This document shows, piece by piece, positions 1-64,000 of a stretch of 64,000 nucleotides of DNA. Positions within the stretch are counted from its first letter, which is position 1, and each line of letters begins with the position of its first letter. The DNA is taken from contig JAMCUS010000027.1 in NCBI GenBank assembly GCA_023379385.1, forward strand, positions 11,640-75,639. Direction: 5' to 3'. The notes under the pieces were generated by a model. That model made no database searches. It had not been told where the DNA came from and saw only the letters and a program-made list of their open reading frames with translations. The stretch is from Thermoplasmatota archaeon (GTDB lineage: Archaea; Thermoplasmatota; Thermoplasmata; Lutacidiplasmatales; JAMCUS01). A program made the translations under genes and the position numbers.

Positions 1-2
1 TA

Positions 3-317
3 ACTATAGACCCATCTACAAAAGAATACAACATAGAGGTAGGTACGCCACCCACATCTGCGCTCATATTAAAGGAAGTCAAAAAGGAAAAGGGTTCCGG
101 TAAATCAAAGTCAGAAGTAATAGGTGATCTTACAATCAAACAGGTCATTAAGATTGTAAATATGAAGTCAGGTAGTTTAATGGGCATAGATGATAAAAAC
201 AGAGCAAAAGAGGTTGTAGGTACCTGTGTATCCATGGGAGTTACAGTTGATGGAAAAAACGGTACTGTAGTTATATCTGAAATAGATACTGGAGTTTATG
301 ATAAAGAGTTCATCTAA
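3..317 (+). CDS. rpl11: 50S ribosomal protein L11, C-terminal portion (5' end lies outside the window)
   Basis: Frame-3 translation from the window edge reads ...PPTSALILKEVKKEKGSGKSKSEVIGDLTIKQVIKIVN...VGTCVSMGVTVDGKNG..., which matches the L11 C-terminal domain pattern. Stop TAA at 315-317. Confidence 0.6.
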   Translation, partial: TIDPSTKEYNIEVGTPPTSALILKEVKKEKGSGKSKSEVIGDLTIKQVIKIVNMKSGSLMGIDDKNRAKEVVGTCVSMGVTVDGKNGTVVISEIDTGVYDKEFI

Positions 318-356
318 ACAATCCGTTTCGCCATGGCTATCAATACTTGATAAAAA

Positions 357-773
357 ATGTGTTCGTATAGAGTTTTTGGAACTACCGCTGATGTCGGTGT
401 TGAAGCGCATGCTGAAACCCTTTCCGATCTTTTTTCTACAATGGGTTCTGGCTTATACTCAATATTTACAGATGTTGAAAGGGTTAGGTGCATAGAAAGA
501 AGGAATATGTTTATAGAATCTGAAAATCTCATTGATGGTATGATTGATTATCTCAACGAAATGATATATCTTACTGATAGTCAGCAAATTCTTTTTTCAA
601 AATTTGATGTTGATGTAAAAACGGATAAAGGTGTGAATATAACCGGCAATATATGTGGTGAATATATTAAAAAGCATCACCACTTAAAGGTTCCCGTAAA
701 GGCGGCAACCTATCATAATGCAATAATAAAACATAATGGAGAATGGACTGCAAGGATAATATTTGATATATAA
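357..773 (+). CDS. archease (RtcB tRNA-ligase cofactor family)
   Basis: 138 aa. N-terminal motif VFGTTADVGVEAHAETLSDLF resembles the archease FEHTADIG...TLEEAF signature. Size is typical. Confidence 0.6.
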   Translation: MCSYRVFGTTADVGVEAHAETLSDLFSTMGSGLYSIFTDVERVRCIERRNMFIESENLIDGMIDYLNEMIYLTDSQQILFSKFDVDVKTDKGVNITGNICGEYIKKHHHLKVPVKAATYHNAIIKHNGEWTARIIFDI

Positions 774-842
774 ACAGCACATTTAGGTATTTGACCGCAG
801 CATATCATATTGTATCTCTGGATAGACTAACGGATAATATAA

Positions 843-3800
843 TTAATGCGTAACTGGTATGTGGATTTTAGGGGGATTTCGGGGTCTTACTATTTTATTT
901 CTGCATACAGGACATATGTATGCAAAAACTGGTATTTCTTTTTGACAAGACGGGCATTTTATTGTTTTTGTTATTTTATTTTTTGTGGTTGTACCCTCGG
1001 TAACATAAGGTCTGCTGTTAAATGTGCCGTCTGGGTAAATATTATTGTTTTTACCATGAAATTGTGTACTGAATGAAGATTGTGGTTGTACCACAGATTG
1101 TTGGTGTAAGCTATACGGTACATTGGATGATATATATTGTCTATGAAAATCATATGGATTAACCCTGTGACTGGTTGTTAGATCTTTACCAACCGGTTTT
1201 GTGTCCCCGATTACCTTTTTATTCTTTGTTATCTTGGATATAATACTTTTACTCTTATCCATATAATTTTTTGCAATTTTAATGGTTTTCTCTCTGTAAA
1301 AGAACATAAGAATGAGTAATACCAATATTATAAAAATGATTATCACAAATATTGCTGATGATTCAAAACTGTTGATTCCTAACTGACCAGTAGTTGCTGA
1401 TACTGGCACAAACGTTATATTTTCCGTTGTGTTTTTATTAACTGTTATTATTCCTGTAGATTGAATTCCTGTTAGTTTATAACCATTTATAGTGGTTATT
1501 GTATAGTTATAACTGCCCATAACCTCCTTAAACGTTATGGAACTGCCAGTACCACTTTTATTAAAATTATTTAATGTTACGTACCATGTCGTGCCACCCA
1601 GCAACCCACTCTCTACGAATGTAACCATGTATACTACTGGTTTTACTGTAGCATAGTCTATTGTTATCTTTACCGGTGCACCTGTTACCTTAAACTGCCC
1701 TGTCGATGGCACTGCACTGTACCCCTGTACTCTTCCTATCGTATAATTGTAGGTACCATTCACTATACTGAACGTTACCGTAGTATTCGTTGAGCTTTCT
1801 GTATATATTGTATTCAATGTAACACTCCATGAACTACCTATAGGCAGCCCTCTCTCTGTAAACTCTACAATATATTTGGACGATATTGTAAAGGTTATAT
1901 TCTCCTCTACATTAGTTCCTTTAACTGCTATAACCCCCGATGACGGCGTCGCTATATAATTTTCATTTTCTATGCTAAACGTGTATGTACCATTTGATTC
2001 CTCAAATGTTATTGTATTGCTGCTTGAACTGCCTGTTATACCTGATAGTATTACGTACCAGGTCGTAGATGAGGGTAAACCTGATTCAACAAACTTTATT
2101 GTATACAGTGACGCAGAGGTAGATCTCCATGCTATCGTTTTGTTGATTGGTGCGCCTGTAATGTTTAAACTGCCTGTGGATGGCGTTGCTATATAATTTG
2201 GAATTGTATTAACTGTAAATGTATAGGTTCCATTCTGCAACATAAACTGAATTGTTGATATAACACTGCTTTTTGTATAACCGTCCACAGAAACAGACCA
2301 GTTCGTACGATCTGGCAGACCTGTCTCATTAAAGGTTACAGTATAGGAGGCCCCTGGTGCCCATGTGATTGTTTCCGTTATGTTTTTGCCACTGACTGTA
2401 ATAGTCCCATGAGATGGTGAAGATACGTATCCAGCTACATATCCAACAAGATAGTTATAGCTACCGTTCAATACCATAAAGATTATATTTTTTGTTCTTG
2501 CGTTATCTATAGTACTGTTCAATGTTACACTCCAATTAGTTCCAGTAGGTAATCCACTCTCTGTAAACGTTACACTGTACGTAAATAAATTAAATGTTAT
2601 AGATTCTGATACAACTGCTCCATTTACCGTAAATGATCCTGATGCCGGACTTGGTGCGTATTCCTTATTCCCAGTCGCTATACTATACGAATACGTTCCA
2701 TTCGGTAATTGAACGGTAATGGTTGTTCCTGTTGAACTTTGAGACGGTTGCCCTGTTATATTGACGTACCATGTAGTTCCAGTAGGTAATCCACTCTCTG
2801 TAAACGTTACACTGTACGTAAATAAATTAAATGTTATAGATTCTGATACAACTGCTCCATTTACCGTAAATGATCCTGATGCCGGACTTGGTGCGTATTC
2901 TTTATTCCCCGTCGCTATACTATACGAATACGTCCCATTCGGTTCACTAAATGTTATTGTACTCGTTGTTGATGAATATGATGCACCGCCTGTTATGTTT
3001 ACATACCATATAGTACCGGAAGGCAATCCTGATTCTGTAAACGTTACTCTGTATGTAACCAAACTAAATGTTATAGATTCTGATACAACTGCTCCATTTA
3101 CCGTAAATGATCCTGATGCCGGACTTGGTGCGTATTCTTTATTTCCTGTCGCTATACTATACGAATACGTTCCATTCAGTTCACTAAATGTTATTGTACT
3201 CGTTGTTGATGAATATGAGTTACCACCTGTTATGTTCACATACCAGATTGTTCCAGTAGGTAACCCACTCTCTGTAAACGTTACCGCATAGGTAGTTGTT
3301 GCACTTCCAAAATTGGCAGTCTCAGATACAGGCCCATTCATTGTAATGCTCACCTGATTAGTTGTTCCTGAATAACTACCCGCACCTGATCCGCTCCATG
3401 ACAGAAACTGGTATCCTGAATATGGCGTTGCTGATATAGATACAGAACTTGCCTCAGTATACCACCCACTTCCAGGTGTTACCGAACCTTCTCCTGCCGG
3501 ATTTTCACTCATTGTCAAATAATACTGCGTCTGGTAATTCACACCCTCATTAACAGGACCACCGTTGACAGTAACCGACGTACTTGATGGGCTGGTTATA
3601 TATTGAACACCACTACCCCCTGATATCGGCGTTTCTATACTGCACGAATATACACCATCAGGCTCATAAAACGTAATTGTAGATGACGTAGACGACTTGG
3701 TAGTACTACCCAGCGTAACCGACCACGAAGTACCAGATGGTAACCCACTCTCTGTAAATGTTACCGCATAGGTAGTTGTTGCACTTCCAAAATTGGCAGT

Positions 3801-5705
3801 CTCAGATACAGGCCCATTCATTGTAATGCTCACCTGATTAGTTGTTCCTGAATAACTACCCGCACCTGATCCGCTCCATGACAGAAACTGGTATCCTGAA
3901 TATGGCGTTGCTGATATAGATACAGAACTTGCCTCAGTATACCACCCACTTCCAGGTGTTACCGAACCTTCTCCTGCCGGATTTTCACTCATTGTCAAAT
4001 AATACTGCGTCTGGTAATTCACACCCTCATTAACAGGACCACCGTTGACAGTAACCGACGTACTTGATGGGCTGGTTATATATTGAACACCACTACCCCC
4101 TGATATCGGCGTTTCTATACTGCACGAATATACACCATCAGGCTCATAAAACGTAATTGTAGATGACGTAGACGACTTGGTAGTACTACCCAGCGTAACC
4201 GACCACGAAGTACCAGATGGTAACCCACTCTCTGTAAACGTTACCGCATAAAGTGGCGCTATATTAAAATTGGCAAACCAGTTATTAAATCCCGTATTAC
4301 TGGATAGTCCAGGTGTTCTAATTTCAAATAATAATCCATAAACTGTATCGGGAGTAAACATATAGGTAAATGTAGTAGAGTAATCTCCAAATTGTTCTGG
4401 CAAATACCCACTTGAAATTATTGTGCCTGTAGATGATAAATTTGCTTCTAATACGTATAAATTATTATTATTAAGATATTGCCAATAATTGATTACTACA
4501 CCTGATAACGGGTTAGACCATAGTCTACTTGCAGTTTCATATCCTTGCACATTAAATGATTTATGTATACTTGTACTATTCCATAAATACAGAGTAATAT
4601 TGTTATTGTTATTACCAGCATTTGGATATCCATTGACGGGTGGATTACCATTAGACCCCCACCCTCCACTAAAAAATGCATAACTTTCGGGTGAATGCCC
4701 CATATACACATTCCATGATTCAAATGCAGAATTGTTATATACAAAATCATGTATTGCCCCATAGACACCATGTGGATAATCTGCCGAACCATCGCCTAGA
4801 GCCCAGAAAGAATAATGGATAATTTTGTTTGATTCCAGTGCGTGTATCCTTTCTGTAATCTCCGATAATGAAAATTGTGAGTTTGTATTTGGGTTTTCAC
4901 CTTGTAATATAATTCCTACTGTAGATATTGGAAAATATGAAAGATCATTCTCCAAGGATTGTAAAAAAGTAGAGAAGTAACCATAATAATCCATGTCATA
5001 AAATATGTTTACAGTAGTTTTTGCAAGATCTTGGTAGTTCCACCACTCTGAATTATACCATGCAATATCTACAGTTATTATAAGTCCATTCTTATGTGCA
5101 TCATTTGAGAAAGTTGTAAGAAAATTTGCATAATCCTGTGCAAATGAAGATGGAATTGAAGCACCCTGTGGTTCCCAATCTATATTATAGCCTGCATACC
5201 CATTGCTTTCAGCAGTAGTTATTGCCTGATTTATAAAACTGGTCCATTCACCTGAATTTGTTACAAAATTGATTACATCAGTATCAGAACCCTCTGCAAT
5301 CATAGGAAATGCATTAAGTCCTAATTCTTTTGCGGTAGATATAACAGGATCTTGACCATAATTTGCTAAATTACCTGCTGAATCTAAGTAAAATTCTTCA
5401 TATGAAACAGCTGTTTCATTGTTTGAGTGTGCGGTTAATTCTGATAACCCCTGTTGAACATTTCCATATATAAATGGCATATATGTATTTTTTAAATTTG
5501 TTCCATCAGGAAATGTATTTAAAGTATTAAGCATATTTTTTGATACCTTAAAATGAGAAATTGAATAATCATTTGAATTATGTGATGTAGGAATCATACC
5601 AACTCTAAAGTTACTTAAAATTAAAAAATAGGTTGAAGAGATTATAACAAAAAATACTATAATAGCTATAATTTTTTTTATTTTTTGTGTATTACTGTAA
5701 CTCAT
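843..5705 (-). CDS. giant bitopic surface protein with an N-terminal TM anchor, a GH18-like glycosidase-like domain (NIDWEP motif), about ten ~85-aa VTFTESGLPxGTxWxV beta-repeats, a C-terminal TM, and a ~170-aa cytoplasmic tail ending in a CPSC-x14-CPVC zinc ribbon
   Basis: 1620-aa ORF. Hydrophobic stretches lie at residues ~12-32 and ~1425-1445. The DWE motif sits in the N-terminal domain. Internal repeats are visible at both DNA and protein level. The C-terminus reads CPSCQKEIPVFAYICPVCRNKI. Confidence 0.6.
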   Translation of the reverse strand: MSYSNTQKIKKIIAIIVFFVIISSTYFLILSNFRVGMIPTSHNSNDYSISHFKVSKNMLNTLNTFPDGTNLKNTYMPFIYGNVQQGLSELTAHSNNETAVSYEEFYLDSAGNLANYGQDPVISTAKELGLNAFPMIAEGSDTDVINFVTNSGEWTSFINQAITTAESNGYAGYNIDWEPQGASIPSSFAQDYANFLTTFSNDAHKNGLIITVDIAWYNSEWWNYQDLAKTTVNIFYDMDYYGYFSTFLQSLENDLSYFPISTVGIILQGENPNTNSQFSLSEITERIHALESNKIIHYSFWALGDGSADYPHGVYGAIHDFVYNNSAFESWNVYMGHSPESYAFFSGGWGSNGNPPVNGYPNAGNNNNNITLYLWNSTSIHKSFNVQGYETASRLWSNPLSGVVINYWQYLNNNNLYVLEANLSSTGTIISSGYLPEQFGDYSTTFTYMFTPDTVYGLLFEIRTPGLSSNTGFNNWFANFNIAPLYAVTFTESGLPSGTSWSVTLGSTTKSSTSSTITFYEPDGVYSCSIETPISGGSGVQYITSPSSTSVTVNGGPVNEGVNYQTQYYLTMSENPAGEGSVTPGSGWYTEASSVSISATPYSGYQFLSWSGSGAGSYSGTTNQVSITMNGPVSETANFGSATTTYAVTFTESGLPSGTSWSVTLGSTTKSSTSSTITFYEPDGVYSCSIETPISGGSGVQYITSPSSTSVTVNGGPVNEGVNYQTQYYLTMSENPAGEGSVTPGSGWYTEASSVSISATPYSGYQFLSWSGSGAGSYSGTTNQVSITMNGPVSETANFGSATTTYAVTFTESGLPTGTIWYVNITGGNSYSSTTSTITFSELNGTYSYSIATGNKEYAPSPASGSFTVNGAVVSESITFSLVTYRVTFTESGLPSGTIWYVNITGGASYSSTTSTITFSEPNGTYSYSIATGNKEYAPSPASGSFTVNGAVVSESITFNLFTYSVTFTESGLPTGTTWYVNITGQPSQSSTGTTITVQLPNGTYSYSIATGNKEYAPSPASGSFTVNGAVVSESITFNLFTYSVTFTESGLPTGTNWSVTLNSTIDNARTKNIIFMVLNGSYNYLVGYVAGYVSSPSHGTITVSGKNITETITWAPGASYTVTFNETGLPDRTNWSVSVDGYTKSSVISTIQFMLQNGTYTFTVNTIPNYIATPSTGSLNITGAPINKTIAWRSTSASLYTIKFVESGLPSSTTWYVILSGITGSSSSNTITFEESNGTYTFSIENENYIATPSSGVIAVKGTNVEENITFTISSKYIVEFTERGLPIGSSWSVTLNTIYTESSTNTTVTFSIVNGTYNYTIGRVQGYSAVPSTGQFKVTGAPVKITIDYATVKPVVYMVTFVESGLLGGTTWYVTLNNFNKSGTGSSITFKEVMGSYNYTITTINGYKLTGIQSTGIITVNKNTTENITFVPVSATTGQLGINSFESSAIFVIIIFIILVLLILMFFYREKTIKIAKNYMDKSKSIISKITKNKKVIGDTKPVGKDLTTSHRVNPYDFHRQYISSNVPYSLHQQSVVQPQSSFSTQFHGKNNNIYPDGTFNSRPYVTEGTTTKNKITKTIKCPSCQKEIPVFAYICPVCRNKIVRPRNPPKIHIPVTH
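2538..3250. repeat. three tandem ~237-240 bp imperfect repeats inside the 1620-aa gene
   Basis: The block agttccagtaggtaatccactctctgtaaacgttacactgtacgtaaataaattaaatgttatagattctgatacaactgctccatttaccgtaaatgatcctgatgccggacttggtgcgtattc recurs at about 2538, 2775 and 3012. Confidence 0.75.
3257..4250. repeat. near-perfect tandem duplication of a 480-bp unit (two copies) inside the 1620-aa gene
   Basis: Positions 3301-3720 are identical base-for-base to 3781-4200. The only mismatch seen is c/t at 3279 versus 3759. The duplication is in frame, and the protein shows a duplicated ~160-aa block. Confidence 0.9.
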
Positions 5706-5990
5706 ACATATGTAACTATTTATAATTAAATATTTAAATATTAGTTGGTTATTACCGTCTTTCCATATAACTTGCTATCCATTAACGATTAGAGGTAGCT
5801 TCATGTAGTTTTATAATATATCATTCTGAATTATACTTTTCTTAGCTTTGGTTTTCCTTATCATCGTTTATTTCTCTGTCTGATCAGGTACACCTCTTGT
5901 TCACATTACTGCTCTTTGTAATGATTAATGCCTATAATAACTAATATTTTATAATAATGTTTATATATCCTGTCTGCATTTACAGTTATT

Positions 5991-6971
5991 ATGGTTGCCG
6001 GAAAGCCTAGACACGGATCCAATGATAAATCAGAAATCCGGGAATGGAAAAGAAGACAGGGTTTTGAAATGCTTAAGAAAGGCATGAAGAAATCAGTTAT
6101 ATCAAAAAAACTTGGAGTTAACCGTAAGACTGTATACAACTGGTCAGTTAAACTGAAACAGAGTGGAGACTGGCATGACAGGAAGCAGCCCGGTTCAAAG
6201 GGTAAACTCACAAAGGATCAGAAAGAGAAACTGAAGAGAATAATAGACAGTGGTCCAAGATCATACGGTTATGATACTGATCTGTGGACATTGAAGAGAA
6301 TATCTGAAGTTATATCAAAGGAATATAATGTAGAATACAACACAACATACATCTGGTGTGTACTGAAAAATTTAGGTTATTAGGCACAGATTCCGGTTGC
6401 AGTGGCCATGGAGAAGAATCCCGAATATGTGAAGGAGGCAAACGAGAAGAATGCAACCATTCTGTTCCAGGATGAATCAGGTGTACAGAGCAGGCCCAAT
6501 GTAAGAAGGACATGGTCAAAGCGTGGAAAGAGGCTAGGAATTAAGGTGGAGGAAAACAGGGGCCGGATATCAATCACCTCAGCTGTAACACCTGACGGTG
6601 GTCTATATTTCATGATAAGGAAGGGAAGCATGGACAGTGAAGATATCATATCCTTTCTGGATCAGCTTCTTTCAGAAATACATGGTTTCCTTTACATGTT
6701 CTGGGATAATATAACAATACACAGAAGCAGGATTGTGAAAGATTTCCTTGAAACAAACAATGACAGGCTGATAATCAGGAGAATCACTGCATATTCTCCT
6801 GAACTGAACCCGGATGAATATGTGTGAAATGCCTTGAAATATCAGGAACTGCCAAATTTCTGCCCTGCTAACATGGATGATCTTAAAAATAGGGTTATTT
6901 CAACCATGAACAAGCTAAAAAGTGATCCAGAAAAACTGAGAAACATCATAGGGGTTCTAGCCTTCCCCTGA
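5991..6971 (+). pseudogene. IS630/Tc1-mariner family transposase, one reading frame interrupted by two in-frame stops
   Basis: The N-terminal HTH part (5991-6383) and the DDE part (6402-6827) are in the same frame, separated by TAG at 6384-6386. A second in-frame TGA at 6825-6827 sits where IS630 transposases carry a conserved Trp (...YSPELNPDEYV*NALK). The frame then continues to TGA at 6969-6971. Local GC is visibly higher than the surroundings. Confidence 0.7.
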
Positions 6972-7056
6972 CGCCAATTATGGGAAAGAATTAGAGGAAA
7001 GTAGAATAGTTAAAAAATAAAAATACATAATGGATAAATATAAATTTGGTAAAGGG

Positions 7057-7878
7057 TTATAATTCTCTATTTTCTGAGTCATCCTCTGTTTTGCTATTTT
7101 TTCTTTTTTGCGTCGTTTTAACAAAAAAGAATACTAGCAATGCCGCAAATATTATAGCACCTATAACAATACCACTTTCCAACAACATATTTACATTGGT
7201 TGATGAAACGGTATTTGTATTAGTAGAGGATGACCCTCCTGTACTGTTACCTGGGTTGTTATTGCTTGTTGCAAACGTTACGGACTTTGACAATGCCGTA
7301 CCATTCACTACTACAGTTCCTGATGATGGCGTCGCTGCATAGCCTGATACGGACCCTATAGTGAATGTATATGAACCATTTACTTCTCTGAATGATACTG
7401 TCCCTGATCCTGACGAGGTGGCTCCGTTCAGCGTTACAGAGAAGCTTGTCCCTGATGGCAATCCCGATTCTACAAACTGTACTACATAGGTTGTTGGAGA
7501 GGTGCTGTTACCTGTTCCGTTGCCACCTCCCGTTCCATTGCCACCTCCCGTTCCGTTACCGCCTCCCGTTCCGTTACCGCCTCCCGTTCCGTTACCGCCT
7601 CCCGTTCCATTGCCACCTCCTGTTCCATTGCCAAAAATAGAGATTGCTGGAATGGTAGTATATACTTTGACAATTAAATTTGCAGGAACTTTGCATATAT
7701 TACTGTAATTAATTCCAATACTAGAGTTATGAGAGATAAAAAAGAGACTTCCACTTGCACCTGTACCTAAAATTATTACCAATAGCATTATAGATAAATT
7801 TTTTAATGGTTTTCTTTTCCAGTCCTTTTCTATAGACACATTTCTTTTTCTTATTTCTTCATAATTTACATTTTTCAT
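7057..7878 (-). CDS. bitopic surface protein with N-in TM, a (GNGTGG)7 low-complexity linker, a VQFVESGLPSGTSFSV beta-repeat domain, a Ser/Thr-rich stalk, and a C-terminal TM with a short acidic tail
   Basis: 273 aa. Hydrophobic segments lie at residues ~30-50 and ~235-255. The repeat domain is related to the repeats of the 1620-aa protein. Confidence 0.55.
   Translation of the reverse strand: MKNVNYEEIRKRNVSIEKDWKRKPLKNLSIMLLVIILGTGASGSLFFISHNSSIGINYSNICKVPANLIVKVYTTIPAISIFGNGTGGGNGTGGGNGTGGGNGTGGGNGTGGGNGTGGGNGTGNSTSPTTYVVQFVESGLPSGTSFSVTLNGATSSGSGTVSFREVNGSYTFTIGSVSGYAATPSSGTVVVNGTALSKSVTFATSNNNPGNSTGGSSSTNTNTVSSTNVNMLLESGIVIGAIIFAALLVFFFVKTTQKRKNSKTEDDSENREL
7507..7632. repeat. 18-bp tandem repeat x7 (cctcccgttcc[a/g]tt[g/a]cc[a/g]) encoding (GNGTGG)n on the minus strand
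   Basis: Read directly from the sequence. It is a GC-rich island in an AT-rich gene. Confidence 0.9.
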
Positions 7879-7959
7879 TCTACATTCACCTTGAATATAT
7901 AAGCTTTAGACACCTTTATATAGTGATGGTGAAGATACACCGTAGATACATCAAAAAAT

Positions 7960-7980
7960 AACGTATTTATGACGTATTTA
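7960..7980. promoter_or_regulatory. 21-nt motif aACGTATTTAtgACGTATTTA (two direct 9-mers), 82-102 bp upstream of the start codon of the 7057..7878 gene
   Basis: Exact 21-mer also present at 11148-11168. Both copies lie upstream of minus-strand surface-protein genes. Confidence 0.5.
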
Positions 7981-8019
7981 GTAGTGTTAGTGTAGAATGC
8001 AGCTAAAATGATAATGTAG

Positions 8020-9324
8020 TCAATTTGTTAGTGTCTGTTGAAGTTCTCTGGCTACTGCCTCACCCTTTTCTGTCAGGTAGTATGTTTTCATTCGTCGTCC
8101 TTTCCCTTTTACGTGTTTGACATCTACTCTGATTAAACCCCTATTCTCAAGTCTTTTGAGAGTATTGGTCAGAACATTCTGCTTTACACCCAGGCTATCA
8201 GCCATACCAATTTGTGTAAAACTTATCGGGGCTATTTCAAGCATATATAGGTTCCCCTGTTTTAGCAGGTGTATAAGAATTTTATCAGATATTTTAAAAC
8301 CACTGTTGTTTGAACTTTTGTTAGAATTTGTAGTTAATGTCGTCTGTAAAGTATCCTGTTTTGTAACAGCTGGTGCCTGTAGTGATATTTCTGTGGAAAC
8401 TTCTTTGTTAGTTGTTGATAATTTTTTATTTCCCCCTCTTTTTTTATAAAAACCAAAACGTAAAAGTAACACTGTACAACCTACACCTATTGCGACACCA
8501 CCTATAATAAATAAAACCAATTGTACAACAGATATAACTAAATTGTTGGAATTTGGTGTTGATATATTGTTAGATGGTGTGGCAACATTAATTATAATAA
8601 AAGCGGAGGTAGATCGATCGCTTGTATCGATCACCGTAAGTGTAGCATTATATCTGCCAGGTCTAAGGTATGTATAATTTATATTTAATCCACTGCCAGT
8701 CCCACCATCTCCAAAATGCCATGTAAACGCAATGTAGGTTCCCGTTCCACCGAAAACACTGCCGTTGAACTGCACGGTAAGTGGTGCAGTTCCATTCTTT
8801 GGATTTGCGTATATGACTAATTTTAATGGGGAATACCATGTATGGATTGATAGAGGTTTACTTGAGAAATTGGTACCACTTACATTTACAGTTACAGTAA
8901 CATTGAAAAATCCAGCTTCAGTATACAGGTGAGATGGCGCAAATGCTGTGCTGCTGTTGAGGTAAACATGATCGCCAAAGTTCCAGGAATACCAGGTAGG
9001 AGTCCCACTAGCTGTCATCATAAAAGATACGAGAAGAGGTATACTTCCACTATGTTTGTTGGCCGTGACGTTAACTGTAAATGTACCTGGCAATAGATAA
9101 GTGAACTTATAGATATTATGACCGATATTATGGTTAAATAGGCTATTTAACTGATTATTACTTATGTTTTTTACTAAATTTACTCTGTTTACAGGTATTG
9201 TTTCTGTATGTATTGTGTATTGGATCAATGGTCCATATGATAATGTGAATAACACCATTACTAGAATTATATAAAAAAGTGTAGAAAAAAAGCCATTTCT
9301 TATTTTATTATTTTTAGTAAACAA
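8020..9324 (-). CDS. bitopic membrane protein with N-in TM, two extracellular PKD-like domains (WxFGDG motifs), a second TM, and a ~150-aa cytoplasmic C-terminal region ending in a winged-helix DNA-binding domain; candidate transmembrane one-component transcription regulator
   Basis: 434 aa. Hydrophobic segments lie at ~14-34 and ~257-285. WNFGDH and WHFGDGG sit between them. The C-terminus ILIHLLKQGNLYMLEIAPISFTQIGMADSLGVKQNVLTNTLKRLENRGLIRVDVKHVKGKGRRMKTYYLTEKGEAVA has the helix-turn-helix plus beta-hairpin wing pattern of MarR/ArsR-like wHTH. Confidence 0.55.
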   Translation of the reverse strand: MFTKNNKIRNGFFSTLFYIILVMVLFTLSYGPLIQYTIHTETIPVNRVNLVKNISNNQLNSLFNHNIGHNIYKFTYLLPGTFTVNVTANKHSGSIPLLVSFMMTASGTPTWYSWNFGDHVYLNSSTAFAPSHLYTEAGFFNVTVTVNVSGTNFSSKPLSIHTWYSPLKLVIYANPKNGTAPLTVQFNGSVFGGTGTYIAFTWHFGDGGTGSGLNINYTYLRPGRYNATLTVIDTSDRSTSAFIIINVATPSNNISTPNSNNLVISVVQLVLFIIGGVAIGVGCTVLLLRFGFYKKRGGNKKLSTTNKEVSTEISLQAPAVTKQDTLQTTLTTNSNKSSNNSGFKISDKILIHLLKQGNLYMLEIAPISFTQIGMADSLGVKQNVLTNTLKRLENRGLIRVDVKHVKGKGRRMKTYYLTEKGEAVARELQQTLTN

Positions 9325-9376
9325 AGAATTTCTACCCTCTTTATATTATATCGATTGCATATTGCTATACCACAAT

Positions 9377-10975
9377 TTATATTTTTTTAAATTCATCATT
9401 AGTCTTTCTGCGATATATACCATTTTCATAAATCTCTGGACTGTTTGTTTGAGCCTTTTGATTATATCCATTTTCATCACCCTTGGGCTTAGGTGATCTC
9501 TTATTCCTCCACCGGTTACCAACGATTACTACAATAACTCCAGCAATTACACCTCCTATTATTCCCATTAACAGGTAATTACCTGTTATAATCGTAGCAG
9601 ATGAGGATTGTTCAGCTGTGTTTATGGCTTTTACTGTTATTACAGCATCATACAGATGCAATGTAATGTTTACAGAGTCTGTAACCATAAGTGACGGATG
9701 GAATATACCTGCGGTAGTATATGTGTGTGTTATATTCATTCCAGGTAACGATGACCCATAATTACCATCCCCAAAATTCCACTGGATAGTGTATGATGGA
9801 ATTCCGCCGTGGATAATTGTCAGAAACGTTACGGTTGACGGTGCATAAGGATTAGATGGTAGTTTTATTGATGTCTGTACAGAAAATGAGCTATTATTAA
9901 TTCTACTGCTTGTATAATTTACTACATAATATATGGACTCATACTGTGCAATATACCCTTCAGAATTCACTGCAATGAGTGATGGTGCAATAGTAACTGC
10001 AGTTGCGTTGGATACTGCAACAGGGTAGGTGTAGTTAAGAAAAACCATGCTAAGTGTAGTTTGTATACTCCGGTTTGCACCGTTACCAAAATTCATTCTG
10101 TAAGTAAATGGAGAATCCAGTGCCAGTGCACTAACAGTGAATTGAATTTTGTCACCTTCTTTAATATAACCTCCGGATGAAATGGCAGTATTAGTGGTCA
10201 GATCTTTTACTTTATAATATGCCAAAAAGAAACTGGATAACGTTCCGTTTGGTGACTTTACACTACTATTGCTTACAGTAACGGTTAGATTCGCATATGC
10301 AGATACGCCTGTATTATCGGTTACTGTCAAGATTACGTCGTAGGTTCCAGCTAACTGATATGTATGTATCGGATTCTCACTGGATGATATGGCTCCGTCA
10401 TCAAAGTTCCATTGCCATTGATACGGAGGTACACCACCTGAGGCACTTCCATTAAATGCCACTGTAAGATTCTTTTGAGATGCAATTCGTATGTATGCAA
10501 TCAGCGTATTATTTGTCTTATTGCCAACAGTAATGGTAATATTAGCATATGCGGTTAAGTTGTTGGAGTCCGTTGCTGACAGGGTTACATTGTAGATTCC
10601 AGCTGACTGATATGTATGTATAGGATTTTCACTGTATGATATGGCTCCGTCATCAAAGTTCCATTGCCAGTAATACGGTGGTGCACCACCTGAGGCATTC
10701 CCATAAAATTGTACTGTTAAGGGTGTAGAACCGTTCATGGGATATGCAGAGGCATATGCAGAAAGTACACTGCTATTACTGGCTATGGCTGATACTGTCG
10801 TAGGAGTTAATGAAGCAGAGTATGGTTGCCTAAATTCTCCATTGATGTTACCGGTAAAAAAGTATGGACTGCCACTTATGATCAGGATTAATATTAGTGT
10901 AAGAACAGATAACTGAACAAATGCTATCGAAATAAACGATCTATTAACATTGCATTTTTTCTTATTTTTATCCAT
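9377..10975 (-). CDS. bitopic surface protein with N-in TM, several PKD-like domains (three WxFxDG motifs), a C-terminal TM and a ~45-aa cytoplasmic tail
   Basis: 532 aa. WQWNFDDGAISYSENPIHTY occurs twice and WNFGDGNYGSS once. The C-terminal hydrophobic segment is followed by RWRNKRSPKPKGDENG... Confidence 0.55.
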   Translation of the reverse strand: MDKNKKKCNVNRSFISIAFVQLSVLTLILILIISGSPYFFTGNINGEFRQPYSASLTPTTVSAIASNSSVLSAYASAYPMNGSTPLTVQFYGNASGGAPPYYWQWNFDDGAISYSENPIHTYQSAGIYNVTLSATDSNNLTAYANITITVGNKTNNTLIAYIRIASQKNLTVAFNGSASGGVPPYQWQWNFDDGAISSSENPIHTYQLAGTYDVILTVTDNTGVSAYANLTVTVSNSSVKSPNGTLSSFFLAYYKVKDLTTNTAISSGGYIKEGDKIQFTVSALALDSPFTYRMNFGNGANRSIQTTLSMVFLNYTYPVAVSNATAVTIAPSLIAVNSEGYIAQYESIYYVVNYTSSRINNSSFSVQTSIKLPSNPYAPSTVTFLTIIHGGIPSYTIQWNFGDGNYGSSLPGMNITHTYTTAGIFHPSLMVTDSVNITLHLYDAVITVKAINTAEQSSSATIITGNYLLMGIIGGVIAGVIVVIVGNRWRNKRSPKPKGDENGYNQKAQTNSPEIYENGIYRRKTNDEFKKI

Positions 10976-11147
10976 ATATCTACCCTCTATTTTTCGTTAT
11001 TAGGTTAAAATTATTTTTTCTTTTTCTGATGGCGCTAGTTTAGTCATCATTGGCTTATATCATTTTATCTTATTTCCGTATATCTATAATATTTTTTCAT
11101 CTTTAAATAATGATTGTAAAGATACGCTATAAATACATCAATTTACA

Positions 11148-11168
11148 ACGTATTTATGACGTATTTAT
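11148..11168. promoter_or_regulatory. second copy of the 21-nt aACGTATTTAtgACGTATTTA motif, 173-193 bp upstream of the start of the 9377..10975 gene
   Basis: Exact match to 7960-7980. Confidence 0.5.
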
Positions 11169-11286
11169 CCTCCTGTTTTTAATGTAGACATTATAACCCA
11201 AGGCTTGTACAGATATAGCATGCAAAATTTATAAATAGAATAAAATTCAAATGACGCTTACAGTATATGCATCTGGTGTAAGAATT

Positions 11287-11400
11287 CAGTCGTCTGAAGA
11301 AGTTCAAAAATACTAGCTATCCTTTAATATATGTGTAAATCGCAGCATCTATCATATGAAACAGTAACAATTCTAACTTCAAACCGCTGAACTCTTACCA
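11287..11400. repeat. ~110-bp repeat R1, immediately downstream of the 3' end of the TnpB remnant; IS200/IS605 right-end or omega-RNA-scaffold-like
   Basis: About 90% identical to 20721-20830 (agtcgtctgaag..ttcaaaaatactagctatcctttaatatat.tgtaaatc.cagc.tctat.atatgaa.cagtaacaattctaactt). Its position next to the tnpB 3' end is as expected for an IS605-family right end. Confidence 0.6.
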
Positions 11401-11429
11401 TCTGGTGAATATAGTTGCAATTTTTATGG

Positions 11430-11762
11430 TCATTCATTTACTGAACCTCCATTTAACTTGCCTGATAGCGAACGGAGACTGTATTCTCCCGTCAATCCTA
11501 AGAATTCTAAATTCTTTGCACCTGCATGATCTGCATTATCTACATGACCACATCGCAAACATAAGAAGTTAGCTCCCCTACGATTTCTTCTGTCTATGTT
11601 GCCACATTCAGGGCATCTCTGCGATGTCTTCCAGGGGTCTTTGCGATATACGGATATCCCAAGCTCTTCACATATCTGCTCTAACCGATTGCCGACCCTG
11701 GCATAATGCCAGAAAGACAGAAGTCTGTTTACCCCACGTGAAAACCTTCCACGTTTATTCAT
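11430..11762 (-). pseudogene. tnpB: TnpB (IS200/IS605 OrfB) C-terminal remnant carrying only the RuvC-III and zinc-finger region
   Basis: 110 aa containing ...TSQRCPECGNIDRRNRRGANFLCLRCGHVDNADHAGAKNL. Full TnpB is about 400 aa. The frame ends at the nfo stop codon, so the N-terminal ~300 aa are missing. Confidence 0.65.
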
Positions 11763-11779
11763 CGTGACATTTTTTAAAA

Positions 11780-12640
11780 CTACTGAATTTTTCTCAATTT
11801 TTTTAATAATTCAAGATTTTTTCTGTAATCCTCCAAATCACCGGGCGTCTCCAGGTACATGGGTTTTTTTGCAAATCTTTGATCATTCACTAAAAGTTCA
11901 AATGGTTTCAAGCCAATGTATCCTTTACCTATATGCTCATGTCTGTCCACATGGCTACCTACACCTGTTTTTGAATCGTTTAAATGGAAAGCCATAACTC
12001 TATCAAGTCCTATCACATTATCAATTTCTTTAAATATGGTTTCATATCCGGATTCCGTTCGTATGTCATATCCTGCGGCAAATATGTGGCAGGTATCTAC
12101 GCATATGCCTATTTTCTTGCTATCATTTGCAATATTCATTATTCTGGCTAAATCCGAAAATCTGAACCCTATATTGGACCCCTGGCCCGCTGCTGTTTCA
12201 ATAAGCAGGTTCATATGATATTTTTCAAAGAGAGGAACAACATCTTTTAACGTATCACCGCACATTTTTACTCCATTATCCAATCCGGCATCAAGATGAG
12301 ATCCGGGATGGAATATCAGGTAATCCAATCCTAGCTGCTCAACTCTGTTTATCTCGTCTATTAAAGCGGTTTTTGATCGTTCATGTACATCCTTTTTGGC
12401 AGTAGCAATATTGATGAGATATGCCGCATGGGCTGCACTGCTGGATAGTTTCATTTCCTTCATTTTCAGTTTAAATTTTTCTGCACTTTCTAAAGTTATC
12501 GGTTTATCGCCCCAGCTCCTCTGATTTTTAGAAAACATCTGGATTACTTCACATCCAATTCCTGCGCCTCTTTCAGGAGCTAACACAATAGACCCTGCTA
12601 TGGAAACATGTGCACCAAGCATTTTTGCCATCTCCGGCAT
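11780..12640 (-). CDS. nfo: endonuclease IV (AP endonuclease, xylose-isomerase-like TIM barrel)
   Basis: The conserved N-terminus MLGAHVSIAGS... begins near the MPEMAKM start at 12640; the ORF could extend to 12775. It also carries the HxxY.N...G.C.DTCH pattern and C-terminal YLETP. Confidence 0.7.
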   Translation of the reverse strand: MPEMAKMLGAHVSIAGSIVLAPERGAGIGCEVIQMFSKNQRSWGDKPITLESAEKFKLKMKEMKLSSSAAHAAYLINIATAKKDVHERSKTALIDEINRVEQLGLDYLIFHPGSHLDAGLDNGVKMCGDTLKDVVPLFEKYHMNLLIETAAGQGSNIGFRFSDLARIMNIANDSKKIGICVDTCHIFAAGYDIRTESGYETIFKEIDNVIGLDRVMAFHLNDSKTGVGSHVDRHEHIGKGYIGLKPFELLVNDQRFAKKPMYLETPGDLEDYRKNLELLKKLRKIQ

Positions 12641-12918
12641 ATTATATAGATTGTAAGGGGTATTGGGGAAGCTATAATACTGCGTTCTTTGGGGGGAGAT
12701 ACATAGACTTCCACTATCTTCCTTAACAAAGTTTTTATATATAACATGCATATATATATGTTTCGTTATGATCAAAACTTACGAATACCGGCTGCCTCCC
12801 GACTATTCTACTATCTACTATTAACGAATACCCAATTAACCTACAGGAAGGCAGATGTAAACCGACATCAATAAAAAGGTTAATAATAAGTACACGAACA
12901 AACATACAAAAATCGTAA

Positions 12919-14082
12919 ATGAAAAGAGTGTTCAATAAAAAAAGGGATGTATTCCTTATAGCGTTTTCAGCTTTCTTTGCAGATCTTGGTTATCAGGCAA
13001 TTTTGGCAGGATACCCACTGTTCCTTGTACTGGGACTGAGTGCACCGGTTTACATATTTGGATTTGCCGAAGCAATAGGTTACGGTGGTGGGGCAATTTT
13101 TTCGTATATAGGTGGTCGATTGGGTGATAAATATGGTAGAAAAAAGGTTGCAATAGCTGGAAATTCACTTATACCGTTACTATCATTTATAGGATTGGCT
13201 AACACGGTGCCCCAGGCTGTTTCACTTTTTGTAGGTGGCTGGTGGTCCAGAAATTTCAGAAGTCCAGTGAGAAGGGCAATAATGAGTGACATAACTGATG
13301 TTGAGGAAAGAAAAAGGGCTTTTGGCCTATTGCATGCTCTTGATGTGGGTGGTGGAGTTATTGCGGTTGTATATGCATCGTTAATGATTATGATGGGATT
13401 GGCATTTTCTTTAATTTTTATAGTAACAATAATTCCTCTTGTTATATCTACAATATTGTTAGCCATGGTGAATAGTAAACCGTTAGAGGTAAGAAAGAAC
13501 GAGGTAAAGGTAGAGGTAAAGAAAAATAGATCAGGCATTTTTAAAATGGTTGTTATAGCAACGATCTTTTTTGGATTCAGTTATTATAGTTTCGGATTCC
13601 CTATAATAACCATTGCACAATCCACACATGTTGATTATCTTGCAATGCTTGGATATGGCTTATTTCTTGCGTCATCCTCAATTACCGGGTATTTTATAGG
13701 TAATATTAAAATTAAGGAATTAACAGGTCTCGCATTTTCTGGTTACCTTCTTGCGGCGATAGCCAATTTGGGATTTGCATTTCTATTCAAATACGGTATA
13801 GAGGGTTTATACCCGGCTGTTATAACACTGGGTGTATCCACAGGTATGATAGAAACAATGGAGCCCACAATAATATCCAAGGTGATAGGACAATCACAAA
13901 TGGGTAAGGGAATGGGTACTCTGGGCATGGGAAGGAGTATAGGATTGTTTTTTGGTAATATTTTAATGGGTATTTTATACACCATTAGTTACTTCTATTC
14001 CTATATGTATGGTTTTATAACTTCACTAATTTCCTTTTTTCTGATTATTGTAGCTATGTTTATATACGGAAATAATCTCTAG
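12919..14082 (+). CDS. MFS-type transporter
   Basis: 387 aa with about 12 hydrophobic segments and a GGRLGDKYGRKK motif between TM2 and TM3. Confidence 0.65.
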   Translation: MKRVFNKKRDVFLIAFSAFFADLGYQAILAGYPLFLVLGLSAPVYIFGFAEAIGYGGGAIFSYIGGRLGDKYGRKKVAIAGNSLIPLLSFIGLANTVPQAVSLFVGGWWSRNFRSPVRRAIMSDITDVEERKRAFGLLHALDVGGGVIAVVYASLMIMMGLAFSLIFIVTIIPLVISTILLAMVNSKPLEVRKNEVKVEVKKNRSGIFKMVVIATIFFGFSYYSFGFPIITIAQSTHVDYLAMLGYGLFLASSSITGYFIGNIKIKELTGLAFSGYLLAAIANLGFAFLFKYGIEGLYPAVITLGVSTGMIETMEPTIISKVIGQSQMGKGMGTLGMGRSIGLFFGNILMGILYTISYFYSYMYGFITSLISFFLIIVAMFIYGNNL

Positions 14083-14432
14083 ACGTGTTTTATTTTTAAA
14101 TTACAATAGTTTTGCATATATATGTAAAAATAAAAATGCTATTTCTATTTATCTATTAATAACCAGATATTGATTTTAAATATTATAAAATATTAAAGAT
14201 TATTCAATATTCTGTAATTCTATGTCATTTATTGAATCCAGAAGTTAATAAATATTTTTATATAATGAAATAAATGTAAAACTATTGTAAATCAAATAGG
14301 ATGTTCAAACGGCGTTTACAATAAAGACCGGTACAGTATGTATACATATATCTTTTAAAAAATTCTCATAGAAGATCCGTTAAAATGAAATTGCGATGCA
14401 TTGACAGGAATAGACCCCTATTTTTGTAAAAA

Positions 14433-15128
14433 CTAAATCAGGGCAGATTTAAGAACTCTCATGCCGATTCCTGTGGATATTTCATATGGTCTGATCTCTT
14501 TTGAGTGTTTGGAACCTCTCATTTTTACAATTTTGAGAGTGGTGGTGTATTGTCTAGAGTTATTCAATTCATAGAATTGCAGGAGGACAACTCCGTCTAC
14601 AACATATTCTATCAACCCGTCCCTTGATGTCGTAGGTTTGAGTGGATTTACCTCTGAAGTGAATATCGTTGTGGCACCGGTTCTTTTAAATATGGATGCA
14701 AGCTTGAAAAGATTGGTTCTTCGTTCATCTTCTGAATCAAACAGCATTGCAAAAAGTGATATTGAATCAAATAGAATTCTGGAGGCTCCAAATGTTTTAA
14801 TAGATTCTTCCAGTTCAGTAGATAATTTCAAAAAAGTACCCTTGGAATCTTCAGGATTTAATTTTATGGCTAATAATTTTTTTTCATTTGCATATTTCTC
14901 TAAATCCCAGTTAAAATTAGAACTATTTTCAACAATTGATCTGAACTCTTCTTCTAACGATACGAGTATTGCTTTTTCACCTGCCTTAAGCCCTGCTACA
15001 AGAAACTGCAAACCAAGAGTGGTTTTTCCAGTTCCACATTCCCCTAAAACTGCCAGTGTGTGCCCCTGCACAATACCTTTATCCAGCATATCATCAAGGC
15101 CGTCTATACCTGATACAATTTTTTTCAT
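14433..15128 (-). CDS. KaiC-like / RecA-superfamily ATPase (single domain)
   Basis: Walker A GECGTGKTTLGLQF, Walker B VVLLQ, and KaiC-type C-terminal KMRGSKH. Confidence 0.7.
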   Translation of the reverse strand: MKKIVSGIDGLDDMLDKGIVQGHTLAVLGECGTGKTTLGLQFLVAGLKAGEKAILVSLEEEFRSIVENSSNFNWDLEKYANEKKLLAIKLNPEDSKGTFLKLSTELEESIKTFGASRILFDSISLFAMLFDSEDERRTNLFKLASIFKRTGATTIFTSEVNPLKPTTSRDGLIEYVVDGVVLLQFYELNNSRQYTTTLKIVKMRGSKHSKEIRPYEISTGIGMRVLKSALI

Positions 15129-15131
15129 AAA

Positions 15132-15977
15132 TTACACCCGTTCATAATTTGAAACAACCAGACCATTAATTGAGGTTATATCTATTGCAAATCTGGAGAT
15201 TCTCATTTCATTTGCATGTACAAGTAGAGGCATAAACTTTTCTATATACATTGTACGTTGCCTTTTGGACGTTTTGTAATTTTTTAACCATTCAAATTTT
15301 ATAACACCATCAAAACAATCCTTGATGATATTTATCTTTTCTTCATTTACAATCCGATCCGTCATTGTAAAATATATTATGCCCTTCCAGGCTTTTGAAA
15401 TTCTTCTGATACCCTTCAGAAGAATCAATAGATCATCCATATCCACAGATTTTGAATACAGAAGATCTGATAAAGAATCTATTATTACTAAATTCTGTTT
15501 TCCGTATTTTTCAAGAAAAGAAACCAGAACCTCAAGAGGTTTTTTATTATCATTATTATCTGCAAGTGCCTCTAAAAGATTCTCGTTGCTCCATTTGGAG
15601 GGAACAATCGTATGCCTGAAATAGATGTTTGATAGATCTGCAAATAACATATTGCTGTTAAGTATTCTATAATATTCATCGTTGAATGATAAATTTATTT
15701 CTTCTAGAACAACCTCTCTAGGGGAGGTGAAACTTATATACGCAATCATACTTGGAAGGACCTTCTGATCAATGTCATGACCTAAAATAAACCTCTTCAT
15801 TCTTGGATTTTTTGCAGATAACAGCAATCGTGCAGCGGACGTTATTGCAAATTCCCTATAACCAGATCCATGTTCTCCTAAAAGAAGTATGCTTGAACCT
15901 TTTGGAAATCCACCACCTATGATAATATCAAAATCTGCAATTCCTGAAGGAATTTTATCGTTTATCACATTAATCAT
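15132..15977 (-). CDS. KaiC-like paralog with a degenerate P-loop (GEHGSGY in place of GxxGxGKT); probably a non-catalytic partner
   Basis: Same domain layout as the neighbouring gene (DIIIGGGFPKGSSILLLGEHGSGY). It is 3 nt upstream of 14433..15128, so the two are likely co-transcribed. Confidence 0.55.
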   Translation of the reverse strand: MINVINDKIPSGIADFDIIIGGGFPKGSSILLLGEHGSGYREFAITSAARLLLSAKNPRMKRFILGHDIDQKVLPSMIAYISFTSPREVVLEEINLSFNDEYYRILNSNMLFADLSNIYFRHTIVPSKWSNENLLEALADNNDNKKPLEVLVSFLEKYGKQNLVIIDSLSDLLYSKSVDMDDLLILLKGIRRISKAWKGIIYFTMTDRIVNEEKINIIKDCFDGVIKFEWLKNYKTSKRQRTMYIEKFMPLLVHANEMRISRFAIDITSINGLVVSNYERV

Positions 15978-16017
15978 AGCTCTATAGATTTTGTTCTATT
16001 TAATTCTTGTATATCCC

Positions 16018-16134
16018 TCAACAGGATGTAAGGGGATACCAAAGACGGCATATTTTCATCCCAAAAAATCAGTTTTTGAGCGTGAATTTTTGGAGATTTT
16101 GTTGAATTACCCAGTTCTGTTACGACCTGTCGAA
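16018..16134. mobile_element. MITE-like element, copy III (reverse orientation): ~14-bp terminal inverted repeats TCAACAGGATGTAA / TTACGACCTGTCGA around an ~80-bp core
   Basis: The core aaggggataccaaagacggcatattttcatcccaaaaaatcagtttttgagcgtgaatttttggagattttgttgaattaccc is the reverse complement of the cores at 28915-28995 and 57730-57815. Confidence 0.65.
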
Positions 16135-16167
16135 AGTCATTATGTTGTTGGACCAGGTACATAGCCA

Positions 16168-16974
16168 TTATTCTAGGAGCATCTTCTCCATTCGCAATCT
16201 TGTTTTGACCTTATCGAGCTGTGCTAATGTTTTTTTGTTTTGTTCGGTTAAAATTGATACAGCATGTTCTATATGAGGCATAACGGGTTCTAGATATGGT
16301 AAATTTATTGAAATATTTTTAAAATTCAATCTCAAATTCCTAGGTTTGCGGTTTCCTTCTATGTATTCAATAAAAAGTCCTTTATAAGTGATTTTAATTG
16401 ATGTTATTTTTCCACCAAAAAGAATTAATGTAAAAAGTGTTTTTTTAAAGTAATCAGGAGGGTTGTATTGTTTATTAAGGCAATATTTTTCATACACATC
16501 TAACATATCAGGATCAAGTAAAGCAGCATATGATTCATTTATCTCAGTGACTTCAAGTGATGAAGGATATAATTGAATATTCTTTGCTAATTCTATTATT
16601 GCAGAAAAATATTTTCTTTTTGTTTCTTTAATATAAGGTATTAATGGTTCTGCGTTTTTAATCATATACAATATCATTTTCGGATGAAATAATCCTGTAT
16701 TCAATATTGATTTAAATCTGCCGAATTGTTTATTATTTTTATTAAATATTTTTATTCCTATGGTGGTCTTTAGGCACAGAAGATATTTCTTCCCGTGATA
16801 TTTTACAGGGAATTCATGTGTACCTGTCGACTTCACACCCAATTCATCAATAACAGATGTAAGTTCATTAACTATTTTTTCATTCATGGACTTCACTGTA
16901 CCGCTCTCCAGTTGACCAATTTGCTTCAGTAACGATAAATGCTTTTTATATAGTTCATATAAGTTATCAGTCAT
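16168..16974 (-). CDS. 268-aa uncharacterized protein, paralog 1 of a family linked to the MoxR-VWA operon
   Basis: Shares the YELYKK(H/Y)L(S/P)L N-terminus and the LYMIKNAEPLIP(Y/H)(I/V)(K/E)ETKRKYFSAIIELAKN(I/V)QL core with 17096..17902. Also carries the LILFGG(K/E)I and NLP(Y/F)LEPVMP motifs. Confidence 0.5.
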   Translation of the reverse strand: MTDNLYELYKKHLSLLKQIGQLESGTVKSMNEKIVNELTSVIDELGVKSTGTHEFPVKYHGKKYLLCLKTTIGIKIFNKNNKQFGRFKSILNTGLFHPKMILYMIKNAEPLIPYIKETKRKYFSAIIELAKNIQLYPSSLEVTEINESYAALLDPDMLDVYEKYCLNKQYNPPDYFKKTLFTLILFGGKITSIKITYKGLFIEYIEGNRKPRNLRLNFKNISINLPYLEPVMPHIEHAVSILTEQNKKTLAQLDKVKTRLRMEKMLLE

Positions 16975-17095
16975 AATTACACCTTTTATGTTATTGCAAT
17001 GATTTAACTAATAGTAGACATATTAATTATGAGCAGGATGATATACATGAATTGTGAATTGCCTTTTCAATTTTACAGAAAAATCAGTACACTAT

Positions 17096-17902
17096 CTAAT
17101 GGTTTTCTAATTTTTCTTTGATGTTTTTTAACTGTGCCAATATTTTTTCATTTTCTTTTTTGATTGATTTTACAACCTTCAATATTTTTTTTAAATTTGA
17201 GACTGTGTCTTCTATCTGTGGCATTACTGGTTCTAGAAATGGCAGGTTCATCAACAAATTATTGTAATTTAATTTTAATTTTAAAACATCTGCATTATAT
17301 CCATTTTTGTAGGCAAGGTAAAAATCGTCAATTTCTTTTATTTCTCCTCCAAAAAGAATTAATCTAACAAGTGATGGTGTTTCATAGTCATCATCATTTA
17401 TATATGTACCCATCTCTTCGGAATTAGGTAAGGACGCATATGATTCATTAATTTTTTTAGTAATCAATAAGGGTGAACATAATTGTACATTCTTGGCTAA
17501 TTCTATTATTGCAGAAAAATATTTCCGTTTTGTTTCTTCAACATGAGGTATTAATGGCTCTGCATTTTTAATCATATACAATACAATTTCAAAATTATCA
17601 TATGAGCATTTCGTTATTGTTGTTAATTCACTGAACTGTTTTGTGGTTATGTCAAATTTTTTTATTCCTAGATCGCCGTTACCTGTGCATAAAAGATAAT
17701 CTTCATTCTTATACCTTACAGGAGTTGTATACATATCTGATGATAAATCCCCGAGCCCTTTCATCAATTTTCTAATCGTGGATGCAAATTCATCAACAAT
17801 CATGCAATCCATCTGATACAAATCAATGTCATCCTGATGAATCCGAATCCACTCAATTAAAGGCAGATATTTTTTATACAATTCATATATATGGTGTATC
17901 AA
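17096..17902 (-). CDS. 268-aa uncharacterized protein, paralog 2; third gene of the MoxR / VWA / 268-aa operon
   Basis: Its start codon overlaps the end of the VWA gene (17899-17902). See paralog 1 for shared motifs. Confidence 0.5.
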   Translation of the reverse strand: MIHHIYELYKKYLPLIEWIRIHQDDIDLYQMDCMIVDEFASTIRKLMKGLGDLSSDMYTTPVRYKNEDYLLCTGNGDLGIKKFDITTKQFSELTTITKCSYDNFEIVLYMIKNAEPLIPHVEETKRKYFSAIIELAKNVQLCSPLLITKKINESYASLPNSEEMGTYINDDDYETPSLVRLILFGGEIKEIDDFYLAYKNGYNADVLKLKLNYNNLLMNLPFLEPVMPQIEDTVSNLKKILKVVKSIKKENEKILAQLKNIKEKLENH

Positions 17903-19173
17903 AGCTCCACCCCCAACACCTGTATGCCTTTTAAACCTACTTCTTTTGGGTGTATACCATATGAAATATTGACAGTATTTAGCTTATGCAATAATGATCT
18001 CACAACCTTTTTATTTATATCACCTATATAAAAATCGCTGAAAATTATAACCGTGTCATTATTTTTCCTGATCTCTATTGCTTTCTTTAAGGCAGGTAAT
18101 ATGAGAGTCCCACCGCCACCTTTAAGTCCTTTTTTCACTTTGTCAATATCTGATGGACTAGTTACTTTTATTTCTTCATATACGGATGCATCCCAGGGTA
18201 TTACACGTATATTAGCCTTCAACCTCGCTATACTGTATAACTCTGCAAGGTATTCCTTTAGAATTTTATCATCAATACTGCCAGATGTATCAACCAGTAT
18301 AATGACATCTTTTTTCCCGTATGGTTGTTTACATGGAAGATCTGGATTCTTTCTGTTTTCCCTGCTCCACGATTTGCGCATCTCATTTCCAAGTGATCTA
18401 TCCATCTGGTCACGGAGTAGTCTTCTCCAGTCTACTTTTGATTCAGCCATTTCGTTCATTATACGCTTAGCGCCACCTGGTACAGTGCCTGCCAGATTTG
18501 TAAGAGCTATCGCCTCTCCCAGTTTGCCTTTCAGCATGTTTTCAATGTTGACAACTTTTGTTTTTCCGTTTAATTCGTCATCTCCCACATTTAGCAAAAC
18601 AACACCACCTGGTAATGGTAATACCAAAATGACTTTTTCATTTGCTAATAATACTTTTGATATAATGGTAGTTATTTTACCGCTCAACACCAATTTTGCT
18701 ACAATTTCTTCAACACTAAGTTTCTCAAGTTCATTAGTATCCATACCTGTAATATCTGAAAGTATTTTTATAGTAATCCTATTCTCCGGCATATGAAAAT
18801 TTCCATCTGCTAAAAAATCAAGATCTAATATATGGTTAATTTTTGCATCTTCAATAATATTTAAATAGTTATCAGATATGTTGTACATCTTCTTCATAGC
18901 TAAATCTCTATAAAAGTGGTTCATTATAATGTGTAATGCTTCATGCGATATTATATATATCTTTTCATCCAGATCATAATTGAAAAATTTTTTAGTCAAC
19001 AGTATAGAGAAAGAAGTCTCATTGCATGAAACAGCTATTGTTTCAATATCTTCACTTTCATTTACAAGATAAACGGGTATCTTCTTTAGAAGGTACCCAT
19101 AAAACGGGTATCTTAGCGTTGTTATGGTCAGTAAATTATTAAATTCTTGAATTTCATCCATATCAAACACCAT
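17899..19173 (-). CDS. VWA-domain protein with an N-terminal putative zinc-metallopeptidase domain (HExxH), a typical MoxR partner
   Basis: HEALHIIMNH (HExxH). The MIDAS motif ILVDTSGSID (DxSxS) sits in a C-terminal VWA fold. The gene overlaps the upstream MoxR gene by 11 nt. Confidence 0.65.
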   Translation of the reverse strand: MVFDMDEIQEFNNLLTITTLRYPFYGYLLKKIPVYLVNESEDIETIAVSCNETSFSILLTKKFFNYDLDEKIYIISHEALHIIMNHFYRDLAMKKMYNISDNYLNIIEDAKINHILDLDFLADGNFHMPENRITIKILSDITGMDTNELEKLSVEEIVAKLVLSGKITTIISKVLLANEKVILVLPLPGGVVLLNVGDDELNGKTKVVNIENMLKGKLGEAIALTNLAGTVPGGAKRIMNEMAESKVDWRRLLRDQMDRSLGNEMRKSWSRENRKNPDLPCKQPYGKKDVIILVDTSGSIDDKILKEYLAELYSIARLKANIRVIPWDASVYEEIKVTSPSDIDKVKKGLKGGGGTLILPALKKAIEIRKNNDTVIIFSDFYIGDINKKVVRSLLHKLNTVNISYGIHPKEVGLKGIQVLGVEL

Positions 19174-20254
19174 TCAATGGAGCAAGTTCGTCTAGTAACT
19201 GATCTATAAAGATTTTAAATGGCATTCTGTATATGATCTTCTCTCTATTCCTTTTAGGAATAAGTTTGATCAATAATACCATCATATCACGTTCACTTTT
19301 TATTAAAATACTTAAAAATTTACCTAAATTAGAACTATGTTCTTTTATGGTTTTGTCAATGTTTTGGACAATGGTATGAAGCATCAAATATTTTTGTTCA
19401 TTTTTAAACTTGTACCATTGATCTGGCTGTGATAAAAATTCACCAATGGTGGGTATTTTAGTTCTGATAAATGATATAAAATAGGCAGATGTATCTGGAC
19501 CCAGTATTCCTTCAGAGATCGTTGGAATCAAATTATCAGGTGCATTAAACAATTTCTTCGCCAGTTCGGTGTATGCTCTTGGAGTTGGAAATGGAGTCAG
19601 TGATTCTCCACTGCTCTTTTTAATGAATTCATTTGGATATGCCTTCAGAAATGTAGCTACTATACGATTCCAGTCAGATATAGAATCCATATATTCAATC
19701 CATTCATCTATGTTTGGTGGTTCCACCTCAACTATCATCATTTTATTTATCAATGGTGCAGGAAGATTTCCGGCATCAGATGACCATTCAGGCGGATTTC
19801 CGGCACAAATCAATGTAATGCCTGTAGATAACTTAACATTCCATCCTATTTCCCCTTCATAAATCATGGAATAGAATAAGACTCTCTGATCTGCTCTCTG
19901 GACATTGGTCAGTTCGTCGATGAATAATAGACCGAGTATATCTTTTCTGGCCAATATATCAATAGTTAATGGAGATTTAAATAGAATTATATCACTTCCT
20001 CTCGGAATCGATATATCCTCTGGAAATATGTGAGGAGCAATTATTCTTAAATATACATAATATTTTTCTGATTGTTCATAAATTTTCATTAATTTATTGG
20101 GATCAGCGTCTTTAAGATCAATAAATTCACGGTCGCCAGATTGGTGCATTGCGTATTGCCTGACAATTTCTGTTTTGCCAATTCCTGGTGCACCTATAAA
20201 CATCGAACGATGCAATTGCATTTTATTCATTTTACCAATTTCTGTTATTTTCAT
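19163..20254 (-). CDS. MoxR-like AAA+ ATPase
   Basis: Walker A FIGAPGIGKT, Walker B LLFIDELTN, sensor-1 ICAGNP. The 363-aa length is typical of MoxR-type single AAA+ proteins. Confidence 0.65.
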   Translation of the reverse strand: MKITEIGKMNKMQLHRSMFIGAPGIGKTEIVRQYAMHQSGDREFIDLKDADPNKLMKIYEQSEKYYVYLRIIAPHIFPEDISIPRGSDIILFKSPLTIDILARKDILGLLFIDELTNVQRADQRVLFYSMIYEGEIGWNVKLSTGITLICAGNPPEWSSDAGNLPAPLINKMMIVEVEPPNIDEWIEYMDSISDWNRIVATFLKAYPNEFIKKSSGESLTPFPTPRAYTELAKKLFNAPDNLIPTISEGILGPDTSAYFISFIRTKIPTIGEFLSQPDQWYKFKNEQKYLMLHTIVQNIDKTIKEHSSNLGKFLSILIKSERDMMVLLIKLIPKRNREKIIYRMPFKIFIDQLLDELAPLNGV

Positions 20255-20720
20255 TCACAACTCACCCTCGTTTCCATTGACTTGTACAATTTTCCTTTAT
20301 TTATTTTTATATTTTACTAAGGTCAATAAAAGGATGAAAGACTTTTATTGACATAATGTAAATGGTTTGCCATAAAGTTGATAAAAGTAATGCATAAATA
20401 GACCCTCAGAATTAGAAGATTTTTGACATGCTGAAAATACCATTTTATCATATATGCCATACTACATAATGGCATTTAATTGTTTCTGTTTAAATCACGC
20501 ATATAAATATGTAATATAATTAGACTAATAGATATAAATCTAACATTTAGACGTGTAAAATATTATTTATAAAAAAAGTATGTAACATTTATTTTTATAA
20601 ATTTAATAACATATATGCAAGAAAAATCCGATAGTTGATACAAAGATGTTTTATAACTACAGTATAATATTTAGGTATTGCTAATAAATACCATTGTAAA
20701 TTTTTGTTTTTATAAGAATT

Positions 20721-20830
20721 AGTCGTCTGAAGTTCAAAAATACTAGCTATCCTTTAATATATATGTAAATCACAGCGTCTATTATATGAACCAGTAACAA
20801 TTCTAACTTTAAACTACTGAAACATTACGA
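20721..20830. repeat. ~110-bp repeat R2, a solo copy of the RE-like repeat in direct orientation relative to R1, with no adjacent tnpB
   Basis: About 90% identical to 11287-11400. Confidence 0.6.
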
Positions 20831-20887
20831 TTTTTGGTAAATTATATATAACGGGTTCAATGTCTATATTATGGTGTTACAGGAGTT

Positions 20888-23611
20888 ATGAAAAACAGTT
20901 ACAGATGTTATGTAATTTATATCGTAATAACAGTAGTTATCATAAGTGCTGTTAATCTGACGGTTATTAGTAACAATGAAATGAATAGTAAAAAGCTGTC
21001 TAAAAATAGCACATTTGCAATTCCAGACATATCCTCTAACTATAACGCTACTTTTTCATCTTCTAAAATACTATGGTCATATCCAGTTAACGGAAATCAA
21101 TCATATATTATTCAGAGTACAAATGAGTTTCCGTTAAATATAGGCGTGTCTGGAGTTCTTGGTGCAAATATAACCGGAGATGGATTTGCAGATTTTATTA
21201 TTCCATATGCTGTAAAAAATAATGCTACTTTAAGGGCAGTTGATTCAAATGGTGGAACAATTATATGGGAAGACAATTTTTCAAATTACATGGAGTATTT
21301 AATGGCTGGCACGATAGGTAAGATGCCCATGATAATGGTATTGACAGGTAATGTTACACCACCGCCATATTCATTTTCATTTAATGGACCTGGTTATGTA
21401 AACATCTCAATGGTAAATGGAATTAATGGAAAAACAATTTGGTATAGAAACAATACTTTATCAGATAAGGAGGGCATGTTTTATACACCCCAAGATACAG
21501 TCTATGTTAATGGCAATCCAGCAATAACAACGTATTCATTGTTTTATCGTAATGGCTTACCAAATACAAATAATAATGGAGAGTACAATGTTACGCTTTA
21601 TAATGTAACGATATATGCTATAAAAAATATAAATGGTGTATCTTTATGGATGCATAATTATGACGCGTACTCAATATATATATATTTGCCACCATATTTA
21701 TCGTTAGCTACCGTGCCTGGTCTTAGATGTGGTGGGGTATACTATAAATACACTTATTTCAAAAATAATATAATGTATACAAATGATGTACTTCTTGATG
21801 CAGATAATGGTAGTATCATATGGAATGTATCATCTGCAAACCCTGGGTTAATATTGACAGGTGGAACTTCAATGGAGGGGACAACCGCATTAGGAAATTT
21901 TGATGGAGGTAGTTTATATAATTTAGCATACCCTATAATTTCTTATTCCATAATTATTAAAAACGGGGAATATGGATTAGCATATGTAAATTTTGGTATA
22001 GAGGTTATTAATATTACTGATGGTAAATCAATATATTCAAGATTGTATGGACTTGATGCGGATACAACAGTAATGCAGAATATGCAAAGTGCATACGTAA
22101 CTGAATCCTTGATGAATGTAGATAATGCTACAGGCGGTATAGGTTCCACTTTTGATATAAATGGAACAGCAATACTGGTTATTAACATTAGGAATAGAAG
22201 TACAACTTTTGAAAATATTACAGCGATAAATATTGCTAAAAACAAAACTTTATGGAAGACAGAGCTTGCGGAGATTCCGGTATATGGTATAACAACCCTA
22301 TCCTACATGAAAATAGACGGAAAGGATACCCCTGTTATTACGGTTATAAATATTCTTGGCTCTACATATTATATTGACGGACTAAATGGAACAATATTGA
22401 GTATAATACCACCACAACCACGTTTCCATGAAACAGCAAATCCGTGGGGATATGCATATCCTATTGTTCTTAATATCACAACCCTAAATAATGGGTATCC
22501 AGATATAGCGTATATAACTCCAAATGTAAAAACGTCATTTGGCTACAATATAACAGTGGAGAATGATTCTAATGGCAATGTTATAGGCACAAGAACAATA
22601 AATATTTCGCTACCACCTATCAAAAATGCAACCTATAATACGAGCTATTACGTTTTGCCTACTTACTTTGCATCTAAAATTTATATAGAGGCATCATTTT
22701 CATTGAATTATAAAAATAATTGGACAAATTATGTGTACGTAATAAACCCTGCCAATATGGGAATTGTACAAAAAGATGTTATAAATATGACAGGCATGAA
22801 TCCTGACGCAATGTATTCACTACCACTTTCTGTATTTAAAGCAATGTATAGAAGTAATGCAATAAAATATTTTACCACCAATCTCAATATAATAACATTT
22901 GCTATCCAGACTAATAATAGATTTTATGCAATGGAGTATATACCTCCTAAAAATTTGACGGTTAATCTCACCGAGACAGGTACAACAGGAATTGTACCAT
23001 TTACTGAAAATTTTTATGCTAATTCAAGTGGAGGTATATCACCCTATAACTATACCTGGTACGAGAATGGTAAAGTAATACCTATTTACAACAATGAATC
23101 AATTATTTATTTCAATACATCTGGTATATACAACATCTCTGTAAAGGTTACTGATGAATCTATGAATGTTGCATTCAGCAATGTAACAATATATGCAAAA
23201 AATAAAACAGTGATGATATACACATATACACTGAATGGAACAGTTACAGATGTTAACGGAACACCTATTGGAGGTGTAAACGTATCTGTTAATAACACCA
23301 AATATGTGTACACCAATGGTAACGGTGTATTCAGCATGAACATGACAAACGGAACATATTTAATAAAATTCAGCAAAGTGGGGTATGTAAATGAGACATA
23401 CCCAGTATCTATAACAGGAAATAATATAACCTTAAAAATAGTACTAAAATCAATAAGTAATACGACTACAAATAAAAGCTATGGTAAATCTACTAAAAGT
23501 TCTGGATTGAATGAACTGGATATAGGAATTATATTTGCAGTGGTTTTGGGTGTTGTTCTATCAATAGTATATCTCTTTTACCCTAAAAAAAGAAGGGGAT
23601 TAAAACGGTAA
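20888..23611 (+). CDS. large surface protein with N-terminal TM/signal, a beta-rich (propeller-like) region, a PKD domain, a CarboxypepD_reg-like domain, and a C-terminal TM with a short basic tail
   Basis: 907 aa. The C-terminal ~200 aa align with the 46080..48992 protein (PF.ENFYANSSGGISPYNYTW...IYNISVKVTDESMNVA; GTVTDVNGTPIGGVNVSV...GTYLIKFSKVGY). TM near the end, then PKKRRGLKR. Confidence 0.55.
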   Translation: MKNSYRCYVIYIVITVVIISAVNLTVISNNEMNSKKLSKNSTFAIPDISSNYNATFSSSKILWSYPVNGNQSYIIQSTNEFPLNIGVSGVLGANITGDGFADFIIPYAVKNNATLRAVDSNGGTIIWEDNFSNYMEYLMAGTIGKMPMIMVLTGNVTPPPYSFSFNGPGYVNISMVNGINGKTIWYRNNTLSDKEGMFYTPQDTVYVNGNPAITTYSLFYRNGLPNTNNNGEYNVTLYNVTIYAIKNINGVSLWMHNYDAYSIYIYLPPYLSLATVPGLRCGGVYYKYTYFKNNIMYTNDVLLDADNGSIIWNVSSANPGLILTGGTSMEGTTALGNFDGGSLYNLAYPIISYSIIIKNGEYGLAYVNFGIEVINITDGKSIYSRLYGLDADTTVMQNMQSAYVTESLMNVDNATGGIGSTFDINGTAILVINIRNRSTTFENITAINIAKNKTLWKTELAEIPVYGITTLSYMKIDGKDTPVITVINILGSTYYIDGLNGTILSIIPPQPRFHETANPWGYAYPIVLNITTLNNGYPDIAYITPNVKTSFGYNITVENDSNGNVIGTRTINISLPPIKNATYNTSYYVLPTYFASKIYIEASFSLNYKNNWTNYVYVINPANMGIVQKDVINMTGMNPDAMYSLPLSVFKAMYRSNAIKYFTTNLNIITFAIQTNNRFYAMEYIPPKNLTVNLTETGTTGIVPFTENFYANSSGGISPYNYTWYENGKVIPIYNNESIIYFNTSGIYNISVKVTDESMNVAFSNVTIYAKNKTVMIYTYTLNGTVTDVNGTPIGGVNVSVNNTKYVYTNGNGVFSMNMTNGTYLIKFSKVGYVNETYPVSITGNNITLKIVLKSISNTTTNKSYGKSTKSSGLNELDIGIIFAVVLGVVLSIVYLFYPKKRRGLKR

Positions 23612-23804
23612 ACCTTATACGTAGGTATTACTGATTAATAATATATAGATCGTGATGCCAGATATTTCCATAAAGGCATATAGATATCCATAACGGAACT
23701 GCTCCATCTCACCGTATGGTAGCCTGTTTTGTTACGCAAATATGGGCAATCCCACGTAGTAGATAATTTCTGAAACGTGTGAGGTGGTTAATGTAAGTGG
23801 TGGT

Positions 23805-25109
23805 TTAATACCATACTCCTGCACCCTCCACTACCAGCTGCCATCCGCTGTTATAATAATATGTCTGCCCATTGTTTGCACTTGTATATGAATACGCAAC
23901 CCACATATAGATGTATGATGCATAGGAATACCCACATCCTGCATTGCCACAATCAGGTCCTACACCCCACGGGGTAAACTGAAACACATACGTGCTATGC
24001 CCACCAGGGGATATTTGGGTTGAACCGGACCCATAATACCATACCCACTTCCAAACACCATTGCTGTATCCTGTACATGTAGAACAACCAAATTCCCCAC
24101 AGTTACACTGATAATAAAAATAACCACCTGAATAAAATTTAAACCACACATTTATGTTGATGTTTTGAGCAGATGAACCACCGATGTTTTCCATGTAAAT
24201 ATCCGTATTTATTGGAGCAGTATTATAACCAATCCAGTATACGTCCCCCCATCCACCGTACCCATCACCCCAACCGGTTACCTGAAATGTTGGTGGTGGT
24301 GACCATATAATCAGATTGGCGGGTGTGGGTGCTTTAGGTCCCAGCACAAAAGTGATTGAAAAAGCAATCTGTGAGGTTAATCCATTGGATCCTGTAGCCG
24401 TAAATATAGCATTTACAGTGGTGTTGGTAGATAGAGTTGGTGCGGTAAAGGACCCTTCCCATAATTGAAGGTCCTGATTCCATGATAAGGTGGTCCCACC
24501 TGTAACATACGGAATATAAACAGATACACTACTCACGCTAGCTCCTGGGTCAGTTACCTTGGCCCATATAACAAAACCATCACCCATGGTTATTGGACTA
24601 GCTGGAGTAGTTCCTTCGGATACAAACTGGGGTGGTATGTTGGTGTATCCAATAATTATCTGTTCGCTCCATAACATAATATTTTTTGATGTGTCAATGA
24701 TAGATATAGTCACGGCACCTGGATTTGGAACGTCAACTGTGTAGCTCCACATCATACCTGGAGTCCACGTAGTGGCACCGGATGAAAAACCATCGCTTAT
24801 GGTGTAATGGTTATTGTACTGAGGTGTATTTTCATAGCTTATGTATACGACAGTTCCGCTATTGTAGAGAGCAGATCCACCAAGATCGGTTATTTCTATA
24901 GTGGTAAGAGTTGTTCCACTCATAACAATATTTGCATTGAAATCTGTTTTTACAGAGGATGGCGGTGGTGGTATAGTGCTAACCCAGTAAAACAGGGTGC
25001 TGAACAAGGTGACAGTAATGGCAAGAATAAGTATATTGCCAAGTATATCGGATACAGCTCTGTGCGTTCTATACTTTTTTTTAGAAAAATGTGAGTTCAT
25101 CCGTTTCAC
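23805..25109 (-). CDS. secreted/surface protein with a possible archaeal class III (type IV pilin-like) signal peptide and a Cys/Tyr/Trp/Gly-rich C-terminal module
   Basis: The N-terminus reads ...KKKYRTHRA|VSDILGNILILAITVTLFSTLF. This fits [KR][GA] cleavage followed by a hydrophobic helix. The C-terminal 150 aa contain QCNCGEFGCSTCTGY and GPDCGNAGCGY together with many W, Y and G. Confidence 0.4.
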   Translation of the reverse strand: MKRMNSHFSKKKYRTHRAVSDILGNILILAITVTLFSTLFYWVSTIPPPPSSVKTDFNANIVMSGTTLTTIEITDLGGSALYNSGTVVYISYENTPQYNNHYTISDGFSSGATTWTPGMMWSYTVDVPNPGAVTISIIDTSKNIMLWSEQIIIGYTNIPPQFVSEGTTPASPITMGDGFVIWAKVTDPGASVSSVSVYIPYVTGGTTLSWNQDLQLWEGSFTAPTLSTNTTVNAIFTATGSNGLTSQIAFSITFVLGPKAPTPANLIIWSPPPTFQVTGWGDGYGGWGDVYWIGYNTAPINTDIYMENIGGSSAQNININVWFKFYSGGYFYYQCNCGEFGCSTCTGYSNGVWKWVWYYGSGSTQISPGGHSTYVFQFTPWGVGPDCGNAGCGYSYASYIYMWVAYSYTSANNGQTYYYNSGWQLVVEGAGVWY

Positions 25110-25368
25110 GCTCTATATAGATAATATCGTAAAACACCATATATAAACTTTGTTACTGTGCTATGGTAATTATAAACCGTTAAAGTGTAATTGATTACCA
25201 GATGTATACGCATGGAGGTATGTACTACCTTCAAAAACAGGGCTTGCTACTCAATTATTTATCGTGATTGCTATAACGGTTTATAATAAACACAGCTACT
25301 GTGTTAGCCATTAGTCATTGAAAAAGATTGTATATTATTTATCCAATCATGTATATTATTGAGAAAAT

Positions 25369-26409
25369 ATGAAAATTATATATATGGATAGAAAAAACAG
25401 AATCATCAAGGGGATTGTGGAAAGAGATGATGATCTCTGGGTGCTTTATAAGATGGTGGTCAGTAAAGATAGAGTAAGTGGATACACCTACAGGAAAGAG
25501 AGCAACAGTGTAGATAAGATAAGACCTGAAAAGATGAGCAAAGTAAGAATTTATTTGACTATAGAGGTAGAAGAACTGCTATTTCATGAGTTCACTGGCG
25601 TATTAAGAATAAAGGGGATTATAGTAGAAGGACAGGATGTGGGAAAGTATCATACCTTTTCGGTAAGCATAGGTGATGAAATAAAAATAGAGAAAAAGGA
25701 TTGGAACAGTAGTTATGATAAATTATTGTCTGACTCATCAAAACCCTCTGCTGGAGATAAAATCTTATTTATAGTCATGGAAGGAAATGAGGCATATATT
25801 GCTCTTATGAATGGTTACAATATAAATGAGATTGCTACAATAACAGCCAACTTCGGCGGAAAATACTATGACGAGTCAGAAGGAGAAAAAAGATCATTTT
25901 ACAAAGAGGTACTGGAGGTTATAAAGAGAGAGATCCAAGATAAAAGAGTGGTGATCATAGGCCCAGGTTTTTACAAAGAAGGCTTTTTTAACTGGCTTAA
26001 AGAGACTGATAAAAGTGTTGCTGATGGCATTCACCTGTATAAATGTTCTATGGGGGGTATAAATGGCATATATGAAATAATGAAATCCGGAATACTTGAT
26101 ACCCTGCTAAAAGACATTCATATATATCAGGAAAATGTATACATGGAAAGGCTGCTTTATGAAATAGCATCTGGAAATAAATATTCATACGGAAGGGAAG
26201 AGGTTAAAAGGGCTATTGATAATAATGCTGTTGAAACTTTACTGGTATTAGATGAATTGATTCATGACGATACAATCACGAAATTTATAGATGAATCTAC
26301 AAAACATGGTTCAGGGCTTTTTATATTTAAAGCTACCAATGACAACGGAAAAAAACTTAAATCTCTTGGCGGTATTGCAGCTCTCCTACGATTCCCTATT
26401 GCCACTTAG
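25369..26409 (+). CDS. pelA: Pelota / Dom34 (no-go mRNA decay and ribosome rescue factor)
   Basis: 346 aa. The N-terminal Sm-fold region, the central domain, and the C-terminal eRF1-like domain 3 (...LLVLDELIHDD...GGIAALLRF) are all present. Confidence 0.7.
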   Translation: MKIIYMDRKNRIIKGIVERDDDLWVLYKMVVSKDRVSGYTYRKESNSVDKIRPEKMSKVRIYLTIEVEELLFHEFTGVLRIKGIIVEGQDVGKYHTFSVSIGDEIKIEKKDWNSSYDKLLSDSSKPSAGDKILFIVMEGNEAYIALMNGYNINEIATITANFGGKYYDESEGEKRSFYKEVLEVIKREIQDKRVVIIGPGFYKEGFFNWLKETDKSVADGIHLYKCSMGGINGIYEIMKSGILDTLLKDIHIYQENVYMERLLYEIASGNKYSYGREEVKRAIDNNAVETLLVLDELIHDDTITKFIDESTKHGSGLFIFKATNDNGKKLKSLGGIAALLRFPIAT

Positions 26410-26748
26410 CTATCATCAACGCTATCATTTTCCATGCATTCCATGCATAAACCATGTCTCTTATCAAATGGAAGGATGATAATAAGCTTTCCACATGATA
26501 AACACTGACTAACTCCATCATTAATATCTCCAAAGGTCCTTTTATCTATAAACTGGCTAGTATTAAAATCCAAAATGTGATCACCCCAATACCTATGAGG
26601 TAGAATAGTTAGGCATTAAATATATTTTGTTGTTAGAAAGTTGGCAAATAATCAAATTATATAAATATGTCAATAGATTCCACACCATAATATCATGATG
26701 GCCTTAATGGGTGCCATGTTTTTATTGTTATTCATTCTATATTTTAAA

Positions 26749-27330
26749 TTAATGACGTATATAATCTGGTGGGATGATAACATTGTAACCATTTTTGTAT
26801 AGAATAGCTTCATTCATTAGATAGAGGTATAACAGATAAAGCATACCTATATTTTCATATTCGTCGTTTGATGCCCCTTTCACAGTATCCTGGGGAATAA
26901 CATGAATGCCTTTTTCCAGGAGCATTTCAAAAAAATTTTTTTTAACAAAATTGCCCATCAATGCCGGATGGCTCATATAATACAGATTATCATTGATAAA
27001 AATTTTTTTTATTATGTTGAGTCCTCTATTTGATTGTTTTGTAATTTCGTTAAATAGATCATTGTTTTTATGGCCATCGTAATTCAGCCATTTTTTTATG
27101 TTTTCAACTCTTGCTCTTTCCACATATCTATAAAGCCTGGTATACCATATGGAGAGTTCTGGATTGAAAGACTTGTAAACATCTATTACCGCACTATCTC
27201 CAATCACAAAATAGCTGTATATTCTAAGTGATGTTGTTGTGGACATATTCAAGACAGAGATTATGCTGGGTTCTTTACAGGTATTTGAAACGGTAGCTGA
27301 TAAAATTTTTTTAACCATAGCAATCATCAA
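26749..27330 (-). CDS. hypothetical protein
   Basis: 193-aa ORF with no recognisable motif. Confidence 0.35.
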   Translation of the reverse strand: MMIAMVKKILSATVSNTCKEPSIISVLNMSTTTSLRIYSYFVIGDSAVIDVYKSFNPELSIWYTRLYRYVERARVENIKKWLNYDGHKNNDLFNEITKQSNRGLNIIKKIFINDNLYYMSHPALMGNFVKKNFFEMLLEKGIHVIPQDTVKGASNDEYENIGMLYLLYLYLMNEAILYKNGYNVIIPPDYIRH

Positions 27331-27440
27331 TTTCTGTAATATAACTACATCTATTAGTAGCCTATCAGTTAACTTTTGTTAGCAAGTTCTACAGTATGTA
27401 AAAAGGATAATTTATAACGTATTTATAAAGTTGTGGAAGC

Positions 27441-28664
27441 TTATCTATTAATATTGTTGTCGCTGGATCTTTTTTTATTATAGCTTATAAAAAAGATGTA
27501 AAACAGTGTAGCTGAAACTAAATAAAGAATGGCTGTTATAAAAAATGGATCTGAAAGATCACCCATATTCATGAGATAACCCCCTATAGCAGGTCCAAAA
27601 GCTCTTGGAATCGTATGAAAGCTTGTTGTTATAGATGACGCACTTCCTCGCTCATCTGGAGAGACAATGCTCATTAAAAACGATGTTTGAATGGGCGCAC
27701 TTATATTCATGAGAAGATTTCTGATTATAAACAGGGTAGCCACAATCCATAATGAATATATCAACGGTATAAAAATAAGCAGTATAACAGCCAATATCTG
27801 TGTCAGAACAATTGTTTTAATGCTTCCAATCTTTTCAGCTAAATACGGTGCCACAAAAAACGAGATGGCAAGAGTTATACTTGATATTGCATAGATTGGA
27901 CCCAACACATTTCCAACTACATGAAATCTGAGAAAGAACCAGAGTGAAAAAAGTTCTATGACAACCCCGGCTCCAAGCCCTATCAAAGAAACAACAGAAA
28001 ATTTTAAGATCACTTTTTTAGATTTTTTAGGCCAGAATCTAAATTCTTTTTTACTCTGTACAATACTTTTTTCATGAATGTTAAATGATAAAATAAAGGT
28101 AGCTAAAACATCCATACAGATGGCAATTATGAATAGCGGTTTGTACGAGTCTACAATGTTCCATCCATGGACAGCTAATATGGATGGAAGAATAGCCATT
28201 GCGGAACCCATAGATGCAGCAGCTACATTTCCAAATGAATTTACAGAAAAGGCGTAATTTCTGTTCTCTTCTGTGGTTTTTTCAGATAGAAGAGCACCAT
28301 AGCTTCCTGGAGAGAAAGACCAACCGATTCCTCTGATGATCATAGCCATGAATATAACATAATAATTTACTGTAAAGATGAAAATAAGCCATGAGATCAT
28401 GCTTATAGATCTGGATAATAGAAGAAATTTTTTTCTACCGTATAGATCACTTAATCTCCCCAGTGGAATCATCAAAATGCCTGCAATGATCATCTGTATT
28501 GTACTGACAATCCCTATTTCAAGAACTGTGAAGTGTATCAGATAAAGGTATATTGAAAGTATGATTATGCTGTATCCCATCACAAAAGATGGAACCAGCA
28601 TACTTATTATAAGAAGAAGGACTTCTTTGCTTAATCTAAACCTTTTGAAATATTCCATCTTCAT
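27441..28664 (-). CDS. MFS-type transporter
   Basis: 407 aa with about 12 TM segments and a GRLSDLYGRKK motif. Confidence 0.65.
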   Translation of the reverse strand: MKMEYFKRFRLSKEVLLLIISMLVPSFVMGYSIIILSIYLYLIHFTVLEIGIVSTIQMIIAGILMIPLGRLSDLYGRKKFLLLSRSISMISWLIFIFTVNYYVIFMAMIIRGIGWSFSPGSYGALLSEKTTEENRNYAFSVNSFGNVAAASMGSAMAILPSILAVHGWNIVDSYKPLFIIAICMDVLATFILSFNIHEKSIVQSKKEFRFWPKKSKKVILKFSVVSLIGLGAGVVIELFSLWFFLRFHVVGNVLGPIYAISSITLAISFFVAPYLAEKIGSIKTIVLTQILAVILLIFIPLIYSLWIVATLFIIRNLLMNISAPIQTSFLMSIVSPDERGSASSITTSFHTIPRAFGPAIGGYLMNMGDLSDPFFITAILYLVSATLFYIFFISYNKKRSSDNNINR

Positions 28665-28897
28665 GTGATCTAATAATCACCTAATCACCTTTAAAAAAAG
28701 CATGTATAAAAGAGTTATTTAATCTATTTTTGATGTTTATGCATGGTTATTAGTACAGGTTGCTTCTTTAAGCTTATTACGCTCTGTAATCACCTTAAAC
28801 CTGAGTTTGGACATATTATACACGTTTCAATTAGCAATAAATATATAAGATTATTATACCATAATAATAGTAGTATATTTATGGATGTTGATGCAGT

Positions 28898-29014
28898 CTC
28901 GACAGGTTGTAATGGAAAGGGATAATTCAACAAAATCTTCAAAAATTAACGCTCAAAAACTGATTTTTTAGGATCAAAATAGACCATTTTTGATATTCTT
29001 TTACAGCCTGTCGA
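28898..29014. mobile_element. MITE-like element, copy I (forward): TIRs TCGACAGGTTGTAA / TTACAGCCTGTCGA around an ~80-bp core
   Basis: The core gggataattcaacaaaatcttcaaaaattaacgctcaaaaactgattttttaggat... is shared with 57730-57815, and in reverse complement with the 16-kb and 36-kb copies. Confidence 0.65.
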
Positions 29015-29072
29015 CTGTTGAATTGCTTCAAAAAGCAAAAATAAAGAAGTTAAAGATAGGTTACACTAAGGC

Positions 29073-29168
29073 ATTGTAAATATATAATGTGAACATTTAC
29101 AACATAAGAACTTATTTGTCAAAATTAGATATAAATAATCATCTAATTAAATTACAGTTCCTAAGATC
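29073..29168. repeat. repeat A copy 1 (~100 bp), taaggcattgtaaatatataatgtgaacatttacaacataagaacttatttgtcaaaatt.gatataaataatcatctaattaaattacagttcctaag
   Basis: Near-identical to 36121-36225. Confidence 0.85.
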
Positions 29169-30011
29169 TGCAAATGTCAATCAAATCATATAAACTGTTT
29201 AACCCCAAAAGAATGGGTTAAAAGTCAGGTTGGAATTTGGGAATTTGCTTACGAAAAAAGGGATATAAGAGATAAAAGCGTACACCCTGCTGTATTTCCG
29301 ATAGGTTTACCAAAAAGAGTCATACAGCTATTTACACATGAAGGCGAATTAGTATTAGATCCATTTGCTGGTATAGGCACTACATTAGTAGCAGCAGCTG
29401 ACACTAATAGAAATGCAGTAGGATTTGATATAAATAAAGAGTATGTGGAGTATGCAAAAAAAAGACTTCTCCAATCCAGAATATCTAGCTTTACAAAAGG
29501 CAACCCTATTCAGATTCCAATAGCTGCAGATGCAAGAGACAGTATTAATTATTTTGAAAATGAGTCTATATCGCTAATAGTGACATCTACACCATACGCA
29601 GATATGTTAAACAGGTCAAGAAAGAGCAAAAGCATGCGAGGTACAACTAGAGAAAATGAACATTATGGTAAAAATCAACAGTATTCTAATGACCATAGAG
29701 ATTTGGGTATACTTCCATCAAAAATTTTTGCAAAAGAGCTTGCTCAAATCTACAAAAGCATGTTGCCGCTATTGAAACAAAAAGGTCATGCCGTTATAAA
29801 TATAAATGATCCTTGGATTGATGCTATTAAATATGGTAGAAGAGAACCATTGCATTCTTACATAATTGAGGAAATGAATGAAGTAGGCTACGAATTAAGA
29901 AATGTCCTAATATGGGATAAGAGAAACTTAGTAAACGGTGTTGGTATATTCGGTTGGCCTAATAATTATATTAAACTAGGTACTACATTTGAATATATCT
30001 TGGACTTTTGA
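29151..30011 (+). pseudogene. DNA N6-adenine/N4-cytosine methyltransferase (PF01555-type), circularly permuted with motif I ahead of motif IV; the open frame has no start codon upstream of motif I
   Basis: The frame is open from 29151, just after a stop inside repeat A. It encodes ...HPAVFPIGLPKRVIQLFTHEGELVLDPFAGIGTT (FxGxG motif I), then SLIVTSTPYADM (S/DPPY-type motif IV), then LIWDK. The first ATG/GTG/TTG is at 29445, downstream of motif I. Confidence 0.55.
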
Positions 30012-30028
30012 AAGCCGCAGAAACTGGT

Positions 30029-30370
30029 TTAGACTATTTTCTTTCTATTACCAAAACAAAGTTCCAATTTGTTTGGACTTACTCTAAAACAGGTTCCATG
30101 GTCATGTGTTTTACCGTTCGCATATTGGCCGATTCTTACATCTACTAATATTATACCTTGTTTAAGCAATTTTATGAAATTTACAAAACTAAAACCACTT
30201 AACAACCATGCTTCATTATACCAAAACTCTTCATTAGACCCTTTGCCCCTGCTCTCGGCTTTTACATACATAATTTTTGGTAGTTTCCTCTCAAAAGACC
30301 TCATCAATGTATTCTTGTCCCAGTATCCATATTCTTTTCTCCCGAAATCTAACCCGAGTTTGGACATCAA
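30029..30370 (-). CDS. hypothetical protein convergent with the methyltransferase; possibly a truncated restriction-endonuclease partner
   Basis: 113-aa ORF whose N-terminus abuts the repeat-B junction. No diagnostic motif. The restriction-endonuclease link is positional only. Confidence 0.25.
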   Translation of the reverse strand: MMSKLGLDFGRKEYGYWDKNTLMRSFERKLPKIMYVKAESRGKGSNEEFWYNEAWLLSGFSFVNFIKLLKQGIILVDVRIGQYANGKTHDHGTCFRVSPNKLELCFGNRKKIV

Positions 30371-30490
30371 TCAAAAAATAGTTCGTACTGGCATAGATGA
30401 TAATTTGTAGTATTAATTAAAATTAATTCGGAACCAGGGCATCTATCTTAAGTATTTTAACTATCTCCTTTTCTTCCACCCCCATTCTCT
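30359..30490. repeat. repeat B copy 1 (~135 bp), extending into the transposase C-terminal coding region
   Basis: aacccgagtttggacatcaatcaaaaaatagttcgtactggcatagatgataatttgtagtattaattaaaattaattcgg... matches 36365-36500. Confidence 0.8.
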
Positions 30491-31022
30491 CCAGTTTGAA
30501 TCTGACATCGTTATCATTTATTATTAATCCTCCCAGCCTTATTTGTTTCAGTATCGATACCATTCTGCCCATTGGCATGCTCTCTCCTCTAACCACCTCT
30601 ATTTTCCACTGTATGTATCTGTAAAACAGCAGTCCCATCACACACATGAACGTGTGTGCTCTGATCCGTTTATCAAGTCTATGGTATATTGGCATTACTG
30701 GAAAGAGAAGTACATCTTTCAGTATGTGGTAATCCTCTTCCATTCCACTCCTCGCAAAATAGGTTCTAACGATCCTTTCATTACTCCAATCTTTCCTGTC
30801 TGTGAATATTACTGTCTTCCCGAATCCACTCCTCTTCTCTTTCTCGGCTTCCTTATCTATCCAGTATGTTAATTTCACTCCATTATCTCCAGCAGCACTG
30901 CCCTCTATCGTGTTTCCTGCATGATACCGGAACAGACTCCTCCACTTCTCCGGTATCAGTGCTATCACCCTCCTGTTAATACTCTCTATTGATGATGGCC
31001 TGCCTCTACGGTTCGCATTCAT
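30423..31022 (-). pseudogene. IS4-family transposase C-terminal fragment (199 aa; N-terminal half missing)
   Basis: Carries the IS4 Y-(2)-R-(3)-E-(6)-K signature as YFARSGMEEDYHILK. No upstream coding continuation. Homologous remnants lie at 36432..36632 and 57325..57585. Confidence 0.6.
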
Positions 31023-31324
31023 TGATCTTGCTATCTCTTCACATCCCTTTATAAATCGTCTCTTTGCATTCTCGTAATCAATGATCTATTATGATATACA
31101 CAGCCGGTTATTTTTCCATTTTTAGAAAACATCTTTTGAACTGGTGAAATTACCTATTTTACTGGCTATTTTTATTTTATGAAACCATACAAATCATATT
31201 TAAATAAGATGCAGGAGAACTATCTATACAGGTGAAGAATTATGGAACCCGCAACGTACCCGTATTTACCGATTGTGTATGATGTTGATTAATAGACCTG
31301 TTCGCCAACCCCTTTTTTATTTTT

Positions 31325-32356
31325 TTATTTTATGTTTTTGAGGATGCCTAGGCTCTCATCCGTTATACGCATTGATTTATATTTATCCTTTTCTAGTTCA
31401 AACATTGAACGTATTGCATCAATATTTTCAGGAATAACTATGGATTCCTGATGTACCGCCTGGTAATAGTATATTTTACTTCCTATGATGTTAATTCCGT
31501 CACTCCATACACCATTTTCCATCATATCACCCCTGTAAAATGCGTTGTCTTTTGCAAATTCCATTATCTGTGCAGTACCAAAAATATGTTCCCATCCGTT
31601 GAATAATCGTATTCTTTCCGTTGATTCGAATGCACTTATAATATCACTGACTGTGACACCCTTTTTTTTACAGGTAACTATAACGGAGTGCAGATGCATT
31701 AACGTGGTTGGTGCCTTTATGGCCATGGTTTCTATATCAATATTCCCCATAACAGATTGTACATCAGGTCCGTGATGGGATGGAACCTTGAGAGATGGTT
31801 CAAGTGAGTTAATTGGCCCTTTTTCAGTTTCTGCAGGGTCTGAGGCTCTCCTCACTATCACAGCTGTGATATGTGATATATCAAAATTTTTATGAATTGC
31901 GTATAGTGTTCTGCATAATGCTGTCGTATTACATGATACAACCCTAACAAATTTTTTTCCAAACGCCGCTTCATAGTTCACCAGTGCATTGAATGATGCA
32001 TCGGCTATGCTGGCTTTTTCACCTCCCTGCCATATTGCTTTGAGATCACTGTATTTTAAATAAATATCTTTGTTTTCTTTTCCTATTTTTTCAGGTGTTG
32101 TATCTACAACGATATCCGCTGATTCCAGAATATCCTCCAGTCTACCATCAACCTTTATTCCTGCCTTAATAAAATCATCTTTAACTCCTTTGCCAGATAC
32201 GTAAAGCGGATAGCCTTTATCAACAGCCATTTTGGCCTGATACGAAGGTCGCGTTTTGGTTACACCAATGAGCTCCATATCATCCTGTTTTGTTATAGCA
32301 TCTGCAACCCTTTTGCCTATGGTACCATACCCGTTAACAACTACCTTTACCTTCAT
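31325..32356 (-). CDS. gap: glyceraldehyde-3-phosphate dehydrogenase, archaeal type
   Basis: N-terminal MKVKVVVNGYGTIGKRVADAI Rossmann motif. The catalytic Cys lies in the VVSCNTTAL context. The 343-aa length matches archaeal GAPDH. Confidence 0.75.
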   Translation of the reverse strand: MKVKVVVNGYGTIGKRVADAITKQDDMELIGVTKTRPSYQAKMAVDKGYPLYVSGKGVKDDFIKAGIKVDGRLEDILESADIVVDTTPEKIGKENKDIYLKYSDLKAIWQGGEKASIADASFNALVNYEAAFGKKFVRVVSCNTTALCRTLYAIHKNFDISHITAVIVRRASDPAETEKGPINSLEPSLKVPSHHGPDVQSVMGNIDIETMAIKAPTTLMHLHSVIVTCKKKGVTVSDIISAFESTERIRLFNGWEHIFGTAQIMEFAKDNAFYRGDMMENGVWSDGINIIGSKIYYYQAVHQESIVIPENIDAIRSMFELEKDKYKSMRITDESLGILKNIK

Positions 32357-32455
32357 AAATCTTTAATTTGATTTATACATTAAAATCTTTTCATTACTTT
32401 ATCGTAAAACGTAAAAATAGACCACATCATTAATATATGAATTAAAATATTAAAA

Positions 32456-33031
32456 TCAATGTGTTTTATACATGTCTAATCTGTTATGTATTACTGTTAT
32501 ACACTGATCAGCATGAAGAGAGATAGGCGATATGGATACAGTATTAATGGCATATCTGTTAATAATTTTCTCTTCGTCTGCGCTAAGATCCATACTATCA
32601 CCTAAGACAAAAAGAGACTCTTCAGATAAAGGATCGTAACCTCCACCCTCTTTCAAATATATAACTGACACCTTTGCTGATTTCAAAATATCTTCAATTG
32701 ACCACCTATAAAGAGTAATACCAGGATGGTATTCTTTGCCCGTTACCTGATATGAAGTGAATTCTTTAAAAATATTTCTGATTATGGATGCAGTAGATCT
32801 TTCGTCTGGATTTATAAATTTCAATGATGAGCCATCCATTTTAATAGTCAGCTTATCCGTTGCAAAGTATATATAAAGAATGGTATCAGTTCTTATGCCA
32901 TTTGAAACAAGAAAACAATTCTTGATAACATGGCACAATATGTCAATTCTACCATGGTCACCTGCAAGTGAATTGAGTGAAAAGTCGCCATTCACCTTTA
33001 CGGTATGTGAAACAAGAAGAAAAGATCTCAT
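32456..33031 (-). CDS. trmY: SPOUT-class tRNA (pseudouridine54-N1)-methyltransferase TrmY-like (COG1901)
   Basis: 191 aa. LNSLAGDHGRIDILCHVI..., NPDERS and the C-terminal SISPISLHADQCITVIHNRLD fit the TrmY family pattern as I recall it. Confidence 0.5.
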   Translation of the reverse strand: MRSFLLVSHTVKVNGDFSLNSLAGDHGRIDILCHVIKNCFLVSNGIRTDTILYIYFATDKLTIKMDGSSLKFINPDERSTASIIRNIFKEFTSYQVTGKEYHPGITLYRWSIEDILKSAKVSVIYLKEGGGYDPLSEESLFVLGDSMDLSADEEKIINRYAINTVSISPISLHADQCITVIHNRLDMYKTH

Positions 33032-33498
33032 AACTCTTCTTTATTTCCATTTGTAATGATATTCTGTTGTAGCCATAGCTCTTCAGATATATCTTCATAA
33101 ACAGATCTTAAATTTTCTATTTCATCCGGTTCCGTAACCATTTTATTTGACTTTATGAGATCCTCAATTCTCTCTTTTTTAAATACCCAGTAATGGATTC
33201 GCCATTCTCTGCCATCATAAAGAGTTGTTTCTTCCCGTTCCGTTAAAAGGATACCATGGTCCTCAAGCATATAGAAGAGATCTCTATCCTCAGGTTCAAG
33301 TATATTATCAAGTATCCTGTCATCGAATCCAAAAAAATTCATTATATGATATGCCGTTTCAAAGGCACCCACATCCATCATATTTTTATTATTAATGCTA
33401 TTTTTTATGGCTACTGCCAGTAAAGGTACTGTTACGGTGCTATTTTTTGTAAGAGAGATGTCTACACTTTTACTTTTCTTTACTTTTTTCTTGCTCAT
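33028..33498 (-). CDS. hypothetical protein, translationally coupled to trmY by a 4-nt overlap
   Basis: 156-aa ORF, acidic, no motif recognised. Confidence 0.35.
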   Translation of the reverse strand: MSKKKVKKSKSVDISLTKNSTVTVPLLAVAIKNSINNKNMMDVGAFETAYHIMNFFGFDDRILDNILEPEDRDLFYMLEDHGILLTEREETTLYDGREWRIHYWVFKKERIEDLIKSNKMVTEPDEIENLRSVYEDISEELWLQQNIITNGNKEEL

Positions 33499-33592
33499 AT
33501 ATAAATATGTAGTGTAGGAAGTAAAATAAATAGTTTATCCATCATTTTCATAAAATTTTTGATATTTTACAGATTATTTCTAAAGTTGATAA

Positions 33593-33817
33593 TTACGTGC
33601 TATATTTTTTCTTTGCTTCTGCAATGGATGAGATACTATCAAGTTCTCTTTTTCTCATCTCAATTTCTTCAAGTTCTTCAATCCTCCTTCTTATGGCATC
33701 CACAACAAACTCTGTTACAGACCTCATACCACTTTCTGGATACCTTCCTATAAACAATTCTACTCTATTTAAAAGATCCTCTGGTAAAGTAACACTTTTA
33801 TATCCTTTTTGCGGCAT
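33593..33817 (-). CDS. small ribbon-helix-helix (CopG/NikR-like) DNA-binding protein
   Basis: 74 aa. The N-terminal KSVTLPEDLLNRVELFIGRYPESGMRSVTEFVVDAIRRRIEEL fits the beta-strand plus two-helix RHH layout. Confidence 0.45.
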   Translation of the reverse strand: MPQKGYKSVTLPEDLLNRVELFIGRYPESGMRSVTEFVVDAIRRRIEELEEIEMRKRELDSISSIAEAKKKYST

Positions 33818-34070
33818 AACAACCCCATACTACATCAACCTTCTGGATTTTTATAGTTTCTACGGTTATTAAATAGTTTAAAAACCGTAAAAATTAAATA
33901 GATAAATATAATATAATAATTAGAGGAGAGAAGTATGAAGGGGTACAGGTCGGCAAGGGAGGTCAGTCAAGGGGCTTCTTTCCTCACATTTAACACTGTT
34001 AGTTAAAAATTCCCCTTTCCTAGGATAGGGGTTGAAAGTGAACTAAAGATTTTCATCTTAAAATGATAAT

Positions 34071-35819
34071 TTAAGTTAAACATTTAAGTTTCCAGTTGCT
34101 TTTTATAACGACGGTATTTCCTATAAAATCACCAAATCTCTGCCTCCATACACCCTTTTTCATAAAGCTATACGGTATAACAACAGTCAATAATAATAAC
34201 AACATTATAAAAATAACAATGTTGATAACGATCTGTACAATGGTTATGGGAGAATTGTTTAAAGCGAAAAATAACAGATCCATGGTGATTGCGCTATCTG
34301 TAGATATTGCAAATAAAAGATATAACATAGGCAACCTTGTGATATTCCTTGTGAGTGATTGTACAAAGCCAATCGATCTGTAGGTGATTGCCCTTACCTC
34401 CAGATTCATGAAATATTTACCCATACTTTTTCCAAAGCTGTACTCAGAAAGTATCACATATATAATAAACAGAGATGTATAGAAAAGCATTATAAGATTA
34501 AATTGAATTGTTTGAATAAAGTTAGTTATATTTGCAAATGGTAACCCCTTCATCTTGAATAGTAAAATCAGGAACAGAGGCACTGTAAATATTACTATAT
34601 CTATTGCATTCGCAATAAATCGATCTTTAAAATTTGCAAGGATATACCTGCCTTTAAATTCATCTAATAAGGATATCATGTGTATAGATGCTCTATAAAC
34701 ATCGTAAGCATTCTCATAATTATATGTTTTTGAGTCGTAGATATTGGACATATTATAATAATCCCCACTGTTAAAATATTTTATTGGTATTATGTTTGAT
34801 AGATCATTGATAGAAAATGAAGAGGTCATCTGCATAAATTCATTGAGTATAACATCAAGTGCCTTTTTAGAATAATCCATGGATTCTTTATATTTTCCAT
34901 ATTTAAGAGAGGATAACGCATTGGTAAGATAAATGGATCTGGATACAATACCATTTTCCTCCTCTGATAATCTATTTTCACTGTTTATTTTATTCCAGCG
35001 TATGAATAAAAGTGTTATAGCGAAGGATATCAGACCTGCCTGAAACACCATATCCATAGGTCCAGCACCACCTATAGAACCTATAATTGATATTTTAGGG
35101 CCGTACAGAGATGGCTGGTGAAATATATCAGCACCGGTAAGTACCCCTATAGTGGATGAAAAATAGGATGCAAGGGTTGTCCTCATATTGTCCTTACGCC
35201 ATATGAATAAAGAGATGAAAGATGCAGCAATTGAGGGCATGAGATAGTACGGAAATGATGATTCAATTCCCTGAGATGGTACAACAACTGTTATGGAATA
35301 TGTTAAAAAAGCGATAAATTCAAGAAGAATCATAGAAGCTATTAAATCAACTTTTTTTGTAAAAAAGGGTATTATAGAGATGTCTAAAATAGCTGTGAAT
35401 ATCAGGCAGTAAAGTGGTATGTTTGAGTAAAGTACATTTATGAATGGAGAGTTTTCGTATATGAATATGAACAGATTTCCCACTACAAATATGACAACCC
35501 CTGCAATAAAAAATATGTAATCAGATTTAGAATCAAATATCTTTTTGATGAATATATATGAAAGGGTGAGGGGAATAATAGCTCCACCAATATTTATAGC
35601 TATTATTGTATGGTCCATTCCAAAAATGGGTATATTACCCAAAAACCCAAAAAAAGAACCTACAACAAGGAAAGAAATAGTTACTCTTGTTAAGCCCCAC
35701 TTGGAAGATAATGATCCATAATCAATAACAAAAGAATAAATAACTATGAATGAGATCAGTGGAATGAGAATAAAGGATATATTTTCAACGATATAATATA
35801 ACATGCCTATAGGATTCAT
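34071..35819 (-). CDS. polytopic integral membrane protein of unknown function
   Basis: 582 aa with more than 12 hydrophobic segments. Confidence 0.45.
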   Translation of the reverse strand: MNPIGMLYYIVENISFILIPLISFIVIYSFVIDYGSLSSKWGLTRVTISFLVVGSFFGFLGNIPIFGMDHTIIAINIGGAIIPLTLSYIFIKKIFDSKSDYIFFIAGVVIFVVGNLFIFIYENSPFINVLYSNIPLYCLIFTAILDISIIPFFTKKVDLIASMILLEFIAFLTYSITVVVPSQGIESSFPYYLMPSIAASFISLFIWRKDNMRTTLASYFSSTIGVLTGADIFHQPSLYGPKISIIGSIGGAGPMDMVFQAGLISFAITLLFIRWNKINSENRLSEEENGIVSRSIYLTNALSSLKYGKYKESMDYSKKALDVILNEFMQMTSSFSINDLSNIIPIKYFNSGDYYNMSNIYDSKTYNYENAYDVYRASIHMISLLDEFKGRYILANFKDRFIANAIDIVIFTVPLFLILLFKMKGLPFANITNFIQTIQFNLIMLFYTSLFIIYVILSEYSFGKSMGKYFMNLEVRAITYRSIGFVQSLTRNITRLPMLYLLFAISTDSAITMDLLFFALNNSPITIVQIVINIVIFIMLLLLLTVVIPYSFMKKGVWRQRFGDFIGNTVVIKSNWKLKCLT

Positions 35820-35968
35820 TGAGCTTTATATGCATTTTGATCTATATAGTTATTGGCGTTGGCTATGCCAAAATTAATGATAATGCATTACATTGATAAT
35901 GATGGATCATTTGCATATTTTCCTAAGGTGTTGTGCATAAATAACACGGCAAAGATTAATACCCCGTA

Positions 35969-36084
35969 GTAGACAGGCTGTAATGGAATACCAAAAACAG
36001 TCTATTTTAACACTAAAAAACATTTTTGGGTGTGAATTTTTGAGGTATATCTCCCCTAAATTCTATTCTCTTACACCCCGTAGA
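35969..36084. mobile_element. MITE-like element, copy II (reverse orientation, more diverged termini)
   Basis: Left end tagacaggctgtaatgg. Core ggaataccaaaaacagtctattttaacactaaaaaacatttttgggtgtgaatttttgagg is the reverse complement of 57735-57815. Confidence 0.55.
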
Positions 36085-36120
36085 CACATCGTAAAATCCA
36101 GGTTATACGTGTCATGCTAA

Positions 36121-36225
36121 TAAGGCATTGTAAATATATAATGTGAACATTTACAACATAAGAACTTATTTGTCAAAATTTGATATAAATAATCATCTAA
36201 TTAAATTACAGTTCCTAAGCATTCT
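36121..36225. repeat. repeat A copy 2
   Basis: Near-identical to 29073-29168. Confidence 0.85.
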
Positions 36226-36364
36226 CTGAACCGATAGGGAACGGTATAGAGGGTACAGCATTGTACCTATGAAGTTTAAGCATCTTTGAATTTGACAAGA
36301 TGATAACTTCCAAAGGTGGTTGTTAACATGGTTAACAAAAATCATAACCTTGCTACTCAAACCC

Positions 36365-36500
36365 AAGTTTGGACGTCAATCAAAAAATACTTCGTACTGG
36401 CATACGTAGTAACCTGTAGTATTAATTAAAATTAATTCGTAGCTAAAGCATCTATATTAAGTGTTTTGATTATCTCCTTTTCTTCCACCCCCATGTTCTC
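36365..36500. repeat. repeat B copy 2
   Basis: Matches 30359-30490. Confidence 0.8.
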
Positions 36501-36632
36501 CTGTCTGATCTTATCAGTAGTACCCAAATAAATATTCATAGTAACCTTAAGCTTGCCATTGACACGTTCAGTTTTTCTGAGGTGGTAGTGAACAGTATCA
36601 TTTGGTTTTTTCAAATCCCAAATAAAGGTCAC
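36432..36632 (-). pseudogene. IS4-family transposase terminal remnant (66 aa)
   Basis: C-terminal MGVEEKEIIKTLNIDALATN matches MGVEEKEIVKILKIDALVPN of 30423..31022. Confidence 0.5.
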
Positions 36633-36814
36633 GAATAAGTAATGATAATACTATAAATAATCTATTATGGAGTAATGCATAGTGAAAATAATTATCAAAA
36701 AGGTAATACTATAAACGCTCACGCTCAATTCATGATGAATTTATTTTACCATGTCCAAGCTCAGGTCAAAATAACTCAAAAAGTAGAACTTGCCATTCCA
36801 TAACAAAGAGTGCA

Positions 36815-38080
36815 TTAGTGACTGATAGTGGCATATCTCAGTAGGGCACCTAGACCATTAAATGCTTTGTAAAACATCTCTCCTTCATCAAAGTCCGCAG
36901 ATATCATCTCAACTTTAGTTCCGTATTTATCCGCCAGTGTATATATTGAGTCAATAAAATCCTGATTCTCTGTTATGGTCATTGTGCCATCGCATCTACT
37001 GCATTTTATAGACGGCTCCATTTTTTTGGTTGTATCTGTAATAGATACTTTTTCAATACTGTTACAGATGTTACAACGATAGGTTACAATGCCTTTTCTT
37101 ATGTTTTCCGATATAAAAACAGAATCTACAATTCCTTTTGATATGGATTCAATTACCTCTTTTTCACCATATATTGCCAGACCACTACCTTTTTTTATCT
37201 CTAAAAGAAAATGTTCAATCATATGTTTTTCTTTTGTTATATCCAGATCAGCCAATATATTTACAGATTTTTCAACTACTTCTCTGAGACCATATTCGTC
37301 AGTGTATCCGACATCTATCAGTGGCAATAGCACTTTTTTCTGAAGTTCATAATGCAGATAATTTTCACTCAAAAAAAAATCTTTGGTGGGGCCAGGTCCA
37401 CCCAGTAAAATACCCTTCAAGCTGTCTTTGACTGGAAGGAAGGCATCTTCGGCTAGTGTAGCTACATTTACAAAAAAAGCATGAGCTGCCTGTTCTATAA
37501 GCCTTTCAAATCTGTGTTGTGATTGACCCCCTCTTCCATGCTTACTGGGAACCATTGACTGTTTATTTTTTATGGGTATAATTCTGGTTCCTTTCAAAAA
37601 ACCTAAAGTAACCTCCTTTCTATCCATAACAATTAAGCCGTAAACATCCTTTATATCAGTCATTACCTCAAGTGGTTCAACGTAAAAAAAGGAATCACAT
37701 CTGTACATATATGTATTTATGGGCTCAATTGGCTCTATAACATAGGATACCGGCTCAGTCTGATCACTGGATACAGCTTTATTGCCCACGAAAAATACAA
37801 TTCCATTTGGAGGCGGTTCCTTATAAACTTTGACCTTGTTTATTAAAGATTCAATTGCCCACATCACATTTTTTCTGGTGACACGTGATTTTATATTAGA
37901 TGATTGCGAGTATTCGTTTCTTAAATAGGCAACGACATCAGAAATCTGCCTACCAGGTGGAACGTAAAGAGAGATGAGCTCGGTAGCTCTACCTTTACAT
38001 TTTTCTACCTCTTCTAGTTTCCTTTTCAACATATACCTCTGATGTTGACTGATAACTGGTAATTTTGACGACATAAACAT
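36815..38080 (-). CDS. prf1: peptide chain release factor aRF1
   Basis: 421 aa with the GGQ motif (HGRGGQSQ) and an NIKS-like region near the N-terminus. Confidence 0.8.
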   Translation of the reverse strand: MFMSSKLPVISQHQRYMLKRKLEEVEKCKGRATELISLYVPPGRQISDVVAYLRNEYSQSSNIKSRVTRKNVMWAIESLINKVKVYKEPPPNGIVFFVGNKAVSSDQTEPVSYVIEPIEPINTYMYRCDSFFYVEPLEVMTDIKDVYGLIVMDRKEVTLGFLKGTRIIPIKNKQSMVPSKHGRGGQSQHRFERLIEQAAHAFFVNVATLAEDAFLPVKDSLKGILLGGPGPTKDFFLSENYLHYELQKKVLLPLIDVGYTDEYGLREVVEKSVNILADLDITKEKHMIEHFLLEIKKGSGLAIYGEKEVIESISKGIVDSVFISENIRKGIVTYRCNICNSIEKVSITDTTKKMEPSIKCSRCDGTMTITENQDFIDSIYTLADKYGTKVEMISADFDEGEMFYKAFNGLGALLRYATISH

Positions 38081-38511
38081 TACATATATTTTTTTATACG
38101 TGCCTCAATAACAGAACCTGGGTAAGCTCCTACAATCTTATCAGCAAGTTTTCCATCTTTAAATATGAGTAGTGTTGGTATACCCATAATGCCCATATTT
38201 ACCGCTGTGCTTTGATTATCATCTGTATTTAATTTTCCTACGGATAGCTTTCCACTATACTTTTTTGCAATCTGATCTACCACTGGGGCTACGGCCCTGC
38301 ATGGCGCACACCAGGGTGCCCAGCAATCTATAAGAACAAGCGGATGCTCGGAAATGAATTTATTAAATGTTTTATCCGACAGTTCCGTTATCAGGGATAC
38401 ACTAACCTTATCAGTTTTATCACCACTATTCTTCTTCAAATCGTTCATCAATCTTTTGAGTTTTTCAGCTCTTATACGCTCAATCTCCTGATCAGTATTG
38501 TTGTTATTCAT
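38080..38511 (-). CDS. trx: thioredoxin
   Basis: WAPWCAPCR (CxxC) in a thioredoxin-sized protein with a basic N-terminal extension. Confidence 0.7.
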   Translation of the reverse strand: MNNNNTDQEIERIRAEKLKRLMNDLKKNSGDKTDKVSVSLITELSDKTFNKFISEHPLVLIDCWAPWCAPCRAVAPVVDQIAKKYSGKLSVGKLNTDDNQSTAVNMGIMGIPTLLIFKDGKLADKIVGAYPGSVIEARIKKYM

Positions 38512-38537
38512 TATAAATCACCATTCCATTGATAAGG

Positions 38538-39836
38538 TTATTTAGATATAATACGTTTTCTTGTCTTATCTAAAAGTGAAGGTTTACTATCTTTGCCTGC
38601 ACCATGCACACTGGTCTTATACCCACAATCCGTGCATTCAAAGACGCCAGGGGATACTTCACTGAAATTATTATGCCCACACGCAGGGCACGGAGGGGGG
38701 GTTAATTTCTTAGGGGGCTGTGTTTTTATAACAGGAGGGGGGGCTTCTCTACTGGAGACACCAGTCTGTTTAGGTGATGATTGCGACAGCATCTGCTGCT
38801 GGAGACCTCTCCATGTATCTTTGACGTTGCCCTCTGCCTTTGTTGCCTGTATCAATTTTTTTTCAATGGACCTATTTAAAACATCAATACTCTCTATGAA
38901 CAGCTTTTTTGCCTCTTTAGAGTCAACAGCCCTTGACGCCTGTTCTTTAAATCTCTGCGCCCTTACAATTTCATTTGCGTCTACACCCATATACTGTGCT
39001 TTTTCCTGAAGCTTCTGAATCTCTGTTAAAAGTACCAATAACTGATCATCCTCTGCGACTCTATTTTCATCGGGTATTTTGTTTACCTCTTTGGCATCTG
39101 CTGCAGCAGGTATATCGTCATATTGGGGAGGGCTGACAGAACTTTCTACTTTAATTGGATTTACAGAAACGCCAGATTTATCGCGTACCGTTTGCTTCAT
39201 AAGTAATTCCTCTCTACCCAGGACAGCTTTCCGTTTAGCAATAAGCTCCTCTTCCAAAATATCAAGTTCTTTTTGCCTGTTATTAAGTTTATCTCTTATA
39301 TTTTTGATAAGGATTTCTGATTCTATTAGCTCCTTTTCACGTGTTAACAAGTTTTGCTCCTTTTCCTTTAACGAATATTCAAAATTCTGTAATTCATTCT
39401 CTTTTTTTAACAATTCATCCTCTTTGGGTTTAATTGAAAGTATCCTCTTTTCAATTTCTATATCCATATTTTTTTTGTCATTTTCCATATTTACATTTCT
39501 GTCAAATAACTCTTTCTCCTTGAGATCAAGTATTTTTTCTTTATCAGATAGCTCCCTTTCCCTTTTATCAAGAGTTGTCTGCTTTTCTTCTAAAAATTTT
39601 ATGCCTTCCTCAGCCCTTTTCTTGGCATCCTCACTCTGTTTTGCAACCTCTAAAATTTCTCGCTTTTGATTATCAACCTCAATAGAAAGTTTTTTTAATT
39701 CCTCCTTCTCTTTAATTAAAGAATCGATAAAGGCCTTTAATCGTTCCTGTGCGATAGAAAAATCTTTGATATACTGTTCATATGTAGAAATAAGATCTTC
39801 ACTACTCGTCTCCACACTATCATCCACCATTTGCAT
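38538..39836 (-). CDS. long coiled-coil protein with a C-terminal zinc ribbon (CPACG-x17-CTDCG)
   Basis: 432 aa, highly charged (E/K/L-rich heptad-like) from residue ~20 to ~270. A Pro-rich linker follows, then CPACGHNNFSEVSPGVFECTDCGYKT. Confidence 0.5.
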   Translation of the reverse strand: MQMVDDSVETSSEDLISTYEQYIKDFSIAQERLKAFIDSLIKEKEELKKLSIEVDNQKREILEVAKQSEDAKKRAEEGIKFLEEKQTTLDKRERELSDKEKILDLKEKELFDRNVNMENDKKNMDIEIEKRILSIKPKEDELLKKENELQNFEYSLKEKEQNLLTREKELIESEILIKNIRDKLNNRQKELDILEEELIAKRKAVLGREELLMKQTVRDKSGVSVNPIKVESSVSPPQYDDIPAAADAKEVNKIPDENRVAEDDQLLVLLTEIQKLQEKAQYMGVDANEIVRAQRFKEQASRAVDSKEAKKLFIESIDVLNRSIEKKLIQATKAEGNVKDTWRGLQQQMLSQSSPKQTGVSSREAPPPVIKTQPPKKLTPPPCPACGHNNFSEVSPGVFECTDCGYKTSVHGAGKDSKPSLLDKTRKRIISK

Positions 39837-39945
39837 AACACCTTATCCTTTATTTTTATCAAAATAATACGAGATATTAATAGGAAAGGATTATTACTTT
39901 AAAAGTTTATCGTATCGCATAAAGGGTATAAAAAGAAGATGATTT

Positions 39946-41046
39946 TTGATGAATGTTGATAATTATCTGTTTAGCTATACCTCTTTAAATACCTACAATA
40001 CCTGCCCATACAGATGGAAGCTCATATATATAGATAAGTTACCTCTTGCCAAAAAGGGTTATTTAAGCTTTGGTACAACTGTTCATAACACTCTCAAATA
40101 CCTTTTAATGGGGCCTCTTCTTCCAACACTAGAAAGTGTTGTCAACATATATAGATCCAAATGGATATCAGATGGATATAGATCCAAGAATGAAGAGACA
40201 GAATATTTTAACGTAGGAATTGAGATTTTAAAAGAATTCTACGCATATATTGAGAATAATAAAGAAAGAGCAAGATATGTGGAATACCCTATAACAGCAA
40301 ACATATCAGATTTTACCTTAATGGGTATCATAGATAGAATAGATATTACAGAGAATAATAAATTGGAGATTATAGATTACAAAACTTCTAGGGTACCATA
40401 TACACATATGGATGCGGAAGACGCAGAACAGCTGATCATATACCAGTTCCTTGTAGAAAATCATTTTCAACAGGAGGTAGAAAAATTAACCATATTCAAT
40501 TTGCGCAATCTTGATAAAATCACAGTTCCAAGAGCCAACGAAAGTAAAATTACATCTATAAAAAACAAAATGGAAATTACTGTAAGCGGTATAAAGAGTG
40601 ATTATTTTGAACCTGTAGAAAATAGATTCTGCAACAGTTGTGACTTTCAATCGCTGTGCCCATTGTACAATAAAGAGGTGGTGAAGGATAAAGAGCTATT
40701 TGTAAAAGGATTAAAATACGTAGAAATAGAACAAAATATAAAGAAATTGGAAACCGAAAAGAATACAATGGGCAATGAACTGATAGAGTACGCCATTAAA
40801 AATGGTATAAGGCAGATTCACATTGATAACTACATTATAAAAATAATGAAAAATAAAAAATTATATTTTACACCTGACAATATAAAAAAACTCCAGGAAT
40901 CAGATGTTAAGCTTAACGGTGTAGATGAAGACAAGTTAATAAAAAAAATAAATGATGGCTCTTTAAACCTCTTCGAGATAAAAAGGGTTCTTAAAAAGTT
41001 GAACTTTAAAGATGAATACACAATAAATATTACCAAACATATATAA
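39946..41046 (+). CDS. PD-(D/E)XK nuclease of the Cas4/RecB (DUF83) family with a 4-Cys cluster and a ~110-aa Lys-rich C-terminal extension
   Basis: N-terminal Cys (NTCPYRWK), IIDRIDI...IIDYKTSR (D...D/ExK), and the C-terminal cluster CNSCDFQSLCPLY. There is no CRISPR context. Confidence 0.5.
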   Translation: MMNVDNYLFSYTSLNTYNTCPYRWKLIYIDKLPLAKKGYLSFGTTVHNTLKYLLMGPLLPTLESVVNIYRSKWISDGYRSKNEETEYFNVGIEILKEFYAYIENNKERARYVEYPITANISDFTLMGIIDRIDITENNKLEIIDYKTSRVPYTHMDAEDAEQLIIYQFLVENHFQQEVEKLTIFNLRNLDKITVPRANESKITSIKNKMEITVSGIKSDYFEPVENRFCNSCDFQSLCPLYNKEVVKDKELFVKGLKYVEIEQNIKKLETEKNTMGNELIEYAIKNGIRQIHIDNYIIKIMKNKKLYFTPDNIKKLQESDVKLNGVDEDKLIKKINDGSLNLFEIKRVLKKLNFKDEYTINITKHI

Positions 41047-41047
41047 T

Positions 41048-41662
41048 TTATTTGAGTGCAGCATATGCGTTGAGAGATTTTGTGTATCGCTTCTCCACAA
41101 CGCTCCAGTTGATATTGTTTATAAAGGCATCCATATATGGGGCTCTCTTGGGTCCAAAATCTGTGTAATATGCATGTTCATAGACATCCAGTACTAGAAC
41201 AGGTATTGCATTCCAAATACCATACATGTTATGCGCATCAGCGCCATAATTTCTCAATTTTCCAATGTTCAGATCAAATGCAAGTATAGACCATCCTCTG
41301 AACGCAGTTCCTACAGCCTTAAAATCTTCAAGCCATTTTTCAAAAGAACCAAAATCATTTATAATAGCCTTTTTCATATTTTCAGAAATTTTATTTTCGG
41401 TTGAACTTAGATTTTCAAAGTAGTATTCATGAAGCACAACACCCATCAAATTAAAACTTTCTTCTACCTTTAACTCCCTGAAATCACTGTAATTCTGGTT
41501 TGCCTTACTTCGGTCTGCATTTTCAAGTTTTCCCCATATCTCATTAATCTTGGTTACATACCCCTTGTAATGTGTATCAAAGTGGTATTCAACCTGCTTG
41601 CTAGATATGTTTTTTAATTCCTTGGGTTTAAGATTTTCTTTAGCCTCTATCTTTTCACTCAT
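41048..41662 (-). CDS. sod: Fe/Mn superoxide dismutase
   Basis: C-terminal DVYEHAYY signature and ...HH..HH-type N-terminal region. Confidence 0.8.
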   Translation of the reverse strand: MSEKIEAKENLKPKELKNISSKQVEYHFDTHYKGYVTKINEIWGKLENADRSKANQNYSDFRELKVEESFNLMGVVLHEYYFENLSSTENKISENMKKAIINDFGSFEKWLEDFKAVGTAFRGWSILAFDLNIGKLRNYGADAHNMYGIWNAIPVLVLDVYEHAYYTDFGPKRAPYMDAFINNINWSVVEKRYTKSLNAYAALK

Positions 41663-41918
41663 AATAACACCAATTCATACTTAGAAATATAAATATTTAA
41701 AAACTTCTGTAATATTTGTTTGTTATAATAATAATTATTTTATAAAAAATTTAATGCGTATGATCATACCGGCAGAGTTAAAATGTACAGGAAAAATTTT
41801 CAGTATACATGGTAAAGTGGCTGCATAATTAATTAAATATTTAAATAGGTATAGTGAATATAAGAAATTTAGAACAGGCATTATTATCAAAAGATCATTT
41901 CATAAACAACTTTATCCT

Positions 41919-43133
41919 TTGAGGAGCTGTTACATGAAAAAAAATGTGAAAAGAATAACGGTGTATGGATGTCCGTTTCACACCGAAAAGGAGATCGCAG
42001 CCATAATGAAAAGAATGGATGTTGATCCAGCTGGTATAGCCATTATGACCAGAAAATCAGATTATATGTTAATACATTTAAAAAATCTTGATGTAAAGGC
42101 AGCAAATATACTGAAACAGGAACTTTTAGCAATTGGTGGTGATCTAGCAATATCTAAAAAAGCCTCTATGTTCAGAGTAAAACATACAGATGCAATAGCT
42201 ATGGCAACTGTAAATCAATATACAAGGCTTGTTAAGAAACTGGCGATAGAACCGTTCAATCTAAGGGATACAGGTAAAAAAATAAACATGGTTATAGAGA
42301 ATGCACATAACCAGAAAAACATAAAAATATTTAACAAAACGGATTCAAAAATAAAAATAATGGGTGTACTCAACGTCACCCCTGATTCTTTTTATGATGG
42401 TGGTAAATACATTGTCAAAGAGAGAGCAATTGATCATGCCATGGATATGATCAAAAACGGTGCTGATATTATAGATGTAGGTGGTGAATCATCCAGACCA
42501 GGATCAAAATCAATATCCGTAAATGAGGAAATCGAAAGGGTTATTCCTGTAATTAAGAAAATAGATAAAAAAAATACGTTGATATCCATAGACACTACAA
42601 AACCAGAGGTAGCTGATGCATCATTGAATAATGGTGCTGACATTATAAACGATATAAACGGGTTCAGATCTGAAAGAATGGTAAAGATCGCCAGTAAGTG
42701 GAAGTGTGGGGCAGTAATTATGCATATGCAGGGAACACCACAGACCATGCAAAAAAACCCGGCTTATGATGATATTATAACAGATATTTATAATTTTTTT
42801 GAGACTCAGATATCAGTTCTCGAAAAAAACAATATAGACAACATTATCATAGATCCAGGAATTGGATTTGGAAAAACTGTTGAACATAATATTGATATTC
42901 TTAAAAATCTCTCTTCGTTTAAATCTCTTGGCTATCCTATAGCCATAGGTGTTTCAAGAAAATCATTTATAGGTGAAATAACTAAAAGGGAGGTAGATGA
43001 ACGTCTGTATGGTACACTTGCTGCGGAGGCTATTGCCATAATGAATGGAGCTACAATATTGAGGGTACATGATATATCTCAGACAGTAGATCTTATAAGG
43101 GTAATTGAAAGCATAACGAATACCCAACAGTAA
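41919..43133 (+). CDS. folP: dihydropteroate synthase with a ~140-aa N-terminal extension domain
   Basis: Pterin-binding TIM-barrel motifs (GVLNVTPDSFYDGG, IIDVGGESSRPG, DTTKPEVA, IINDING) begin around residue 150. Confidence 0.7.
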   Translation: MRSCYMKKNVKRITVYGCPFHTEKEIAAIMKRMDVDPAGIAIMTRKSDYMLIHLKNLDVKAANILKQELLAIGGDLAISKKASMFRVKHTDAIAMATVNQYTRLVKKLAIEPFNLRDTGKKINMVIENAHNQKNIKIFNKTDSKIKIMGVLNVTPDSFYDGGKYIVKERAIDHAMDMIKNGADIIDVGGESSRPGSKSISVNEEIERVIPVIKKIDKKNTLISIDTTKPEVADASLNNGADIINDINGFRSERMVKIASKWKCGAVIMHMQGTPQTMQKNPAYDDIITDIYNFFETQISVLEKNNIDNIIIDPGIGFGKTVEHNIDILKNLSSFKSLGYPIAIGVSRKSFIGEITKREVDERLYGTLAAEAIAIMNGATILRVHDISQTVDLIRVIESITNTQQ

Positions 43134-43172
43134 AGTTAAAGATGTTATAATAACATTTATTAAAAATCGACG

Positions 43173-44345
43173 GTGATGAAATTGAGCAGTGATGATTATT
43201 ATGAAAGATTACATATAACAAGGGATGCCAGTCCGGATGATATAAAGAAGGCGTACAGGAAGTTGGCAAAGCAGTACCATCCTGATATGAATAAAGAGAA
43301 TGTTAAAGAGGCTACCGAAAAATTTAAAGAGATATCCGAAGCTTATGAGGTTTTGATGGATCCTGACAAAAGAAGAATATATGACCAGTACGGAAAAGAT
43401 GGTCTTAAAGCACAGTTCGGATCGCAGGGATTTACCTGGGATCAGTTTACACATGCATCAGATGTCGGTGATCTCTTCTCTGATGATTTTCTCAGAACAG
43501 TTTTTAGTAACTTTGGAGGAGATGATTTCTTTGGTGGATCCTCCAGAAGATCCGGTAGATCTCATGCACAGATTCCTAGAGACCTTGAGACGGCTATAAC
43601 GATATCTCTTAAGGAGGTTTATACTGGAACAACAAAAGAGATTACAGTTGTCAGTAAAAACGTATGTAATAGGTGTAACGGTAATGGATCAGAACCAGGT
43701 TCAGTTCCCAAAAAATGTTCTACATGCAATGGTTCTGGTGAAGTAAAAAACGTCAGAAGCATGGGATATTCCAGATTTATTACTATCAGCACTTGTTCCG
43801 ACTGCAATGGTTCTGGAAAGGTTATAGCCAATAAATGCAGTGCATGTCATGGCAGTGGTTCGGTCCAAGGAAAAAAGACAATGAGCATAAAAATAGAACC
43901 TGGAATAGAAGATGGTGTTGTGCTCAGACTTCCTGGAGAGGGAGAACATACCACAGAAGGTTCCGGTGATCTTTATGTGTCCGTACATGTATTGCCTGAC
44001 GAAAAATTTAGAAGGGAGGGTTCTGACCTGTATACAGAAGCTACAATAAATCTTAAAACAGCAATATTAGGTGGTAATATAGATATCATTACACCCGGTA
44101 ATATTAAAACAATCTCTCTTAAAATACCCCCTGGTACGCAACCCATGTCAAAATTCAGATTTAAAGGAGAAGGTTTGCCATACTGGCGGTCCTCAATACG
44201 AAAGGGAGATATTTACGTTACGGTCAATGTCAAGATTCCAGACAATCTTACTTCCAGGCAGAAAGAATTTTTACAGGAATTTTTTAATGAATATGATTCA
44301 ACAAACCCTGTCAACAAGAAAAAATTTCTGTGGGGATTAATTTGA
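43173..44345 (+). CDS. dnaJ: chaperone DnaJ (Hsp40)
   Basis: J-domain with HPD, G/F region, and four CxxCxGxG repeats ([32 protein letters not shown]). Confidence 0.85.
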
Positions 44346-45283
44346 TAACTATAAACAATGTCTCGAGGGTATTCGGTAATTTACTGGCTGTTGAAAACAT
44401 ACATTTTTCTATAAAGGATGGCGAGACGGTTGTTATACTGGGACCAAACGGGGCTGGAAAAACAACAACACTTAGATTGCTTTCCACATTGATCAAGCCA
44501 ACTACGGGTTATATTGAATACGATAACTACCATGTATGGGATTATAAAGAGGCAGATAATCTTGTTAGATGCAGTATTGGATTTATGTCTGAAAATTCAG
44601 GACTTTACGAAGGATTGTCTGTAAATGATAATCTTCTTTTTTTTGGTTCGCTGTATGGAATTGATAAAAAATATCTTTCAGACAGGATAACAGAACTTTC
44701 AACCATAATGGGTATCAATGGTGTTATGAACATTGCCGTTAAAAAGTTATCCAAAGGAACAAAGCAGAGAGTGGCATTTGCAAGAGCTTTACTTCACAAT
44801 CCAAAATACCTTCTCCTTGATGAACCTACATCGGGTCTGGACCCCATTTCAGCGAACATGGTAAAATCAATACTTATGGACCTTAGAAGTAAAGGCAAAA
44901 CAATAATAATAACGACCCATAACCTTGCTGAAGCAACCTATTTAGCCACACGAATCATTCTTCTGAATAAAAGGGTTATGGCAGACGGTACAATAGGCGA
45001 GTTATACAAATATTTTAATAAGAACAGAATGGTGAGAATTGTCTATTCAGGTGGGAATGGCTCAATTGTAACATTGCTCAATAAATTTGATTTTGTAGAG
45101 GATGTAAAACAGGTCAACAAAGAAGAACTTATTATAACCGTAAAGGGAGGAATGGAGAATAACTGGCAAATCGTAAAAGCACTGACAGATAACAACATAA
45201 AACTCTATCTAATGGATCATTATGGAAATGACTTGGAGAAAATATATATATCAGCTTTTGGGGGCAATAATAATGGGCATTGA
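44330..45283 (+). CDS. ABC transporter ATP-binding protein
   Basis: Walker [11 protein letters not shown], signature LSKGTKQRV, Walker [12 protein letters not shown]. Confidence 0.8.
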
Positions 45284-46034
45284 TAGAATGCTTATTATTG
45301 CCAGGAAGGATCTTAAAGAGATCCTCAGCAATTTTTATCTAAGAATGAGCCTGATAACCTTCCCTGCCTTTATAACATTTATATCTACCCTTATTGTACT
45401 TACCATGGCGATATATAAGAAAATACCCATTTTTTTATATACAGGTGGACAGGAAACAACATCAAATTTAATAATTCTATCTACACATATGATCCTGCCC
45501 TATTTTCTTCTTTCGGTATCCATTATGCCTGTTGTTCTATCAACCTATAGCCTTATAGGTGAAAAAAATGGAAACACGATCGAGATACTTCTATCAACAC
45601 CTGCCTCAGATACAGATATTTTATTCGGTAAAATTCTACCTATTTTCTTACTTGTACTGGGTATATTCATTCTATCCTTCTGTATGTTTACCGTTTTTAT
45701 AGATGTGGTTACCATGAGGGATATGGGTGAAATATATTTACCAGATACATTTTCACTTGTGGTTATATTTATTACCGGTCCGTTATATGCTTTTTTATCA
45801 ACAGTTCTCGGTCTGCTGATATCTTCACGGGTTAATGATATTAAAGCAGCACAACAGATTGGAAGTGTAGTTATCGTTCCTATAATAGGACTACTTGTAT
45901 TTGTCCAGTATTCCTTATCATTTCAATTAATAATGATGTTTTCATCAATCCTCTTTGTTCTTGATATTTTCTTGTTTTATATCTCTCTCATGGTCTTCAA
46001 AAGAGAGGACATTTTGATAAGATGGAATAAATAA
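45222..46034 (+). CDS. ABC-2 type transporter permease
   Basis: Six hydrophobic segments. It overlaps the ATPase gene end, and the start may be at an internal Met. Confidence 0.55.
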   Translation: MEMTWRKYIYQLLGAIIMGIDRMLIIARKDLKEILSNFYLRMSLITFPAFITFISTLIVLTMAIYKKIPIFLYTGGQETTSNLIILSTHMILPYFLLSVSIMPVVLSTYSLIGEKNGNTIEILLSTPASDTDILFGKILPIFLLVLGIFILSFCMFTVFIDVVTMRDMGEIYLPDTFSLVVIFITGPLYAFLSTVLGLLISSRVNDIKAAQQIGSVVIVPIIGLLVFVQYSLSFQLIMMFSSILFVLDIFLFYISLMVFKREDILIRWNK

Positions 46035-46079
46035 AAATGCACTGTTTTACAGATGTTTGAGTAAGAGGTAACGGAATAA

Positions 46080-48992
46080 TTACTGATTTTCGAATGTTTC
46101 TCCGCATGATGTACAACTTTTGGCTTCGTATGGTAAAATTTCTCCGCAAATTGGGCATTCCTTTGTCTTTTTAATCACCTTTTTACTCACCTCCTTATCC
46201 TTTTCTTTACCCATGTCCGAAGTCAGATCAGATTTTACTTCTGCGTGCTTATCGTTCTCTTTGCTGATCTTCTTTTCACCTTTTTCTGCAGGTTTATTGT
46301 TATTTCCTTTATCTGTGTTTGCTATTTTTCTACCTCTTTTATCACTGTTTTTCTTTTCAACAGTTACATCTGCGAAATCTATTTTATTCTTCTCTCTGGT
46401 GATTATAAATAGATAGATCAGTATGGCCATTACTATTATTATTACAGGTATTATAATGTAAAAGACCTCCATAATGCTATTTGCATTGCTTCCAGTACTC
46501 GCCGGTATCGCATTGCTGCTATTCATAGGCACAGATAATAAATTAGAATACCCACCTCTGATTGTTATATTCACCGTTACTGTATAATACCCTGGCTTGC
46601 TGAAGGTTAATTTCCATGTACCATTCGGCAGATATATCAAAAACTCTCCGTTGGAGAGTGTGGTAGTCCTGTTACCCTCATTGGACAATACATTAACGCC
46701 TTCAATAGGGGATTCATTTGCACTCTTAACCACGCCCTCCACAAGGTAATATCTTGTAGTGCTATTGTTACTACTGCTATTAGACGGTTTTACATCTATT
46801 GTTACATTGTTGCTACTGGCAACATTGCCAGCTCCATCCCTTACTTTCACAGATACATTGTATATGCCTGACACCGTAAAACTCTGATTGTAATAGGGTG
46901 ATACAGTTGTACTGGACGTTCCATTAACATTCCATGTATAGTTATATGGTGCAACACCACCGGTTACATTTGCATAAAAGGTATCATTGAACGGAACTAC
47001 GTGAGTGACGACGGATGCACTTAATGTTACGGATAATGTTCCGTACTGTTCATATTCCATGCCATATAATCCCGAATAAGCAGAGACCACAAGATCATCT
47101 GTTTTCCCGTCTAATGCCAGTTGCCCGTTATGCAATCCAGGATAGAATATAGACCAGAAAGTTCCAGCCAGTGCGGTCAGGTCTGGTTCTGCATTATTCA
47201 CGTTAAATGTGATGTTGAATAAAGGATTTCCGTTGGTACCATTAATACCGATAATCTTTTCTTCGTTTGTACCGACACTATTGCCGTTATAATTTATGGA
47301 TACCGCAAAAGCACCTGCCGTATCCAGATAGCCAAATGGAAGTATATTGTATTTAGAGACTGGATAGTTCATTTTAATCGTTTTTTCAAACATGGCTGTT
47401 CCATTGTTACCGTTAAAAGAGGTTACGTTGAGTAATGTTGTACCATTAACAACACTGGTAGATACAGTAGCAAAATCAGGTGCATTACCATTATTGGAAA
47501 GCATGGATGGCATGTAAGATGAAAATAAGGAGGCTGGCAAATCCGTGCCTGTAACATTTGTTAAACTCCATATCGTACCTCCGTCCCTGCCATTTAAGGC
47601 AATAATCGTTGATTCTGGTGCACCTACATTGAATTTATTGGATTCTATGATTATGTATGGTTTTGCGGGTATTTGAAATACCATTATCGGAACATTGATT
47701 ACAGAACTTATCGTTTTGTTCCATAGATTTTTGCCAGTATACACATTCAAAACATATATTTTATTCACATAGTTATCCTGTTGGGGTATGGAACTCTTTT
47801 TTATAAGCTCATATACCAGATCAGGATAGCTGCTGGCGCCTGTGTAATCATACAATGGGCCTATATACGGTTTGGGAGGTAACCTGTAAAAATTGGATAG
47901 ATAACCGTAATACAAGGATTGTTGTAGTTCAACAGCACTACCTGGAACATTGCTAAAATTACTGGAATAAACCACTTTACCATTAAGAGATATTACAGCT
48001 ATTGCGCCATATGTTACAGGAAGCACATCTGTACCTACTTTTACATCTATGAGTGCAACTGCAATATCATACCCGGATCCTGCGTAATTACCTACAGAAT
48101 CCATATCCATCAATGACGCAATATCACTGGCACTTGTGGGTGTGGTGATATTGAAGACTATGCTGTCATTGCCCGTTATCAGGACAGTATTACTGCTGAT
48201 TGTCGGTGGAGAACCGCCAGACAGGTATATATCTCCATATAGCACGCCGCCATCGGTTAACCCTGTTACAGGTGGTATAACCTGCAAAAATCGGCTTAAT
48301 GGCGTACTGCCCACTGATGTTGTGGAATAGTTCACATACCATTGAACTGTTCCATTGGCACCGTTTATAAGTCTGATGCTATTTTCATAATTTTCTGTGG
48401 TATATGGTCCTGAACTATTTGATGATACAAGAACAATTGTATCGTTGTTACCGCTGGTTAACCCTGTAGTCATTGAATACCCCAGTGGTAAAACAAGAGA
48501 ACTCTCTCCAGAACTCAACGTGATGTTCCTTTCCCATATAGGGCTGCCTGTTGATCCAGCATATAATGTTAAATGCAGCAATCCAGGTGCACTGCTCTGG
48601 CCTGATTCAACCAGTATGGTCTGGGAGTAACTGCCTACCCTGCCGTATACGGTAAAATTGATGTAATTTGTAATGGATAAATTCCACACTGCTACACCAT
48701 CATTATTTATACCGCTGAGGATAGCACTGCCTGCTGATACGGAATAGCCTATAAAACCCATCATATTATTATTAAAAAGATCTCCTGCTGCTGTATAATT
48801 GAAGTTCCCATTTGGAATGGTGTAGCTCCATAAAGATTTAAGGTTAGTAGTGCTCATATTATTAACGAAAGATGCAGGATAGTTATTATGTATTGGACTA
48901 CCATAACCATATTGGACTGCAATAAAAAAGCTCACGCTAGTGATGGCTAGCATACATGCAACTGCAATCGCAAACCCCTGTCTATACTTCAT
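46080..48992 (-). CDS. large surface protein (paralog of 20888..23611) with a beta-rich N-terminal region, PKD domain, CarboxypepD_reg-like domain, TM, and a ~100-aa Lys-rich cytoplasmic tail ending in a CPICG-x10-CTSCG zinc ribbon
   Basis: 970 aa. PFNDTFYANVTGGVAPYNYTWNVNG...IYNVSVKVRDGAGNVA (PKD). The C-terminus reads KECPICGEILPYEAKSCTSCGETFENQ. Confidence 0.55.
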   Translation of the reverse strand: MKYRQGFAIAVACMLAITSVSFFIAVQYGYGSPIHNNYPASFVNNMSTTNLKSLWSYTIPNGNFNYTAAGDLFNNNMMGFIGYSVSAGSAILSGINNDGVAVWNLSITNYINFTVYGRVGSYSQTILVESGQSSAPGLLHLTLYAGSTGSPIWERNITLSSGESSLVLPLGYSMTTGLTSGNNDTIVLVSSNSSGPYTTENYENSIRLINGANGTVQWYVNYSTTSVGSTPLSRFLQVIPPVTGLTDGGVLYGDIYLSGGSPPTISSNTVLITGNDSIVFNITTPTSASDIASLMDMDSVGNYAGSGYDIAVALIDVKVGTDVLPVTYGAIAVISLNGKVVYSSNFSNVPGSAVELQQSLYYGYLSNFYRLPPKPYIGPLYDYTGASSYPDLVYELIKKSSIPQQDNYVNKIYVLNVYTGKNLWNKTISSVINVPIMVFQIPAKPYIIIESNKFNVGAPESTIIALNGRDGGTIWSLTNVTGTDLPASLFSSYMPSMLSNNGNAPDFATVSTSVVNGTTLLNVTSFNGNNGTAMFEKTIKMNYPVSKYNILPFGYLDTAGAFAVSINYNGNSVGTNEEKIIGINGTNGNPLFNITFNVNNAEPDLTALAGTFWSIFYPGLHNGQLALDGKTDDLVVSAYSGLYGMEYEQYGTLSVTLSASVVTHVVPFNDTFYANVTGGVAPYNYTWNVNGTSSTTVSPYYNQSFTVSGIYNVSVKVRDGAGNVASSNNVTIDVKPSNSSSNNSTTRYYLVEGVVKSANESPIEGVNVLSNEGNRTTTLSNGEFLIYLPNGTWKLTFSKPGYYTVTVNITIRGGYSNLLSVPMNSSNAIPASTGSNANSIMEVFYIIIPVIIIVMAILIYLFIITREKNKIDFADVTVEKKNSDKRGRKIANTDKGNNNKPAEKGEKKISKENDKHAEVKSDLTSDMGKEKDKEVSKKVIKKTKECPICGEILPYEAKSCTSCGETFENQ

Positions 48993-49319
48993 ACTAGGTC
49001 AGTCAACCATTATTAGTACGCAGCTTATATATTACATTTTCTATTCTTCGTAAAACTGGAAAATTTTAGACTCAAGTTCAACAAAACTCTAACTATATAA
49101 TTGTCTGCATAACTCTAATTGATTATTTAACTTTTTAATAGTTTTTTGTCAGATTATAGCCCATATTGATAAGTTCTGATCATATTAATATAAAAAATGC
49201 ATAATATTATATGGGCTTTTGCTCGTGTTCATGCCCTAACTTGTGAAGGGGGTCTTCCTGCTCGCTGCGATAAAAAAGTAAAAATAGATAAAAACATATG
49301 ATTTATAAAAGATGTATAT

Positions 49320-50039
49320 ATGTCTATACCGGGTTTACCTAATAAAAAAAATAATATAGAGCAATTAGAAATGGTTCTCAATAACCTTAATAGCAGATTG
49401 AGACTGGAGCCAAACAACGTTAAATACATGATTGATAAGGCAAGGATACTCTCTTTTTTGAGAAAAAATGATGAAGCGATTAACGTGATAACAGTCGCGT
49501 GTGAAATTGACCCTAATAATAAGGATGCATGGCTTTTAAGATCAGAAATATTGAATAATCTTGGAAAAATTGAGGCTTCAAGGATTGCATACCAAAAAGC
49601 ACAGGGATTGACGAATATAGATGTACAGAAGGAATCAAAAGTTGCGTATGTATGCCCAACATGTGGCGGTATTGTACCAATGGATGCGAATAGATGCCCG
49701 CAGTGTGGCCTCCCTATAATCAACAACAGACACGAACTTCCACCAGGTACTGTAGGAATTTTGAAATCTTCGTTAAAAAAAGTGGAACTGGGTGAAAAAA
49801 AGGAAGATTATGCACAAGCAGAGCAGTATCAAGCACCACAGGTCAGCACACCCATAGAGCAGCGGTTATCAGATGTATTGATGATAGATGATCAACCATA
49901 TAAAAAATTCAATAATACACTGCACGGTGTAAAATACGTATCAGAATACGATAAATTGATTATGTTTCTGCCGATAATCTCAGGTGTTGCAATAACTTCA
50001 ATACTGTTTATATTGTTCATTTTACACGTAAACATATAA
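49320..50039 (+). CDS. TPR-repeat protein with an internal zinc ribbon (CPTCG-x11-CPQCG) and a C-terminal TM anchor
   Basis: 239 aa with TPR-like helices at residues 20-100. VCPTCGGIVPMDANRCPQCGLPI, then a hydrophobic C-terminus IMFLPIISGVAITSILFILFILHV. Confidence 0.45.
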   Translation: MSIPGLPNKKNNIEQLEMVLNNLNSRLRLEPNNVKYMIDKARILSFLRKNDEAINVITVACEIDPNNKDAWLLRSEILNNLGKIEASRIAYQKAQGLTNIDVQKESKVAYVCPTCGGIVPMDANRCPQCGLPIINNRHELPPGTVGILKSSLKKVELGEKKEDYAQAEQYQAPQVSTPIEQRLSDVLMIDDQPYKKFNNTLHGVKYVSEYDKLIMFLPIISGVAITSILFILFILHVNI

Positions 50040-50052
50040 CGGAGTTTATAAA

Positions 50053-50664
50053 ATGGATAATTATAAAAAGATAGGTACAATTAAAACTATATTTATTATA
50101 ATCACTGCAATTTCTTTGGCCATATTTGTACTGAAAAAGGAAGATCTATTGATTATCATTATTTTAATTCTTATCTTTCTATTATATTTTATGAGGGATC
50201 CAGAAAGGGATATAGCGGACGGTATTGTATCCCCTGCAGATGGTATTGTAACAGATCTGAGAATTGATAAAGATGGTGCGTATATATCTATTTTTATGAA
50301 TATTCATAATGTACATATTAACAGGGCGCCTATAAGCTGTACTGTCATTCAGATGAAACACATGGATGGAACCCATTACCCTGCCTATGGTGATTGGAGT
50401 AATAACGAACGTATGATATATAAATTATTTAACAAAGAAAAAAATATTGAACTTGAAATAACGGAGATTGCAGGAATTGTTGCGCGCAGGATAATACCTT
50501 TCATAAATACTGGACAGAATATAACAAAAGGAGAACGAATAGGCATGATTCTTTTTGGTTCCAGGGTAAATCTCATTGTGAAGCATACATCTATAAAATG
50601 GTGTGTTGATGTGGGGGACACGGTAATGGCTGGTAGTTCAAAAATCGCTGAATTCAAATTTTGA
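50053..50664 (+). CDS. psd: archaeal-type phosphatidylserine (archaetidylserine) decarboxylase proenzyme
   Basis: 203 aa with an N-terminal TM, the GIVSPADG motif, and the FGSRV self-cleavage-like site. Confidence 0.6.
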   Translation: MDNYKKIGTIKTIFIIITAISLAIFVLKKEDLLIIIILILIFLLYFMRDPERDIADGIVSPADGIVTDLRIDKDGAYISIFMNIHNVHINRAPISCTVIQMKHMDGTHYPAYGDWSNNERMIYKLFNKEKNIELEITEIAGIVARRIIPFINTGQNITKGERIGMILFGSRVNLIVKHTSIKWCVDVGDTVMAGSSKIAEFKF

Positions 50665-50767
50665 AGTTTTAATTGCATTGTATATTATACAAAAATATTA
50701 TTTAATTTCATCAGTTTTGATTATAATAAATAATACAATTGTTATAAATTGTTATACCAAACCATGC

Positions 50768-52213
50768 TTATCCGTGCACAGCAGAAAATCCGGGTATTCC
50801 ATCAAACAGGTAAAGATTCTCCGTCTTGATGCAATCAAATCCTGCCTCAATTACGTGCTTAAGCAGTTCAACTAAATGATATGGTTGAATAATTGTGTCA
50901 TCATTTCCCATAAACCGGCAACGCCAATGATCCGTACAGAAAGTTTCAGGCAACCCGTTTGGCCAAACCTTTATGCCTCTGTTTGTTATAACGTGTAATT
51001 TCAGAGGTCCTGCTGACACCTTGCTTAAAGCCATGCCCAGATCATCAGGGGAACCCCGTTCCCAGTCTAAAAAGACGTCGACACCAACAAGACGCTTTAT
51101 CGACTTTTTATGGTGTTCATCCTTTTTCCACAGTATCATGGGCTTTGAAGATTCATAAGAAACCGGTTTAAGTACTTTTGGCATTTCGCCTAGTCGTCTG
51201 ATAATGGCATCGGTAAACTCAGTTGTACTAACTTTTTGTACGCTAATCCCTTCATTATAGATGTCATATGTATGAATGCCATCTTCAATAGTTTTCAACC
51301 ATGCGTTGAATATACGTGTAGCAACCTTGTATTGACCAATATGAACCAGCATCATTATGGCTGCATGGAGCAACCCAGATGGATTGGCAACGTTTTGACC
51401 TGCATGACGGGGTGCCGAGCCGTGAATTGCCTCAAACATTGCACATTGATCTCCAATATTGGCAGATCCTGCAAGGCCTACAGATCCTGCAATCTGGGCT
51501 GCCACATCAGACAATATATCACCATACAGATTAGGCGTAACAATGACATCAAAATTTTCAGGCTTATCTGCCAACTTCGCTGCACCGATATCTACAATCC
51601 ACATTTCGTTTACAATATCAGGGTATTCACCAGCTATCTCATCAAACACCTTGTGAAACAATCCATCAGTAAGCTTCATGATGTTGTCCTTGACAAAGCA
51701 GGTAACCTTTTTACGATTGTTAGTACGCGCATATTCAAATGCATACCGTATGATCTTTTCTGATCCTGGTCGGGTGATAAGCTTCAGGCACTGGTACACC
51801 TGTTCTGTTTGCCGGTGCTCAATACCACCGTACAGGTCTTCCTCGTTTTCACGAATGATAACTATGTTCATTGATGGATGTTTAGTACGGATGAAAGGAT
51901 GATAAGAAATGCATGGACGAACGTTTGCATACAACCCAAGTGCCTTACGTGTCGTAACATTCAGGCTTTTATATCCACCACCCTGTGGTGTGGTTATAGG
52001 CGCCTTAAGAAACACTCTGGTACGCCTTAAAGAATCCCACGCACTGGGTTCCATTCCTGTTTCTATTCCACGTAAATATACCTTTTCACCAATTTCAACG
52101 GTTTCTATCTCAATGCTAGCCCCAGCGGCTAGTATGATTTTCAGTGTAGCTTCCATTATTTCGGGTCCTATGCCATCTCCATATGCAACAGAAATAGGGG
52201 TTTTTTCTATCAT
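50768..52213 (-). CDS. icd: isocitrate dehydrogenase (or closely related beta-decarboxylating dehydrogenase) with a ~135-aa C-terminal extension
   Basis: N-terminal GDGIGPEI, the NLYGDILSD metal/substrate motif, and GSAPRHAG cover residues 1-345. Residues ~346-481 are unaccounted for by the family. Confidence 0.65.
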   Translation of the reverse strand: MIEKTPISVAYGDGIGPEIMEATLKIILAAGASIEIETVEIGEKVYLRGIETGMEPSAWDSLRRTRVFLKAPITTPQGGGYKSLNVTTRKALGLYANVRPCISYHPFIRTKHPSMNIVIIRENEEDLYGGIEHRQTEQVYQCLKLITRPGSEKIIRYAFEYARTNNRKKVTCFVKDNIMKLTDGLFHKVFDEIAGEYPDIVNEMWIVDIGAAKLADKPENFDVIVTPNLYGDILSDVAAQIAGSVGLAGSANIGDQCAMFEAIHGSAPRHAGQNVANPSGLLHAAIMMLVHIGQYKVATRIFNAWLKTIEDGIHTYDIYNEGISVQKVSTTEFTDAIIRRLGEMPKVLKPVSYESSKPMILWKKDEHHKKSIKRLVGVDVFLDWERGSPDDLGMALSKVSAGPLKLHVITNRGIKVWPNGLPETFCTDHWRCRFMGNDDTIIQPYHLVELLKHVIEAGFDCIKTENLYLFDGIPGFSAVHG

Positions 52214-52766
52214 GGGTTCGGTAACTGATCCAACATTTATAAAATTTATTGTGTTATCCGTAGTAAATACGAATGAGCCGTTAGATTTTTAAATAACAAC
52301 GATTTTTCATTGAAAAGATTTATTAACTTCTGGATTTACTTTTTTGTTTATTTTTTCTATTAATTTTATTTACATAATTTAATATAATTTTAGAGAATCA
52401 AAGAAAATGTTTGAAGGAATAGTAAAAAATAGGGAGTGTTCACGGCTCCTAAAAAAGTTACTCTTTTTTAAGGAGGATTACAAATTATTTTTATTTATGC
52501 GATAATATGCAAACCCATTGTAAAATATATGATTTAGAATAGAGAGAACAATTCAAGCTTTGTGACACTATGATAGATATAGGGGATTGTATATTATGAG
52601 GTTTAGGTGAACTAACCCATGGTATACATGGATTTAATGATAGAAGAGGTTTATAGCCATATTGCGTCTGTTGAATTGCTGAGTAGCTTGGATATGGACA
52701 CAGATTTGGTCAATAAATTAGATTACTTTGCTACATTAATGTTCAACAGTTTGTGAAAAGCATATA

Positions 52767-53573
52767 TTGGTTATTTTTGTAAATGTTACAGAAGGATGTA
52801 ATATGAAGTCAGAACCCAGTAAAGATAATAACGGCAAAAAGAATGTTATGAGAATAATACCAAATCTTTTTACGTTATTTAACGGCTTAACAGGCGTATG
52901 GGCATTGTACTATGTCTTTACAGGCAATACTCTTTTTGCATCATTTTTGATTCTTTCAGCAGCTGGTTTTGATGGAATGGATGGATACTTCGCACGAAAA
53001 CTTAATGTAGAAAATAGTTACGGTGCATTATACGATTCAATTTGTGATTCAATTTCATTTGTTATAGCACCTTCTATGATGATGTTGCTATTCATTTCAG
53101 ACTCAGGACTTAAAAGCAAATATATTGAATACATATCATTACTGGTTATGTCTATGTTGCTTTTTGCAGGTATAGCCAGGCTTACCAAGTATACTATCAA
53201 GGCCAGTAAACTAAAATATTTTGAAGGCATACCAACCCCATTTGTTGCAGAGTCAGTTGCATTATTTATATTTTTAAATAATTTTATTTATATTGAGCAA
53301 TATAAATTGTTTATAATTGTAATAATACCCATTTTATCAATTATGATGGTATCTCCGTTGAAATATACAAAAAGCAGTTATTCAAAAAGGGTATTATATC
53401 TTTCGTTTATGATAGGTTTATTTACGATACTCCCTATAGTATTAAAATTGGTTAACAGATTTTTTAATTTTAATTTTTATTATATAGAACTTTTTTTTGC
53501 AGGTATATCATTAGTTTTACTGTTTGTATATCTTATTGGATTGCCTCTTAATGATTGGTTAGATCTCATATAG
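52767..53573 (+). CDS. CDP-alcohol phosphatidyltransferase (archaetidylserine/archaetidylinositol-phosphate synthase-like)
   Basis: DGMDGYFARKLNVENSYGALYDSICD matches the D-G-x2-A-R...G-x3-D-x3-D motif in a polytopic membrane protein. The true start may be an internal Met (MRIIPNLFT). Confidence 0.65.
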   Translation: MVIFVNVTEGCNMKSEPSKDNNGKKNVMRIIPNLFTLFNGLTGVWALYYVFTGNTLFASFLILSAAGFDGMDGYFARKLNVENSYGALYDSICDSISFVIAPSMMMLLFISDSGLKSKYIEYISLLVMSMLLFAGIARLTKYTIKASKLKYFEGIPTPFVAESVALFIFLNNFIYIEQYKLFIIVIIPILSIMMVSPLKYTKSSYSKRVLYLSFMIGLFTILPIVLKLVNRFFNFNFYYIELFFAGISLVLLFVYLIGLPLNDWLDLI

Positions 53574-54349
53574 CATTCATCTATCAGCTCATTTAAAAAA
53601 AGGATTTGAACAGAATGTCTGTAAATATATTTATTTATAGATTCCACATCCGGAACGATCGGAATGAATGGAATGCCTATATCAATATCTTCAAGGTAAA
53701 GTGAGGCAGGATCTGCCAATCCAACATGAAGTTTGATATCCCCATCAAGTGCTTTTTTCACTGACTGTACATCCAGCCGAGAGTCATAAAGTGCAAGCAT
53801 TGTCCATACAATTTTTCGAATCATGCCCCATTTGAATTTTTTTCCTGTAAAACTGATCTTTATATGATTACCATTTTCCAGTATAATTATAGAGTCTATA
53901 TTTGCATAAAATTTATCAAATCCTTTTGTAAATGAATCAAAATGATGCGTACCTGTAAACAGTTTAGCTATCTTCAGAAGCTCCTCTTTATTGTATTCAG
54001 CCGGTAGAAAATATGAATATCTTTTTTTAATAACTTCTTTAGGATTTGTATCTACGCAGAATCCTGTACAGTAAACATCTTTCAAAACCCTGTTGAGTCT
54101 ATTAACAAAGATTGCTGGGTCAATGCTTGTCTTAACTCGGAAAATATTGCCTATAGCTGACACCCATTTATCAGTTCTGCTGTATAGCCTTATTCTATCA
54201 TTTATGCCTATTAGACCTACCTTTATAGCCTTTTCCGTGAGTTCTCCTTCTACCGTTCTATAATCTGGTTGCGTCTGAGAACCGTGAAATGCATTGCCGA
54301 TATATGCGGTTTTTACGTAAAGCATATTAACTGTTAACAAGGAATTCAT
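53480..54349 (-). CDS. truA: tRNA pseudouridine(38-40) synthase TruA
   Basis: AYIGNAFHGSQTQ (YDGT.F.G.Q-like) and the catalytic RTDKWVSA (RTD.GVHA-like) motif. Confidence 0.6.
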   Translation of the reverse strand: MNSLLTVNMLYVKTAYIGNAFHGSQTQPDYRTVEGELTEKAIKVGLIGINDRIRLYSRTDKWVSAIGNIFRVKTSIDPAIFVNRLNRVLKDVYCTGFCVDTNPKEVIKKRYSYFLPAEYNKEELLKIAKLFTGTHHFDSFTKGFDKFYANIDSIIILENGNHIKISFTGKKFKWGMIRKIVWTMLALYDSRLDVQSVKKALDGDIKLHVGLADPASLYLEDIDIGIPFIPIVPDVESINKYIYRHSVQILFLNELIDECYMRSNQSLRGNPIRYTNSKTNDIPAKKSSI

Positions 54350-55370
54350 TTTCAGTTTCCATAACTCTATTAATGGTGACCTCTGGTATTATTTCGGAAA
54401 GTTTTATAATTACGTTTATACTCCACAAAATCTTGCTTATGTTCAGTGTCGCAACAGGGTCCATTTTCTGTACAATAAGGATCTCCTCCTGCTTTATGCA
54501 TTCTTCTATAATTTCTGTTTTTTTATTCAGAATTTCATTGGATTTAGCTACATCTCTGTTGATGAAACTATTGAACATATCATTGAGAAAAGTTTCTGTT
54601 TTTTTAATTATATCTATTGTTGAGTTTATTATGTCTGAATGTATTTTTAATTTGTTTTGAATAATAGTTCCTATGCTGTGCCCTATCATCTCAACCTCAT
54701 CGCCAATATCCTCAATGGTTTTTGAGATCACTCGATCCCCTGCTATGTTTTTAATTGTCTCAATTCCTGTGCGTTTTGCGACTTCATCATCGCCTATGGA
54801 TAATAACAGCTGCCTGACAATAAGAGCATATATTTTATCAGTTTCATCACCCATGCGTTTGATCTCCTCTGTTAACGTATAATTTTTATCGGTAAGCGCA
54901 CTGATAGCCTGCTCTAGCATTGAATTCACAACCATGAATAATCTCTTTAATAACGTACCTATCTGAAATTTGTTAGGGTCTATAAAGCACTCAAGAACAA
55001 TTGATTTCACATCCTGCTCAACAATACCAACACCCATTAGATTGTGCACGACAGTTCTAACTTCCTGAATTATATCGACATCAAGCATATTTGCAGATCT
55101 GACAGTTATTGATTCATATCCAACAATATAACATCCAGTGACAATCCTTATCACCATATTCTTGTCTTCGCATTTATCGGCATTTATCATGCACGCCATA
55201 CTATTTGTATCTACTTTTGTTACACCCGGAAGCAACTTGAGAACATTATCTTTGCCCACCGAATAAGATATAAGATCCCCGGCAGATAGATTCATTTTTT
55301 TTGTCCACGACTTTGGTAAAGAAACTGCAAGCGTAGAGTATCCCACTTTCTGTATTTTTCTAACTTCCAT
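54327..55370 (-). CDS. PhoU-domain regulator with an N-terminal AbrB/SpoVT-like DNA-binding domain
   Basis: N-terminal MEVRKIQKVGYSTLAVSLPKSWTKKMNLSAGD, a swapped-hairpin type domain. The rest is helical PhoU-like repeats. Confidence 0.5.
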   Translation of the reverse strand: MEVRKIQKVGYSTLAVSLPKSWTKKMNLSAGDLISYSVGKDNVLKLLPGVTKVDTNSMACMINADKCEDKNMVIRIVTGCYIVGYESITVRSANMLDVDIIQEVRTVVHNLMGVGIVEQDVKSIVLECFIDPNKFQIGTLLKRLFMVVNSMLEQAISALTDKNYTLTEEIKRMGDETDKIYALIVRQLLLSIGDDEVAKRTGIETIKNIAGDRVISKTIEDIGDEVEMIGHSIGTIIQNKLKIHSDIINSTIDIIKKTETFLNDMFNSFINRDVAKSNEILNKKTEIIEECIKQEEILIVQKMDPVATLNISKILWSINVIIKLSEIIPEVTINRVMETENEFLVNS

Positions 55371-55405
55371 GATTATCTCTATGTACCATATATACTTTAA
55401 CTTTT

Positions 55406-56683
55406 CTATATATATTTTTGTTTGATAATATCTATAATATGTTTAAATATTGCAGAAGATAACTGTTCTTTGGTTCCCTTAAATTTTTCATATTTTTTAT
55501 TTTTATGTACGATGTATGCCTCTGTTTCAGAATAGGATATTTTATCAAGATTATTTGCAATTATCATATCAATATCATACTCTTCTATTTTTTTTACTGC
55601 CTTATTTATCAGGTTCTCCTCCTTTAACCCCCACTCCATTTTGAATCCAATAACTATTTCAGATTTTTTCCGCAGAATTGGCAATATCTTGTCTGTTTTT
55701 TTTAATTTCAGTATTAAATCTTCTTCTGAACTTATTTTTCCTGTTCTCTTTTCAATTGTAAAATCTGATAAAGCGGCAGGTACAATGATCACATCCCATT
55801 TTCCATTTTCATTTATTAATTTTTTTAATTCATTAATATTTTTGAATCTTTTAATATTGTCAAAATTCAGCTCTACCAGATTGCCCATACCGTAGAAAAG
55901 AGAAACCTCTGCACCGTTATAAAAGGCTTCTCTTGCCAATGAAATGGCTGTATATCCAGATGATTGATTTGATATATATCTAACGTCATCTATTTCCTCC
56001 CTTGTAGAACCTCCTATTATAAGAATTTTTTTTCTTTTAAGCATTCCTTTATATGTGGCTTTAATAACATAGTCCAGTATCTGCTGCATTGATGCTAGCT
56101 TGGCCTCATTTTCCTCATGCAATGGAAAAATAAAATCTACATTCAACTTTTTTAATTTTTTAATATGGTCCAGTATAATCGGATTACGATACATCTGCCC
56201 GTGCATAGCCGGTGCAATTATCATTTTAATGCCTGCACCTAATGCAATTGTGGCAAATGATGTAGGTGCGGTATCATCAATACCGCAGGCTATTTTGGAT
56301 ATAGTATTGGCTGTAGCCGGTGCAACAACATATATAACCTTTTTTTTGTTAAAAAGCATGGATACATGTTCTACATTACCTGTAAGTTCCGTTACAACAG
56401 GATTTCCGGTAGCAAACTGAATGGCATTGCGTGTTACAATTTTCTCAGAGGCATTGCTCATAACGGCGTATACATCAGCCCCATGCCTTATCAACTCTCT
56501 TATAATTTTAACCATTTCAACAGATGCTATGCTTCCTGTTATTCCTACAATAACTGTATACCCGTTAAGCGCCTTGGATTTTGCAGATCTTATTAAATCC
56601 GCTGGAACTGTTAAATCATGTTCAATATTCATTTCAGATGTTAATATAATTGCCTCTTTTTTAACCATAGAACCATAAACCAT
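55406..56683 (-). CDS. coaBC: bifunctional phosphopantothenoylcysteine decarboxylase / phosphopantothenate-cysteine ligase
   Basis: N-terminal flavoprotein domain (IVGITGSIA...PAMHG) and C-terminal CoaB domain (ILIIGGSTRE...). Confidence 0.75.
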   Translation of the reverse strand: MVYGSMVKKEAIILTSEMNIEHDLTVPADLIRSAKSKALNGYTVIVGITGSIASVEMVKIIRELIRHGADVYAVMSNASEKIVTRNAIQFATGNPVVTELTGNVEHVSMLFNKKKVIYVVAPATANTISKIACGIDDTAPTSFATIALGAGIKMIIAPAMHGQMYRNPIILDHIKKLKKLNVDFIFPLHEENEAKLASMQQILDYVIKATYKGMLKRKKILIIGGSTREEIDDVRYISNQSSGYTAISLAREAFYNGAEVSLFYGMGNLVELNFDNIKRFKNINELKKLINENGKWDVIIVPAALSDFTIEKRTGKISSEEDLILKLKKTDKILPILRKKSEIVIGFKMEWGLKEENLINKAVKKIEEYDIDMIIANNLDKISYSETEAYIVHKNKKYEKFKGTKEQLSSAIFKHIIDIIKQKYI

Positions 56684-56705
56684 TATCTGTTTATAACTTT
56701 ATAGT

Positions 56706-57188
56706 TTAATTTGTTTTTCTCATCAGGATCAGGGTACTGAGCATTAAAAATGCACCGAGCATCATAATAACTACACTATTTATTGAATAATGGCTATATA
56801 TAAGATATATAACACCTATTATAAAGGATACGACACCCATTAGCCAACTGCTTATTATTGCAAGCTCTTTTTCTATTCTGAATCGTTCACCAATAGGTAT
56901 TATGTATTCAGAACCATTATCTTTGTAAAAATGTTCTTTTTCAATTTTCTTTTCTTTTTTCTGAAAATCTTTTTTTTTCATTGATTTTATGCCACTGGAC
57001 ATCAGTGCTGCCACGTCATTAAATCGATCATACCTGTCAAGCTCAGACATGTCTATCGTTCTGTTTTTATGTTTTACTTCTTCGATCTCTTTTTCAATTT
57101 CATCAATTTTCCCGCGTAACCTCTCTTCTAATTTTTTGAATACATCGTCGTTATTTGCACTATTTTTATCCTTTACCAATACGAACAC
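56706..57188 (-). CDS. small membrane protein with an N-terminal coiled coil and two C-terminal TM helices
   Basis: 160-aa ORF. Composition-based call only. Confidence 0.35.
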   Translation of the reverse strand: MFVLVKDKNSANNDDVFKKLEERLRGKIDEIEKEIEEVKHKNRTIDMSELDRYDRFNDVAALMSSGIKSMKKKDFQKKEKKIEKEHFYKDNGSEYIIPIGERFRIEKELAIISSWLMGVVSFIIGVIYLIYSHYSINSVVIMMLGAFLMLSTLILMRKTN

Positions 57189-57324
57189 CGCTCAATAATT
57201 TTAATAATAGTTCATTTATCATTAATATGATATTTAACTTCTTTCTTTTCAGGCTTGAGTTTCGCAAAAATTAGGATGTGAAAATACTTTTTATTCTATA
57301 CTGGATACACAAAAATTTTGTTTT

Positions 57325-57585
57325 TCACTCTATTTTTTTTGGTGCTAGTACTCCCAACTTATTCATTATCTCTTTTGCCTCCTCTGACATCGATGATATT
57401 GTTATTGCTTTCTCTCCTGTTTTTATCGGTATTGCCTTTACATTCAACAATATTTTTGATATCCTTTCTACTGTCATTTTTTCTTCCATCTTCTTTTCCT
57501 TTATTCTACCTATCAGCAACGATAATACCGATACCATTACATGCGCTTTGATTCTGTCCTCCTTCCAGTGATATATTGGTTTCAT
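57325..57585 (-). pseudogene. IS4-family transposase C-terminal remnant (third locus)
   Basis: YHWKEDRIKAHVMVSVLSLLIGRIK aligns with YHRLDKRIRAHTFMCVMGLLFYRYI of 30423..31022. The coding upstream is degraded, and a low-complexity tct-rich tract lies at 57660-57710. Confidence 0.45.
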
Positions 57586-57712
57586 ATTTATAAATGATTT
57601 TATCGTTCCGAATACTCTCTCTATTCTCCATAGCTCTCTGTATCTCAGATCCTAGGTGCTTGATAATTTTGGTTTTCTTTTCTTTTCTTTTTTCTTTTCT
57701 TTATGCCATTTT

Positions 57713-57836
57713 AGACAGACAGTAATAGAACGGGATAATTCAACAAAATTTTCAAAAATTCACACTCAAAAAATGTTTTTTTAGGATGAAAATATGTCGT
57801 TCTTGGGTTTTTGGTATTCCCTTACAACCTGTTGAG
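57713..57836. mobile_element. MITE-like element, copy IV (forward)
   Basis: tagacagacagtaatag...gggataattcaacaaaattttcaaaaattcacactcaaaaaatgtttttttaggatgaaaatatg...ttacaacctgttga. Confidence 0.6.
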
Positions 57837-57862
57837 CGCGCTATACAAGTTTTAAAAAAACA

Positions 57863-58651
57863 TTATTGGTTATTGCGTTCATGGATTGTTTTATTAAACT
57901 GCTTAGAAATTCTTACAAAATCAATATCACTAAAATAGGTTGGGTCTGCGGAAAGTATAAGTATTGCCGATTTTTTGAATACCTTCTCTATAAGAACATT
58001 CAAAAACTTAACAGTTTTATCTATGCTAGATATGGATACTATATATTCTAGGCCTACAAAAAATATCAACATTTTTTTATCATTAAGTTTTTGTGATATC
58101 TCTTCTATCTTGGATATTATCTGCTCTACCCCGTTTACTTCGTTCGTTGTGGATAAACCAGCCATACCAATGGGAGATAGTTCCTCTTCGTTTATTTCTG
58201 TAGACAACCTAATTGTAGAGATATTTTTACTGTATTTAGTTAAAAGTTTTTTAACGTCGTCACGCTTTCTAAAAATAATGACAAGATGATACTCATTTTT
58301 ATCCATAAATCTATCGGCTATATCAATAGACTGTGAAACATTTTTTTCACTGAAAATATAACAGTTACCATCCTCTAATGGCTCTGCTATCAATCCATCT
58401 ACTCTTTCTATTTCATGTTCCTCTTTTTTATATTTACTCTCCATACTGTTAATAGTTTTTGCCAATTCACTCTTTTTTGATGTAGCTTCTGCCTCAACTA
58501 CCGTTTTAACTTCAGTAATTCTGAAGCCCCTTGCTATATTTTGTTTTATTATTTTAATTACATAATCAATACCGTCGTAGTACCCTTTAAAATAATCTAC
58601 AGAGTAATTCCTATCCTCTTTATTCTCTTTATTCTCTTTATATTGATGCAC
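57863..58651 (-). CDS. hypothetical protein
   Basis: 262-aa ORF. The N-terminus is encoded by a short ctcttta tandem repeat, giving KENKENKED. Confidence 0.35.
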   Translation of the reverse strand: MHQYKENKENKEDRNYSVDYFKGYYDGIDYVIKIIKQNIARGFRITEVKTVVEAEATSKKSELAKTINSMESKYKKEEHEIERVDGLIAEPLEDGNCYIFSEKNVSQSIDIADRFMDKNEYHLVIIFRKRDDVKKLLTKYSKNISTIRLSTEINEEELSPIGMAGLSTTNEVNGVEQIISKIEEISQKLNDKKMLIFFVGLEYIVSISSIDKTVKFLNVLIEKVFKKSAILILSADPTYFSDIDFVRISKQFNKTIHERNNQ

Positions 58652-58746
58652 TTTAAGTTATCACCTTTACAAAAACAGACCTTGATAATATATAAAATTA
58701 AATTAAACTATTTAAATATAGATGCAAATAGATTTTTTATTGATTT

Positions 58747-59277
58747 TTATTGATTTTTTATTACCTTTTTGCCATGTGCCGTAGGAATTATTTTTAATTG
58801 GGATTTATTGAAAAGGCTATTACGCATAGATTCTGGAAAAAGATCGTATAGAAAAATAGCTAATGAGGAGACCTCAGAATGTGGTTGATTCATTATAGCA
58901 ACGTTAAAAGTTGCCTTCTTATATACGTCAGAAGGTACTTTTTCAGCACCTACAATTATCAAAAGATCTCTGTTGTTTATTGTTGATAAGATCTCATCTT
59001 TTACTTCAGGAAGTGGTATTCCATACATGGTCAAATGTACAATTACACCATTCCAGCTCTCTATTAATTTTCTCCAATTATTTACGGATGAAACAATAAA
59101 ATCACCACCGAATCGTTTATTCACCTCTTCAATGGTTTTTTTGATGTTTTCGTCATGCTGATGGATGTAGATGGTAGTAGCTCCAAATGCTCGTGCCACT
59201 AAAGCAACATGTGTAGTTATTCGTTTATCTCTACCGTATCTATGACCTATACGTAATACAGTTATAGTCAGATCAAA
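58747..59277 (-). CDS. tRNA (cytidine56-2'-O)-methyltransferase aTrm56 (SPOUT)
   Basis: LRIGHRYGRDKRITTHVALVARAFGA...WNGVIVHLTMYG...LLIIVGAEKVP...NVAIMNQPHSEV matches aTrm56. The conserved N-terminus lies upstream of the first GTG (59199), and no ATG/GTG/TTG exists between it and the in-frame stop at 59278-59280. Confidence 0.6.
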   Translation of the reverse strand, partial: FDLTITVLRIGHRYGRDKRITTHVALVARAFGATTIYIHQHDENIKKTIEEVNKRFGGDFIVSSVNNWRKLIESWNGVIVHLTMYGIPLPEVKDEILSTINNRDLLIIVGAEKVPSDVYKKATFNVAIMNQPHSEVSSLAIFLYDLFPESMRNSLFNKSQLKIIPTAHGKKVIKNQ

Positions 59278-59403
59278 TCACCAAACCAGTCACTGTATAT
59301 GAATGACTTATTTGTATATAATAACACCATCTATTATTATTCACTGCAATCATCATGAAAGTGAGAACCACACTACACAGATTCTGTGCTAACAGCAATG
59401 AGA

Positions 59404-60495
59404 TCATATCTCATTCTCTATCTGCCCCTTTTGTTTAAAATAGATTCTCAACATGGCTGCAAATACAGACATGCTGACACCCAATATCAGGCTTATGTAT
59501 ATGAGGGGAAGCACCTCACTGCCATATCCAAGAGTAGCACTTATCAGAGAATATAAGCTCCAGAATGTTATAGCTATTGCCATCAGGGTTATATTTATAA
59601 CCCAGAATGCTCTGGGGACCCTCCATTCTTCCAATATGATCTCCACAGTTCCTGCCATTTCATATAACCATATACTTATAATCCACCACCAGAATCCATT
59701 TGAAAAAAATACCAGGTACCTGCTTGAAATGGATATCGTGGAACTTTCATACCCTTTATACCCATATATACATCCTACAATGAAAATTGTTAAGGCAACA
59801 ATAGAAAGTGTGAAGGAGAGAGTTCTCTCCGTAGCATTCTCTTTTATATCCTTTATCGCATTGATAACCCTGTCATCCAGAGAATATGCCCATACCAGCA
59901 TGTATATGCCTAAAATAATGGATAGAACAACGACACCTACATGGAGCACATTGAACCACATAGCCATACCCAGAATAACCAGTATGAACGCAATGGGTAC
60001 TATTATCTTCTGCCTCAATTTAGGGTCCTTGAGGGCTTTGGTTATAAGGTAATAAGTACCTTCTACACTGGCATTCTGTCTGATATATACCCTTTTAACC
60101 GAATCTATATTGAGCCTTGATGATATGATGGGGTATATAAATTCATCTTCCTCTCCATCACTGACCAGTATAGCGCTCGTAGCACTGGTTTTAGATATAA
60201 CCTCTTCAATCTGCCTTACAATCTCTTTATCAGATCTCACACCCACTTTAGGGTCACCTGACAGTGTTACAACTTCTATACTTTCTTTGTCATCCTTCTT
60301 AAGTTCATCATATATAGATATGGCGGAAAACATAGTATTAACATCGGCATCCTCAGGGTCCGCTATAGCCAGAGCCACTGCTGCCCTTACATTATTATCT
60401 TTACCTATGATAGGCCCCTTGATGCCTGTTTTTCGTCCTACATCGTCATCTCTATCAACGCAGATGACAAGAACCTTACCCATTTTACACACCAT
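59404..60495 (-). CDS. DUF373-like polytopic membrane protein
   Basis: 363 aa with a soluble N-terminal domain (VLVICVDRDDDVGRKTGIKGPIIG) followed by about 6 TM segments. Confidence 0.45.
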   Translation of the reverse strand: MVCKMGKVLVICVDRDDDVGRKTGIKGPIIGKDNNVRAAVALAIADPEDADVNTMFSAISIYDELKKDDKESIEVVTLSGDPKVGVRSDKEIVRQIEEVISKTSATSAILVSDGEEDEFIYPIISSRLNIDSVKRVYIRQNASVEGTYYLITKALKDPKLRQKIIVPIAFILVILGMAMWFNVLHVGVVVLSIILGIYMLVWAYSLDDRVINAIKDIKENATERTLSFTLSIVALTIFIVGCIYGYKGYESSTISISSRYLVFFSNGFWWWIISIWLYEMAGTVEIILEEWRVPRAFWVINITLMAIAITFWSLYSLISATLGYGSEVLPLIYISLILGVSMSVFAAMLRIYFKQKGQIENEI

Positions 60496-60500
60496 TAGAG

Positions 60501-60610
60501 TCCCGGCTGCCTGATTTGAACAGGCGACCTGAGGATATCAGCGGGGTATCTGGTATGTACCAGATTACCAACTACAGTCCCCCGCTCCAACCAGTCTGAG
60601 CTAAGCCGGG
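60501..60610 (-). tRNA. tRNA-Tyr (anticodon GUA) with a 35-nt intron between positions 37 and 38
   Basis: Hand-folded on the minus strand. Acceptor CCCGGCU/AGCCGGG carries the archaeal-Tyr-specific C1:G72 pair and discriminator A. D-arm GCUC-AGACUGGUUG-GAGC. Anticodon stem GGGGA/UCCUC, loop CUGUAGA. Variable loop AGGUC. T-arm GCCUG-UUCAAAU-CAGGC. Exon 1 is 60572-60610, the intron 60537-60571, exon 2 60501-60536. No CCA is encoded. Confidence 0.75.
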
Positions 60611-61245
60611 GTATTTTCATTATTCATATATTAAAAGATAGCCTTGCTATATAAAATAATTTTCCTACAAAATTACATTAATACAAAGTTAAGGCATGGT
60701 TTATGTTAATATTCGTCTTGATGAGATATCACCATTCCTGTTATGCAACGGATGTTTCAACTAGTTTTCACTCTTAAATACGCATAAGTTTTTATTAATT
60801 TGTGCTCACTAATTTTAGGCAACTTTATATATTTGTAATACCTTATACCTTTATGTATGTTGATGAACATGCTGCTCATATAAACGGAAAGACATATACA
60901 CGTTATCTGATAAGGGAATCTTACCGTGATAAAGGAAAGATCAAACATCGTACTATTGCAAACATTTCTAAATGTTCTACATAAAAAATAAGTGCGATTA
61001 AATCAACCTTAAAATATAGAGGATATCGTAGCCACTAGAAAGAAAATAAATAATAAACGTAAGATATAATGACCAGTATAGCATAAAATCACAGGTTTTT
61101 TAAAAAAATTTTCTAGAAAGATCCGACGCAGTATTAACCATAAATGGTACCAGCTACTGGGTTATATCAATAATATTGAATGACATATTCTAACCAGGAT
61201 TGATAACGCTACATTACCATTATGTGATATGAAAAATACAGATCC

Positions 61246-61614
61246 TTAATTTACGTCATTAGATGTACTCTTTTTTTTAATGTTTTTTGATATTCTTTTA
61301 GGTTTATCTTCAAATTTAATATTCAAGTTTTCTATATCTTCGGGAATTCTGCTCTCAACGTACTCAATTTCTATTTCTATTGCCCTTTTTGCTATTTTAA
61401 GAATGGATGTGTATAACTCTTTTAGTTCTCTCCATTCTTTTTCGTCTATTTTTTTATTTTTAAAAAGAGCATCTGCAAAGTTAAGTGATCTTCTATAAAT
61501 ATTTGCGATTTCGTTTATTGTGTATGGGTCTCCTAAATGCTTCACCATTAATTTTGTTCTGTTCATAACAAAGGTTTCGCCTCTTTTCAACTCCTTATCA
61601 ATTTTTCTTTTCAT
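61246..61614 (-). CDS. hypothetical protein, overlapping the arsA-like gene by 4 nt
   Basis: 122-aa ORF, charged and helical. Confidence 0.35.
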   Translation of the reverse strand: MKRKIDKELKRGETFVMNRTKLMVKHLGDPYTINEIANIYRRSLNFADALFKNKKIDEKEWRELKELYTSILKIAKRAIEIEIEYVESRIPEDIENLNIKFEDKPKRISKNIKKKSTSNDVN

Positions 61615-62792
61615 TTCTTATCACCATTATCAAATGATATATTGAGATGCTGATTTTTATATTTTGCCTCTTTAATTTTTGATTTTGCCATGGAAAGAGG
61701 TAATGCAATGGACCTCCTGTAGCTACCTACCCTTATATGAAGAATGTCGTGGGAAATGTATGCTTCAATTACTCCATTTTCGTCTATGAATGGAATTAGA
61801 ATTGATATTGTTGTATTCTTCTTTGTTTCTATAAAATGTATAGATTTTTCTTTTGAATAGACTTTGAGTGGGTCATCATTTTTGAAAAGGTCATTCGCAA
61901 GCTTAATAAGGTAGTCTAATCCAATTATTTCATGCGAATACATTGGAGCGTATAATTTGTAAATATCTCCAAAAGACTCTTCAATAATTTTCATATTATT
62001 TTCCTGTTCCTTCTGTTTTATATCAAAAAAGTTATTGCCAGTATTAGAAGGCATAACTCTATTGATTACAATAGCTTCTACGGTGAAATCATATAACGAT
62101 AGATAAGTAAAAGCACGTTGCGTTTCACTTATCACCATTTTTTCTGGATTCACAACGAGTCTAACAGTTGTTATTTCTGGGTCTGTTAAAATATTTTGAA
62201 TGGATTGAAAATAACCGTATATTTCTTCAAATGAATCAAATACATTATCAGTGGGTAGTGGTGTTTTCATTACCTTGCCCATGGTAGCTCTTGCAACTTT
62301 TGTAGCATATTTATTTACATAAAAGAATCTTTTAAAATACCATTCCGCAATGTTTGGAAAGCTGAGTAATCTGAGTGTGTCAGCGGTAGGTGCAGTATCC
62401 ATTATAATGGTATCAAAATCATTATTTTTAATATACCTGTTTATGTTAAATAGAGCTGCCACAAAATCCATTCCTGGCAAAATAGCAAGCTCCTTTGATT
62501 TTACATCGGATAATCCAATAGATGAAAACAGCATGGCTAAATAGTTTGACAGGTCCTTCCAGTTATCCTCTATTTCAGTTATAACATCAATCTCCTGGGC
62601 CCACAGATTTTTATAAATTTTAGTGGGTCTGGGTCCTATACTGGTATCAAAAGAATCAGAGGTAGAATGTGCACTGTCTGTTGATAACAGCAGGGTTTTG
62701 TATCCTTTTATAGCTGATGCCAGTGCAGTTGCAGACGCAATAGAGGTTTTTCCGACACCGCCCTTGCCGGTATAAATTATAATTCTGGTCAT
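61611..62792 (-). CDS. arsA: ArsA/Get3-family ATPase with a C-terminal HSP20/CS-like domain
   Basis: P-loop GKGGVGKT and the A-loop/switch motif IIMDTAPTADTLRLL. The C-terminal ~80 aa are beta-rich. Confidence 0.65.
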   Translation of the reverse strand: MTRIIIYTGKGGVGKTSIASATALASAIKGYKTLLLSTDSAHSTSDSFDTSIGPRPTKIYKNLWAQEIDVITEIEDNWKDLSNYLAMLFSSIGLSDVKSKELAILPGMDFVAALFNINRYIKNNDFDTIIMDTAPTADTLRLLSFPNIAEWYFKRFFYVNKYATKVARATMGKVMKTPLPTDNVFDSFEEIYGYFQSIQNILTDPEITTVRLVVNPEKMVISETQRAFTYLSLYDFTVEAIVINRVMPSNTGNNFFDIKQKEQENNMKIIEESFGDIYKLYAPMYSHEIIGLDYLIKLANDLFKNDDPLKVYSKEKSIHFIETKKNTTISILIPFIDENGVIEAYISHDILHIRVGSYRRSIALPLSMAKSKIKEAKYKNQHLNISFDNGDKK

Positions 62793-62803
62793 AAAACCCT
62801 CTA

Positions 62804-63775
62804 TTAATAAATTTTGGAGATTATATTCTCATTTACGTATCTGTTTTCACTGATTATGGAGTTTTCAATCGTTATTCCTTCTTCAATTTCTGTATTATTC
62901 AGTATAACACTATTATGGATTCTTACATGCCTGCCTATTTTTACGTCAGGTCCTACGGATGCATAAGGCCCTATCGTAGAACTCTCTTTTATGCTCACAT
63001 TCATAGATATATCAACAGGCATCTTCAGATGGACATTCTCAGGTATAGCATGTATGGTATCTGTAGATACCTTCCCGTTATCAAGAATCACCCTATTGGC
63101 ATACAGGAACCTTTCCAGCGTACCAGCATCTATCCAATACCCTTCAAATTTATATGAAAACATCCTTTCTGTTTTAGCAAGTTGAGGGAATATATCTTTT
63201 TCTATGCTTATAAGTTCCTTATCAGGCAGATGTTCCAGCACATGTGGAGAAAATATATACATTCCTGCGTTGATTATGTTTTGTTTCTCTGTAAAGCTAG
63301 CAGGTTTTTCCGCAAAATCCAATACTTTCGTATCACTTGCAACATGTATAAGACCGTACGAAGATGGATTGGCTACTGTCCATACAGCTACAGTTACCAG
63401 CGAATGTTTTTTTAGGTGATATTGTTCCATATCAGAAAAGTTTATTGATGAAATAACGTCGCCATTGATAACAAAAAAATCAGAATTTAACCTGTTTTTA
63501 AGATGTTTTAACGCGCCTCCGGTACCAAGTGGTTTATCCTCTTCAATCATCTCTATTTTAAATCTGAATTTTCCATTCTCTAAATAATTCCTGAGCCTTT
63601 CAGATAGATGATAGATGGTGACATATACGGTTTTTACTGAATCTGGTAGCTTTTCAAAAATGTACTCGATCATAGGTCTATTAGCAAGTGGTATCATTGG
63701 TTTGGGGCATGTATCAGTAGCTGGAGCCAATCTGCTACCCCTACCACCAGCAAGGATCACTACAGACTCGATCAT
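62804..63775 (-). CDS. sugar-1-phosphate nucleotidyltransferase with a C-terminal left-handed beta-helix domain
   Basis: N-terminal ILAGGRGSRLAPATDTCPKPMIPLANRPMIEY (G-x-G-T-R-L). The C-terminal region has hexapeptide-like repeats. Confidence 0.7.
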   Translation of the reverse strand: MIESVVILAGGRGSRLAPATDTCPKPMIPLANRPMIEYIFEKLPDSVKTVYVTIYHLSERLRNYLENGKFRFKIEMIEEDKPLGTGGALKHLKNRLNSDFFVINGDVISSINFSDMEQYHLKKHSLVTVAVWTVANPSSYGLIHVASDTKVLDFAEKPASFTEKQNIINAGMYIFSPHVLEHLPDKELISIEKDIFPQLAKTERMFSYKFEGYWIDAGTLERFLYANRVILDNGKVSTDTIHAIPENVHLKMPVDISMNVSIKESSTIGPYASVGPDVKIGRHVRIHNSVILNNTEIEEGITIENSIISENRYVNENIISKIY

Positions 63776-63841
63776 ATTACAAACACCGCAGAATATTAAA
63801 TCATGCTAAATTGTATAAATAAGCTCATCAGATTTACACTG

Positions 63842-64000
63842 GACTTATGCTAACAATGTTGTTACCTCTTATTATAAGGGTTCCTACCCTCCGTCTGTTT
63901 TTATCAGGTAACTCTTCTTCTGTATCGTCTAATACAAGATTCATAAATTCATCATAACCAGATAACTTACCGGTTAAGGTTCTACCATCCTTCAGAACAA
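63842..64000 (-). CDS. Sm-like (LSm) archaeal protein, C-terminal part (N-terminus beyond window end)
   Basis: Minus-strand translation reads ...VLKDGRTLTGKLSGYDEFMNLVLDDTEEELPDKNRRRVGTLIIRGNNIVSISPV*. This fits the Sm1/Sm2 motifs (G.L.G.D..MNLVL; IRG.NI). Confidence 0.65.

Follow-up and report, generated by a model that had tools for sequence, protein, structure and literature searches.

The DNA analysed here, a 64-kb stretch referred to as the window, comes from an uncultivated organism represented by a MAG and carries a gene for a 532-aa surface protein, followed by the genes of a 434-aa putative transmembrane transcription regulator and of a 273-aa surface protein (Table 1). The 532-aa protein has a signal or anchor at the N-terminus, three or more PKD domains and, at the C-terminal end, a transmembrane (TM) helix with a short tail in the cytoplasm; its sequence contains 22 N-glycosylation sequons. 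Its gene is the putative first gene of an operon; the 434-aa gene begins 52 nt behind it, with a TTG start and a Shine-Dalgarno-like AGAGGGT. The two genes probably form one operon, and the regulator would therefore control itself. The 273-aa protein has a TM segment at either terminus, a GNGTGG repeat and a single FVESGLPSGTSF-type domain. No equivalent of its gene lies behind the regulator gene in the related loci L059 and L060, and it is regarded as a putative second target, found in the window's lineage only. The surroundings include a TnpB remnant, separated from site 2 by 263 nt, and an IS630-type element, which is about 1.1 kb away from site 1 and about 230 nt past the 273-aa gene.

Table 1. 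Genes and promoter elements of the locus, in window coordinates; sites 1 and 2 correspond to modules 1 and 2.
Feature	Position	Strand	Remarks
273-aa surface protein	7057-7878	-	from hydropathy and sequence
promoter module 1	7895-7980	-	upstream of 273-aa gene; 40 nt past the wHTH stop codon
TATA-like box, site 1 (TATATAAA)	7915-7922	-	9 nt past GTATCTT; about 36 nt before ATG 7878
proximal direct tandem, site 1	7933-7950	-	P3 7944-7950 TGTATCT; P4 7933-7939 TGTATCT
21-mer copy 1	7960-7980	-	P1 7972-7980; P2 7961-7969
434-aa putative transmembrane transcription regulator	8020-9324	-	from layout, profile, AF2 and Foldseek
532-aa surface protein	9377-10975	-	Pfam PKD_4 4.8e-41; hydropathy
promoter module 2	11082-11167	-	P1-P4 and TATA-like box; upstream of 532-aa PKD and TM-wHTH genes
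TATA-like box, site 2 (TATTTAAA)	11102-11109	-	9 nt downstream of GTATCTT
proximal direct tandem, site 2	11120-11137	-	P3 11131-11137 TGTATTT; P4 11120-11126 CGTATCT; 11 bp apart
21-mer copy 2	11147-11167	-	P1 11159-11167; P2 11148-11156; gene sense TAAATACGTCA TAAATACGTTG

The 434-aa protein is composed successively of: (i) a short cytoplasmic N-terminus; (ii) TM1 (about residues 12-34); (iii) two extracellular PKD domains; (iv) TM2 (about 262-292); (v) the sequence YKKRGGNKK and a linker of about 50 residues; (vi) a C-terminal winged helix-turn-helix (wHTH) domain (about 345-434). Our own hydropathy calculation, used in place of a dedicated topology predictor, placed two hydrophobic stretches at about residues 10-38 and 259-292. 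The wHTH is predicted to be cytoplasmic because YKKRGGNKK, following the second segment, fits the positive-inside rule; the 13 N-glycosylation sequons lie mostly between the two segments. Transmembrane transcription regulators (TTRs) are defined by a predicted DNA-binding domain plus at least one TM region (PMC10269533), and both are found in the 434-aa protein, with the DNA-binding domain on the cytoplasmic side. That domain is C-terminal, and no Pfam match to Trans_reg_C was obtained for the protein.

Pfam HxlR, Crp, PadR and MarR match weakly at residues 366-430, and the profile match of the winged helix to SlyA reaches an E of 1.3e-7. In the AF2 model (pLDDT 88.4) the winged helix-turn-helix core is present (H17-28, H43-50, H54-66, E70-77, E83-89, H91-105), preceded by a low-confidence linker to the TM helix. 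The top Foldseek matches are the MarR-family proteins ZitR, MepR and SlyA, with a query-normalised TM-score of about 0.6 and an rmsd of 2.7-3.0 over about 90 columns; the target-normalised scores are only 0.43-0.49 for MarR-family targets of 124-152 residues. The C-terminal domain is thus modelled with confidence as a MarR-like winged helix behind a TM helix, and these are its best sequence and structural relatives. MarR, SlyA and MepR are soluble proteins of about 140-150 aa that dimerise through N- and C-terminal helices and bind palindromes, and autoregulation of the own operon is typical of the family. Here, in contrast, the domain comprises about 90 residues (the core and one C-terminal helix) on a membrane protein; the helices of a MarR-type dimer interface were not found in it, and the best-conserved sites are direct repeats.

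A preliminary description of this DNA drew attention to a 21-mer repeated upstream of both surface-protein genes. AACGTATTTATGACGTATTTA does occur twice without mismatch and has no third copy in the window; the identity ends at 21 nt, the flanking bases of the two copies being different. The first copy and its distance of 82-102 nt from the start at 7878 had been placed correctly, whereas the second lies at 11147-11167 rather than 11148-11168, and 172-192 nt, not 173-193, from the start at 10975. As described, the tandem is present nowhere else in the window: the 20-nt pattern ACGTATTTA-NN-ACGTATTTA has two exact matches only. At up to three mismatches it gives 3 matches against 0.23 expected, and 0 of 100 shuffles reach 3. 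The single half-site noted near 27415 is the 9-mer at 27417-27425, the fifth copy besides four at the two sites; it was rejected as a target and is treated as a chance occurrence, because it has neither partner units nor a proximal pair and 0.94 copies of the 9-mer are expected.

The 21-mer represents the distal end of an 86-nt direct repeat (78% identity), the two modules being about 71% identical outside it. With 21 of 21 positions identical against about 71% elsewhere, it is therefore the best-kept part of a duplicated promoter, and its perfect identity is due in part to the duplication of the promoter as a whole. Each module contains four YGTATYT units, two distal inverted and two proximal direct, followed after 9 nt by a TATA-like box. 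In gene sense the order is P1 and P2 (inverted), about 17 bp, P3 and P4 (direct, 11 bp apart), 9 nt and TATA; the distal inverted units have offsets of -39 and -28 from P4, and both sites read YGTATYTT-N9-TATWTRAA. The window has four YGTATYT-N4-YGTATYT tandems without mismatch, a pair at each promoter in mirrored orientation; at up to one mismatch chance predicts about 0.8 matches, and the shuffles all stayed below 5. The tandem 9-mer first taken for the operator is hence part of an operator-like site, but only its distal and less conserved half. If transcription starts about 25 nt past the TATA-like box, the units would span about -40 to -86. In contrast to site 1 and to the ortholog sites, site 2 is separated from the annotated ATG by about 125 nt; module 1 contains a T6 run. 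No units were found in the upstream region (5706-5990) of a 1620-aa surface-protein gene. Phased units at 59224-59252, upstream of the aTrm56 gene, were rejected as a target, as their tandem scores (14.0 and 13.6) fall below the mean shuffle maximum of 14.3.

Ten strain-level contigs (L049-L058) contain the 21-mer motif and are at least 99.2% identical to the window, and are therefore uninformative on selection. The databases hold no relatives closer to the window's regulator than the species compared here, whose proteins are 35-40% identical and whose GC-rich genomes differ greatly from the window in GC content; a metagenome scan with the wHTH profile yielded one partial locus (L061) with the gene pair present and the promoter missing. 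In 8 of the 10 distant species, a promoter of the cluster carries GCGTATC-N4-GCGTATCTT-N9-TATTTGAA or a close variant, the unit being CGTATCT in most relatives and YGTATYT in the window. All 13 promoters possess an AT-rich octamer 9 nt after the proximal unit (TAT[AT]T[AG]A[AG] in 7 of 13). Exact CGTWTC-N5-CGTWTC matches in 242 kb number five, all at cluster promoters on the operon strand; of five one-mismatch matches, three are likewise at cluster promoters on that strand and a fourth is the inverted distal pair of L071, whereas shuffles of the 242 kb give 2.3 matches at up to one mismatch. When about 128,000 positions are scored with a matrix derived solely from 19 ortholog units, the window's four tandems take ranks 1-4, with 7933-7950 first and 11120-11137 second; 0.36 shuffle matches are obtained at that score. 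Sequence comparison identifies the proximal pair, GCGTATC-N4-GCGTATCTT at 9 nt from the TATA box, as the core shared by the family: a direct repeat of 11-bp spacing with inverted partners 17 and 39 bp away, centre to centre.

These data bear on the possibility that the element is a mobile or dispersed repeat (an IS end, a MITE or a TnpB-associated RNA region) or an RNA hairpin or terminator, with no operator function. The TnpB and IS630-type sequences near the two sites would suit the former. The four units can fold as a hairpin (z-scores -2.0 to -3.2), and the position of site 1 just behind the regulator's stop codon, together with its T6 run, would suit a terminator. The hairpin potential, however, follows from the mirrored arrangement of the units as an imperfect palindrome and is not conserved where the distal units are missing; the conserved part, a direct pair, cannot form a hairpin, and no known RNA family (Rfam) matched in 7000-12000. 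Only two copies of the motif exist in 64 kb, both at promoters and none at the IS630-type element, and ortholog promoters share it, so neither of the two outcomes that would have spoken against a promoter element (dispersal, as judged over these 64 kb, or absence from orthologs) was observed. A link to TnpB or IS630 was rejected, since orthologs without such elements nearby have the same promoter, with its fixed 9 nt to the TATA box. In 596 Gb of species-representative genomes, the window's own genome not being among them, ACGTATTTA-NN-ACGTATTTA was found in 48 stretches of unrelated taxa, about the chance rate (estimated at roughly 17 or more); in one Verrucomicrobiota MAG the pattern is that genome's own dispersed repeat. 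An origin of this kind is very improbable.

The distal units are the least conserved part across species: they are absent or unconvincing in L062, L064, L069 and L071b, and L068 retains a degenerate proximal unit only. Together with the homology of the whole 86 nt and the uninformative strain contigs, this would allow the 21-nt identity to be a remnant of recent promoter duplication or gene conversion, the distal tandem being functionless and only the proximal pair of importance. On the other hand, a 21/21 run against the 71% background has an estimated probability of roughly 0.03-0.05, and an inverted unit is found exactly at the window's offsets in 6 of 10 motif-bearing ortholog promoters, at -39/-38 in L059, L060, L067 and L071a and at -28 in L073 and L075, for which we estimate a chance of about 1e-5 or less. 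L071 also has the distal inverted tandem. The distal unit of L073 and L075 is GAAACG, which matches the proximal variant of L075 (GCGTTTC in the pair GCGTAAC/GCGTTTC) and one of the two proximal units of L073 (CGTTTTC in the pair CGTTTTC/CGTATCT). A functionless distal half is accordingly considered improbable.

The regulator belongs to a family of about 95 clusters of 350-460-aa proteins, most of them aligned over the full length and mostly from Thermoplasmata MAGs. A search of a 50%-identity library with the winged-helix profile gave 571 representatives at E<=1e-10; the matches listed have the winged helix at the C-terminus almost without exception, and a TM segment is present in each of the 46 newly listed proteins of 300-520 aa. 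The ectodomains of these C-terminal winged-helix membrane anchors range from almost none to about 900 residues; small paralogs that are soluble or only minimally anchored are also numerous in the winged-helix subfamily. The 10 distant loci all have the regulator gene clustered with PKD surface-protein genes on the same strand, as a rule immediately after one of them, and a PKD gene precedes it in most related loci. In L071 two motif-bearing promoters flank the regulator gene, independently of the window. The recognition helix, (K/R)QNxLTNVLRRL, is near-invariant; it is altered in P0144 (GQSAISRVLRRL) and P0140 (RQNVISNVLRRL), and the promoter units are altered in both.

The proposal that an operator-like site is common to the two surface-protein genes, and possibly bound by the adjacent TM wHTH protein, is thus supported by the comparative evidence, and the membrane-anchored regulator most likely binds the four-part site. 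Alternatively, the site may be a genuine cis-regulatory element bound by a different, unlinked transcription factor, the membrane wHTH protein being co-regulated cargo or having other targets. The regulator is a putative binder proposed from sequence, and the small paralogs could share its specificity. Head-to-tail binding to 11-bp direct repeats is also unusual for a MarR fold, because proteins of the MarR type usually contact palindromes as dimers, which depend on helices missing from the 90-residue domain. Against an unlinked binder, the motif accompanies the regulator gene in about 10 species and in differing gene neighbourhoods, proteins with altered recognition helices also have altered units at their promoters, and autoregulation is the usual reason for a conserved site before a regulator's own operon. 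An unlinked factor is for these reasons judged unlikely.

Our main reading, with a probability of about 0.66, is that a transmembrane one-component regulator controls its own expression through this element, a four-unit operator with a probably activating role. This operator would lie just upstream of BRE/TATA, and its promoter would drive the 532-aa PKD gene and then the regulator gene. The cytoplasmic winged helix would bind the units, with the protein either in the membrane or after release, and the bound regulator may assist the loading of TBP/TFB at a weak TATA box, so that autoregulation would be positive. What speaks for promoter binding by the membrane-bound protein is the joint conservation of operator and regulator. 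The regulator's activity could be set by its PKD domains outside the cell, possibly by way of the PKD protein expressed with it. A copy of the complete 86-nt promoter would have been placed before a third surface-protein gene in the window's lineage, bringing that gene into the regulon.

Activation rather than repression is probable, and is inferred only from the position of the units and the weak TATA boxes, which are poor in the GC-rich orthologs (TTCTTGAA, CAAATTAA, TTTTTGTC), as expected of activator-dependent promoters. A repressor or dual-function site, through which the regulator would silence or modulate its own operon as well as the 273-aa gene, is less probable, although most characterised MarR-family proteins are repressors, the imperfect palindrome could be looped or occluded, and no more than about 3 nt separate the end of P4 from the expected BRE position. 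All units, however, are upstream of BRE/TATA, none overlaps the TATA box or the expected start, and the layout is that of the archaeal activators ArnR (-43 to -84) and EarA.

ArnR and ArnR1 of Sulfolobus acidocaldarius are membrane-bound one-component activators of the archaellum promoter, and two ArnR boxes at -43 to -84, upstream of BRE/TATA, are needed (PMC6396743). The likeness consists in an archaeal, membrane-anchored factor acting on surface-structure genes and in P1-P4 occupying the same zone upstream of the TATA-like box, the transcription start being inferred here. The comparison is one of architecture, not of sequence homology, and the architectures themselves differ. ArnR has an N-terminal HTH, a cytoplasmic HAMP-like and sensor domain and two C-terminal TM helices, and its boxes are inverted TCGAC-N5-GTCGA (PMC6396743); in the present Thermoplasmata protein the order is TM, PKD, PKD, TM and C-terminal MarR-like wHTH, and the YGTATYT units form a 2+2 mirrored arrangement. 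For EarA of Methanococcus and Pyrococcus, four TACATA copies upstream of BRE/TATA are required for activation of the archaellum operon, as cited in PMC6396743. Several unit copies upstream of BRE/TATA in a surface-structure operon are thus common to both systems, while EarA is a soluble protein of another family, with units of different sequence and arrangement.

The bacterial TTRs ToxR, TcpP and CadC (PMC10269533) likewise join an extracytoplasmic sensor, a TM segment and a winged helix in one polypeptide, and they recognise helically phased direct repeats beside the core promoter, as is proposed here; ToxR and TcpP are often co-encoded with a membrane partner (ToxS, TcpH), a place taken here by the PKD protein. 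Unlike these bacterial proteins, which have an N-terminal OmpR/PhoB-type winged helix and work with the bacterial sigma-70 RNAP, the present regulator has a C-terminal MarR-like domain, a second, N-terminal TM segment or signal anchor, and an archaeal TATA/BRE promoter. A broader interpretation, offered tentatively and at less than even odds, is that of a self-contained outside-in signalling module of Thermoplasmata, in which the membrane-spanning PKD-ectodomain protein would directly activate its own operon and further surface-protein genes through the four-unit operator; contacts made by its PKD domains, be it with neighbouring cells, the cell envelope or the PKD partner expressed alongside, would set its activity.

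To our knowledge, studies of membrane-bound transcription factors in archaea are scarce; the characterised examples cited here are ArnR and ArnR1, and environmental sensing by uncultivated Thermoplasmata is, as far as we know, little understood. Full-text literature searches revealed no description of this protein family or of its site. The present analysis provides a sequence-derived set of a regulator family, an operator with fixed geometry to the TATA box and predicted targets, and it points to regulon growth by whole-promoter duplication, in the window and independently in L071. If the broader interpretation is true, the C-terminal winged-helix membrane anchors would constitute a major, so far undescribed signalling route in Thermoplasmata.

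In silico analysis of the window has located two exact copies of the 21-mer AACGTATTTATGACGTATTTA, a tandem 9-mer motif; both copies reported in the preliminary description are present, with the second lying one base lower than was stated there. As had also been stated, these copies precede the 532-aa and 273-aa genes, since all three neighbouring genes are encoded on the minus strand. A 20-nt pattern with a free 2-nt spacer matches exactly at only these two sites in the 64 kb, and with up to three mismatches it gives three matches against 0.23 expected, a number reached in none of 100 shuffles. The 9-mer half-site occurs five times in the window, four times within the two 21-mer sites and once at 27417. 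The 21-mer forms the distal end of a directly repeated 86-nt module, whose copies before the 273-aa gene (site 1) and the 532-aa gene (site 2) are 78% identical; since these modules are only about 71% identical to each other outside the 21-mer, the latter is the best-kept part of a duplicated promoter.

Coordinates of the promoter modules, genes and neighbouring features in the window
Feature	Position	Strand
1620-aa surface-protein gene	843-5705	
IS630-type element	5991-6827	
273-aa surface-protein gene	7057-7878	-
18-nt tandem repeat in the 273-aa gene	7493-7636	
86-nt module, site 1	7895-7980	
TATA-like box, site 1	7915-7922	
T6 run, site 1	7951-7958	
21-mer, site 1	7960-7980	
434-aa regulator gene	8020-9324	-
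532-aa surface-protein gene	9377-10975	-
86-nt module, site 2	11082-11167	
TATA-like box, site 2	11102-11109	
21-mer, site 2	11147-11167	
110-aa TnpB/Cas12f-like ORF	11430-11762	
Phased units before the aTrm56 gene	59224-59252	

Read in gene sense, the module consists successively of TAAATACGTCA TAAATACGTTR, about 8 nt, TGTATYTAYRG YGTATCTTYAC, 6-7 nt and the TATA-like box TATATAAA (site 1) or TATTTAAA (site 2). Its characteristic features are; (i) four YGTATYT units per promoter; (ii) one orientation for the distal units P1 and P2, which make up the 21-mer, and the opposite one for the proximal units P3 and P4, P4 being nearest the TATA-like box; (iii) an 11-bp spacing within each pair. A scan of the window for YGTATYT tandems revealed four without mismatch and a one-mismatch match at 59224, and YGTATYTT-N9-TATWTRAA is matched at both sites. 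Only site 1 carries a T6 run (gene sense TTATTTTTTGA) between P2 and P3, about 65 nt past the stop codon of the regulator gene, which could be an archaeal termination signal of the 532/434 transcript placed inside the operator of the next gene. At site 1 and in the orthologs about 35 nt separate the TATA-like box from the start codon; at site 2 its distance to the annotated ATG (10975) is about 125 nt, and the canonical start position there offers only ATG-ATA-TAA, followed by a 16-codon uORF (MMTKLAPSEKEKIILT) (10976-11101). This could reflect a rearrangement at the start of the 532-aa gene, or a regulatory role of the leader.

The 434-aa product, the putative regulator, possesses two PKD domains, and its C-terminus gives weak matches to HxlR, Crp, PadR and MarR. 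Hydropathy places TM1 at about residues 10-38 and TM2 at about 259-292, the latter followed by YKKRGGNKK, and most of the 13 N-glycosylation sequons lie between TM1 and TM2; based on these three elements, the PKD domains are predicted to face outwards and the C-terminus to be cytoplasmic. A profile of the C-terminal 92 residues matched SlyA at E 1.3e-7, and the AlphaFold2 model of this domain (51-sequence alignment) is a winged helix with a mean pLDDT of 88.4. Foldseek placed the MarR-family proteins ZitR, MepR and SlyA at the top; since the alignments cover only about 90 of the 135-150 target residues, the domain lacks the helices through which MarR proteins canonically dimerise. Both the 532-aa and the 273-aa product are surface proteins with a double anchor and a wealth of sequons. 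The 532-aa and 434-aa genes, separated by 52 nt and with a Shine-Dalgarno-like sequence ahead of the TTG start of the latter, likely form an operon.

Within the 273-aa gene, the 18-nt tandem repeat (six listed copies) encodes GNGTGG repeats, the number of which appears to vary within the species, as the gene encodes 261, 273, 309, 333 or 339 aa in the strain contigs. Strains also differ in the length of the 1620-aa surface protein (1302 or 1381 aa elsewhere), a difference suggestive of variable FTESGLPSGTSW-type repeats. Between the 273-aa and 1620-aa genes sits an IS630-type element whose transposase is split into an HTH part and a DDE_3 part, and one strain contig (L053) carries an additional IS insertion in this region. 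Directly behind the endonuclease IV gene, 263 nt from the second 21-mer copy, an IS remnant encodes no more of a TnpB/Cas12f-like protein than its C-terminal TNB domain.

The comparison of orthologous promoters, proposed in the preliminary description, has covered ten species-level loci (L059, L060, L062, L064, L067, L068, L069, L071, L073 and L075), a paralog locus (L076) and a partial locus (L061). In all of these, the gene for the regulator is clustered on the same strand with PKD surface-protein genes and usually follows one of them directly. The promoter in L068 has only a degenerate unit. The first-gene promoter contains GCGTATC-N4-GCGTATCTT in L059, L062, L067, L071 (twice) and L073, and ATGTATA/ATGTATCTT in L069; variants have been identified in L064 (GCGTTTG/GCGTTTC), L075 (GCGTAAC/GCGTTTC) and L060, where an inverted unit abuts a single direct unit. 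All five exact matches of CGTWTC-N5-CGTWTC in 242 kb of loci plus the window fall at cluster promoters on the operon strand; of five one-mismatch matches, at a threshold where shuffles give 2.3, promoters account for three and the distal inverted pair of L071 for a fourth. In 13 of 13 promoters the proximal unit is followed after 9 nt by an AT-rich octamer, TAT[AT]T[AG]A[AG] in seven, which in GC-rich genomes is the only plausible candidate for a TATA box. The two motif spans of the distant relative L071 are 4064-4118 and 9431-9447; the first promoter precedes a kelch-PKD/HIT/regulator cluster and the second a PKD gene downstream of the regulator, mirroring the two-promoter layout of the window.

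A matrix derived exclusively from 19 ortholog units, applied as an 11-bp tandem to both strands of the window, ranked 7933-7950, 11120-11137, 11149-11166 and 7962-7979 first to fourth; in shuffled windows, 0.36 positions scored as high as the fourth or higher. Upstream of the aTrm56 tRNA methyltransferase gene, at a distance of 25-53 nt, three phased units (TTTATCT, CGTATCT and CCTATAC) follow one another at 11-bp steps in inverted orientation; their matrix scores are no better than chance level.

The four units have hairpin potential (z-scores of -2.0 to -3.2) because they are mirrored. An origin of the site as a mobile element or RNA is nevertheless very unlikely, given that the window holds just two copies, orthologs that have no IS elements show the same arrangement, the part that is conserved is a direct repeat and the Rfam search gave no match.

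The inverted units of the window lie upstream of P4, starting at 39 and 28 nt from it. Ten ortholog promoters (from the nine loci whose proximal unit is recognisable, L071 contributing two) have been scored for inverted GAWACG with at least 5/6 matches, which was detected at -39 in L059, L060 and L067, at -38 in L071a (6/6), and at -28 in L073 and L075 (6/6); by our estimate, the chance of six in ten is about 1e-5 or less (about 0.01-0.02 per offset, three offsets). The distal unit of L073 and L075 is GAAACG, so that, with proximal pairs CGTTTTC/CGTATCT and GCGTAAC/GCGTTTC, distal and proximal variants match in L075, and in L073 for one unit only. L071 carries a distal inverted tandem resembling that of the window, and distal units are missing or unconvincing in L062, L064, L069 and L071b among the promoters scored. 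Because inverted units recur at matching offsets in orthologs, the 21-mer is a conserved component, less constant than P3/P4, and it is quite improbable that the distal pair is a functionless remnant of the duplication.

The recognition helix (K/R)QNxLTNVLRRL is near-invariant in proteins accompanied by canonical promoter units. The L068 protein (P0144) has a different helix, GQSAISRVLRRL, and the unit CCTATCGG only; the L076 protein (P0140) has the helix RQNVISNVLRRL and the units GTGTACA/TCGTACT, 9 nt before TTTATAAG. These two cases, anecdotal as they are, fit a matched change in protein and site. Binding of the site by a different factor seems unlikely. L076 comes from the same genome as L067, and its regulator gene lies behind a 1397-aa kelch-PKD gene; QNVISN versus QNALTN in the helix may represent specificity divergence between paralogs.

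Assuming a start about 25 nt past the TATA box, the units are predicted to span about -40 to -86, wholly upstream of BRE/TATA, in the zone of archaeal surface-structure promoters occupied by ArnR boxes (-43 to -84) and EarA sites (PMC6396743). This position, shared with ArnR/EarA, and the weak TATA boxes of the orthologs favour activation, that is positive autoregulation, with a probability of roughly 0.5-0.6 given that the regulator binds the site; under the same condition, repression is the less expected outcome and somewhat improbable. The 11-bp phasing sets the units of a pair on one helix face. A MarR-like core lacking the usual dimer helices could oligomerise on direct repeats via the TM helices or PKD domains, and the protein might act from the membrane or following proteolytic release; transmembrane transcription regulators (TTRs) have been described as acting from the membrane (PMC10269533).

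The source is an uncultivated Candidatus Thermoplasmatota archaeon represented by many assemblies. Identity to the window is at least 99.2% in all strain contigs, and both 21-mer copies are retained wherever the contigs reach, the exception being L055, which ends before the second site. In a representative-genome collection that does not include the source species, the motif scan gave matches only in unrelated taxa and about as often as chance predicts. One Verrucomicrobiota MAG (CAZODO01) carries the same 20-mer as a dispersed repeat on eight contigs (L001, L008-L010, L013, L026-L028), and a Saprospiraceae contig (L022) ends in an 11-bp tandem array of it; since these organisms are unrelated, the identity is coincidental.

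The profile search yielded about 95 clusters of 350-460-aa proteins, most aligned over the full length, none more than about 40% identical to the regulator and, where the source is named, nearly all from Thermoplasmata MAGs. The winged-helix profile (E<=1e-10) found 571 representatives in a 50%-identity library, with the domain nearly always C-terminal among the matches listed. TM segments are present in 46 of 46 proteins of 300-520 aa and 37 of 49 of 170-300 aa among the newly listed matches, and the examples read from the shorter class have an N-terminal TM helix and almost no ectodomain. Many subfamily members (P0189-P0213 and others) of about 200 aa are composed of a TM helix at the N-terminus followed by a proline-rich linker and the winged helix, with hardly any ectodomain, and a few of 850-1100 aa have large ectodomains. 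The membrane-anchored C-terminal winged helix thus seems to be a modular platform.

Membrane-bound one-component regulators are already known in bacteria and archaea (PMC10269533, PMC6396743), and a full-text literature search found no paper describing the PKD-winged-helix family with its four-unit operator. This family combines PKD ectodomains with a MarR-like winged helix at the C-terminus and a putative operator of four units whose distance from the TATA box is fixed. It introduces no new principle; it provides a regulatory module that is solid and testable, from a group of archaea that is still poorly understood.

Follow-up and report, generated by a model that had tools for sequence, protein, structure and literature searches.

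Transmembrane transcription regulators (TTRs) are defined by a predicted DNA-binding domain and at least one predicted transmembrane (TM) region within one polypeptide (Demey et al. 2023, PMC10269533). A census of 2023 counted TM-containing regulators in 367 of the 404 archaeal species covered (PMC10269533), so an earlier, sequence-only reading of the present locus overstated the case in calling such a regulator very rarely described in archaea. Among archaeal membrane-bound regulators, only ArnR and ArnR1 have been studied experimentally; their two binding boxes, located at -43 to -84, are inverted repeats of the form TCGAC-N5-GTCGA, and they activate surface-structure genes (PMC6396743). ArnR is crenarchaeal (Sulfolobus acidocaldarius); it begins with an HTH, continues with a cytoplasmic HAMP-like plus sensor domain, ends in two TM helices, and has no extracellular domain of appreciable size (PMC6396743).

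The window analyzed here, a 64-kb stretch of archaeal DNA, encodes a 434-aa protein that combines a winged helix-turn-helix (wHTH) domain with a TM helix, the two sequence features named in the TTR definition (PMC10269533). It resembles ArnR and ArnR1 in being archaeal and membrane bound and in the presence of paired boxes 5' of BRE/TATA at surface-structure genes (PMC6396743), but its domain order is the reverse and it has no HAMP match, and it is thus set apart by its architecture. With ToxR, TcpP, and CadC, it shares an extracytoplasmic sensor, a single TM, a disordered linker, and a cytoplasmic wHTH in one polypeptide (PMC10269533), as well as candidate sites that are direct repeats. As in the ToxR-ToxS “co-component” system, the locus also codes for a further membrane protein whose extracytoplasmic domain is related (PMC10269533; PMC13042144). 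Unlike in ToxR and CadC, which are type II proteins, the wHTH is C-terminal, the sensor is N-terminal behind a signal sequence, and the predicted topology is type I; the sensor consists of PKD domains, and both the host and the promoter (TATA/BRE) are archaeal. The wHTH is PadR/MarR-like rather than OmpR/PhoB-type and lacks a Trans_reg_C match, which places the protein outside the ToxR/CadC group.

Gene structure and membrane topology

The gene and the parts of its product are located as follows.

8020..9324, (-) strand: PKD-PKD-TM-linker-wHTH gene, 434 aa, with a TTG start and its stop codon at 8020-8022 (ORF list)
9334..9339, (-) strand: Shine-Dalgarno-like GAGGGT, 9-10 nt 5' of the TTG (read from the sequence)
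9229..9297, (-) strand: N-terminal hydrophobic segment, a signal peptide or signal anchor, residues ~10-32 (up to ~38 by hydropathy), with K4, K7, and R9 ahead of it
8836..9087, (-) strand: PKD domain 1, residues ~80-163, with WNFGDH at 114-119 (Pfam PKD_4/PKD; model strands 80-162)
8581..8826, (-) strand: PKD domain 2, residues ~167-248, with WHFGDG at 202-207 (best Pfam stretch 174-240; model strands 168-248)
8452..8541, (-) strand: TM helix, residues ~262-291, containing GVAIG (GxxxG motif) and followed by YKKRGGNKK (hydropathy 2.65; model helix 261-293)
8302..8451, (-) strand: S/T/N/Q-rich low-complexity cytoplasmic linker, residues ~292-341 (pLDDT < 50 in the model)
8023..8301, (-) strand: C-terminal wHTH, residues 342-434, a1-b1-a2-a3-b2-b3-a4, with recognition helix KQNVLTNTLKRL and wing HVKGKGRRMKTY

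The product is identical to NCBI MCL4326154.1, which carries the label [quoted passage not shown] The ORF list, Pfam, hydropathy, and the domain model confirmed the originally proposed 434-aa frame with its PKD pair, TM, and C-terminal wHTH. The order is N-terminal signal/anchor, two PKD domains, TM helix, K/R cluster, ~50-aa low-complexity linker, and 93-aa wHTH; the proposed cytoplasmic tail is present, with a length of 143 aa rather than ~150. Because the Shine-Dalgarno-like box (AGAGGGTAGA, GAGGGT) is also found ahead of the neighboring gene's ATG at 10975, the TTG start is favored over internal Met23.

Assignment of the ectodomain to PKD is based on two stretches each for PF18911 (E=6e-25, 87.6 bits) and PF00801 (E=2.9e-22, 78.9 bits), with scores above the gathering cut-off, WxFGDG-type motifs, and beta strands across residues 80-248. 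The region resembles archaeal PKD surface proteins in its tandem PKD domains, its abundance of N-glycosylation sequons (11 of 13 lie within residues 33-262), and the 33% identity of PKD domain 1 to PKD domains 1-2 of the adjoining upstream surface protein. It differs from them in that a cytoplasmic DNA-binding domain replaces the short basic tail.

Both of the hydrophobic segments on which a two-TM layout had been proposed are present (residues ~10-38 and 259-292). The first is possibly a cleavable signal peptide, since the N-termini of homologues resemble such peptides; if so, the mature protein would cross the membrane only once, as a type I protein, instead of having two TMs. The cytoplasmic location of the C terminus is in agreement with the positive-inside rule: 7 K/R occur in the 24 residues past the second segment, and the family average of K+R around the TM is 3.17 after versus 0.29 before, with more after than before in 113 of 117 proteins. 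The sequon distribution agrees with this topology. GxxxG motifs occur in 53% of family TM helices versus 35 +/- 6% in shuffles, a modest enrichment that offers a hint about the TM helix and no more. The full-length AlphaFold model (3 sequences) was poor (pLDDT 50.9, with PKD1 weak), and the wHTH fold was judged from a separate domain model.

The C-terminal winged helix

That domain model has a pLDDT of 94.1 and a pTM of 0.84. In Foldseek, it matched MarR/PadR/ArsR/HxlR-type DNA-binding regulators, some of them DNA complexes, at TM 0.6-0.7; the closest structural neighbors are DNA-bound MepR, SlyA, ZitR, MarR, and QsrR. A PDB sequence-profile search with the wHTH returned transcription regulators in all matches (Rv3488, 2.6e-6; SlyA, 1.6e-4). 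The proposal of a wHTH fold thus stands, and we consider the domain a predicted DNA-binding domain on the basis of profile and model comparisons.

Assignment to a named family is less direct, as residues 342-434 match many wHTH families (HxlR, PadR, MarR, and NCBIfam SlyA). PadR PF03551 scores 19.9 bits with the full protein and 23.5 bits with the isolated domain, both below the 27-bit Pfam gathering cut-off, and 38 of 42 family members match PadR only under threshold. The two MarR profiles also stay under their cut-offs, PF01047 with 18.1 bits (cut-off 24.6) and PF12802 with 15.5 bits (cut-off 27), which leaves the protein outside MarR as defined by Pfam. HxlR PF01638 (cut-off 20.8) is matched marginally: the full protein scores 21.9 bits and the isolated domain 26.1, over profile positions 30-78 of 91 only, and HxlR matches at E<0.01 in only 21 of 42 family members. 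The wHTH shares the fold a1-b1-a2-a3-b2-b3 plus a C-terminal helix with soluble PadR (subfamily 2), MarR, and HxlR/YodB proteins, among which Rv3488 gives the 2.6e-6 match. In contrast to these, it is membrane tethered and has neither a ligand pocket nor MarR-type N-terminal dimerization helices; at ~93 aa with single flanking helices, it is well short of the ~140-aa MarR proteins. The most conserved residues of the family (Q44, R53, H66, R72/R73, and Y77 in alignment A5) map to the recognition helix and the wing, which form the DNA-contact region of MarR/PadR proteins.

A conserved surface-protein cassette and its promoter repeats

The sequence-only reading placed the gene between two surface-protein genes that share an identical upstream 21-nt motif. 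Both neighbors do encode TM-anchored surface proteins (ORF list, Pfam), and both copies of the motif are found exactly at 7960-7980 and 11148-11168, where 0 chance matches are expected. The 21-nt identity is part of a similarity that spans ~95 nt, and the motif is only the distal, inverted part of a larger candidate operator.

9377..10975, (-) strand: upstream partner, a 532-aa multi-PKD surface protein, 52 nt 5' of the wHTH gene and on the same strand
11102..11109, (-) strand: TATA box TATTTAAA of the cassette promoter, 9-10 nt downstream of the proximal repeat (read from the sequence)
11119..11136, (-) strand: proximal candidate operator of the cassette promoter, GTATTT-N5-GTATCTT direct repeats with an 11-bp period (exact pattern match)
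11147..11168, (-) strand: distal candidate operator, two copies of ATAAATACGT with an 11-bp period (reverse complement of the ACGTATTT half-site)
7057..7878, (-) strand: candidate second target, a 273-aa surface protein with an N-terminal TM, (GNGTGG)7 repeats, and a C-terminal TM
7915..7922, (-) strand: TATA box TATATAAA of the 273-aa gene promoter, with the ATG at 7878 ~37 nt downstream (sequence reading, alignment)
7932..7949, (-) strand: second copy of the proximal candidate operator, GTATCT-N5-GTATCTT, 5' of the 273-aa surface-protein gene (pattern match, alignment)
7960..7981, (-) strand: second set of distal inverted repeats, CTAAATACGTCATAAATACGTT (identical 21-nt motif)

The 532-aa partner has an N-terminal signal/anchor, a C-terminal TM anchor, and 3 PKD stretches in Pfam (E=4.8e-41). 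Orthologous partners lie upstream in seven related loci (L001, L002, L005, L013, L014, L015, and L018) and in L007, where one gene intervenes. In every locus with upstream sequence, the same strand carries, 5' of the wHTH gene and mostly directly adjacent, a gene for a PKD surface protein that is paralogous and anchored at its C terminus. A locus search with a narrower alignment gave only 10 metagenome loci. On the other side, the 273-aa protein holds one copy of a ~78-aa repeat from the neighboring 1620-aa protein, and its gene is a probable second target of the 434-aa protein.

In outline, the promoter element consists of two GCGTATC repeats 11 bp apart, ~9 nt 5' of a TATA box, with inverted copies farther upstream. 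The proximal pattern has two exact copies in the window versus 0 expected; the only additional 1-mismatch site in the window scan, at 37042-37059, is within an ORF and is no more than chance would give. Related genomes were scanned over short flanks, and the element was conserved with the gene pair in 7 distantly related genomes, the window's proximal element aligning with 6 others. The pattern GTATY-N6-GTATCTT is present a single time in each of L002, L007, L013, and L015, always 5' of the cassette, and had 0 matches in 300 Markov simulations of 137 kb; L005 carries a 1-mismatch variant and L001 an inverted one. In L001, L005, L007, L013, and L015, the corresponding position holds inverted GATACGC half-sites. 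In all aligned elements, a TATA box follows ~9 nt downstream (TATTTAAA aligns with TATTTGAA / TATTTCAA of other loci), and a long ORF begins 39-50 nt past the motif.

Conservation of the recognition helix (R/K)QNxLTNxL(R/K)RL coincides exactly with the subfamily that bears the repeats. Short-form relatives have another recognition helix (AQPALAKVLRRL, RQSSLTKVLARL) and lack the motif, and no GTATC repeats were found near the short-form TM-wHTH genes of L009, L017, and L020. Based on this co-conservation in 7 genomes and on cis-linkage, we infer that the repeats are the putative sites of the 434-aa protein, though another factor could bind them. A regulatory role gains support because the conserved element adjoins the TATA box of the very operon that encodes the protein.

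Distribution of the PKD-TM-wHTH family

An exhaustive profile (HMM) search with the wHTH returned 1774 clusters at E<=1e-3, of which 580 remained at E<=1e-10, giving a family of at least 580 protein clusters (clustered at 50% identity). This overturned an initial picture of a near-unique fusion, for which a word-indexed homologue search had yielded 3 full-length relatives and 1 C-terminal-profile match. The wHTH is almost always C-terminal (median, 13 residues after the domain) with a TM helix ahead of it, and 76 of 151 family proteins analyzed have the PKD-TM-wHTH layout, so that about half share the PKD-PKD-TM-wHTH plan of the present protein; members that bear names are Thermoplasmata MAGs. 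Judging from the cluster counts, the C-terminal position, and the share of this layout, the fusion is under selection. A gene-fusion or assembly artifact was ruled out, as the same reading frame recurs in dozens of clusters and independent assemblies. A TM was not detectable in 34 of 151 wHTH database proteins. At least some of these entries are mis-started or truncated ORFs; P0032 and L011 represent pieces of genes with the PKD-TM-wHTH layout. P0032, an 86-aa “MarR family regulator,” had been considered a free-standing form, but its contig shows that it is the 3' part of a PKD-TM-wHTH gene that has been truncated. Within the 64-kb window, tblastn found no wHTH paralogues elsewhere.

A literature search turned up no specific description of a PKD-wHTH membrane regulator, and “PKD” is absent from the text and from the available parts of the supplement of the TTR census (PMC10269533). 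The family is apparently undescribed, and it is a new architecture inside a known class, the transmembrane transcription regulators.

A probable membrane-resident regulator and its alternatives

We judge it rather probable that the 434-aa protein is a membrane-resident one-component transcription regulator that autoregulates its surface-protein cassette. The interpretation offered from sequence alone is supported on both points at which it could have failed: the C-terminal fold is of a DNA-binding type, and the C terminus is predicted to be inside. The two PKD domains would face outward, and one TM helix and a flexible linker of ~50 aa would carry the PadR/MarR-like wHTH into the cytoplasm. 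There, the wHTH would bind GCGTATC-type heptamers, of which two direct repeats 11 bp apart would lie ~9 nt 5' of TATA, at roughly -40 to -60, with one or two inverted copies farther upstream. Its targets would be its own operon of PKD surface protein and regulator (promoter 11102-11168) and, in the source genome, the adjoining 273-aa surface-protein gene (promoter 7915-7981). The ectodomain, which is paralogous to the PKD surface protein encoded beside it, probably senses the cell-surface state; it could report partner binding, self-association, or cell/substrate contact, and the signal would pass through changed oligomerization of the TM-wHTH part. We assume that the membrane-fixed factor would reach its promoter through coupled transcription, translation, and insertion of membrane proteins from the target locus. 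MarR/PadR dimers usually bind palindromes rather than 11-bp direct repeats, a point against this assignment of wHTH to operator.

The regulator probably switches on its own surface-protein gene cluster directly from the membrane. Activation rather than repression is suggested, and an activator role fits because the repeats lie ~9 nt 5' of TATA, like the ArnR boxes of Sulfolobus. The same tethered protein on the same repeats might instead block TFB/TBP or loop DNA until a surface signal relieves repression. Most MarR/PadR relatives repress, the proximal repeat ends ~9 nt from TATA, near the expected BRE, and the two site sets, 10-25 nt apart, could permit looping or oligomer spreading. In archaea, a repressor site as a rule overlaps BRE/TATA or the start site. 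A position wholly upstream, as in the present promoters, is typical of activators, e.g., the ArnR boxes at -43 to -84 (PMC6396743), and we regard repression as very unlikely.

Direct action from the membrane can also be questioned. SREBP, Notch, and bacterial regulated intramembrane proteolysis provide precedents for cleavage and release, and the protein could be an inactive, membrane-held precursor in which a surface signal triggers a cut near the TM helix or linker, the freed wHTH then acting on the same repeats. The TM helix is Gly-rich, family linkers are long, disordered, variable, and P/A/S/G-rich (median, 69 aa; range, 15-290), and the 34 wHTH proteins without a detectable TM would agree with release. 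Against this, at least some of those entries are truncated or mis-started (P0032, L011), no conserved protease gene lies beside the cassette in the loci examined, and ToxR, CadC, and ArnR act while membrane bound (PMC10269533, PMC6396743); we therefore consider release unlikely. An equally improbable account would make the protein a surface adhesin or structural PKD protein whose wHTH serves as a nonspecific DNA/nucleoid tether or protein-interaction module, with a soluble regulator binding the repeats. Its gene does sit among surface-protein genes, and databases label it only as a PKD protein, but conservation peaks at the MarR/PadR DNA-contact sites of the recognition helix and wing, the sequence-profile neighbors are all bona fide regulators, and the specific repeat element co-occurs with exactly the subfamily to which this protein belongs.

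For the membrane-resident activator, a broader generalization is possible, which we hold tentatively and rate somewhat short of probable: a large Thermoplasmata family of type I “co-component” TTRs in which a PKD ectodomain, paired with a co-transcribed paralogue, relays the cell-surface state straight to the wHTH, which activates its own operon via 11-bp-spaced GCGTATC repeats beside the TATA box. If so, the principle would reach further surface proteins through relatives whose only TM helix is N-terminal or whose ectodomains span 850-1100 aa. Cultivated Thermoplasmatales are wall-less. The PKD-wHTH family has a defined extracellular module, whereas ArnR and ArnR1 are without a real extracellular sensor, and it suggests kinase-free coupling of cell-surface events to transcription in archaea. 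It may also serve as an inverted-topology counterpart of ToxR/CadC for comparing tethered DNA-binding domains, and the predicted operator and target genes make the proposed regulation directly testable. Hundreds of entries labeled only “PKD domain-containing protein” or “hypothetical” could be corrected. Some database versions of the protein are 412 aa, begun at internal Met23.

Regulator gene, topology, and fold

The sequence-only reading proposed a 434-aa protein that joins PKD domains outside the cell to a winged helix-turn-helix (wHTH) domain inside. This open reading frame is real, and the claimed layout was borne out by Pfam matches to two PKD domains, winged-helix matches, two hydropathy segments, and the distribution of charged residues and sequons. 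The protein, here the regulator, is encoded as one half of a gene pair (the cassette):

8020-9324, minus strand: regulator, 434 aa, TTG start
9377-10975, minus strand: partner, a 532-aa multi-PKD surface protein with a C-terminal transmembrane (TM) anchor, ending 52 nt upstream of the regulator gene

We favored the TTG start over the internal Met23 of some 412-aa database versions because a Shine-Dalgarno-like box, GAGGGT, lies 9-10 nt 5' of it, matching the AGAGGGTAGA box 5' of the partner gene's ATG. The PKD domains (PF18911, E=6e-25; PF00801, E=2.9e-22) are accompanied by hydrophobic segments at residues 10-38 and 259-292. Three K/R residues precede the first segment and seven fall within 24 residues past the second, and 11 of 13 N-X-S/T sequons are situated between the two, a signal of predicted outside-PKD, inside-wHTH topology. 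Because the N-termini of high-GC homologues look like cleavable signal peptides, the first segment may be one as well.

The last ∼75 residues gave many weak Pfam and NCBIfam matches, every one to a winged-helix family. These included HxlR (21.9 bits; cutoff, 20.8), HTH_Crp_2, PadR, MarR, and NCBIfam SlyA (3e-7). The domain cannot be assigned to any one Pfam family: its PadR and MarR scores fall below threshold, and its HxlR match is marginal and covers only part of the profile. An AlphaFold model from a 42-sequence alignment of the domain was confident (pLDDT, 94.1; pTM, 0.84), with topology a1-b1-a2-a3-b2-b3-a4. Foldseek matched it in the PDB to MarR/PadR/HxlR-type regulators only (query-normalized TM score, 0.6-0.7), including the DNA complexes of MepR, SlyA, RovA, and ZitR, and the family sequence profile matched PadR-like Rv3488 (2.6e-6) and SlyA (1.6e-4). 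All structural and profile neighbors are thus transcription regulators, in line with the helix-turn-helix-wing C-terminus originally claimed. The domain is predicted from the model to be a winged helix of DNA-binding type and, by its profile matches, appears to be a distinct family inside the MarR/PadR-like group. Invariant or near-invariant alignment columns in the recognition helix and wing are Q44, L47, L51, R53, L54, H66, V67, G69, R72, R73, and Y77.

Family size and architectures

A word-indexed search recovered only three full-length relatives (36-38% identity, all from high-GC MAGs), but the near-unique fusion that this implied was rejected, as exhaustive HMMER searches with the C-terminal profile found hundreds of clusters (clustering at 50% identity; 1774 clusters pass E<=1e-3, and 580 pass E<=1e-10). 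We surveyed architectures in the 150 best matches plus the query set (151 proteins).

Architectures among the 151 proteins surveyed
Signal/TM, PKD (one or two), TM, linker, wHTH: 76 of 151, median 427 aa
N-terminal TM, linker, and wHTH only: 36 of 151, median 216.5 aa
Other ectodomain, TM, wHTH: 5 of 151, 362-886 aa
wHTH with no detectable TM: 34 of 151, median 140.5 aa

The wHTH nearly always lies at the extreme C-terminus (median of 13 residues beyond it in these proteins), preceded by a TM helix in 117 of the 151. Three PKD-class members reach 717-1113 aa, two more proteins of ∼1000 aa had no TM by the method used, and some entries without a TM are demonstrably truncated ORFs. Across the family, the 15 residues after the last TM hold a mean of 3.17 K+R versus 0.29 before it (after > before in 113/117), and the linker from TM to wHTH (median, 69 aa) is rich in P/A/S/G. 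Both features provide strong, independent support for a predicted cytoplasmic wHTH on a flexible tether.

In the databases, members come from Thermoplasmata, Thermoplasmatota, or Euryarchaeota MAGs and are labeled "PKD domain-containing protein" or "hypothetical protein"; IMG auto-annotation in one case gives [quoted passage not shown] Short-form relatives (L009, 6001-6630; L017, 376-1023; L020, 951-1556) have an N-terminal TM, a Pro-rich linker, and a wHTH with no ectodomain. One archaeal cassette with archaeal-type neighbors, e.g., diphthamide synthase, occurs in "MAG: bacterium isolate DX1.bin10" (JAKBKR010000006.1), a bin that is probably misclassified as bacterial.

Gene pair with a PKD surface protein

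An upstream partner on the same strand was found in every locus for which upstream sequence exists (L001, L002, L005, L013, L014, L015, and L018, and L007 with one intervening gene), so that regulator and paralogous surface protein form a conserved operon. Over 179 residues, the tandem PKD domains of the regulator share 33% identity with partner PKD domains 1-2, and the TM helices are alike (FIIGGVAIGVG in the regulator, GIIGGVIAGVI in the partner); the regulator therefore resembles a shortened paralogue of its partner to which a winged-helix tail has been added. The short-form relative in L009 sits directly after a gene for a 1255-aa Kelch/PKD surface protein. In L013, a soil Thermoplasmata contig, an extra gene (4492-5472, plus strand) lies between the operator-bearing promoter and the partner-regulator pair. 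In its product, N- and C-terminal TMs bracket a long, acidic low-complexity region (G/S/D/N), an architecture that recalls the window's 273-aa surface protein.

A repeat element at the cassette promoter

By aligning cassette upstream regions from genomes differing widely in GC (∼35% in the window, high in the others), we found a common element of two direct repeats, (G)YGTATC(Y), with a period of exactly 11 bp and terminating in GTATCTT. A TATA box (TATTTRAA) follows ∼9 nt downstream, and 10-25 nt upstream of the direct repeats the sequence recurs once or twice in inverted orientation (as GATACGC, or as AAATACGT in the window). L002, L007, L013, and L015 each carry a single strict match to GTATY-N6-GTATCTT, always on the cassette strand immediately upstream of the cassette, with a one-mismatch form in L005 and an inverted-repeat form in L001; a first-order Markov model of the distinct loci (137 kb) yielded no chance match in 300 simulations. 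In the window the strict pattern occurs exactly twice (expected, zero):

11119-11136: strict repeat pattern at the cassette promoter
7932-7949: strict repeat pattern at the promoter of the adjacent 273-aa surface-protein gene (7057-7878, minus strand)

The element is thus conserved and positionally fixed at the cassette promoter, and in the window it is shared with this neighboring gene. In the six related loci a long ORF begins 39-50 nt past the motif, a spacing that matches archaeal promoters with short leaders. Partner starts by longest ORF or annotation in L001 (5744), L005 (1104), L015 (5122), and L002 (6408-6433) lie upstream of or across the conserved element and are therefore probably wrong, the real starts being 39-50 nt past the motif. 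The L002 partner gene is apparently also frameshifted near its 5' end. In the window, a leader of ∼100 nt (10976-11101, minus strand) separates the cassette promoter from the ATG at 10975; at all other promoter copies a start codon lies 39-53 nt past the repeat element.

The 21-nt upstream motif reported earlier is exactly at 7960-7980 and 11148-11168, with zero chance matches expected; its identity and position stand, while its extent does not, as the two upstream regions are alike over ∼95 nt. Its reverse complement, AACGTATTTATGACGTATTT, carries two copies of the repeat heptamer, again with a period of 11 bp, so that the motif would be the distal, inverted half of one putative operator. With these refinements (signal peptide and longer similarity), the original observation is confirmed and its interpretation is supported computationally.

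Proposed mechanism and alternatives

We propose that the winged helix binds the promoter repeats and autoregulates the cassette. The element accompanies the subfamily with recognition helix (R/K)QNxLTNxL(R/K)RL and was not found near the short-form relatives with AQPALAKVLRRL or RQSSLTKVLARL (L009, L017, and L020). This co-occurrence, together with the conservation pattern of recognition helix and wing, argues against a nonregulatory role, in which the protein would, for example, tether DNA or protein while a different factor bound the repeats; we consider such a role improbable. Release of the winged helix by signal-triggered proteolysis seems about equally improbable, given that no protease gene is conserved near the cassette and that some "soluble" wHTH forms are fragments. 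For the sign of autoregulation, the repeats (about -40 to -85) are situated entirely 5' of the TATA box and expected BRE position. Their placement is like that of the ArnR boxes (-43 to -84), which activate genes for surface structures in Sulfolobus (PMC6396743). By this analogy activation is more likely, and repression is the least probable of these alternatives.

With an 11-bp spacing, two recognition helices would occupy the same face of the DNA, an arrangement suited to several membrane-tethered protomers. GxxxG is modestly enriched in family TM helices (53% versus 35 +/- 6% in shuffles), which hints at oligomerization as the regulated step. The input would probably be a contact made through the PKD domains, be it to the partner, to a second regulator molecule, or to a different cell or substrate, by analogy with the "co-component" ToxR-ToxS systems (PMC13042144). 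We assume that promoters reach the membrane by coupled transcription, translation, and insertion, which could occur because the targets encode membrane proteins.

Relation to known systems

By its predicted domains, the regulator qualifies as a transmembrane transcription regulator under the 2023 definition of Demey et al., which calls for a DNA-binding domain together with one or more TM regions (PMC10269533). The suggestion that such logic is very rarely described in archaea was overstated: that census counts these regulators in 367/404 archaeal species, so the class is no rarity among archaeal genomes, although ArnR/ArnR1 are its only studied members there (PMC6396743). The regulator is not a ToxR/CadC member (other wHTH type, reversed topology), nor an ArnR member (reversed domain order, no HAMP match), nor PadR or MarR in the Pfam sense. 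The word "PKD" is absent from the census text and from the portion of its supplements covered here, and no PKD-wHTH membrane regulator turned up in the full texts searched, although absence there is no proof of novelty. The regulator brings together a type I topology, a C-terminal PadR/MarR-like DNA-binding domain, a PKD sensor, a paralogous co-encoded partner, and a predicted operator. The concept is already known, but this large family lacks annotation and can now be put to a direct test.

Neighborhood of the cassette

Several further features flank the cassette:

843-5705, minus strand: 1620-aa surface protein with at least 10 copies of a ∼78-aa repeat
5991-6827, plus strand: IS630-like transposase, split into ORFs 5991-6383 and 6402-6827
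7008-7021: T5/T6 run immediately past the stop codon of the 273-aa gene, a likely archaeal terminator
7514-7633: 18-bp x6.7 tandem repeat encoding (GNGTGG)n of the 273-aa protein
11430-11762, minus strand: 110-aa ORF with a CPECG...CLRCG zinc finger, just upstream of the cassette promoter

The 110-aa ORF looks like a C-terminal fragment of a TnpB/IS605-OrfB-type protein. The IS630-like transposase is inserted between the genes for the 273-aa and 1620-aa proteins, which have a repeat domain in common, and may have separated a former operon. In the gene for the 1620-aa protein, a 480-bp unit is duplicated in tandem (x2.1, 99% identity; 3259-4250), and a 237-bp unit forms an array (x3.2; 2537-3284). 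The C-terminal TM of the protein is followed by a cytoplasmic tail of ∼140 aa with a zinc-ribbon-like motif, CPSC-x12-CPVC, at its end, making it a second surface protein with a possible intracellular binding module.

Follow-up and report, generated by a model that had tools for sequence, protein, structure and literature searches.

A virus-type ATPase and zincin-vWA gene pair followed by two orphan paralogs in a Thermoplasmatota chromosome

In the 64,000-nt stretch of a Thermoplasmatota chromosome analysed here (the window), six adjacent genes on one strand raise the question of which of them form a system and what that system would do. The original prediction had joined a MoxR ATPase, a VWA-HExxH protein and two 268-aa proteins into a candidate NTPase-driven system beside a KaiC-like pair, on a probable accessory segment. 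All six ORFs were found on the minus strand at their predicted coordinates, and four of them are treated below as one cassette (16168-20254).

Gene layout and flanking elements

The cassette begins with a 363-aa AAA+ ATPase of MoxR-class fold and phage N4 gp24 / PHROG 1297 type (19163..20254), followed by a 424-aa fusion of a zincin-like metallopeptidase and a vWA (MIDAS) domain of the DUF2201_N+DUF2201 / PHROG 1314 / N4 gp25 type (17899..19173), and by two 268-aa proteins, 268A (17096..17902) and 268B (16168..16974). We confirmed that the ATPase and VWA genes share 11 nt and that the VWA stop falls inside the start of 268A, the two genes sharing 4 nt (TTGA); with the Shine-Dalgarno-like motifs found there, these overlaps uphold the tight translational coupling proposed for the three genes. 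The VWA gene has an alternative in-frame ATG start one base past the ATPase stop (TGA-T-ATG), a Shine-Dalgarno-like tract (GGGGGTGGAG) lies just upstream of the VWA/268A overlap, and 268B carries its own GGTG RBS-like motif. Judged by sequence, an AT-rich TATA-like tract on the minus strand (20295..20314), located 41-60 nt before the start codon of the ATPase gene, is the candidate promoter of the cassette, and a Shine-Dalgarno-like motif (GAGGGTGAG; 20261-20269, minus strand) between this tract and the ATPase start is its candidate RBS. GC3 of the cassette was 0.24-0.29, compared to 0.24-0.34 in neighbouring genes. The cassette was identical or nearly identical across 13 independent assemblies. 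Between strains, substitutions numbered 0-2 in each of the ATPase, VWA and KaiC genes, and those in the ATPase gene were synonymous only. No integrase, att-tRNA or other viral gene was found flanking the cassette.

Downstream of 268B, a 190-nt spacer leads to the KaiC-like genes and harbours a MITE-like element some 116 nt long (about 16018-16133, minus strand). Its prediction as a MITE was borne out by terminal inverted repeats (CGACAGGTYGTAA/TTACAKCCTGTYG) and by four copies in the window (the others at about 28899-29014, 35973-36042 and 57710-57856) against none expected by chance. The element has a T6 tract in the transcription direction, and one copy folds as a hairpin (z -4.3). The KaiC-like genes, which lie outside the cassette, encode a 281-aa protein with a degenerate P-loop (15132..15977, minus strand) and its partner, a 231-aa KaiC_arch_3-like ATPase (14433..15128, minus strand) with a full KaiC domain (PF06745, E 1.1e-53; TIGR03880, 228 bits against a cut-off of 249 bits). 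They resemble archaeal KaiC_arch_3 / ArlH-like RecA-superfamily ATPase pairs, the smaller protein coming near the TIGR03880 cut-off and the larger having a KaiC/ArlH-like domain. That one member has a dead P-loop was confirmed, as the 281-aa protein has GEHGSGYRE for Walker A; all its orthologs have a degenerate GExGxGxxEF, and the dead P-loop is ancestral. The two neighbours of the cassette are conserved as a pair of their own.

The direct repeats of ~110 nt reported on either side of the segment are also real (88-89% identity across 103-113 nt, against a chance expectation of none). The upstream, solo copy (20713..20835) lies between the ATPase gene and a divergent 907-aa surface-protein gene, while the downstream copy (about 11280-11405) is found 3' of, and 25 nt away from, a C-terminal remnant of TnpB 110 aa in length (11430-11762, minus strand; PF07282, E 9e-17). 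Only the downstream copy showed a minus-strand fold (z -2.3), and a search of the repeat against Rfam gave no match. Because of its position next to the TnpB remnant, the downstream copy is probably an IS200/IS605-type right end or an omega-RNA remnant, and the two flanking repeats are probably IS (TnpB) end remnants and not island borders. The idea of an accessory segment was not supported, since the genes inside include nfo, an MFS transporter and the conserved KaiC pair, and since the segment has the GC3 of its neighbours and is bordered by a repeat that abuts the TnpB remnant; checked for presence or absence, it was carried by all of the 13 related contigs.

The ATPase and zincin-vWA pair

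The assignment of the ATPase to MoxR was supported by its fold. Its AF2 model (pLDDT 91.6) found NorQ (also in complexes with the NorD VWA domain) and CbbQ2 as best PDB matches (target-normalised TM 0.62-0.67), at just 11-13% sequence identity. Viral folds, namely phage G gp566, PBS1 and RaK2 'Gp24-like', matched it over the full length (TM up to 0.74, E 3e-17). AAA families of Pfam gave sub-threshold matches only, under every AAA gathering score, and PHROG 1297 matched over nearly the full length (E 1.8e-38). The motifs common to 25 homologs (Walker A GAPGIGKT, Walker B LLFIDE, AGNPPEWS...LPxPLxN[KR] and PTPR) parallel those of MoxR proteins. The VWA protein was confirmed as an intact fusion of a zincin (HExxH) and a vWA (MIDAS) domain, with catalytic and MIDAS residues conserved (H77-E78-xx-H81, H86, D295xS297xS299, T356 and D380 kept in 61-62 of 62 homologs). 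It scored over the gathering scores of PF13203 (51 bits) and PF09967 (40.8 bits) and matched PHROG 1314 nearly full length (E 1.2e-39). At 64 of the 77 non-self loci, the VWA gene lies directly 3' of the ATPase gene on the same strand.

The pair is a member of a predominantly viral family (PHROG 1297/1314, N4 gp24/gp25 type). By tblastn, the ATPase matched 333 phage records and the VWA protein 139 phage records compared to 7 plasmid records, and a relative occurs on each of at least 246 IMG/VR contigs. The pair matches the MoxR + metallopeptidase-vWA chaperone pair described in jumbo phages (group 2.2; Iyer et al. 2021, PMC7824862), and N4 gp24/gp25(vWFA) belong to the 14-gene core of N4-like phages (PMC4193335), where they are middle-expressed beside replication genes. 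The window and phage pairs are alike over nearly their full length (E about 1e-38/-39), in the order ATPase then vWA on one strand and in the fusion of an N-terminal HExxH zincin to a C-terminal vWA/MIDAS domain; the phage proteins superimpose on the whole window ATPase, including its C-terminal helical domain. Unlike the phage pair, however, the window pair is part of a cellular chromosome, that of an archaeon, with housekeeping and surface-protein genes around it, shares just 22-29% identity with the bacterial phage proteins and is followed by two orphan paralogs, which none of the phage records has.

Among cellular systems, NorQ-NorD, CbbQ-CbbO and RavA-ViaA share the logic of an AAA+ protein with a vWA-MIDAS partner encoded by adjacent genes, but the window ATPase extends further, by a C-terminal helical domain of about 110 aa that is absent from NorQ, CbbQ and RavA, and its cofactor carries a zincin peptidase that NorD, CbbO and ViaA lack. 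The surroundings of the cassette contain no client genes of the NOR, Rubisco or respiratory kind. The MoxR (p618) and vWA (p892) proteins of Acidianus two-tailed virus, an archaeal-virus pair whose interaction is biochemically evidenced and which is implicated in virion-structure assembly, namely tail development (PMC4124505), are a precedent for a viral chaperone role, although they are much larger (618 and 892 aa), have no reported peptidase domain and are likened here by description.

The closest homologs of both genes are on one contig (L010; ATPase 45% identical, VWA E 1e-79), which carries 24 co-directional genes, nearly all of them without Pfam matches. From their gene architecture, this contig and a second one (L006) appear virus-like; no hallmark virion genes were found in the examined parts of either, and IMG/VR held no close relative of them.

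The 268-aa paralogs

We confirmed that 268B, 121 nt downstream of 268A, is its tandem paralog (41% identity, E 2e-56). The two differ in charge, 268A being acidic (pI 5.5) and 268B basic (pI 9.5). 268A starts with TTG, a start supported by the conservation of residues 5-15 in the paralog, while some gene callers chose a 235-aa form instead. Both proteins had been described as having no recognisable motif, and searches of Pfam, NCBIfam, PADLOC and PHROGs indeed gave nothing significant. A word-indexed search of 5.8 billion clustered proteins and an exhaustive HMMER search of 1.84 billion cluster representatives each returned 268A and 268B only. On this sequence evidence the family is uncharacterised, effectively orphan and confined to this lineage; AF2 modelled 268A poorly (pLDDT 50).

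Diversifying selection, which had been suggested for the family, was not supported: the paralogs gave a dN/dS of about 0.5 at a nearly saturated dS, and a 35-residue block has a dN of 0.07. Between strains, 268B is the local polymorphism hot spot: of its 11 substitutions, 9 are nonsynonymous, and these cluster in codons 38-72; this 9:2 ratio is the neutral expectation because nonsynonymous and synonymous sites stand at 4:1.

Contig L010 carries a four-member paralog family downstream of its pair, with three other small genes between the family and the vWA gene. Among 9,986 ORFs, 268A was the best match outside the family (jackhmmer E 0.003), and the similarity is colinear over about 160 residues, with a Smith-Waterman score of 74 compared to 35 ± 5 for shuffled sequences (p about 4e-5); hhalign gave a P of 0.0013 and a probability of just 19%, and 268B alone fell below significance. 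This weak similarity suggests that the L010 family are possible remote homologs of the 268-aa proteins. Since such a family lies 3' of the closest homologous pair, a fast-evolving third component could plausibly be linked to these genes, and to this extent the prediction of a variable third component stands. The third-position gene differs between lineages: at a Njordarchaeota locus the vWA gene is immediately followed by a tandem pair of overlapping paralogs (292 and 281 aa), and other archaeal chromosomes have the pair without any similar third gene.

Alternative and proposed functions

An unlikely explanation is that the cassette is an NTPase-driven conflict (defence) system, in which the 268-aa paralogs would sense an invader and thereby unleash a MoxR ATPase and peptidase-vWA effector that are otherwise held inactive. 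Published MoxR-vWA-VMAP/iSTAND systems (Kaur et al. 2020, PMC7159879; PMC12839542) do combine a MoxR protein with vWA-fused peptidase effectors and a rapidly evolving third component, the third-position gene varies here by lineage, and no gene of the region is more polymorphic than 268B, whose changes are mostly nonsynonymous. In Ignisphaera, moreover, the pair lies amid DUF1156, N6_N4 methylases and a DUF87/HerA-like ATPase, in what resembles a defence island. However, the VMAP, iSTAND and bpMoxR families were not detected among the window proteins and PADLOC gave no match at a meaningful level for the four cassette proteins. The published effectors are usually trypsin or caspase, whereas the window protein has a DUF2201_N-family zincin as its N-terminal peptidase; the window vWA and ATPase families are viral, far commoner in virus genomes than in plasmids, and the organism is not a multicellular bacterium. 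The N4-like core pair beside replication genes better fits viral housekeeping or counter-defence than host immunity, and both the paralog dN/dS and the neutral polymorphism ratio argue against defence. With no VMAP or PADLOC matches and a pair family that is mainly viral, the pair does not belong to the described cellular ternary conflict systems.

It is quite improbable that a virus or mobile element once integrated here and is now decaying without current function, the 268-aa ORFs being fast-drifting leftovers. The viral affinities of the pair, the orphan status of the 268-aa genes and the nearby TnpB remnant, solo IS-end-like repeat and MITE are consistent with such decay, and the Thermoproteus ATPase ortholog, which is split (295 + 79 aa), indicates that such pairs do decay in chromosomes. 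Against this, all four ORFs are intact, the catalytic, Walker and MIDAS residues are all kept, the coupled start/stop overlaps are still in place, and the near-identity of the cassette in the 13 assemblies, the synonymous-only changes in the ATPase gene, the low-dN block of the paralogs and the lack of flanking viral genes all point away from a remnant. Cooperation of the KaiC-like pair with the MoxR, vWA and 268-aa proteins in a six-gene system is very improbable indeed. The six genes are contiguous on one strand and a strong terminator was not identified, but the MITE with its T6 tract lies between the two blocks, and none of the ~170 non-self loci, nearly all around ATPase relatives, has a KaiC homolog nearby. 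Other Thermoplasmata contigs carry the KaiC-like pair (64-65% and 44-49% identity), kept together at two loci (L184 and L185) in unrelated contexts, with no MoxR, vWA or 268-aa genes nearby; the pair is thus an independent two-gene module.

We lean towards a cassette that descends from viruses and works as a chaperone/protease, the 268-aa paralogs being its clients or adaptors. On the model of NorQ-NorD, CbbQ-CbbO and RavA-ViaA, which have been solved or studied, a hexameric ring of the ATPase would be the docking site of the vWA domain, whose MIDAS site would hold the client, and the client would be remodelled by ATP hydrolysis and cut by the fused HExxH peptidase. This mechanism is borrowed from distant MoxR-vWA pairs. 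From their position only, 268A and 268B would be proteins matured, assembled or released by the machine, and their opposite net charge suggests a possible hetero-oligomer. The most likely source of the cassette is a virus or another mobile element similar to contig L010, and the cassette would have been resident in its host long enough for its composition to match, while the KaiC-like pair is an unrelated conserved Thermoplasmata module set off from it by the MITE. A two-gene module type otherwise found mainly in viruses is carried here on an archaeal chromosome, together with two paralogs that have almost no relatives.

The ATPase and its zincin-vWA partner

The window (G+C content about 35%) derives from metagenome-assembled genomes that are nearly identical to one another, form one population and are labelled 'Candidatus Thermoplasmatota archaeon'. 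The window is of chromosomal origin: genes for Pelota, aRF1, GAPDH and endonuclease IV (nfo) are present, alongside MFS transporters and PKD/surface glycoproteins, virion genes and an integrase were not found, and a tRNA scan found none. An Rfam scan of the window gave no match. The six-gene layout of the original prediction, junctions included, was borne out by the sequence: all on the minus strand, a 363-aa ATPase (19163-20254) is followed by a 424-aa vWA protein (17899-19173), two 268-aa ORFs, 268A (17096-17902) and 268B (16168-16974), and KaiC-like ORFs of 281 aa (15132-15977) and 231 aa (14433-15128). The ATPase and vWA genes overlap by 11 nt, or are separated by 1 nt if the vWA gene uses an alternative ATG one base past the ATPase stop (TGA-T-ATG). 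The vWA and 268A genes have four bases in common, TTGA, with GGGGGTGGAG just before. Some gene callers give 268A as a 235-aa form; the TTG start is credible because residues 5-15 (IYELYKKYLPL / LYELYKKHLSL) are kept in both paralogs. The spacer between 268A and 268B measures 121 nt, with AAGGTG ahead of the 268B ATG, and that between 268B and the KaiC-like gene 190 nt.

The core elements of the MoxR class (Walker A, Walker B, sensor-1 Asn and Arg finger) were all found in the ATPase. Across 25 aligned homologs, Walker A GAPGIGKT, Walker B LLFIDE, AGN(153) and PLxN[KR](171) were conserved at 90% or above, the window ATPase having Lys at the variable K/R position of the last motif; AGNPPEWS...LPxPLxN[KR] and a sensor-2-like PTPR were further motifs of this alignment. 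We take AGNPPEWS...LPxPLxNR to parallel the 'ATQNP...LPEAQLDRF' region of MoxR. The ATPase falls below the curated Pfam thresholds for AAA_5 (E 0.11; 12.9 bits, under the cut-off of 22) and AAA_3, its AAA matches being sub-threshold only, and within the family 14 of the 25 members match AAA_5 and one matches AAA_3 (E ≤ 1e-3). By these scores it belongs to a divergent subfamily. An AF2 model built on the 25-homolog alignment (pLDDT 91.6) was compared to the PDB by Foldseek, and the best matches were NorQ (9qh4 and others, including NorQ alone and NorQ bound to the NorD vWA domain) and CbbQ2 (6l1q), then dynein AAA modules (E 1e-7 to 4e-6; TM normalised to target 0.62-0.67). Judged from the model, the nearest solved fold is that of a MoxR-family member; a sequence-profile search of the PDB gave Walker-A-level matches only. 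Predicted viral structures were matched much more strongly than the PDB (full-length, E 3e-17, TM 0.74), among them phage G gp566, PBS1 and the RaK2 'Gp24-like protein'.

The partner scored over the Pfam gathering scores for PF13203 (DUF2201_N, putative metallopeptidase) and PF09967 (DUF2201, vWA-like). Its zincin HExxH (H77/E78/H81) with H86 and its MIDAS (D295-x-S297-x-S299, T356, D380) are intact, and both are conserved in 61-62 of 62 homologs. The zincin peptidase fused to the vWA domain is the DUF2201_N domain, a family-wide feature and not a variable effector. In PHROG 1314 and in phage records of PA5oct-like jumbo phages (H37, H39-H41), the family is labelled 'HNH endonuclease' or 'homing endonuclease', which is probably an annotation error because the HExxH and MIDAS architecture is conserved.

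Both genes matched phage families, the ATPase PHROG 1297 (E 1.8e-38, profile positions 28-349 of 356) and the zincin-vWA protein PHROG 1314 (E 1.2e-39, positions 26-363 of 394). By tblastn, the ATPase matched 333 phage records, including rV5-like, N4-like/Litunavirus, Campylobacter, Thermus and Aeromonas phages, while the vWA protein matched 139 phage records compared to 7 of 72,556 plasmids. At least 246 IMG/VR contigs carried a relative, with none above about 29% identity to the ATPase among the matches listed. In 64 of 77 non-self loci that have the ATPase, the gene following it on its strand, immediately or nearly so, is the one for the vWA protein, and in Litunavirus PAP02 the 'ATPase' and 'metallopeptidase' genes stand immediately ahead of the helicase and DNA polymerase genes. 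Together, the ATPase and the metallopeptidase-vWA protein form a virus-type module (N4 gp24/gp25 type; PHROG 1297 plus PHROG 1314). The pair is part of the core gene set of N4-like phages and also occurs widely among rV5-like, jumbo and many uncultured phages; the 14 genes of that core include N4 gp24, whose function is unknown, and gp25 (vWFA), both of them middle genes (PMC4193335). For the MoxR plus metallopeptidase-vWA pair of jumbo phages, involvement in virion assembly and processing has been proposed (PMC7824862), and ATV p618/p892 provide a biochemically supported precedent from an archaeal virus (PMC4124505). No experimental function was found in the literature on the DUF2201-type pair.

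The window pair is not in a virus genome and has a chromosomal setting. About 164 closer homologs of the ATPase (25-49% identity) are nearly all archaeal, from Pyrobaculum, Thermoproteus, Ignisphaera, Bathyarchaeia, Sulfolobales, Njordarchaeota and 'Woesearchaeota'. Among the matches listed, a GTDB genome scan gave mainly gut Firmicutes, which are probable prophages, and three short archaeal contigs; genomes related to the host were not among them. The two closest homologs with readable context (comparison loci L006/7 and L010/11) lie in runs of 24-33 co-directional, mainly small and almost Pfam-free genes together with ribonucleotide reductase, and we read both as virus-like or element-like; no hallmark viral genes were detected by PHROGs in the stretches of L006 and L010 examined. 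In Ignisphaera, Thermoproteus and Bathyarchaeia, the pair forms a two-gene unit whose neighbours vary. In one Ignisphaera locus (L180, 1-17083), the pair has as neighbours a DUF1156 methylase, an N6_N4 methyltransferase, a DUF87/HerA-like ATPase and two Pfam-less proteins of roughly 770 aa, a setting that resembles a defence island. A Thermoproteus locus (L181, 963-2097) has an intact vWA gene, and ahead of it the ATPase ortholog is broken into two ORFs (295 and 79 aa); the locus adjoins metabolic genes and the gene for ribosomal protein S4e and may be a decaying chromosomal copy.

The tandem 268-aa paralogs and candidate counterparts

268A and 268B are 41% identical (E 2e-56). They were recognised by none of the curated libraries, with no Pfam match at E ≤ 0.03 and no PADLOC match. 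Only the two paralogs themselves were returned by a word-indexed search of 5.8 billion clustered proteins and by an exhaustive HMMER search of 1.84 billion representatives with a profile built from the two sequences. Nothing was found by tblastn against 50,697 phage records and nothing significant by hmmsearch --max in 11,118 ORFs around ATPase relatives, and hhalign with single sequences stayed under 2% probability for 26 ORFs located behind vWA genes. The AF2 model of 268A, built on a two-sequence alignment, was unreliable (pLDDT 50) and too poor for a fold search; its low-confidence secondary structure consists of beta-meanders and a long C-terminal helix, not beta-alpha-beta.

The diversifying selection that had been suggested for the paralogs was not demonstrated, because their dN/dS is about 0.5 (0.44/0.87) with dS near saturation. 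A central block of 35 residues (LYMIKNAEPLIP..ETKRKYFSAIIELAKN.QL) is much closer between them (dN 0.07, dS 0.27). Between near-identical strains, 268B carries 11 substitutions, nine of them nonsynonymous and clustered in codons 38-72, compared to 0-2 in the ATPase, vWA and KaiC genes and 0-3 in neighbouring genes overall, and is a local polymorphism hot spot; the 9:2 ratio of nonsynonymous to synonymous changes equals the neutral expectation. Gene conversion as the origin of these polymorphisms was considered and is not supported, only two of eight amino-acid changes being towards the 268A residue when compared by eye. The paralogs differ in charge, 268A being acidic (pI 5.5, net -6) and 268B basic (pI 9.5, net +14), and such opposite charges would suit a heterodimer.

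Candidate counterparts were sought behind the pair in other genomes. The L010 contig holds the closest relatives of both pair genes (ATPase 45% identity; vWA E 1e-79) among 24 co-directional genes, almost all of them without a Pfam match. At L010 8235-12208 (also in L011 and L202), a family of four paralogs of 238, 178, 258 and 181 aa is encoded 1.3-5.3 kb behind the vWA gene and in its orientation. In an iterated search started from the 238-aa member, the best out-of-family match among 9,986 ORFs was 268A (E 0.003), and the four-member profile matched 268A with E 0.03. A profile-profile comparison of the two families gave P 0.0013 at a probability of only 19%. The Smith-Waterman score was 74, where 1000 shuffles gave 35±5 (Gumbel p about 4e-5). 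Residues 100-261 and 82-226 align colinearly, and the matching parts are the conserved central block and a C-terminal 'EN-K-hh..h+' helix. 268B alone reached no significance against the L010 family, and searches of JGI metagenomes and IMG/VR for further members found the same contig only. Overall, these alignments make it likely, short of established, that the L010 family consists of remote homologs of the 268-aa proteins.

A layout mirroring that of the window was found on a Njordarchaeota MAG contig (L100, 4175-5889), where overlapping tandem paralogs of 292 and 281 aa, both very basic, come immediately after the vWA gene. No sequence link to the 268 family was found for the downstream proteins of L100, L180 or L006, and the acid/base complementarity did not recur in the L010 or L100 paralogs. 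With the L010 and L100 arrangements, a fast-evolving, often duplicated gene behind the pair is recurrent; it is not universal, as the two-gene units of other archaeal genomes show.

Repeats and the island question

The 64 kb contain four copies of a MITE-like element (about 116 nt) that has terminal inverted repeats CGACAGGTTGTAA/TTACAGCCTGTCG and matched no Rfam family. The copies lie at 28899-29014 (plus strand; a long near-perfect hairpin, z -4.3), 35973-36042, 57710-57856 (plus) and, in the spacer from 268B to the KaiC-like gene, 16018-16133 (minus). The last has a T6 run in gene orientation. Oligo-T is an archaeal transcription termination signal, and the run may terminate transcription before the KaiC pair.

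The two flanking repeats of about 110 nt (11280-11405 and 20713-20835) are real and lie 9.4 kb apart, the second upstream of the ATPase gene. A 110-aa ORF at 11430-11762 (minus strand), 18 nt after nfo, corresponds to only the C-terminal Zn-ribbon/TNB part of TnpB (PF07282), and the first repeat starts 25 nt downstream of it. Since this repeat is directly 3' of the TnpB remnant, the simplest explanation is an IS200/IS605-type right end, with 20713-20835 as a solo copy; the repeats may be remnants of an IS605-type right end or omega-RNA. No full-length copy with a matching repeat end was found within the window, the repeat was absent from JGI metagenomes, and its RNA fold was mildly stable in one copy only. 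The idea that the repeats bound an accessory island was not supported, because the segment between them carries nfo, an MFS gene and the conserved KaiC pair, has an ordinary GC3 like that of its neighbours, and is present in 13 of 13 related contigs at 98.6-100% identity (a near-identical population); no tRNA or integrase marking an island border was found.

Further dispersed repeats pair 29067-29165 with 36121-36219 and 30348-30499 with 36357-36508 (99% and 85% identity). At 29445-30011, next to a gene annotated in a related contig as an MvaI/BcnI-type restriction endonuclease, there is an N6_N4 DNA methylase ORF that is truncated, and the repeat pairs with this ORF suggest that a restriction-modification locus has been rearranged. 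Between the convergent MFS and KaiC genes, the AT-rich intergenic region holds an imperfect inverted repeat of 43 nt (14095-14137 / 14254-14296; 77% complementary, arms 116 nt apart).

Extent and possible function of the cassette

The original prediction had set the system beside the KaiC-like genes. A complete KaiC domain makes up the 231-aa protein, and its 281-aa partner is without the Walker A Lys/Thr. On two contigs of other Thermoplasmata, the same two-gene unit occurs in unrelated contexts without the four cassette genes (L184, 64-65% identity; L185, 44-49%), and the degenerate GExGxGxxEF loop is common to all orthologs of the 281-aa protein, including those of Methanocellales. On these two grounds the KaiC pair is an old independent module. 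No KaiC homolog was found near about 170 non-self comparison loci, nearly all of them around ATPase relatives. A six-gene system with the KaiC pair included, for which the adjacency in the window speaks, is therefore very improbable, and the pair happens to adjoin the cassette downstream. Large proteins that carry many N-glycosylation sequons and a C-terminal membrane anchor were observed beside both units: a 907-aa protein next to the cassette (20888-23611, plus strand), and a 467-aa protein next to the KaiC pair of L184 (8574-9977), which also has an N-terminal hydrophobic signal-like segment.

The evidence directly shows which families the two pair proteins belong to, that their motifs are intact and the ATPase fold is of the MoxR class, that the adjacency is conserved and the genes are tightly coupled, and that the distribution is viral. 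By analogy with NorQ-NorD, the ATPase would form a hexamer with the vWA domain docked; a client would be captured through the MIDAS and cleaved by the zincin domain. 268A and 268B would be clients or adaptors of this machine, and the four-gene block may derive from an L010-like element. An alternative explanation is a ternary defence system, with the 268-aa proteins as third component behind the pair. Ternary MoxR-vWA systems of the VMAP/iSTAND kind, however, need a VMAP or inactive-STAND third component, and neither Pfam nor PADLOC detected such a module in the 268-aa proteins; we consider this alternative unlikely. That the block is a functionless remnant is improbable too, the catalytic and MIDAS residues of the pair being intact. 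A broader proposal is that a three-part cassette, in which a MoxR-class ATPase and a zincin-vWA protein are joined by tandem paralogs of about 240-290 aa that diverge rapidly, is common to archaeal viruses or mobile elements and archaeal chromosomes, the paralog array acting as diversifying clients, decoys or sensors processed by an ATP-driven protease. The window, L010 and L100 are its candidate instances; we hold it to be improbable. If true, the cassette would be a virus-host conflict module of an undescribed kind and could give a function to the enigmatic core genes of N4 gp24/gp25 type.

Overall, the observations behind the original prediction were confirmed, and its interpretation stands in part, without the KaiC pair, diversifying selection and the island. 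What was found is a single locus, specific to one lineage and to one metagenomic population, with an inferred mechanism: a viral MoxR/metallopeptidase-vWA pair, known but functionally uncharacterised, is present here as an archaeal variant on a chromosome and is joined by orphan tandem paralogs. As a correction, KaiC-like genes are not to be counted in such systems. The tight coupling of the pair to two orphan paralogs, together with the possibly homologous L010 family, provides candidate clients that can be tested biochemically.
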